64,000 bases of DNA from the human T2T-CHM13v2.0 reference genome, Homo sapiens. Numbering within the stretch: position 1 is the first letter of the stretch; every line of letters starts with the position of its first letter. The position numbers and the translations under genes were made by a program. This document shows positions 1-64,000 of this stretch, one piece after another. The notes below the pieces were generated by a model, which had not been told where the DNA came from, ran no database searches, and saw only the letters and a list, made by a program, of their open reading frames with translations. The DNA lies in the NCBI RefSeq assembly GCF_009914755.1, contig NC_060938.1. The stretch is one strand, 5' to 3'.

Positions 1-174
<174 letters not shown>

Positions 175-334
175 TAGTTTTATTTTTGTTTTTTAAAGAA
201 GGTGGGGGGAGGGAAAGTGAGGAAAGGGGTAAAGGTTATATTTTTAAAGCATAGTCCTCCTGTTTTAGGGATAAGTACTAAAATAGGGATGACTTTACAT
301 GATATGACGACTGCTGCTTACTTTTGAAGCAGCT

Positions 335-900
335 GTGTTGTCTAAGACATACCCTGGGGTTCTTTGTCTTGTGCCAGGAAAATTTAGGGCACGGACACAC
401 ACGAGGAGTTTAGGAGTGGAGGTTTAATAAGCAGAAGAGAAGAGAAAGAGAAACAGTACTCTACGAGAGAGAAAGGTCTCCCAGTGGAAAAGACCAGCGG
501 GCAGCAGATGTGCCACATTTTAAAGGCAGGTTTGAGGAGACGGTGTCTGATTTACATAGGGCTCACAGATTGGTTCAATCAAGTATGAGATTTACATAGC
601 ACCGGGAATGCTGGACGCCCTGCCCTAATCTTATTATGTAAATGAACTCTCCCGTTGACCAGCGCCATGTTGTCTGCTCCTTACTGTACGCCTGGCGGAT
701 AAAGAGAAAAGAAGATGGAGCCGCCATCTTGAACATGATTGGCACAATTGCTGGCATCTATGTCCCTGCAGCTAGATTTTATAGGCTGCTCTTTGTTAGA
801 AAGGAAAATAAGTTGGGGCTGCTTTTCATTAAAAGGAAAATTTACCGAGGACTTCCCTACCCTCACTATCTGCCTAAGTAATTTCTTAACTCCTGTATTA
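335..900 (-). mobile_element. ERV1-class solo LTR (MER4 group, MER61-like; subfamily uncertain)
   Basis: Resembles recalled LTR consensus ...TACAGGAGTTAAGAA...TTAGGCAGATAGTGAGGG on the minus strand. Confidence 0.6.
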
Positions 901-954
901 CTTTGAAATGGGGAGAGGGAGATGGATAAAAGTATAAATGAAATAAAATTGCTC

Positions 955-2872
955 TGAGGATACAGGAAAAAAACAAACCAAAGTGCTCCCCCTATTTTCT
1001 TACTAAACAACACAGATACTTCAGTGACCAGATGTGTGGGGGTATCTCCCCATATACCAAGCAAGCAGCAGAATTCAGCTCAATTCTGACACTGTCTACC
1101 TAGGAAACAGCCTCAGATCCCGCGGATTGGAGGCTTAGTCCCACAAGACTTCAGACGCCAATCGCGAGCCCCAGGTTGTTTTGCTTGTGATTCTGACTGA
1201 CAGCTTTAAATCTGGGTTCCCAAGACCCTCTCCTTGAGTTCAATTAATTTGCTAGAGTGGCTCACAGAACTCGGATAAACACTTTACTTATATTATCGGT
1301 TTATGATAAGGGATATTACAAAGGATGCAGATAAAGAGATGCACAGGGCCAGGCATGTGGAATGGGGCACGGAGATTCCATGCCCTCCCCGGGCACATCA
1401 CCCTCCAGAAACCTCCATGTGTTCAGCTGCTTGGAGGCTCCCTGAACCCCATCTTTTTGGCTTGTATGGAAGCGTCATTACGTAGGCCTGATTGATTAAA
1501 CCGTGGCCATTGGTGATCAACTTGACCTTCAGCCCCTCTCCCTTCCCTGGAGGTTAGGCGGGGGTGGGACTGAAAGTCCCAACCCTCTGATCCTTCCCTG
1601 GTCTTTCCAGTGACCAGCAAGCTGCTGGGAGTGGCCAGCCAACAGTCAACTCATTCGTATACAGAAAATGGCATGTCACTTTAGAGATTCTAGGATTTTA
1701 GGAGTTGTATGCCAGGAAACTGGATGAAGACCAAATATATGCATACTTTTTTTTAAAAAAATGTAAGCCTTTATTTGCTTATTTTGCAAATAAAGCTGGC
1801 TGAGTTGGTTGCTTTTTGGTGGTTAGTCAAAGAGACCAAATCCCATATCCTCATCCAACTCCTCCGACTCCTCGTTTTCAAACTTAGTTGGGGCTGCCGC
1901 AGCAGCAGGAGCAGCCGTGGCGGTAGTGGCCACAGGGGCAGCAGCCACAAAGGCAGATGGATCAGCCAAGAAGGTCTTGATCTTTTCAGCAGGCGGGAAG
2001 GTGTAATCAGTCTCCACAGATAGAGCCAGGCATCCTTTGTACCCACTGATGATAGAAGGGGGTACTGATGCAACAGGTGGGTAGCCAGTTTGCAGACACA
2101 CTGGCAACATTGCGGACACCCTCCAGGAAGCCAGAATACAGAGTTTCTTCTGTGATGTCAAGCACTTCAGGGTTGTAGATACTACCATTGTTGAACACCT
2201 GCTGGATGAACAGCCCAAAGGAGAAGGGAGAGATGTTCGGCGTGTTCAGCAGTGTGGCTTCGCTGGCTCCCACTCTGTCTCCAGTCTTGATCAGCTGCAC
2301 ATCACTCAGGATTTCAGTGGTGCCCCTGGAGATTTTAGTGGTAATGCCTAAAGCCTGGAAAAAAGAAATCTTCTCGGGTCCCAGACCAGTGTTCTGGGCT
2401 GGTACAGTGACTTCACATGGGCCAATGGCACCAGCACGGGTGGCAGCTGGCACCTTATTGGCCAGCAGCAGATCCCTGACCTCAGTGAGGTCCTCCTTGG
2501 TGAACGCAAAGCCCACATTCCCCTGCAGAGGAGGCAACAGTTTCTCCAGAGCTGGGCTGTTTTCCAGTTGTCCTTGGGTGGCCTTGCGCATCATGGGGTT
2601 CCTGCCCATTGGCACCACGGCCTTCCCTTGGAGGGACAGGTGGATCTACTGTGTCTGCTTGGAGCCCACAGTGTCTGCTCCCATGATGAAACATTTCAGA
2701 TAATTATCCAAAAGCTGGATGATCTTAAGGAAGTAGTTAGACTTCCAGGTCGCCCTGTCTTCCCTGGGCATCACGGCGGTGTGTCAGGGATGGCCACGCA
2801 GGCCAACACGATGTCACTTCCACGAGGATGCCTGGTGAGAGAAGGCCCAAATATATATTTCACAATATCACA
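955..2872 (-). mobile_element. MER21A-type LTR, interrupted near its 5' end by the RPLP0 retrocopy
   Basis: Minus strand begins TGTGATATTGTGAAATATATATTTGG at 2872 and resumes TCTTC...TTTCCTGGCATACAACTCCTAAAATCC at ~1730. Confidence 0.75.
1747..2845 (-). pseudogene. RPLP0P3: Processed pseudogene of ribosomal protein P0 (RPLP0), full length from 5' TOP to poly(A) remnant; probably RPLP0P3
   Basis: Intronless RPLP0-like peptides (ALEKLL...[17 protein letters not shown]-terminal [10 protein letters not shown]). ATG at 2771-2769, nonsense TAG at 2648-2646, frameshift near 2095, AATAAA at 1775-1770, T-run 1747-54, TSD CCAAATATAT at 1731-40 and 2847-56. The P3 suffix is from recall. Confidence 0.95.
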
Positions 2873-3299
2873 ATTGCCCGTGAGCTGATAACGAAGCTAG
2901 AGATGATATCTATTTTAATATTGTGTCTACATTTGTGTATATTTGAACTTCTAAATAATACTTTTTTTAAAACACCATAGAAGACAACCACCCAGCAATA
3001 ACCGCTGTTGACATCTTGGGACATTTGTCACCTGAACCCATTTCCTATGTTTAGGGGATGCACTGTCTTGAAGCACAAATGCAAGACAATCACTTTCCCA
3101 GCCTCCCTTGTGTGGCATCTGACGGAGGCTGCCCAGACCTTGAATCAGAGGCTAACAATGGGAAAACCTGTATGCATTCTGGGCACAGCATGAGGGGTTG
3201 CGGGAGGTCGGCTGCAGGAGTGAGCTCAGCGGATCTCTCTTGCTCTCCAGGTCACCCGGAGAATCTTAAGGCTTCCCCAAATCCTCTTCACAAATCTCT

Positions 3300-4276
<977 letters not shown>

Positions 4277-4794
4277 TGACCCCCTCACAGAGGGCTCCAG
4301 GCAAGGCCCCAGGAGGGGGTGTTCATCTCTCTCTAACCAGGTCGGGCTTCCCTACTGAGTTGCATCCCCATTACCGTCAGCGATCTGCCACCTGGCCCAC
4401 TGCTGACCACAGGAGCAGAGGCTTCTCTCACCTTCCATGACTTGAGAGGACTCCCAGAGGTCCAGGGCCTTCCAGGCTTGCACCTGGGGTGGGCCCATGA
4501 CAGCCCTCCGTTTCATGCCTCCACCTGGTGGGTCATGCCCCCCAGCCTCAAGGCAGCTCCTGTGGGTCAGGGCTGCGCTGAGCAGGTGTTGGAGGCTGGG
4601 AAGGGCCTGGTGAAGGGGGCTCCCCACTGGCAAGGGACAAAGTCAGGGAGGGTCAAGAGGAAGACTAGATGTTCCAGTTTGTCCTTAGAGGATCTGGTTC
4701 CTCAGGTCCTGGCCACCCTATGAGTAGGGGAACAGGAAGTTTTGGCTTGCAGGGAACAACGTGCCTACAGGGAGGGCTGTCAGATGCTCTTCAC

Positions 4795-5040
4795 ATTAGT
4801 GATAATTAATCATCCTAATTGAAGCTGTCACCTACTGAGTGCCTACTATGTGTCTGGCACTTTGCCAGAGCTTTACAGACATCATGAGTCATAGCTAAGC
4901 CTCACAGCCACTCTGCAAGGCAGCTGCGGTCACCCTGCTTTAGAGATGAGGAATTGAGTCTCAGAGAGGTTAAGCCACTAGCCCAGGGTTACATGGTGTA
5001 GAGAGTAGGGCCTCCAGTGGGAGCCAGGTTGGTCTGAACC
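4795..5040. mobile_element. MIR
   Basis: TTTAGAGATGAGGAATTGAGTCTCAGAGAGGTTAAG core. Confidence 0.7.
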
Positions 5041-5313
5041 TCCAATGGAGAATGATCGATTGCTCTGAAGGCTGTCTCTGTCATGAGAGCCACCCAGGGT
5101 GTTCCTGGTTGTTGGCCTTCCCAGGACCTGGCCTTCCCAGGTCTCCCCTCAGACAGGCCTCGCAGGCGTCTTCATTCTATACCCATCTCCACCCCAGTGG
5201 GTCAGCTGGAAATGGGCTCAAAACTTAATCACACAATTACCTCAGCCGTGGCTTCCCTGCAGCCTCTGAGGAGGCAGAGTTTTTTCTCCTTTGCTGGTAG
5301 GTTTCTGCTGTCA

Positions 5314-5797
<484 letters not shown>

Positions 5798-5889
5798 CCT
5801 CCTGGGATAGTATCCTGAGCTGGGACCAGAGCTACCTGGAGCCTCTTTGCCAGCAGCCAAGTCTTGGGTGTCAAGATGGCACCTAAGGC

Positions 5890-6577
<688 letters not shown>

Positions 6578-7139
6578 AGCTGTGCTCATGCCATTTCCTA
6601 TGGACTTACAGCATCTGTCACTTACTTTTCACACACTCCTATGAGGTATCTTTTCAATGTTTCCTATGAGAAAAATTTTACACAATAGAAACAGTAGCAA
6701 ATGACTTCTCAGAGTAAAATAAGTTTATTTGGTGGCCAGGGCCATGTAAGATTAACACCAGCTGCACTGGAAAATGGCAGCTGTTGAGAAGCCTTGAACA
6801 TCTTCAGTAAAATGAGGAGGCTCACCCTGACCAGTCTGGGAACAAAGAGCTTTGGAGCCAAAGGGAGCAGGTTTGAGTCCCAGAATGGCCAATTTTCTTG
6901 GTTTCATCACCTCAGACAAGTTACCAAGCCTCTTTGAACCTTGGTTTCCTCAATAATGTCCCCCTGTGATGATCACATATGCCTGGCATATAGTCATTGT
7001 TTCATAAATGACACCTACTACCATTATTATTCACCCATAGCTGGATTAGCTGGGTCCTCTGCAGTGTGAATTATAGTGTGATGGGATTGGAGCTAAGGCT
7101 CGTCAGTGATAGGTGAGATTCTAAAACAGGTAAGGCTTG

Positions 7140-9569
<2,430 letters not shown>

Positions 9570-9796
9570 TCAGTTTACTGGGGTCTCCTGAGGTCTCAGA
9601 ACTTGCATTTTCTGCATTATTATATAGTTTCCATGAGACAGTATTTCCATTAACATAAAACATCAGAAATTCAAACCATCCTTTGTAATATTTGCCCAGT
9701 TTTGGTAGTATAGCAACAGATACATAAGGAACATATTGACGATTGATGACCTGAAAACACTTTTGTTAATTCCTGTGTGTGCTTGGTAGCTGCTGC

Positions 9797-14223
<4,427 letters not shown>

Positions 14224-15206
14224 TTACAGAGTACAAATGCAGATTTTTTATATTGTATAGCGGTAAAGTCTGGGCTTTCAGTATACCCATCTTTATTCTT
14301 CTCTCTACCTAGGCAAGAGAGCCATTTTAGGGATGAAAACCTCAAGATAGAGCACCTAAGCCAAGTTTCACATTACTGGTTTCTTGTGACATTTGCTCCT
14401 GTAGAATCGTCCAGTACAATCAGTAGACTGAACTGATAAGACCCTTCAAGCCTTTATTACTTTTCTACTACAGCCAATAACACATAGATTTAAGAGATGG
14501 AATGCTCTTAAAAGATGTTTACCCCAAAACGAGCACGTATGAAATATGTTAACCACCTATTTCTCCTGCAAGGTGACCCTAGACAGGACATTCTCTCTGG
14601 ACTTGTTTCTCCTGGTATGACATAAAGAACGTTGCGTAACAGCTTGTTTTTCTTTAGCACTACGTGCCTGCCGCTCTGCTATGCATTTTACGTGGATTGT
14701 CTTATGTAATTTTCACAACAGCCCAGCTAATAAATGAGAAAACTGAGGCTCAGAGGTGAGCATCTGCTAACAAATGTCAGTGCAGTCCCATTTCTGAGCC
14801 TATGTCCTTAGGAACTTCCTGTATTAGTGAGATCTTTCCCAGCTCTATATGAATTCAGCATATTCTTCTTGGCCAAAATAATTTCCTCAACTGGCAATTA
14901 GGGTCCAGGAAGTTTAAATCAACGGGATGACAGAATGACAATGGAGAGGTCTCCAACCACAGGCCAAACAGCATGCTTCCACCCCAAGCCTGAGATTGGT
15001 AATTTCCTATAACCTTGCAACAGCCTCCCTCCCACACACTGGGCCCAGGGTGCCTGCAAAGCTTTGCTGGAGGCTGGGTGTCAGGTGTGAGAAGCTGCTG
15101 GGAGTTACCTCCTCCCTCACACTGCTCCACCTCCACCTCTGCCGGAGGATGGAACTTCAGAACCGGAGGCCCACGGCAGCCTGAAGAAAATGATCAGGAT
15201 AACTCA

Positions 15207-15706
15207 TTTGTAAAAATCTGTTTAATAAATATACATCATAAAAGTACCAAAATAATTACCAACAATACATTATGTACACCATTTACAGGAGGGTAACACA
15301 AACCTTGACAGGTAGTAACTTTTCACCCCACATCACTGAACGCTTAACACTCCTGGCTGTTACATGTCACAGGATACCACTGGGGTCAGTCACTCGAAGC
15401 ACAATAAATATAAAATGTGGTCCTTCCATGAAATTTTTGATAACCTTCTCCAAAAACCCCACAAAGGTGAGGTTTAAAAGAAGTTTTCTCAGAATTTCAA
15501 TGATCTTTCTCGTCCCCTACAAAAAGTTCACAAAAGCAACAAAATGAGGGCTGATCCTACCACAATAAGACGTTTTGGGCCAGGCAGTGTGCAGTGTGGA
15601 TATAAGTACACCCTTTAAATTTTTTCTTCTTTTTTCTTTTTTTAGAAAAATAAAACTTTTTTTTTGTACAAATATACAAGTCCATGTTCTTTCAGCCCCT
15701 TTGCGC
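15207..15706 (-). other. NFKBIA: NFKBIA 3' UTR (~500 nt) with three ATTTA pentamers (15616-20, 15405-09, 15226-30), a Pumilio element TGTACATA (15271-78) and a miR-34/449 seed match CACTGCC (15583-89)
   Basis: Motifs read on the reverse complement; 3' end inferred ~12-15 nt past ATTAAA. Confidence 0.85.
15221..15226 (-). terminator. NFKBIA polyadenylation signal ATTAAA
   Basis: tttaat on + strand at the end of the AU-rich UTR. Confidence 0.85.
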
Positions 15707-18800
<3,094 letters not shown>

Positions 18801-20813
18801 ATCGATTTGAATTGGGGTCGTCGGCTGCTGAGATCCCAAGGACGCCGACCTGATGGGCGGTCCCTCTTTGGGGTTTGCCAACCTGCCGGTCCTTTCCGTT
18901 TTTTGATCTTTTGAAAACGCAAGAGTGGAAATGATGGCTGGGCGTAGGGATTTGCTTTCCCCAGACTTCTAAGGGGAAGGACGCACTGTGGTTAGGGGGC
19001 TGCAGGCCGCGCCGGTGTTTCTGCCTATACCAGGCTCTTTGCAGCAAAGGAACTTTTAGCTTCGCCCCCACCCCCCCACGCACCCCCGCCAGGTAGAAGT
19101 TGTGAAAGCTTTGGAGGAGTGAAAAGCCTAAATCCTTGGAGAACTCTCAAATCACTTCCTAGGGATGAACAGCCCTGTTGACTGGGGGAGGGGCAAACGC
19201 TCCCTGTATGGGGAAACTGCTGAATAGGACCATGATTTTTTTTGTTTCCCAAGTAAAGCAAGGTGTTAATGTTTGTAGTGGTGGTTGTGGATACCTTGCA
19301 ATAGCAGAGTAGCTATTGTGTTCATAAGTAGCTATTCGTTTATGCTATCTGACCTACATTGTGCTCCCGCAGAAAAAGGATCGTGAGCCTACTTCTGGGC
19401 ACCCAAATTCGAGGAGAACTTAGAGAAGGAGGCTGAAGAATGAGTTTAGTTAGTGCCTTAACCGCGATTGGACCTTAAGGACCACTAAGAAAGTAGTTGC
19501 CAGGCATCCTGCGGGAGGCTCAAGGTAGTCCCATCCTGCCCGCCCCTCCTTGCTCTCTTGTCCTGGGGGACAGTAGCAGTTGGACCCATTCACGCCACCT
19601 GGGTAGAAAGGGGTTTCGGCTCACTATGCTCTGGTTTCACCTGCAGAAATATAATTTATGCTCTCCACTCCACCTCCACCTCCAAGCCTGCAAGCCATGG
19701 ACTGAATTCATCTACTTGGTAGAATTGGTACAGGCAAAATAAAGCAAACTTCGGTCAGAGCTCTTCAGAATTAGTCCCAGGAGGCCTCTGTAGTTCTGCA
19801 GAGATTTCTGGTGATTATTGCAATCATCTTTACCTTGACTGGCCTTGTACTAACCAATCCTTCCCCTCTCTTCGTATCTCCACCCCTCCCCTAATATTAG
19901 AATGAAAGAAATCTGACTCGATAGAGAGAGACCAAGTATGAAGGGAAAAAAATTAAAATCAGATAGACCCTCCAGGGTAATAATGATCACATGTTACAAT
20001 GAAAACTTCCCAGGGATAGACACCATTGTCTCTGCAGGTTTATGATATGCAAATCTACAATGATTGAGGCAAGGTGAAACAGTGACTGCAATGGGACATC
20101 TCAATTCCAGGTTCTATCTTTACTTGACTGCACATTAGTTGGAGAGGTCAGTTAACTTTTTTGTGGTATACTTAACTTTTATAATAAGATTAGATTGAAT
20201 GTTACTTAAGGTCTTTTCTAGCTTAAAAGTCATATTGCTTGTCTACAAATGCATGCCTAACTCTCCTTTGTAAGGGTGACCATGGCTCTTGGAAATGTCA
20301 GGGTATAAATTTTTGAAAGAATTCCAGCGCCTTATGTACCACATTGTTCTCAGAACTAATCTTGTAAGATAGATATTGTTCCTACTTCCCTAAAAAGAAA
20401 CTGAAATGCATAGAAATTTACCCAGGAACCCCTTGGCAGTATATTAATCATTTGGCCAAAGCAGTCTTAGTATTAACACTTTTGAAAACACGCTGTGAAA
20501 ATCAGACTGACTACACTATAATTTGGAATGTACTCAAAAGTATTTTCTACTCCAACTGTTAGGGAAAATAAAGGGTGGGTGTCCCCTGACCCCCATCTGG
20601 GGATAGTCACTTCTTTTAAACAAGTACAGAAACATCAAACTCTAAATGTCCCAATTATAGAGGATACATCAGAAGAAGATATTTGGCTTCAGGTATAAAA
20701 ATGGTTATAAAAAATAAAAATATCTGAGGAATAAGGTTTTTTTGCACCACCTTCTATGGTTTTATATTTCTGGTAGCCTTCAGGATCTTGGTGTTTATTC
20801 CTGATTGTTTTGT

Positions 20814-20828
20814 GTGACACCTAGTGGT
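20814..20828 (-). promoter_or_regulatory. Candidate CTCF site CCACTAGGTGTCAC
   Basis: Match to the CTCF core with one deviation. Confidence 0.5.
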
Positions 20829-21031
20829 AAGAGTAAGGCACAGGCGTTCCTTGATTTGTCATAGTGCCTTTTGCAAAAATTGGGAGGTGCTGAGCCTTGA
20901 TGACTTGTCCCTACAGTGGAGATTTCCAAGGAGGTACCTATTGTTTTCCTGCGACTCTGGGAAACAGTTTTGAATAATGTGATCCAACAGGTTTTCTCCC
21001 CATCATCTATAGCGCTATATGGTTTAAGTCA

Positions 21032-28512
<7,481 letters not shown>

Positions 28513-30359
28513 TGAATATTGGGCCACATATTGTCTTATACTGCTTAGTTATTGCTTGTGTCCCTAGTTAAACACAGAATAGTGTTGGGTGGGGCAGGGG
28601 CTGCTGGGTGGGGAGGAGACATTCATTTCTTCTGTGTCTCTCTTACCCTGGGCTTCCCTTGCCATTGATTCAGGCATGAGTATCCCCTTTGCTTCATACC
28701 TGTCATAATTTTTCTTGGACCCTCCTCCTCTGTTAATACCTCACTTTGCATGCAATCGATTTCATTCTTTTCTATCTAGAAATTATCTCAAGAGGCCATC
28801 GGGTCCAGCTTCTGCTTTCAGGCAAGTAAAGTGTTACCATTCCCATTTTACAAAGGATGCAGACACTCTGAAATAAAGGCTATTAGGAGGATGGGGGCAC
28901 ATCAGAGCCACCATATCCCATCCTATCCTAGAGGAATTGAATGTGAGTAGAAGTGAACAGATTATAAATAGACCTAGATAGTGTCCTCCTTCTCTTCTTT
29001 TCTTTTCTGTTGCCTGAGAGTAACCTCTGGGGTGGAGCCCAGGGTAGAGGAGGAAGGCTCCTTTTCAAACCTTCAGTTAAGGAGTTAAGGAGATAGGTGA
29101 TGTCCTGGAGGCTTGCTTAGTCCAGCTCCCCAGGGCAAGAGATCTAACAGGAAATTGGGGCAGAAGCTCTAGTTTAGAGGAATAGATGAGCATTTGCCTG
29201 GAGTATTCCCCATGTTAGAAATGTACTGGGGACATAGAATGGTGGGAAGGAAGCAGAATGAGAATGAGTGTTGTTGGTTGAAAGGCCATCTGACAAAGTG
29301 ATGCATACTTAGACCTCTCATTGAGGACTGCAAGGCTAACGGCCCATGGACATATGACTGGCTGGCCCAGGTAGGGGTGTGGTGGCCAAGGCCCACCTGC
29401 TGCCCTTCTGGGGTGCTCTTTAATGGCTTTCAGAAGCAGAGGTATTTGCAACACCAAAATTTCATAAGCTCAAGAGCTTGACCCAGTTTAACAGAGTATA
29501 CATAAACCAATAATATTTAAAATGAAAAGCCCATTGGTGTACAGAGAATGATGTATGCTTTGCAGTCTGACTAAGGCAACATCTGGAACAACTGATTTCC
29601 CAGGAAAGTTTCCCTTGAAGAGGAAACCCTAGGCAGTTTAGATCCGGGTAGACTTCACATCTTGGACTTTGGGCACAGAGAACTTCATTCAAATACTATT
29701 ACATATGAACATATACTAAATTGTTTTATAAAAGTGGTACAGGAGGCTATTTGACGTATTGAGCCTCAGGGCATCACTGCAGCTTTCCGTTGTTAAAGGC
29801 CTTAACCTTCTCACTTTGTCTTTTCACTAGCAAGATTGAGTCTATCGATTTGTCAGGCCAGCTCAGTGACAAGACTGGAAATTAACTTAGAGGTATATGG
29901 GAGGGTTGTTGTCTGCAGGGTGTTGAACTGAGGCTAAAAATAGGTGGGGATTCCTGGGGCAGCCTCCTTCGTGGTCACAGGCACCACAAAAGGAAAACTC
30001 AGCAGGGAAATTTGCTTTCGAGCCCTGCCCACAAGGGAGGGTAAAAGCCCCCACCTCTGTCGCTCCCCACAGGAAAAGCTCAGGGTGACAGTGAGTTTGG
30101 TGCTTTCAAAATGTCAGGGCTCTCACAGACAGGCTGTCACCCCTTCCCGCCCCCAGACTTCTGATCAGAGGCTTTCCCTCTGGGTAAATTCACTTTCTTA
30201 GTTCAAGCTCAAATGTCTGTCCCTGACTGCCTGTAGCTATGTTTTGTCGCAGGCCTGATTAAGATAAAGGGAATGTGAAATATTGACACAACAGGGTTAA
30301 TATGGGGGAGAAAAAAAACTCTAAAGAAGCAAAGCACTGTAGGTAGGGAAAGCAAAACC

Positions 30360-33560
<3,201 letters not shown>

Positions 33561-34235
33561 TGGGACCTTAGGAACTGATTTTGACAATATTTAGTAAATT
33601 CCCCTAGAAAATATCACTCCATTTCTCTTGCTTTAAAACATATTTTGAGGGAACTTTAGGTCCCAGCCTTGAGTGGGCCCCAGAAGCTCCCAATCCTAAA
33701 GGGTATAGAAGTTCCCTCCACAAAGTGGCTGATCAGTGTGCCAAGTTGCGTGTTTTCCCAAAGCAACAGAGTACAGACCCATATGGAGAGACGTATATGG
33801 AAGGAAATAGGTTTCTTTGGCCACCTTTTCTGTATAAATGTGCCCTACTCCATCCTCCCCCAACCCACACCCCAACTCCTATCCTCAGCTTCTTCACTAA
33901 ATTCCAAGTGAATTGCCCTGGCAATGTCTACCACATTTTTTCTGTATTACGAATTTCATCGTCTACACTTCTGGGAAAAATTAACCCCACCCTTATGACT
34001 TGTGAGCTGTGGCTCAGACCTTCAGTCCTTTTTATGGTCAAGCTTTTGGGTCTTGGCCCACCCACAACCACCTGTAATGGGAAAAAAACCTCATTAAAAC
34101 ATTAAAGGACTTTTTGTCATCCTGGAAGGTTACTAAACTTATATTCGAACAAATAGAAATCTTCAAAGTATAATAGTTGCCACAGTCAAAGGCAGATTAC
34201 TAGGCTGAATAGATCATTGGTCTAAGAAAGTTGTG

Positions 34236-34558
34236 GAAAAAAAATCATGTCCTTTGCAGCGACACAGATGCAGCTGGAGGTCATTATCCTAAGTGAATTA
34301 GTGCAGGAACAGAAAACCACATGCTGCGTGTTATCACTTATAAGTGGGAGCTAAACACTGGGTCACATGGACATAAAGATGGTAACAGTAGACACTGAGG
34401 ACTACAGAAGGGAGAAGGGAGGGAGGGGGGGAAGAGACTGAAAAACTAGCTCCTGGGTACTATGCTCACTACCTGGGTGACAGGTTCCATTATACCCCAA
34501 ACCTCAGCATCACTTATTACACCCTTGTCACAAACATGCACATGTACCCCCTGAATCT
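34236..34558 (+). mobile_element. L1 3' end fragment (L1PB/L1MA-like)
   Basis: ATCATGTCCTTTGCAG, TCACTTATAAGTGGGAGCTAA, CATGTACCCCCTGAATCTA. Confidence 0.8.
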
Positions 34559-34862
34559 AGTACTTGACTATGTTGTCTTGGAACCTGGAGCTAGGTCCTG
34601 CAAAAAAAACTTGGAACTATAAAGATGCAGTCCTGAACTCTAAGAGATTATATTCTAAAATAAAATGTCTTAGACCTCTGAGGATGTAGGGGTATTTATG
34701 AAATTAATGTTTTCCTATTGGTACGTGAGAAATACTTTCTAGCAGAAAAACTACCAAAAAATGCAAGCCTCCCTCACATTTTGGTTTTAAGCCTTCAGAG
34801 ACTACATTTATTATCTTGAACAGAATATAATTTTGAAGTCATATTGGCAAATTGTCAAGTTA

Positions 34863-35228
<366 letters not shown>

Positions 35229-36273
35229 TCACTGATGACTTTTCCAGATTTGAATTGGCTCTTGGGGGCCCACATAGAGCAGAGGGTGAATTTCTATAGG
35301 TGAACTTGCCAACCTCTCTAGAGCAGGCCCTGCTGCTCCACCTAGAATAACACATCACATGCAGGTTACTTCAAGATCCTAGCTGCTTCTGCTCCTAGGA
35401 TCTGACAGCTGTTTGGGACAGGGACATTTTTTGCTGTTATTGATCTCTAAACTCTTAGACTGTAAGAGCTAGAAGTGACCTTTAAGGTCATTTAATCCAA
35501 CTGTTCCTTTTATACTTGAAGCAAGTCTTTAACATCCTTGCCAAGGGCTCCAGCAATTTTGGTCAAACACCTCTATCTAGTGTTTACACTTAGGAATAAT
35601 CTTAGGTGAGAACAAATATCCTGATTCCATGTACTGAGGAAGGCTTTTGTGCAGGAGGTAAGTTTTGGTGTGGTTAATATATTCAATTTAAATGTTATTC
35701 AGTTCAATTAAAAAAGATGAAAAGGAAACTTGGCTAATGCTTTTTTTTTTTTTGTCAAATGAAACAATATTGTGGATGAATAATCAAGAATATTTCTTTG
35801 GAATACAGATAAATGGTAAACACTAATCCTAAATATCCATCATATTTGCCATCCTAATTAAAAAAATCCCAAATGCCAGACCACAATAGCAAAATGCTTA
35901 ATAGTGCTGCCTACCCCAGTAAGCCATCATGGCTTGTCTCCAACAACACAAACAGATTTTATGGCCCAGTCTTTACATGAATCACTCTGTGAAAATGATA
36001 GCAAATGTAATAACCCCAGACAGCTGCAATTATCTAAGTGTCTCCCTATTAGCCATTTGAATGGCTGAAGCCTTATAATCAAATTAGAGTGAATGCTAAT
36101 TGAAATCTAATAGAGCTTATATCCATGTGATTAGATATCAGAATTTGATTCCAATATTGTTAAATTACAGACAGGGCCCATCAAGTCATACTAAAATGCG
36201 GTAACCTCAATGACAAAAGGAGATGGATTCTTTCAATAAAGAGAGCAAGCCGGAACCAGTTTGTATGGTGTTA

Positions 36274-36288
36274 CCGCCACCTACTGGG
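36274..36288 (-). promoter_or_regulatory. Candidate CTCF site CCCAGTAGGTGGCGG
   Basis: Close match to the CTCF core in a locally CpG-retaining unique stretch, with an ETS-like CCGGAA ~25 nt away. Confidence 0.65.
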
Positions 36289-36294
36289 ACTTAG

Positions 36295-36618
<324 letters not shown>

Positions 36619-36991
36619 TAGGCGTGAGCCATTGCACCCAGCCTTTTCTTTCTTTTTTGAGGCAGAGTATCCCTCTGTTGCCCAGGCTGGAATGCAGTGG
36701 TGTCATCACAGGTCATTGCAGCCTCAACCTCCTGAGCTCAGGCGATCCTCCCATCTCAGCCTCATGAGTATCTGGGACTGCAGGTGTGTGCAACCACACC
36801 CAGCTAATTTTTGCGTTTTTCGTAGAGACAGGGTCTCACTATCTTGCACAGGCTGGTCTCAAACTCCTGGACACAAGCGATCCATCTGCCTTGGCCTTCC
36901 AAAGTGCTGGGATTACAGGCATGAGCCACCGCACCTGGCCTACATAGACACTTAAATATTTGCCTACTGGATTTGGCCCAAAATTAGCCTG

Positions 36992-37241
<250 letters not shown>

Positions 37242-37344
37242 TGATCTCACGGCCTCATGATCTACCCGCCTTGGCCTCCCAAAGTGCTGAAATTACAGGT
37301 GTGAGCCACCACGGCCAGCCAGCCTGATTTTTTAAAATTATAAT

Positions 37345-37597
37345 TTTATTTTTTATATTTTTTATTTCAATAGTTTTTGGGGTACAGGTGGTTTTTGGTT
37401 ACATGGATAAGTTCTTTAGTGGTGATTTCTGAGATTTTAGTGCACCTGTCACCTGAGCAGTATACAATGTACCCAATATGTAGTCTTCCATCCTTCACTG
37501 GCCTCCCAGCCTTCCCCTACAAGTCCCCAGAATTCATTGCATCATTCTTATGCCTTTGTGTCCTCATAGCTTAGTTCATGCTTTTAAGTGAGAACAT
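37345..37597 (-). mobile_element. L1 3' end fragment
   Basis: GGGGTACAGGTGGTTTTTGGTTACATGGATAAG...AAGTGAGAACAT. Confidence 0.75.
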
Positions 37598-37794
37598 AAA
37601 TTATAATTTTCTTTACTCCAGTGTGTATTCCTAAACCATGCTGAATTGTTAATAAGGCAAGAATATAAACATATAAATGAAAAAGTTTGAATAAAACTTA
37701 CTGGAAAAGCAAAGAAATATCATTTGAAACATTTAACAAGGGTTAAATACATCTGAAGTGATAAAAAGCTTACTTCAATGCCAGCCTTATGGCT

Positions 37795-38320
37795 AGTGAC
37801 AGGCAGAACAATGCCGCCCCCCGCCACCCTCTGCCCCCGGATGTCTTAGTCCTAATTCTCAGAATTTGTGATTTTGTTAGGTTATATGGCAAAAGGGAAT
37901 TTAGGCTGCAGATAGAATTAAGGATATTAATCAGACGACCTTGAGATAAGGAGATTAGCCTGTCTTAGCCAGGTGGGCCCAGTGTAACCATAACAGTACT
38001 TATAAACAGAGGAGGGAGGCAGAAGAGAAACAGGGAAATGGCAGTGTGAAAAAGACATGGCCTGATGTTGCTGGCTTTGAAGGTGGAGGGATGAGGCCAC
38101 AAGCCAAGGGATGCAGGCAGCCTCTAAAGTGGGAAAAAGATCAGGAAACTGAGTCTTCTCTAGAGCCCCCAGAAGGAGCACAGTTCTGCTGCCCCCTTGA
38201 TTTCAGCCCAGTGAGACTCATTTTGGACTTCTGACCTTCAGAACTGTTACATAATACATTTGTATTGTTTAAGCCACTAAATTTGTGGTAATTTGTTATG
38301 GCAGCAATGGGAAAACTTAT
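37795..38320 (+). mobile_element. MaLR LTR (MLT1C/D-like)
   Basis: GGCCACAAGCCAAGGGATGCAGGCAGCCTCTA, ending TTTGTTATGGCAGCAATGGGAAAACTTATACA. Confidence 0.75.
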
Positions 38321-38394
38321 ACATGGATTGACAGAAGGGAAGCTGAAAGTGAAGAGGCAAGTAAAGATCAAGGCACTGTTACACACGGGCAAAG

Positions 38395-38580
38395 CAGTAG
38401 ACATGGAATCAGAAATTCCCAGTTACTGTTAGTATCTCTGTAACTCAATTACTTAACCTCTCTGTGTGTCAATACTTTCATCTGTATGAAGGGCTGGTAC
38501 TTCCTCAGATGGCTGTTGTGAGGAGGAAATGAATCGATGCGAACCCTTAGCACAGTGCGTTTGGAGAGCCCTAACACATG
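38395..38580. mobile_element. MIR
   Basis: TTACTTAACCTCTCTGTG...TCATCTGTATGAAGGG core. Confidence 0.65.
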
Positions 38581-39479
38581 TGCACCGCTGTTGCTGCTGC
38601 CACATGCCATCACTACGACTGCCACAGGGTTAATGGTGGTTTTTTGTTGTTGTTTAATGAGTAGGTGTTTATTTACAAAATTATGTGTACCATATATACA
38701 TAATTCAGACAAAATTCACAAATGAAGGATTACAGATTAAAATTACATTAGCTTTTTGCATATAACAAGGTTTTATTTAGCACATTCAATTAAACGCATG
38801 CCTCTAATCACATTGCATTTTTGGTGGTTGCTGCACAGTAGATGACAGGCCTTGGCTTACAGAAGTGAAAACAGACCATCTCAGTGTAAGCAATTATTCT
38901 TGAAATTTTGATTGGCAACTTTGGCTCTAGGTTAGTAAAATTAAATTTGCTTCTTATTAATCATGACTATTGGGTACCAATTTAGGGTGTCACTCTTTCA
39001 TTAAGTTTTTGGAATAGGTCAGAATATACAGAACTACACAATATTAAACATGGTGCTAGGCCAGGCGTGGTGGCTCACATCTGTAATCCCAACACTTTGG
39101 GAGTCCGAGGTGGGAGGATCACTTGAGGCCAGGAGTTCAAGACTAGTGTGGCCAACATGGCGAAACACTGTCTCTACTAAAAATACAAAAATTAGCTGGG
39201 TGTGGTGGAGGGTGCCTGTATTCCCAGCTACTCAGGAGGCTGAGGCCGGAGAATCGCTTGAAGCTGGGAGGCAGAGGCAGCAGTGAGATGAGATTGTGCC
39301 ACTGCACTCCAGCCTGGGCAACAGAGTAAGACTCCATCTCAAAAAAAAAAAGAAAGAAAATGGTGCTAATGTTTGCAATTGAGAATCTCCGCAATGTAAA
39401 TTTTTTACTTGATAGTTCTAATTAAAAGTGTCAGTTTTCACATTCTATATATAATTCCTATAATTATACATCATTTAAA

Positions 39480-40470
39480 TTTTTTATTTTAAAAAAATTT
39501 ATGTTCATAAGAAGTTGCAAAATAGTATAGAGAGTTCCCCTATGTCCTTCACTCATCTTTCTTCAGTGCTAATATTATCAAAACCAGCAAACTGATGCTG
39601 GTACAATGTTAACCATAACTACAGATCTTATTCAGATTTCACAGTTCTTACACATACTTTTTTTTTCAGTATACAAGTTCTATGAAATTTTTTCATATGT
39701 ATAGGGTTGTGTAACCATTACCATGATCAGGATACAGAATTGTGCTGTCACCACAAAGAAACTCCTTGTATTACCCCTCACAGTCACACTGTCCCCTGTC
39801 CCTAAGCCCTGGCACTGACTGATCTGCTCGCCATCATTATAATTTTGTCATTTTGAGAATGTTACATAAATGGATTTATATTTCAACTTTTGAGATTGCC
39901 TTTTTTTCAAGCCAATTCACTCAGTGTAATGCCTTTGAAATCTATCCACGTTGCTATATGTGTTAATAGTTTGTTCCTTCTTATTAATGAGTAGTGCACC
40001 ATTATATGGGGGTACCAGTTTATCCATTCACCTGTTGAAGAATATTTGTTTACAGTTTTGGGCTCTTACAAATGAAACTGCTATAAACATTCATGTACAG
40101 GTTTTTGTGTGAATATAAGCTTCATTTCATTTCATTTCTTTCTTTTTTTTTTTTTTTTTTGAGACTGAGTTTTGCTCTGTCACCCAGGCTGGAGTGTAGT
40201 GGTGCCATCTCAGCTCACTGCAACCTCCCCCTCCCAGGTTCAAGCAATTCTCTGCCTCAGCCTGCTGAGTAGCTGGGATTACAGGTGCCCACCACCACGC
40301 CCAGCTAATTTTTTTGTATTTTTAGTAGAGATGGGGTTTCACCATTTTGGTCAGGCTGATCTTGAACTCCTGACCTTGTGATCCACCCACCTCAGCCTCC
40401 CAAAGTGCTGAGATTACAGGCGTGAGCCACTGTGCCCAGCCCATAAGCTTCATTTCTTTAGATAAATACC
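39480..40470 (-). mobile_element. Old L1 (L1M) 3' fragment split by an Alu (40135-40442)
   Basis: TATCCATTCACCTGTTGAAG, GCTATAAACATTCATGTACAGGTTTTTGTGTG; Alu TSD ATAAGCTTCATTTC. Confidence 0.7.
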
Positions 40471-41226
40471 CAGTTTTGTAAGGTTTTAGGAGTTAAGATC
40501 ATTGGTGGTAAAATACTTTGTAAATGGCAATGCTCACTTCAAACTTAAGGTGGGTTATTCTGAGTTATATTAAGAATGATAAACAGTGACAAAAGGCTGA
40601 AAAATTTGGGGAGAATATGTGGTAAGAGTTGGCAGCAAAGGGAACCAAATTTTGAGTTTTTTACTTTGTAGAAAATAAAATGCTGTTAACGGAAAGTGTG
40701 AGACATAGGGGCAGCCTTTTATACAGTGGAAACGTGGGATTGAACTAAAAACAAAAGACTGAAATATCTTGGTACATTGGCAGTGCACCAGCCACTGAAG
40801 GATGTACACGATTAGTGGAGAGAATATTAATAGGAAGAAAGAAGAACAGAGACAGAAAGGCAGATTCATTCATTCATCTAGCAAATATTTATTGGGCCCC
40901 TACTATTGGCCATGCATTGTTGTTGACCCTAGACCCACCCAGGAACAAGTCTCTGTGTTATGAAGCTTATATTCTAGATAGAGTGAAAGACAATAAACAA
41001 GGTAATATGTAAGGGAACGTCAGAGAGTGATAAATACTATATACAAGTGTAAAACAGGGAAAGGAACTGGAGAGAGACTGGAGATGCTATTTTGGAACAT
41101 ATAGTCAGGAAGGCCTCTGTGTGGAGGTGATAGTTTTAGAAGTTTCTGGGGAGCTGAGATCATAGGAAGGAAAGAATTGAGCCAAGACTTGGTTCAGAGG
41201 AAGTTGTTGGAAGACAACATAGGAAA

Positions 41227-41308
41227 TTATGACATCTGAACATAAACAAGACCAAATGCACAAAATGTTATGACATCTGAACATAAACAAGACCAAATGC
41301 ACAAAATG
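41227..41308. repeat. Perfect 41-bp tandem duplication (2 copies)
   Basis: TTATGACATCTGAACATAAACAAGACCAAATGCACAAAATG at 41227 and 41268. Confidence 0.95.
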
Positions 41309-42727
41309 TAAGGACAAATATTAAAGTACATTAAGATGCAAAGCATCTCTATGACAAGTTACCTAAAAAAAGAGTTAAGCTGTAGACTTTGGTGCTTTTT
41401 TTATTTTTGAGATGGAGTTTTGCTCTTATTGCCCAGGCTGGAGCATAATGGCGCAGTCACTGCAACCTCCGCCTCCCGGGTTCAAGCGATTCTCCTGCCT
41501 CAGCCTCCTGAGTGAGTAGGTGGGATTATAGGCATGTGCCACCATGCCCAGCTAATTTTGTATTTTTAGTAGAGACGGGGTTTCATTGTGTTGGCCAAGC
41601 TGGTCTCAAACTCCTGACCTCAGGTGATCTGCCTGGCTTGGCCTCCTAAAGTGTGGGGATTACAGGCTTGAGCCAATGTGCCCGGCCAAGACTTTGAAAT
41701 GATATTTAGGAGTGTAAATTAGCACAGTCAATTTCAAGATAATTTGTTATATACATTCATAGGAAGAAGGAAATTTTTGGTTTTGGGGGTCAGGGACCAA
41801 GTCATTATCAGGGTATGCTGCATTTCTTTTACTTTATATAACTGTGTCTTTCTGTGTTCTACAGAGAAACAGCTTGAAAATGGGGTACTATCCAAATGTC
41901 AGTTAGTGTTATTATTGATGATTTTGTGACTCCTACTGTGCCTCTCATGCACTATGATGGTAAAATGTATCCGTTCTCTAAAGAAAGGCACTATGGCTGC
42001 AGTGAGCCATGGTCATGCCACTTCACTCCAGCCTGGGCAACAGAGCAAGACCCTGTCCCAAACAAAGCAAAACAAAACAAAAGCAAAACACTATCCTTAT
42101 CCTTTTTCTTTTCTTTTGACAATATAGGCAGATAATAATGTTCAAGTTTTCTTGGAAGATCAGGAAAAAAAATAGTGAAATAGATCATCTTTATTCCTGC
42201 ATTATTTTTGTGCAGAGAGGGATGTTCCCATTCTACCATCCTCTGCAGCTTTTCTCTAGACAGGATGTCTACTTTTCTACTGACTACCTTTTCCAGGGTA
42301 GGAGGGTAGGGCAGGGCATTGGAAAGAGGTGAGCTTTAGGTCAGTTTTAACAAAACACAATGTTATAGATACAATTGAAGCCCCTTTTGAAGCTCTTTGC
42401 AATCTCAATTCCCTGACTCCTTTGCCAATATGTATTCTTCCTATATTTTCATACTTTTGGTACATATGAATGTATCTGTAAATAATGGATATTAATACTA
42501 TTAAGTCTTACATAAATGGTATCTTAAATGTATCCTTTTGCAAATTACTTTTCCATTCACCATTATGATTTGAGATTTACTCATATGGATTCATGTTGTT
42601 CCTTCACATAACTTCATTGCTATATTCTACATTTATTCATCCATTTCCTTACTTGTGATAGACAATACTATGGTGAATATTTTCTGTATGTGTCCCCTTA
42701 GGCACATCCATGATGGTTTCTTCAGGG

Positions 42728-42920
42728 CAGTGATACTCAAAGTGTGATGCATGAACCAGCAGCATCAGTATGACCTGGGATTTGTTAGAAATGTAAATTT
42801 TTGGGCTTTAACCCATGCTTACTGAATCAGAAACGGGGGTGGGGTGGGGTGGGGCCTACCAAACCACTTTAATAAGTTCTCCAGTGATTCTGACGCACAC
42901 TAAAGTTTGAGAATTACTGT
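42728..42920. mobile_element. MER5A (hAT-Charlie) MITE inside old L1 sequence
   Basis: CAGTGATACTCAAAGTGTG...TAAAGTTTGAGAATTACTG. Confidence 0.7.
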
Positions 42921-43127
42921 TCTAGCTATAATTTTATAGAATTGCTGGGTTATAGGATATGTGTATTTACAAATTTATGAGATTTAGACAAATTGTCTTT
43001 AAAGTGATTGTGCTAATTTACACTATTTTTAAAAAAGCTTAAGTAATGTTTTTGTTACTTTAATACATTGAATATTAATTTATTAAGCTGAAGTAACATC
43101 TCATCTGTCCATACAGGCAGCCCTTGA

Positions 43128-43478
<351 letters not shown>

Positions 43479-43499
43479 TTAACTTTTTAAAAAAGTTGT

Positions 43500-45087
43500 G
43501 GGGAAATGGCGGCTTCAGGAGAGAGCGGGACTTTGGGCGGCGGAGGCGGCACAGAGGAAGCATTTATGACCTCCTACAGTGAGGAATAAAGATGGCATAC
43601 AGCATACCTCATATTCATTCCAACCCTGACAGTGACACCAAGAATGTTTTCCTGGGACTGCCTGGTGCTTGTTCTCCCGGGCCTTGTCTTCAGGGGAAAC
43701 AAATAGAGAAGGGAGACTTGGTTCTAACATCCAAAAATCACATTGAAAGACTGACCCGTCCTGGTTCCTCTTACTTCAATTTGAACCCATTTGAGTTTCT
43801 TCAGATAGATCCTGAAGTTACAGATGAAGAAATAAAAAAGAGGTTTCGGCAGTTATCCATCTTGGTGCATCCTGACAAAAATGAAGATGATGCTGACAGA
43901 GCACAAAAGGCTTTTGAAACTGTGGACAAAGCTTACAAGTTGCTACTGATCAGGAGCAAAAGAAGAGGGTCCTGGATGTAATTTAGGCAGGAAAAGAATA
44001 CGTGGAACACACTGTGAAAGAGAGAAAAAAAAAAAACAATCAAAGAAGGAAGGAAAACCTACGATTGTAGAGGAGGATGATCCTGAGCTGTTCAAACAAG
44101 CTGTATATAAACAGAAAATGAAACTCTTTGCTCAGCTGGAAATTAAAAGGAAAGAGAGAGAAGCCAAAGAGATGCATGAAAGGAAACGGCAAAGGGAAGA
44201 AGAGATTGAAGCTCAAGAAAAAGCCAAACGAGAAAGAGAGTGGCAGAAAAACTTTGAGGAAGGTCGAGATGGTCGTGTGGACAGCTGGCGAAACTTCCAA
44301 GTCAATACAAAGGGGAAGAAAGAGAAGAAAAATCGGACCTTCCTGAGACCACCGAAAGTAAAAATGGAGCAGCATGAGTGACCACCCGGGGTCACAGGCA
44401 CAGAACCTTCCCCCTGCTATCTCCCTTCCTGCTTCGAAGGACTCATTCTTTCCTCCCGCTTCCACCTCAACATAGAGTAGTATTTGCTTTTTAGTCCGTT
44501 TCGTTTTGAATACAATTTAATATCGATCAGAGTAATTCTTTTGTACATTGAAATGAGGGGACTGGTTTAAAAAAAGACCTTCCTCCTCCCTGCCGCTAGA
44601 ACAACCAGGATTGGAAGGTGGCACCATTGGTGCTGCCTTCTCTTCCCACAGCCTGTAACTCAGTGTTTTGTACTTCACTGAATTGTGATGGTTAGAAACT
44701 TCGTCCTAGTTTGTGGAAATCATCCAATTAAACATATTACTTAAAATGGTGTTGCTGTGACGTCAGAGACAGGCCTGGAAGGGGCACTTTGGAAGCCCCT
44801 TGGCTTCAGTTGCTCGCTTCTGGGTGTGCTCCCTTAGAAGGCCCAGATAAGACAGGGAACACCTGTGGGCACACAGAGCAGGCACCTGATGCCCTGATGC
44901 CCTGTGGTGTTTGGCATGTGCCCCCTGTCTACTGACCAATCAGCATGGCATGAGGCCCACGCCACCCAAACCTTTCACTTTCCAAAGAGCTAGCCGTCCT
45001 CCTCCCAGTACCATGGTGTCCTAGCCTGTCTGCATTTGTTAGTAGTAATATTCTTTATGTATAATAAATTTTTATAACCACCCCCCA
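43500..45087 (+). pseudogene. DNAJC8P1: Processed pseudogene of DNAJC8 (SPF31 J-domain protein), includes full 3' UTR; probably DNAJC8P1
   Basis: ATG 43506 MAASGESGT..., J-domain LNPFEFLQ...VHPDKN, C-terminus RTFLRPPKVKMEQ. Frameshift near 43950, TAG at 43984-86, AATAAA at 45063-68, TSD-like AAAAAAGT(T/G)GT at 43489-99 and 45088-98 after a TTTT/AA site. The P1 suffix is from recall. Confidence 0.95.
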
Positions 45088-45134
45088 AAAAAAGTGGTAA
45101 CTATTGTCATAGAGAAGCTTTGCTTTTTGTTGTT

Positions 45135-45667
<533 letters not shown>

Positions 45668-47977
45668 TGATCTACGCGCCTCGGCCTCCCAAAGTGCTGG
45701 GATTACTGGCGTGAGCCACCACGCCTGGCCGAAGCTTTACATTTTAATATAGTTTAATTTAATACGTGTGTTTGTTTTATGCTTTTCATCTTGTTTGTGT
45801 CCAGATGTCATAGAGAATCTTCTAATCTTCTAAATTGTCTTCTAATTACTTTAAATTTTCATTTTTCCCAATTAGGTGTTTAAACATTTAAAAATTAATC
45901 CAAGTATAGTAGTGCTTTTTTCTGACCCAGCTTGCTAAAGGGACAGGGCTCCTGACAACTTTAAAGAATCTGGATGGTCTACTAAAAGATAAATTCAAAT
46001 AGTGTCATTTTAGGCACAGATTTGTTGTTGGGGGCGCGGTGTGAGAGTGGTGATGGGTAATATGTGCATGGTAACAACAACAATAAAAAATTTCAAGCCT
46101 CTTGCCATGTGGCCTGTTGTCCCAGCTACTTGGTGGGGGGTGGGGGGGGTGCTGAGGCAGGAGGATTGCTTAAGGCCAGGAGTTTGAGCCCTTGAATAAC
46201 CACTGCATTCGGCCTGGGCAACATAATGAGACCCTTTCTCTTAAATCAAAACAATCAAACATCCAACAGGTTTACAATAATGAAAAACAAATTTATTTTA
46301 AGATTAATAGGGGAGAAGTTAGCACTGTGTTTTCTACAGTTTTTTAATTTATAGTGTTGGGGATTTTGTGACTTTTTGATTGACTGATTGAGACAGGCTT
46401 TGTCACCCAGACTGGAGTGCAGTGGCTCAATCATGGCTCAATGCAGACTTAACCTCACTTTTTGTAGAAACTGGGTTTCACTATGTTACCCAGGCTGGTC
46501 TTGAACTGCTGGCCTCAAGTGACCCACTCGCCTTGGCCTCCCAAAGTGCTGGAATTACAGGCGTGAGCTACTGAACCTGGCCCCTTGTGACCTTCTCTAT
46601 TTTAGTGCATCATAGATGCCATTACATGTGGGTCCCATTCAACACGCAGGCTATGAAAACTGCACTATTTGAAAGTACATTGCTTGCAGATATGGGATTC
46701 TTAGTACAAATTCCAAGAAAATAGGGCTTGGGGGGTAATTTGTAGTTTACTGGGAAAGAGCCTTCCAATATTTTCAGCGGATCCCAGAAGATTCCCCATT
46801 CTAATCTTGTGGCTGGAACAATGCCGAGCACATAGTAAGTGCTTTATAAGTGTTGATTCACTGATTGATTATAGAAGGTGCTGAACTACCCAAACTTTTG
46901 ACTTTGACATCTACCTAGAAGTGCTTGTCCTGCAGAGGAAAGCTGAGATCCTGGTATTAACGTATACTATAGAGCAATGATTTATCAAGTCTGCCCACCT
47001 GCTATTTTGAGTATTTAAAAATTGCAACAAACATGGTGCTTTGGAATGATTTATTAATGTACAATTTGTACATTAATATTGTTAGGCATGGATTTTAGTT
47101 CAACATACTTTGCATTAAGTTCAGTTCAAAGAGTATTTTTGTGAAATTACTGTGTGCTTCACTAACCTCTGAGGGCACAATGATGAGGGCACAATCTCTG
47201 CTTTAACTTAATCAGGATGATGCTCCCTCTCTGTATTATAAATATGGAAAACAAGGCCTATCTAATCTTAGTCCATATTTGTCTGGCAAAATTCTTACCT
47301 TATATTAAAAAAAACCACACAAAGTCTTTAATCGTATGTCTAAGCCCAAAACAATATTCCCAGTAGGCCTTATGGAATTGGGTAAAGGATTCAACAATAA
47401 GGGAAGCAATGTTTCAGAGGGCAGAAGTGAGATGCATGTTGGTTTATGGAACATGAAGGAAATAGTAGGAAGCCGTTATTAATCTAACTACACCATTCCC
47501 CATACAAAGCCTGGAAGGAGTCTCCCTGACTAGGAAGTGGTGTCGCGGGGCTCCCCTATCTACAGTTAAATGTGCTTGTGAAGGGTGTCTGTTGCCTTCT
47601 TTCTTCTCTAGTATGCACCAGCACCCTTCCACCCACCACTCAATTCTCCTTGTACTTTGGTTTTGCTTTGCCTGGCTCAATTCAGGGCTTTGCAATATAA
47701 TGTCTAGAGGTTTAGTATTGTCACTGTAGAATCAAATGAGCCTGGAGGTTATTTGGTTTTAATTATCATTCACTGAAACAATCAATGTAGAGGATTTAGT
47801 CATTCAAATGGTTACCGGAGGGACATTTAGGTAATTGCAACTGTTGAATGTTCTCTCTTCTGCTAATTGTTTTTATTGAATGAGATTTATATCTAGGTAT
47901 TAAAGAGAAGTTGTAGCTGTGAGTATCACAGGCCAACATTTTGGAAGGAAGTGGTGGGAAGGAGATCTGGGCCCTAA

Positions 47978-48184
<207 letters not shown>

Positions 48185-48559
48185 TAATTTTTAGTAGAGA
48201 TGGGGTTTTATCATGTTGGCCAGGCTGGTCTCAAACTCCCAACTTCAAGTGATCCGCTCGCCTCGGCCTCCCAAAGTGCTGAAATTACAGGCGTGAGCCA
48301 CCGCACCCGGCCTTCACTCTTTTATAAATGCCTCACTTCTAGGTTTTCAAAATGTCATGTAAGTATACAGTCTAGTGTCTGTCATCACAAACATGTACAT
48401 TTGGTCATGTCACTGTGCTTAGTTGCCATAACAGACACTTTTAAGATTATATAAAATAATATGCACTGCCCTAAATGGAATTTTCTGAGTGTAGTATTTT
48501 GATTGGGTTTTCAATTTCTTATGTAAGCACCTAAGGTTACCATTCTATTTAGTGCTCTT

Positions 48560-49300
48560 CAGGATGAAAAATATTTTGTCTTCCCACCTAGTTTCAGTGA
48601 ATGAGGCCTGCAAATTTAACTGACTAAAGACAGATTAACAGGAAAAAAATGTATGATTTTTATTGATATTAATACTTTTAAATGCATGGAAGCTTCACAG
48701 AGATGATGTGAAAACTCAAAGACGTGCTCAGAACTTGAATTTTTTTTTTTGAGATAGTGTTTCACTCTGTCGCTCAGGCTGGAGCGCAGTGGCATAATCT
48801 CTGACTGCCAGGTTCAAGTGATTCTCCTGTCTCCATCTCCTGAGTAGATGGGACTACAGGCATGTGCCACCATGCCCCACTAATTTTTGAAATCCACCCG
48901 CCTCAGCCTCCCAAAGTGCTGGGATTACAGGTGTGAGCCACTGCACCTGGCCAGAACCTGGAGTTTGTATACCCTTCTTAAAAAAAGAAGATGGGTTTGG
49001 GCTTCAAGGGAAAATATTGTGGGAATTGACTAGGAAATATATGAAGGAAACTAATGGGAGATAAGGGTTATTTTAGTAGGGCTTGTTTATGAGGAGTCAT
49101 CTTGGTGTGACATCTCTGGTAATGAGTCATTCTCAGTTTCCTGGCATAGAGGAGTACCTTCCTCAAAGGAAAATTTATGTCCTGTTTTTAGGCAGATAAA
49201 GGGAGGGCAGAGACCTTTTCCTCCATCAGTTGCCTTCAGCTCAAAATAATCCTTATGCCAAAGTGGCATATTTTGGGATGGCATATCCTGATCTCTTTCA
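48560..49300 (-). mobile_element. ERV1-class LTR (MER34-like) containing a deleted Alu (48740-48953)
   Basis: CAGCTCAAAATAATCCTTATGCCAAAGTGGCATATTTTGGG end motif. Confidence 0.55.
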
Positions 49301-51467
49301 GTAGCATCTCCCCATTTTTAGAAAGAAAGAAATGGAAGTATAGTAAGATTAGAGGATTTGGCTCTATTCACATGGCAAATTAGTGGCTTAGCTGGAACCA
49401 GAATCCCAATCTTCTGATCATGAGTCTTATAATTACTTTTATTATCTGAAGGTCAGGACCCAGCAGATGCTTTGGTTGGCAACAGAAGCATCAGGGTACA
49501 CAGACTTTAGTAACCAATTCCTCCTAGACAAATGAGTGTTTACATTTTCAGTCTCAATGAAGGTTAAATTTTAGCATCTAACTACGTTGAAGAAGCGTTT
49601 GTACATGTTCTCCTTTTTCTTTATTAAGGAAATGTACACACACACAAAACCTTTACAATCCCATGATTCTGAAATAATGCAATTCCCACTGAAATAGTTA
49701 TTTTGAGTTATCTTTGAAAGGAATTTTTTACTGGCTCAGTTATTTGTTCTCAGATAATTAGACCTCTTTCTCTACTTTTCAAGTGATTTAGTATCTTTTT
49801 TTCTGGATATGAAAGTTCTAAGTCCTCTGTTTATTAAAATTTCCAACATTACAGATATATACAACATGGTTATTAACAATATACTGTGTCTATCACACTC
49901 AGAGATAATCACTGCCAATTACTTAGTGTATTTCTCTCTAGGTTTTTTTCTATGTACATACTAAAAATATTTTTTTCACACAAAAATGGGATCATGTTAT
50001 TCATACTGTTTTTTAAAACTTGAAGTAAAATCTATACAACATAAAATTTATCATTTTAGCCATTTTAAACTGTACAATTCAGTGTCTTTTAGTATAGCCA
50101 CAATGTTATGCAACCAATTACCACTATTTAATTCCAGAATATTTTTGTCACCCCATAAACACCACCATACCCTATTCATACAGCTTGGCATCTTACTTTC
50201 TTACTTAATGCAACCTTCTACGTGAAGATATGTCACATTCTATTTCATAGCTCTATAGCATTTCATTATAAGCACCATAGTTATTTAAACAACTTCAATT
50301 AATGGACAGTTGCGTTATTCTGGGTTTTTTTTTTTTCTTTTTTTTTTTAGAGATGGGGTTTGTCCATGTCACCCATGTCACCCAGGCTGGTCTTGACTCA
50401 AGGAATCCACCTGCCTCGTCCTCCCAAAGTGCTGGGATTACAGGTATGAGCCACTGTGCTTGGCCTATTCCAGGTTTTTAAAATATTATAAACAGGCCAG
50501 GCGCAGTGGCTCACACCTGTAATCCCAGCACTTTGGGAGGCTGAGGCGAGCGGATCACCTGAGGTCAGGAGTTCAAGTCCAGCCTGCCAACATGGTGAAA
50601 CCCTGTCTCTACTAAAAATACAAAATATTAGCCAGGTGTGGTAGTGGGCGTCTGTAATCTCAGTTACTTGGGAGGTTGAGGCAGGAGAATTGCTTGAACT
50701 CGGGAGGCGGAGGTTGCAGCGAGCTGAAACCACGCTACTGCACTCCAGCCTGGGTGACAGAGTGAGACTGTCTCAAAAATAATTAAATAAATAAATAAAC
50801 AATCTATACTAAATGTCGAACATTTGCACGCTTTTGTGAGATAAATTATTAGAAATAAAAATGTTGAGTCAAAGGGCATGAACATTAAAAATGCAATAAA
50901 AATTGTTGTGTTTCTCTCCAAAAAAGTTGTACTAATTAACAATCCCAGCGAGGGTATTTCCCCATTCGTGTTTTCCAATCCTCTTGTCAACCCTGAATAT
51001 TATACATTTAAAAATTTTTTCCAATCTGATAGGCAGAAATAATTGCATTATTGTTTTAGTTTTTGATTAATTATAAGGGAGGTTGAGCATCTCTTAACAT
51101 TTCTAGCAATCTGTATTGTGTGTGACTTGCCTGTTCATGCTCTTTGCCCATAGTTCTACTGAGTTGTTTTCTTTTTCTTATTGATTTTTAGTTAGTTAAT
51201 AAGAAATGTTTGTTTTGGAAGACTTTTTTGGTTTTCATTTTAAATCAACTTTATTCTTCCCTGCGCAGAAACAAATTTTCTTTGAGTCATCTGTGTTAAA
51301 AACTTCCAGGCCATTTAGTTAATGAACCTTTTCCTGCTGAAGAGGGCTTGGCCTGTGATGGTCAAAAGGATACTAACACCCTATTTCCCTTTCTTTTAGA
51401 GCTACCATCTCCTTTTCTCTCACATTAATTGCTTTGTGTTTTCCCTGCTTGATGTGTTTGACCTTAG

Positions 51468-51742
<275 letters not shown>

Positions 51743-52098
51743 TGATCTCAAACTCCTGACCTCAGGTGATCCACCCGCCTCAGCCTCCCAAAGTGCTGGG
51801 ATTACAGGCCTGAGCCACTGTGCCTGGCCCTATCCAGCTGTATTATGTCAGAAGAAAATGAATTCCTTTGGAATTTGGAAACGTTGTATAAGGAAACCCC
51901 ATTGCATTAGTACTCCTTTCAAGATTTGTCCAATTTTTGTCTCAACCAGAGTATTCTCTGATTTAAAGTTTGTTTTTTGGGCTGGGCACGGTGGCTCATG
52001 CCTATAATCCCAGCACTTTGGGAGGCCGAGGCGGGCGGATCACGAGGTCAGGAGATCGAGACCATCCTGGCTAATAAGGTGAAACCCTGTCTCTACTA

Positions 52099-52355
<257 letters not shown>

Positions 52356-52387
52356 TCACCTGAGGTCAGGAGTTCGAGACCAGCCTA

Positions 52388-52570
<183 letters not shown>

Positions 52571-52890
52571 CTATCTCAAAAAAAAAAGTTTATTCTTTGG
52601 AGTCCACCTGCTCTAAATGTTTTTTGGACTCAGAGTGAAGCCCTCACCTCAAAGCCAATGACAGCCATTAATTCTTTGTCAGTGTCAGAATGCTTGCCTA
52701 AATTCCAGGTTAGTTGGTCGTATGTAATTTTCCTGAGCTGCCTATAGTGGGAGCCCTTTTCTGCTTTTTTTTTTTTTTTTTTTTTTTGAGACAGGATCTT
52801 GCTCTGTCACTGAGGCTGAGGTGCAGTGGAGCTATCTTAGTTCAATTACAGGCGTGAACCACTGCGCCCAGCCTCTACTTCTTTTTATAA

Positions 52891-53124
<234 letters not shown>

Positions 53125-54004
53125 TGACCTCTGGGGCTAGATTGAGTTATTAATGAAGCCCCGTGGGATCCTTTGCAAAAGAAGAGTTGTTATAAATGGG
53201 AGGTGTGTCCTATATGGGTCTCAGGGGAGCTGAAAACAAACCAAGGATAAAAAAATGATGCCACAGCTGCTACCACCTGTGAGTAATGTGAGGGTGAAAT
53301 GTTGACAACACACAGATTCCCCAGAGGAAGCTTGGGGTTGACAGAGTCACAATACTGCCATGCTTTTTTTCATGGTCTTAGCATTGATTTTCAAATTACA
53401 CATTCACTTAAAGCCTAACCTGACCACTCGGGTGTGGGACTGGGTGGCTATGCAAGGCCCACAGCAGCTTTATTTTCTCCACTACCAAGCATCAGTGTGG
53501 GAACAAATCAGGCATTCTAGGTCCTTTTCAGCTACCAAGTGGCCAATGAACTTCATTCAGAGATGAGGCAAGCCAGCAGGATTTTCCTTTCCATGCATTT
53601 GACAATGTATAGAATGAAGTTTTGTTTTGTTTTCAAGAGAAAGAGCACAATATTACTCGGCACCTTTCTGTACTAGCTTCCACTTCCAAAGGGAGAGACC
53701 AAGTACTCCCTTAGTTGGTTCTTTCATATGGCTAGTTATGCCACTGGTACCTTCAGAAACATTAGCGCCCACCTCTATGGCTTCCTGAATGTTGCTAAGG
53801 TCTTTAACTGGCATGATCAATTTCTCGGGGGTCTTACATTTTGTTATATAACTAACTTTTCCTCAATTATATACATTACACATATTGCTGGTAGAAAAAT
53901 CTGGAAAAGTATAAAAGAATGAAAAGCAACTGCATTCTTCTTATCAAAGAAAACCACTATTATTATCTTGATATATATATCCTTCCATGTTGTATATACA
54001 TATA

Positions 54005-55256
<1,252 letters not shown>

Positions 55257-56181
55257 CACTGTAACATACTTTTTCACTTACCAATATATGATTTTTCTTT
55301 TTCTTTTTCTTTTTTTTTGAGACAGAATCTTGCCCTGTTGCCCAGGCTGGAGTGCAGTGGCACAATCTTGGCTCACTGCATCCTCCACCCTGCAAGGTTC
55401 AAGTGATTCTGTGTCTCAGCCTCCCAAGTAGCCGGGATTACAGGTGTCTGCCACTACACCCAGCTAATTTTTGTATTTTTAGTAGAGACAGGGTTTCACC
55501 ATGTTGGCCAGGCTGGTCCTGAACTCCTGACCTTAAGTGATTCACCCACCTCAGCCTCCCAATGTGCTGGTATTACAGGTGTGGGCCACCGTGCCCAGCC
55601 CCACTATATGAATTTTAATGGCTATATATTAGTCCAAGATATGAATGTGCTATGATTTATTTAACCATTTTCCTAATCTTGACATTCCATTTGTTTTCAA
55701 CTTTTTACCCTTTTACTGTCATCCTTGAATATAGATCTTGTTCATATCTGTTATTTATTTGGATATATTCCTACAAGATAAATTTGGTTCCAGTCATTTT
55801 TTTTTTCTTTTTTTTTTTTTCTTTTTTTTTTTCTGGAGACAGGGTCTCACTCTGTAACCCGGGCTGGAACGCAGTGGCATGATCACAGCTTACTGCAACC
55901 TCTGCCTCCCAGGCTCAAGTGATCCTCCCACCTCAGCCTCCTGAGTAGCTGGGATTACAGGTGCGCATTACCATGTCTGGCTGATTTTGGTATCTTTAGT
56001 AGAGACAGGGTTTTGCCACGTTGGCCAGGCTGGTCTCAACTCCTGGGCTCAAGCAGTCCTTCTGCCTCGGCCTCCCAAAGTGCTGGGGTTACAGGAGTAA
56101 GCCATTGCACCCAGCCCAGTCTTTAAATACAGAGTGTTATATAGTTATGTTTTGCATAATCTATATGTAGTCCATATTTTT

Positions 56182-57100
<919 letters not shown>

Positions 57101-57940
57101 TCTATTATATATTTATATACACATGTAGGATTATGTGCACCAAAACATATATAATGTATTTTATGGGAGATTTAAGAGGTTTTCAAGGGTAATTGGCTGT
57201 ATTATACTTGATTTTTGCCTTACATTCTATTTTTAGAAACCAATCCTTATCAGCTGCAATTCCACTATTAAACATCTTTTTGAATGCTTATTGGCCATTT
57301 GAATTTCTTCCTCTGTGAATTGTCTATTCACGTTCTTTTTCTTGGCTGAGCCATTTTTGAATTTAGAAAAGAGTAAGCATATTCACATATACACAAAGGA
57401 AATCAAATTTTATTTCCCTGTTGGTACATACAGCTTGGGGTTTTCTATATGATTAGCAATTTGCTTTGTCTAAGTAATCCCTAAAATTGTTCACTCCCTC
57501 AGGAACACCAGCATTCTCCAATATCTAATTTTCTTATGTCTAGCCTCTATTTTTAAGTCATGTCATCTCTTAAGCCTTCTTTTTTTCGGGGCAAAACTTT
57601 CACTCACTGAATTTAGTTGATTTTCTTTTCTAATGTCTTTATACATTTTCCCTACATTGCCACCTTTCAAAATCAGACTTTCAGAATCTTCACATTTGAT
57701 TAGTATAATAGTCTTCCTATGAATCCAGTAACTTCTACCCTTAAATCCATCCTGCAGATGCCAGATTAACCTTTGTAAAGCATTGATTTATTGTACCACT
57801 TTCTTGCTCAAAATATTCCAAGATTCTCTTTAGTTTCCCTTATTATATATGGGAACCTTTGGGGCCAGACTTGGAGATCTGGATGTTTTGAGCTTTGCCC
57901 ACTTGATTTTCTCATGCAATCCACTCCCAAGAGAAAGATA

Positions 57941-58315
57941 CTGTCTTAGTCCATTTTCTGTTGCTATAACTGAATACCTAAGACTGAGAAATTTATAAAG
58001 AAAATAAATGTATTTAGCTCAAGGTTCTGGAGGTTGGCAAGTCCAAGAACATGGTGTCAGCATCTGGTGAGGCTTTCTTGCTGCATTATAACATGGTGGA
58101 GGGCAACACATGGTGAGAGGGCAAGAGTGTGCCAGCTCCAATTTCTCTTCCTCTTCGTATAAAGCCACCAGTTCCATCATGGTGGCCCCACCCTGGTGAC
58201 CTTATTTAATCCTAATTATTTCCCAAAGGCCCTACCTCCAAATACCATCAACATATGAATTTGAGGATTAAGTTTCCAACACATAAAATTTGGAGGACAC
58301 ATTCAAACTATAGCA
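57941..58315 (-). mobile_element. MaLR LTR (MST-like)
   Basis: TGTCTTAGTCCATTTTCTGTTGCTATAAC...ACACATTCAAACTATAGCA. Confidence 0.75.
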
Positions 58316-58978
58316 GATGCTGAAATAGGACAGAGGTCCATTTCTGTGTGGTTAGTCCAAATGTGCTGAGCCAGGAAGAAGATAAATTGTGAACTAGGGG
58401 GTTGAAGTGGTAGTAGACATTAAAGCTTGGCTAAGGTGGTTCTAAAGTAATTGTTATTTACTGGTAAAATCAAGCTTGAAGAAGGAAAAGAGTGTGATCC
58501 ATAACAATAGAATTGTATGTAATGGATGCCAGGCCCTGATTACAGTATGCTTTTATGTTTGGCCTTTGCTTCTAGAGGCTTCACTCCTGTTCTGAACTCT
58601 TAGTCTGCATTGTGAATTGGAGGTGGACTCCGGGTTTCTCCAAGTTCTTTCAAGGGAATTAGTGTTAGGAAGGCAATTAGGAATATGTGTAAGGCAGGCT
58701 GCAGATCTCTCAGGTATTACCCTCAGAGATTGACCCATTCTTGTGTATATTTTGCTTGGGTACACATGTATAGGACCCTGCAATGGGTGGACTGCTGTGG
58801 AGTATGTAGGGTTACTGGAAGACCTAGTAGACCAAGTATGCTCTCATAGCACCCAATCCAGTCTGGAGTCTAGACTTTAATGGCTAGGACATAAAAAATA
58901 ATGTTGCTTCTACAGGAGACCTTAATGACCCACAGAACCATATCAGTAAAGTCACTGGAGAAGGAATATGATGAAAGC

Positions 58979-59512
58979 TGTAGGGGAGTAAAACTTTTCC
59001 TTAACCCTCCTAGGGTTCTTGGCTGGGCCTGAAAACTATGTTGACAGGACAGATTAACATGAGAAGAGCAAACACATTTATTTAATATAAGTTTTACATG
59101 ACATAGGAGCCTTCATAAGGAAAGGAAGACCCAAAGAATGGTTAGCTTGAGGTTAAGCCAGTTCAGGTTAAGCCTGAGCACTTTTATATTTGATTTAATG
59201 AAGAGTGGAGTGTTGTGGGAAAATGTGATAGGACAAAGGATATGAACTAAGGATAGTAAACTGGAGGAAACATAGCAAGGCCCATTCCCTCAAATTCCTC
59301 TCAGCATCCTTCCGTCTTCTGACATAAGGATGCTCCCTTCCTCCAGTTATAGGGAGGGCACCTCTTCTGTGAGGGTCTTATGACGTGCTCTGGCGAGAAA
59401 GGGGAGGTTAGAGAGTCCTTCCTGCAATGGCTGCTTCTCAAATTCCTTCAGCTTAAAATATTCAATATGCCAAGGTGCCATATTTTGGGGTAGCATGTTT
59501 TGAACCCCATCA
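58979..59512 (-). mobile_element. ERV1-class LTR (MER31/MER34-like)
   Basis: CAGCTTAAAATATTCAATATGCCAAGGTGCCATATTTTGGGGTAGCATG...CCCCATCA. Confidence 0.55.
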
Positions 59513-60863
59513 AACCCAACAGGACCAGGCAGGACCATATTCTTGTGAAATCTGCAACTGGGGTGATACAGGTTTAGTTCTAGAATCCATTTCTGGATGA
59601 GGATCCATTTGCCTGTCTTTCTTATCCCTGCCTTATTTAGAAAAAGATTTGAGACTGCATCAGACATGGGTTGTTGGAAGAACAGGGCCAACTTTGACTG
59701 TTTTTGACTGAACTTGAAAGGAGATCCCAGTTGGTAGAGATGTCTCAGATGTTATGGGTGCCAGGCCTCTCCCAAGCAGTGTTGAAGTCAGCCATCACTG
59801 TAGGAGCTCTTTCACCCAGAAGAGCTGTGGTTTGGGGTTAAACAAAGAGATGCATTTACAAAAGAAGTATGTTTAAGCTACGAGAGTATTTGTCTAGAGC
59901 AGATTACCAGATTTTGTCCCTGGAAATTATAATCATAGATCTAGGTTTGGGTTCAGGAATCTGGGGTGTTTCTTCAGAGAGGCTTGGGAAATACTGGCCT
60001 AGGATTTGTTTGTGAAAAAATAGTCCTGGCTGAGGTTGGAAGTATTGATCTTTTCCATGAAAAGGCATTGTGAGTTGAAGGAAATTAACATTATAGCATG
60101 AATGAAAAGTCTCTTTAATTTGCTGAAAAGCTTGACTTTATCCATCCAAGGAACCGAATGGATAATAGACCTTGAATAGATTCATCAGCAGGGTGGTGAC
60201 ATGGATGAAATGTGGGATGAATCCAAGGACCTTCTATATATCCTTAATGATTTGGGAAGGGGGATGCTACTTTAGGACTGTGGCAATCTTTGTTGGCATC
60301 AATCATCTGAACTTGGGTTAGCAGACAATATGTCCTAAGAACCTGTCTCAACCAGCTCCTATAACCATTTCTTCTAGTGTGTATTCACAGAGGGAGCACC
60401 CTAGATGATGTCATCTGAGGGTTTGTTATAATGTTAGATCTGGGGAGTAAATGTGTCATCTTGAGGGACAGTACAGGCATGTGTTCATACAAAAACATAT
60501 CCTGGTTAAGAATCCTTGCTTTCGAGAAATCTGTGGCCTCAACTTGAGATTTATGGTAACCTGGCTACAGACTCAGCCTTGCCTAACTGCCCATAATTCT
60601 CTTGCTTTATCTCTCCTATTTCTCTAATGCTTTAGCAGACTGGCATCTGGATTGAATAGACTCCCTGACCCTGTCCTTCATCCACTATGACTTGTATGGG
60701 GCATTTTGATATTCCTTTAGTTTGGGTTGGCCTAGCAATTCTGGTAGTACTTGCTCTCAGAAGCAGTCTTGACTGGATCAGTTTATTGTCCTAGGCTTTT
60801 CCCCCTTCTTCTATTCCAGTCTCAAGAAGCCAGGTCCTAGAAGGTTAAATTGGCATTCAAGAT

Positions 60864-61732
<869 letters not shown>

Positions 61733-61762
61733 AAAATCTTCAACAGATCCTAATTTACCTAA

Positions 61763-62281
<519 letters not shown>

Positions 62282-62410
62282 TAGGTAATTTGAAAAACAT
62301 GGAGCAAACAATCTATAGAAAAGATAACCCAGGTTAGAAAAAGGTTGTTTCTTCCAACCTTTTTTTCCTATGTGTACAAATGTAAATGTGGGATTAGTAG
62401 TTATTGATAA

Positions 62411-63234
<824 letters not shown>

Positions 63235-63443
63235 TCAAATGCTAGCTCTCAAGAGAATAATAAAATTTATCTTGTAATAATAGTACAGGTAAGAAGGGGA
63301 GTAATGCATAAATATATTTAAATTTTTGATTATAAAATAATTGTATACTTTTTATGGACACTGGTCAATGTTAGGGGAGGGGAAATGGAAGAAAAAAATC
63401 TGTACAATGATCAACATTTTGAAATTTAGGAAAGTTTATATTA

Positions 63444-63883
<440 letters not shown>

Positions 63884-64000
63884 TTAAAAATGTAACTTTT
63901 CTTTTTTTTTTCTTTTTCTTTCTTTTTTTTTAGATGGAGTCTCAGTCTGTTGCCCAGGCTGGAGTGCAGGGGTGCAATCTCAGCTCACTGCAACCTCTGC

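What the first reader, a model, noticed from the sequence alone, without database searches (positions are those of the whole stretch)
43584..43693. DNAJC8 retrocopy preserves a 110-nt extra exon with a stop-restart design
Seen: after exactly 26 codons (ATG 43506 ... AGT GAG), a 110-nt block that is not in the canonical DNAJC8 CDS interrupts the copy. The canonical sequence resumes at (V/G)KQIEK. The block ends in CAG like an exon end and shows no TSD or repeat signature. It opens GAA TAA, an immediate in-frame stop at 43587-89. Two nt later sits an ATG in strong Kozak context (AAG ATG G, 43592), 34 codons upstream of and in frame with the J-domain. From recall, c.78 is the parent exon1/exon2 junction. 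Inference: L1 retrotransposed an alternatively spliced germline or embryo DNAJC8 isoform. In the parent, that cassette would act either as a poison (NMD) exon of this splicing-associated chaperone, or turn the normal start into a uORF and give the J-protein a new N-terminus.
Basis: partly seen in the sequence, partly recalled or inferred. Interest (0 to 1): 0.82.

Follow-up and report, generated by a model that had tools for sequence, protein, structure and literature searches.

The report
Pseudogene preserves a DNAJC8 poison exon
An old processed pseudogene on chromosome 14 was copied from a DNAJC8 messenger RNA that carried an extra exon from intron 1 with an early stop codon; it is a tidy but ordinary fossil of alternative splicing, and the proposed restart reading frame is closed in the parent gene.

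Summary
In DNAJC8P1, 26 codons of DNAJC8 exon 1 (43506-43583) are followed by a 110-nt block (43584-43693) and then by exon 2.

The block matches one other place in this genome. That place is in intron 1 of the parent DNAJC8 on chromosome 1: a 122-nt segment flanked by a pyrimidine tract plus AG on one side and GT on the other. It lies 2668 nt after exon 1 and 1107 nt before exon 2. So the pseudogene was retrocopied from an mRNA that included a cassette exon. Three other retrocopies that span the exon 1/2 junction lack the cassette.

The in-frame TAA and the AAGATGG are both present in the parent. The exon is therefore a predicted NMD (poison) exon. It also shifts the reading frame, since 122 is not a multiple of 3.

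The stop-restart reading fails in the parent. The parent carries 12 extra nt with a TAG at codon 12 of the cassette-ATG frame. An open in-frame ATG also arises in 4281 of 20000 shuffles of the block.

Cassette divergence (7/110) equals that of the exon 9/3'UTR segment (51/820), so there is no sign of special constraint.

This is a known kind of finding: retrocopies archive transcript isoforms. Interest is low to moderate.

The parts
43489..43499 (+). 5' copy of the target-site duplication (AAAAAAGTTGT). It is preceded by TTTTT, so the junction reads TT/AAAA, as at an L1 endonuclease site.
   Evidence: family D5 (10 of 11 identical to 45088-45098); sequence.
43500..43583 (+). DNAJC8 exon 1-derived part: 6 nt of 5'UTR plus ATG 43506 and 26 codons, ending AGTGAG.
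   Evidence: 94.1% identity over 85 nt to C1:28074839-28074755; 5 mismatches in 84.
43584..43693 (+). 110-nt block derived from a cassette exon in DNAJC8 intron 1. The parent version is 122 nt, C1:28072087-28071966, minus strand.
   Evidence: 7 mismatches in 110 aligned nt plus one 12-nt gap. The parent segment is flanked by ...ttgttttggctatAG and GTcaggg.
43587..43589 (+). TAA in frame with the canonical start codon (second codon of the cassette). Also present in the parent.
43592..43594 (+). ATG in AAGATGG context. It opens a 129-codon frame in the pseudogene. In the parent the same frame stops after 11 codons.
43694..45080 (+). DNAJC8 exons 2-9-derived part, without introns and disabled. 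A 1-nt deletion in the exon 5-derived part ends the 43592 frame at 43981. The AATAAA signal is at 45063-45068.
   Evidence: eight consecutive exon matches; alignment and per-exon counts.
45081..45087 (+). Degenerate remnant of the poly(A) tail (CCCCCCA), running into the A-run of the 3' target-site duplication.
   Evidence: One search compared with the parent 3' end. The tail is short and C-rich, so this part is weak.
45088..45098 (+). 3' copy of the target-site duplication (AAAAAAGTGGT).
   Evidence: family D5.

Best explanation
DNAJC8P1 is an L1-made processed pseudogene. It was reverse-transcribed from a fully spliced DNAJC8 mRNA that contained all nine canonical exons plus a cassette exon from intron 1, so that isoform must have been present in germline or early-embryo cells.

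In the parent gene the cassette is non-productive:
- Its second codon is a TAA in frame with the normal start, giving a 27-residue product.
- Its length (122 nt today) also shifts the frame, so stops follow in exon 2 even if the TAA were read through.
- The stop lies upstream of eight further exon junctions. Under the established 50-55-nt exon-junction rule, the mRNA is a predicted target of nonsense-mediated decay.

Shown here: the origin of the block, its splice-site flanks, and the presence of the TAA and ATG in the parent.

Inferred: germline expression, NMD sensitivity, and an age of roughly 20-35 million years.

I think regulated use of the exon is less likely than low-level non-productive splicing.
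For: -: the block matches only C1:28071965-28072089. This lies between the exon 1 match (C1:28074755-28074833) and the exon 2 match (C1:28070757-28070863) on the same strand.
- the parent segment is 122 nt, preceded by ttctttccaaccttgttttggctatAG and followed by GTcaggg. The pseudogene boundaries coincide exactly with these sites.
- the cassette donor matches the 5' splice-site consensus at 7 of 9 positions; the gene's eight constitutive donors match at 6 to 8. The acceptor has 11 of 17 pyrimidines; the constitutive acceptors have 8 to 13.
- the pseudogene aligns to exon 1, the cassette and exons 2-9 in order, with no intron sequence.
- an 11-nt target-site duplication (10 of 11 identical) at a TT/AAAA site.
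- the parent keeps GAA TAA and AAGATGG. Translating exon 1 + cassette + exon 2 gives MAASGESGTSGGGGSTEEAFMTFYSEE* with further stops downstream.
- the cassette part of a 361-nt parent query matches nothing else in the genome except the pseudogene.
- Carelli et al. 2016 (PMC4772013, passage read) states that retrocopies have served as archives of transcript isoforms, citing Shemesh et al. 2006.
Against: - No transcript data could be consulted. Present-day inclusion of the exon and its NMD sensitivity are untested.
- The pseudogene block is 12 nt shorter than the parent exon, so the copied mRNA and today's exon are not identical in length.
- The cassette donor has C at +3, which from recall is uncommon.
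- The poly(A) remnant is short and C-rich.
- Cassette divergence of 7/110 is like that of the exon 9/3'UTR segment, 51/820. This gives no support for selection on the exon.
Confidence: 0.88

Rival explanations
1. The cassette is a selected, regulated poison exon. Through it DNAJC8, a spliceosome-associated J-protein, tunes its own level by coupling alternative splicing to NMD. This extends the best explanation rather than excluding it.
For: - The splice sites are intact in the parent, and the boundaries are the same as in a copy made long ago.
- 1 of 4 retrocopies spanning the exon 1/2 junction carries the exon. That hints at appreciable germline inclusion.
- DNAJC8 is a component of the human pre-A spliceosome, contacting SF1 and SF3B1 (bioRxiv 10.1101/2022.11.07.515429, passages read). 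From recall, splicing factors often carry such exons.
Against: - Cassette divergence between pseudogene and parent is 7/110 (6.4%). That is about the same as the exon 9/3'UTR segment, 51/820 (6.2%), and above coding exons 3-8 at 1.8-4.2%. From recall, classic poison exons of SR proteins are ultraconserved.
- 1 of 4 is a tiny sample.
- No paper in the library joins DNAJC8 with 'poison exon' (0 papers).
Confidence: 0.18
2. The cassette turns the normal start into a short upstream ORF, and the ATG two nt after the TAA restarts translation to give the J-protein a new N-terminus.
For: - TAA and AAGATGG are both in the parent.
- In the pseudogene the ATG frame is open for 34 codons into exon 2.
- An open in-frame ATG with R at -3 and G at +4 occurs in only 441 of 20000 shuffles.
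- If the 12 nt were gained in the parent after the copy was made, the ancestral exon had this open frame.
Against: - In the human parent the frame stops at a TAG after 11 codons (MAYSIPEIHSN*), so no such protein can be made today.
- The 12 nt sit between two 10-nt direct repeats, CATTCCAACT. Loss by slippage in the pseudogene needs no further change. A 12-nt tandem duplication in the parent would need two later substitutions. This makes the TAG-bearing form the likelier ancestor, though only as an inference.
- An open in-frame ATG of any context occurs in 4281 of 20000 shuffles.
Confidence: 0.07
3. The block is unrelated DNA (a repeat, a small RNA or filler) that entered the retrocopy during or after insertion. 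It does not reflect parental splicing.
For: None found. The block ends in a pyrimidine-rich tract plus CAG, which first suggested to me an intron tail next to exon 2.
Against: - The block matches parent intron 1 at a segment with its own AG and GT, 1107 nt upstream of exon 2.
- There is no target-site duplication around the block.
- No Rfam match falls within the block.
- There are no other genomic copies.
Confidence: 0.01

Closest known systems
Processed pseudogenes as fossils of alternative splice isoforms (Shemesh et al. 2006, PNAS 103:1364; not held in the library, seen only as a citation, content otherwise recalled)
   Same: An L1-made retrocopy carries an exon that is absent from the canonical mRNA. 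The exon maps to an intron of the parent with proper splice sites, and so reveals an alternative isoform expressed in the germline.
   Different: This is one further case in one gene. It concerns a stop-carrying exon in the 5' part of the coding region of a spliceosome-associated J-protein.
Poison (NMD-coupled) cassette exons of splicing regulators, such as those of SR proteins (recalled knowledge)
   Same: A cassette exon that introduces an in-frame stop far upstream of the last exon junction, in a gene whose product takes part in splicing.
   Different: Divergence shows no sign of the extreme conservation typical of those exons. NMD sensitivity and autoregulation are untested.
Upstream-ORF termination-reinitiation giving alternative N-termini
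   Same: In the pseudogene, a stop is followed two nt later by an ATG in good context, in frame with the main protein.
   Different: In the parent gene that frame is closed by a TAG after 11 codons. The resemblance holds only for a dead copy.

Membership tests
L1-mediated processed pseudogene | All parental exons joined without introns | tested here: met
   ten consecutive matches (exon 1, cassette, exons 2-9) at 85-98.5% identity; a single 1598-column alignment to the spliced parent sequence at 93.2%.
L1-mediated processed pseudogene | Target-site duplication at a TT/AAAA-like site | tested here: met
   D5: 43489-43499 and 45088-45098, 10 of 11 identical. TTTTT precedes the 5' copy.
L1-mediated processed pseudogene | Poly(A) tail after the polyadenylation signal | tested here: inconclusive
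   AATAAA at 45063-45068. The parental sequence ends about 45080 (compare) and is followed by CCCCCCAAAAAAA. The A-run is shared with the target-site duplication.
L1-mediated processed pseudogene | Loss of coding capacity | tested here: met
   1-nt deletion in the exon 5-derived part; no ORF longer than 129 codons; the parent encodes 253 residues.
Cassette exon of the parent gene | Maps inside a parental intron, same strand and order | tested here: met
   2668 nt after exon 1 and 1107 nt before exon 2.
Cassette exon of the parent gene | AG acceptor with pyrimidine tract and GT donor exactly at the boundaries seen in the retrocopy | tested here: met
Cassette exon of the parent gene | Transcript evidence (junction reads, ESTs, annotated transcript) | not testable with these tools
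   No annotation or RNA-seq for chromosome 1 is available here. The only DNAJC8 'cassette' found in print (PMC5029452 supplement) spans 2157 nt. That fits the exon 4-to-exon 6 distance (2158 nt coordinates), so it is exon 5.
Poison (NMD) exon | Premature stop in the main frame, more than 50-55 nt upstream of the last exon junction | tested here: met
   TAA at cassette nt 4-6. Eight exon junctions lie downstream.
Poison (NMD) exon | Isoform stabilised when NMD is blocked | not testable with these tools
   Needs RNA-seq with UPF1/SMG1 depletion or cycloheximide.
Poison (NMD) exon | Sequence conservation above neutral (typical, not obligatory) | tested here: inconclusive
   7/110 in the cassette against 51/820 in exon 9/3'UTR. 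This is only one pseudogene-parent pair with no outgroup.
uORF/restart isoform with new N-terminus | Downstream ATG in frame with the main ORF and open to it, in the functional gene | tested here: not met
   the parent frame from the cassette ATG reads MAYSIPEIHSN* (TAG). It is open only in the pseudogene.

The most novel reading that the evidence does not exclude
The intron 1 cassette is an old, regulated poison exon, at least as old as the retrocopy (roughly 20-35 million years). Through it the pre-A-spliceosome component DNAJC8 sets its own level. Inclusion in the germline was high enough to have been captured in 1 of the 4 retrocopies that span the junction. A bolder variant: the ancestral 110-nt form also allowed restart into the J-domain, and the human lineage later closed that frame by a 12-nt gain.
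Probability: 0.15. Interest if true: 0.5.

Novelty: new member of a known kind. Interest (0 to 1): 0.25.

Why it matters
It shows that a stop-carrying DNAJC8 isoform, with exactly these exon boundaries, was being made in the germline when the pseudogene arose. It also shows that the parent still has the splice sites to make it. That gives a concrete, testable candidate for splicing-coupled decay of a J-protein now placed in the pre-A spliceosome and reported as a strong suppressor of TDP-43 insolubility (bioRxiv 10.1101/2025.05.10.653282, passages read). As a kind of finding it is ordinary, because retrocopies are known archives of isoforms. The exon may also already be in transcript catalogues that I could not consult.

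Tried and rejected
- **Extended exon 2.** My first idea was that the block is the tail of intron 1 next to exon 2, used through an upstream alternative acceptor, because it ends in a pyrimidine tract plus CAG. I rejected this: the match lies 1107 nt upstream of exon 2 and has its own GT donor.
- **Repeat or small-RNA origin.** Rfam at E up to 1 gives three sub-threshold hits in 43400-43900. One (HOXA11-AS1_6, 18.6 bits against a gathering score of 50, 43673-43839 minus strand) overlaps the last 21 nt of the block; none lies within it. A 361-nt parent query gives many hits only for its first ~85 nt. I take that part to be an Alu tail from recall of Alu sequence. The cassette part hits only the pseudogene. 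An ancient, diverged repeat such as MIR cannot be excluded, because no repeat library is available here.
- **Literature.**
  - DNAJC8 + 'poison exon': 0 papers.
  - DNAJC8 + 'nonsense-mediated': 19 papers, 15 listed. None was about this exon judging by listing and abstracts.
  - DNAJC8 + 'cassette exon' + NMD: 3 papers.
  - DNAJC8P1: 1 preprint, listing only.
  - The RASL-seq DNAJC8 cassette is exon 5 by interval length, not this exon.
  - Shemesh et al. 2006 is not held.
- **Polarity of the 12-nt indel** could not be settled, because no other primate genome is held.

Full report
**1. Observation**

The sequence is as described.
- ATG 43506 opens 26 codons of DNAJC8 exon 1, ending AGTGAG at 43583.
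- A 110-nt block follows (43584-43693), starting GAATAA and ending CTTCAG.
- Exon 2 resumes at 43694 with GGG AAA CAA ATA GAG AAG.
- TAA at 43587-43589 is in frame with the start, so the frame is 27 codons long.
- ATG 43592 sits in AAGATGG context and opens a 129-codon frame that runs through the block into the J-domain region.

**2. Origin of the block**

The window's genome (human T2T) can be searched. A 295-nt query spanning exon 1, the block and exon 2 gave the following matches besides itself:
- Three collinear matches on the minus strand of contig C1:
  - exon 1 at 28074755-28074833;
  - the block at 28071965-28072089;
  - exon 2 at 28070757-28070863.
- Three other retrocopies, at C1:28295500, C3:139477769 and C8:143105654. 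In each, the exon 1 and exon 2 matches abut with no block between them.

Reading the parent shows a 122-nt segment, C1:28072087-28071966. It is preceded by ttctttccaaccttgttttggctatAG and followed by GTcaggg. It lies 2668 nt after exon 1 and 1107 nt before exon 2.

The pseudogene's block starts and ends exactly at these two sites. That is the signature of a spliced cassette exon.

My own first idea, an extended exon 2 through an upstream acceptor, is thereby excluded.

By crude measures the cassette's splice sites are no worse than the gene's constitutive ones:

| Feature | Cassette | Constitutive sites |
|---|---|---|
| Donor matches to consensus (of 9) | 7 | 6-8 |
| Acceptor pyrimidines (of 17) | 11 | 8-13 |

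The donor does have C at +3.

The cassette has no other copy in the genome. No Rfam match lies within the block; one sub-threshold hit overlaps its last 21 nt.

**3. The retrocopy**

- The pseudogene aligns to exon 1, the cassette and exons 2-9 in order, without introns.
- The parental exons I delimited translate to a 253-residue protein.
- An 11-nt target-site duplication (AAAAAAGTTGT and AAAAAAGTGGT, 10 of 11) brackets the copy at a TT/AAAA site.
- The poly(A) remnant is short and C-rich, which is the weakest hallmark.
- The copy is dead: a 1-nt deletion in the exon 5-derived part closes the frame at 43981.

**4. Divergence and age**

Pseudogene against parent: 82 mismatches in 1574 aligned nt.

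| Segment | Mismatches / aligned nt | Divergence |
|---|---|---|
| Cassette | 7 / 110 | 6.4% |
| Exon 9 with 3'UTR | 51 / 820 | 6.2% |
| Exons 1 and 2 | – | about 6% |
| Exons 3-8 | – | 1.8-4.2% |

I polarised the differences outside the cassette with the chr3 and chr8 retrocopies as references. This assigns 41 changes to the pseudogene, 24 to the parent and 10 as ambiguous. The pseudogene branch is therefore about 2.8% (41 of 1464 sites outside the cassette: 18 of 761 coding, 23 of 703 UTR).

With primate neutral rates recalled as about 1-1.5 x 10^-9 per site per year, this suggests an age of roughly 20-35 million years. This is inference, not measurement.

The cassette has diverged about as much as the UTR, so this single comparison gives no sign of special constraint.

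**5. What the exon does to the message**

In the parent, exon 1 + cassette reads ...FYSE E* (TAA). The exon length (122 nt) also shifts the frame, so further stops follow in exon 2.

The stop lies upstream of eight exon junctions. Under the established exon-junction rule the isoform is a predicted NMD target.

**6. The restart reading**

AAGATGG is present in the parent, but the parent cassette carries 12 additional nt. They lie within an imperfect direct repeat, CATTCCAACTAG / CATTCCAACTCT. They place a TAG at codon 12 of the ATG frame, which reads MAYSIPEIHSN*. The frame into the J-domain is therefore open only in the pseudogene.

Loss of 12 nt between two 10-nt direct repeats needs no further change. 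A 12-nt duplication in the parent would need two later substitutions. I therefore lean towards the TAG-bearing form being ancestral, at about 2:1, but only outgroup genomes can decide.

The layout is also not statistically striking:
- An open in-frame ATG arises in 4281 of 20000 shuffles of the block.
- One with R at -3 and G at +4 arises in 441 of 20000.

**7. Comparison with what is known**

Retrocopies are recognised archives of transcript isoforms (Carelli et al. 2016, PMC4772013, passage read, citing Shemesh et al. 2006). I could not read the Shemesh paper.

DNAJC8 is reported as:
- a component of the human pre-A spliceosome, contacting SF1, SF3A2 and SF3B1 (bioRxiv 10.1101/2022.11.07.515429, passages);
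- a nuclear J-protein associated with SRPK1 (bioRxiv 10.1101/2025.05.10.653282, passages).

A poison exon would fit the habits of splicing factors, which I state from recall.

I found no paper on this exon:
- 0 papers for DNAJC8 + 'poison exon'.
- 19 papers for DNAJC8 + 'nonsense-mediated' and 3 for DNAJC8 + 'cassette exon' + NMD. None concerned this exon, judging by listing and abstracts.

The one DNAJC8 'cassette' in a splicing panel (supplement of PMC5029452) spans 2157 nt. That equals the exon 4-to-exon 6 distance (2158 nt from the coordinates), so it is exon 5. One supplement file of that paper could not be searched.

Transcript catalogues such as GENCODE could not be consulted, so the exon may already be annotated.

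**8. Verdict**

- The origin (a retrocopied alternative isoform, from a cassette in intron 1 with AG/GT flanks) is well supported.
- The poison-exon effect is a sound prediction.
- The stop-restart 'design' is not supported in the functional gene.

This is a new instance of a known kind, of modest interest.

Noticed in passing
L002 (G000:C1:28294075-28297183), match at locus 1419-1819: Another DNAJC8 retrocopy lies only about 220 kb from the parent gene on the same chromosome. Only about the first 525 nt of the mRNA align within the fetched locus, so it is truncated or interrupted. It lacks the cassette.
   Followed up: partly
L005 1380-1520 and about 1800-1860 (parent intron 1, minus strand): The parental cassette sits between two repeats. 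A T-rich tract followed by Alu-like sequence starts 8 nt after the cassette donor. The first ~60-85 nt of the query, about 175 nt upstream of the cassette, match many loci genome-wide. The name Alu is from recall; no repeat library was run. Whether these repeats influence inclusion is unknown.
   Followed up: no
window 43754-43760 (exon 2-derived part) and the chr8 retrocopy (L006): The pseudogene and the older chr8 retrocopy share ACATCC where the parent has ACTTCG (alignment). This suggests two synonymous changes on the parental lineage after these copies were made.
   Followed up: no
window 43247-43446: An Alu-like element ends about 40 nt upstream of the retrocopy's 5' target-site duplication. 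Evidence: a two-arm direct repeat D1, and a sub-threshold SRP RNA match at 43400-43440.
   Followed up: no
PMC5029452 supplement file 1: A clinical splicing panel for myelodysplastic syndromes includes a DNAJC8 cassette event. By interval length it corresponds to skipping of the 95-nt exon 5, which would also shift the frame.
   Followed up: partly
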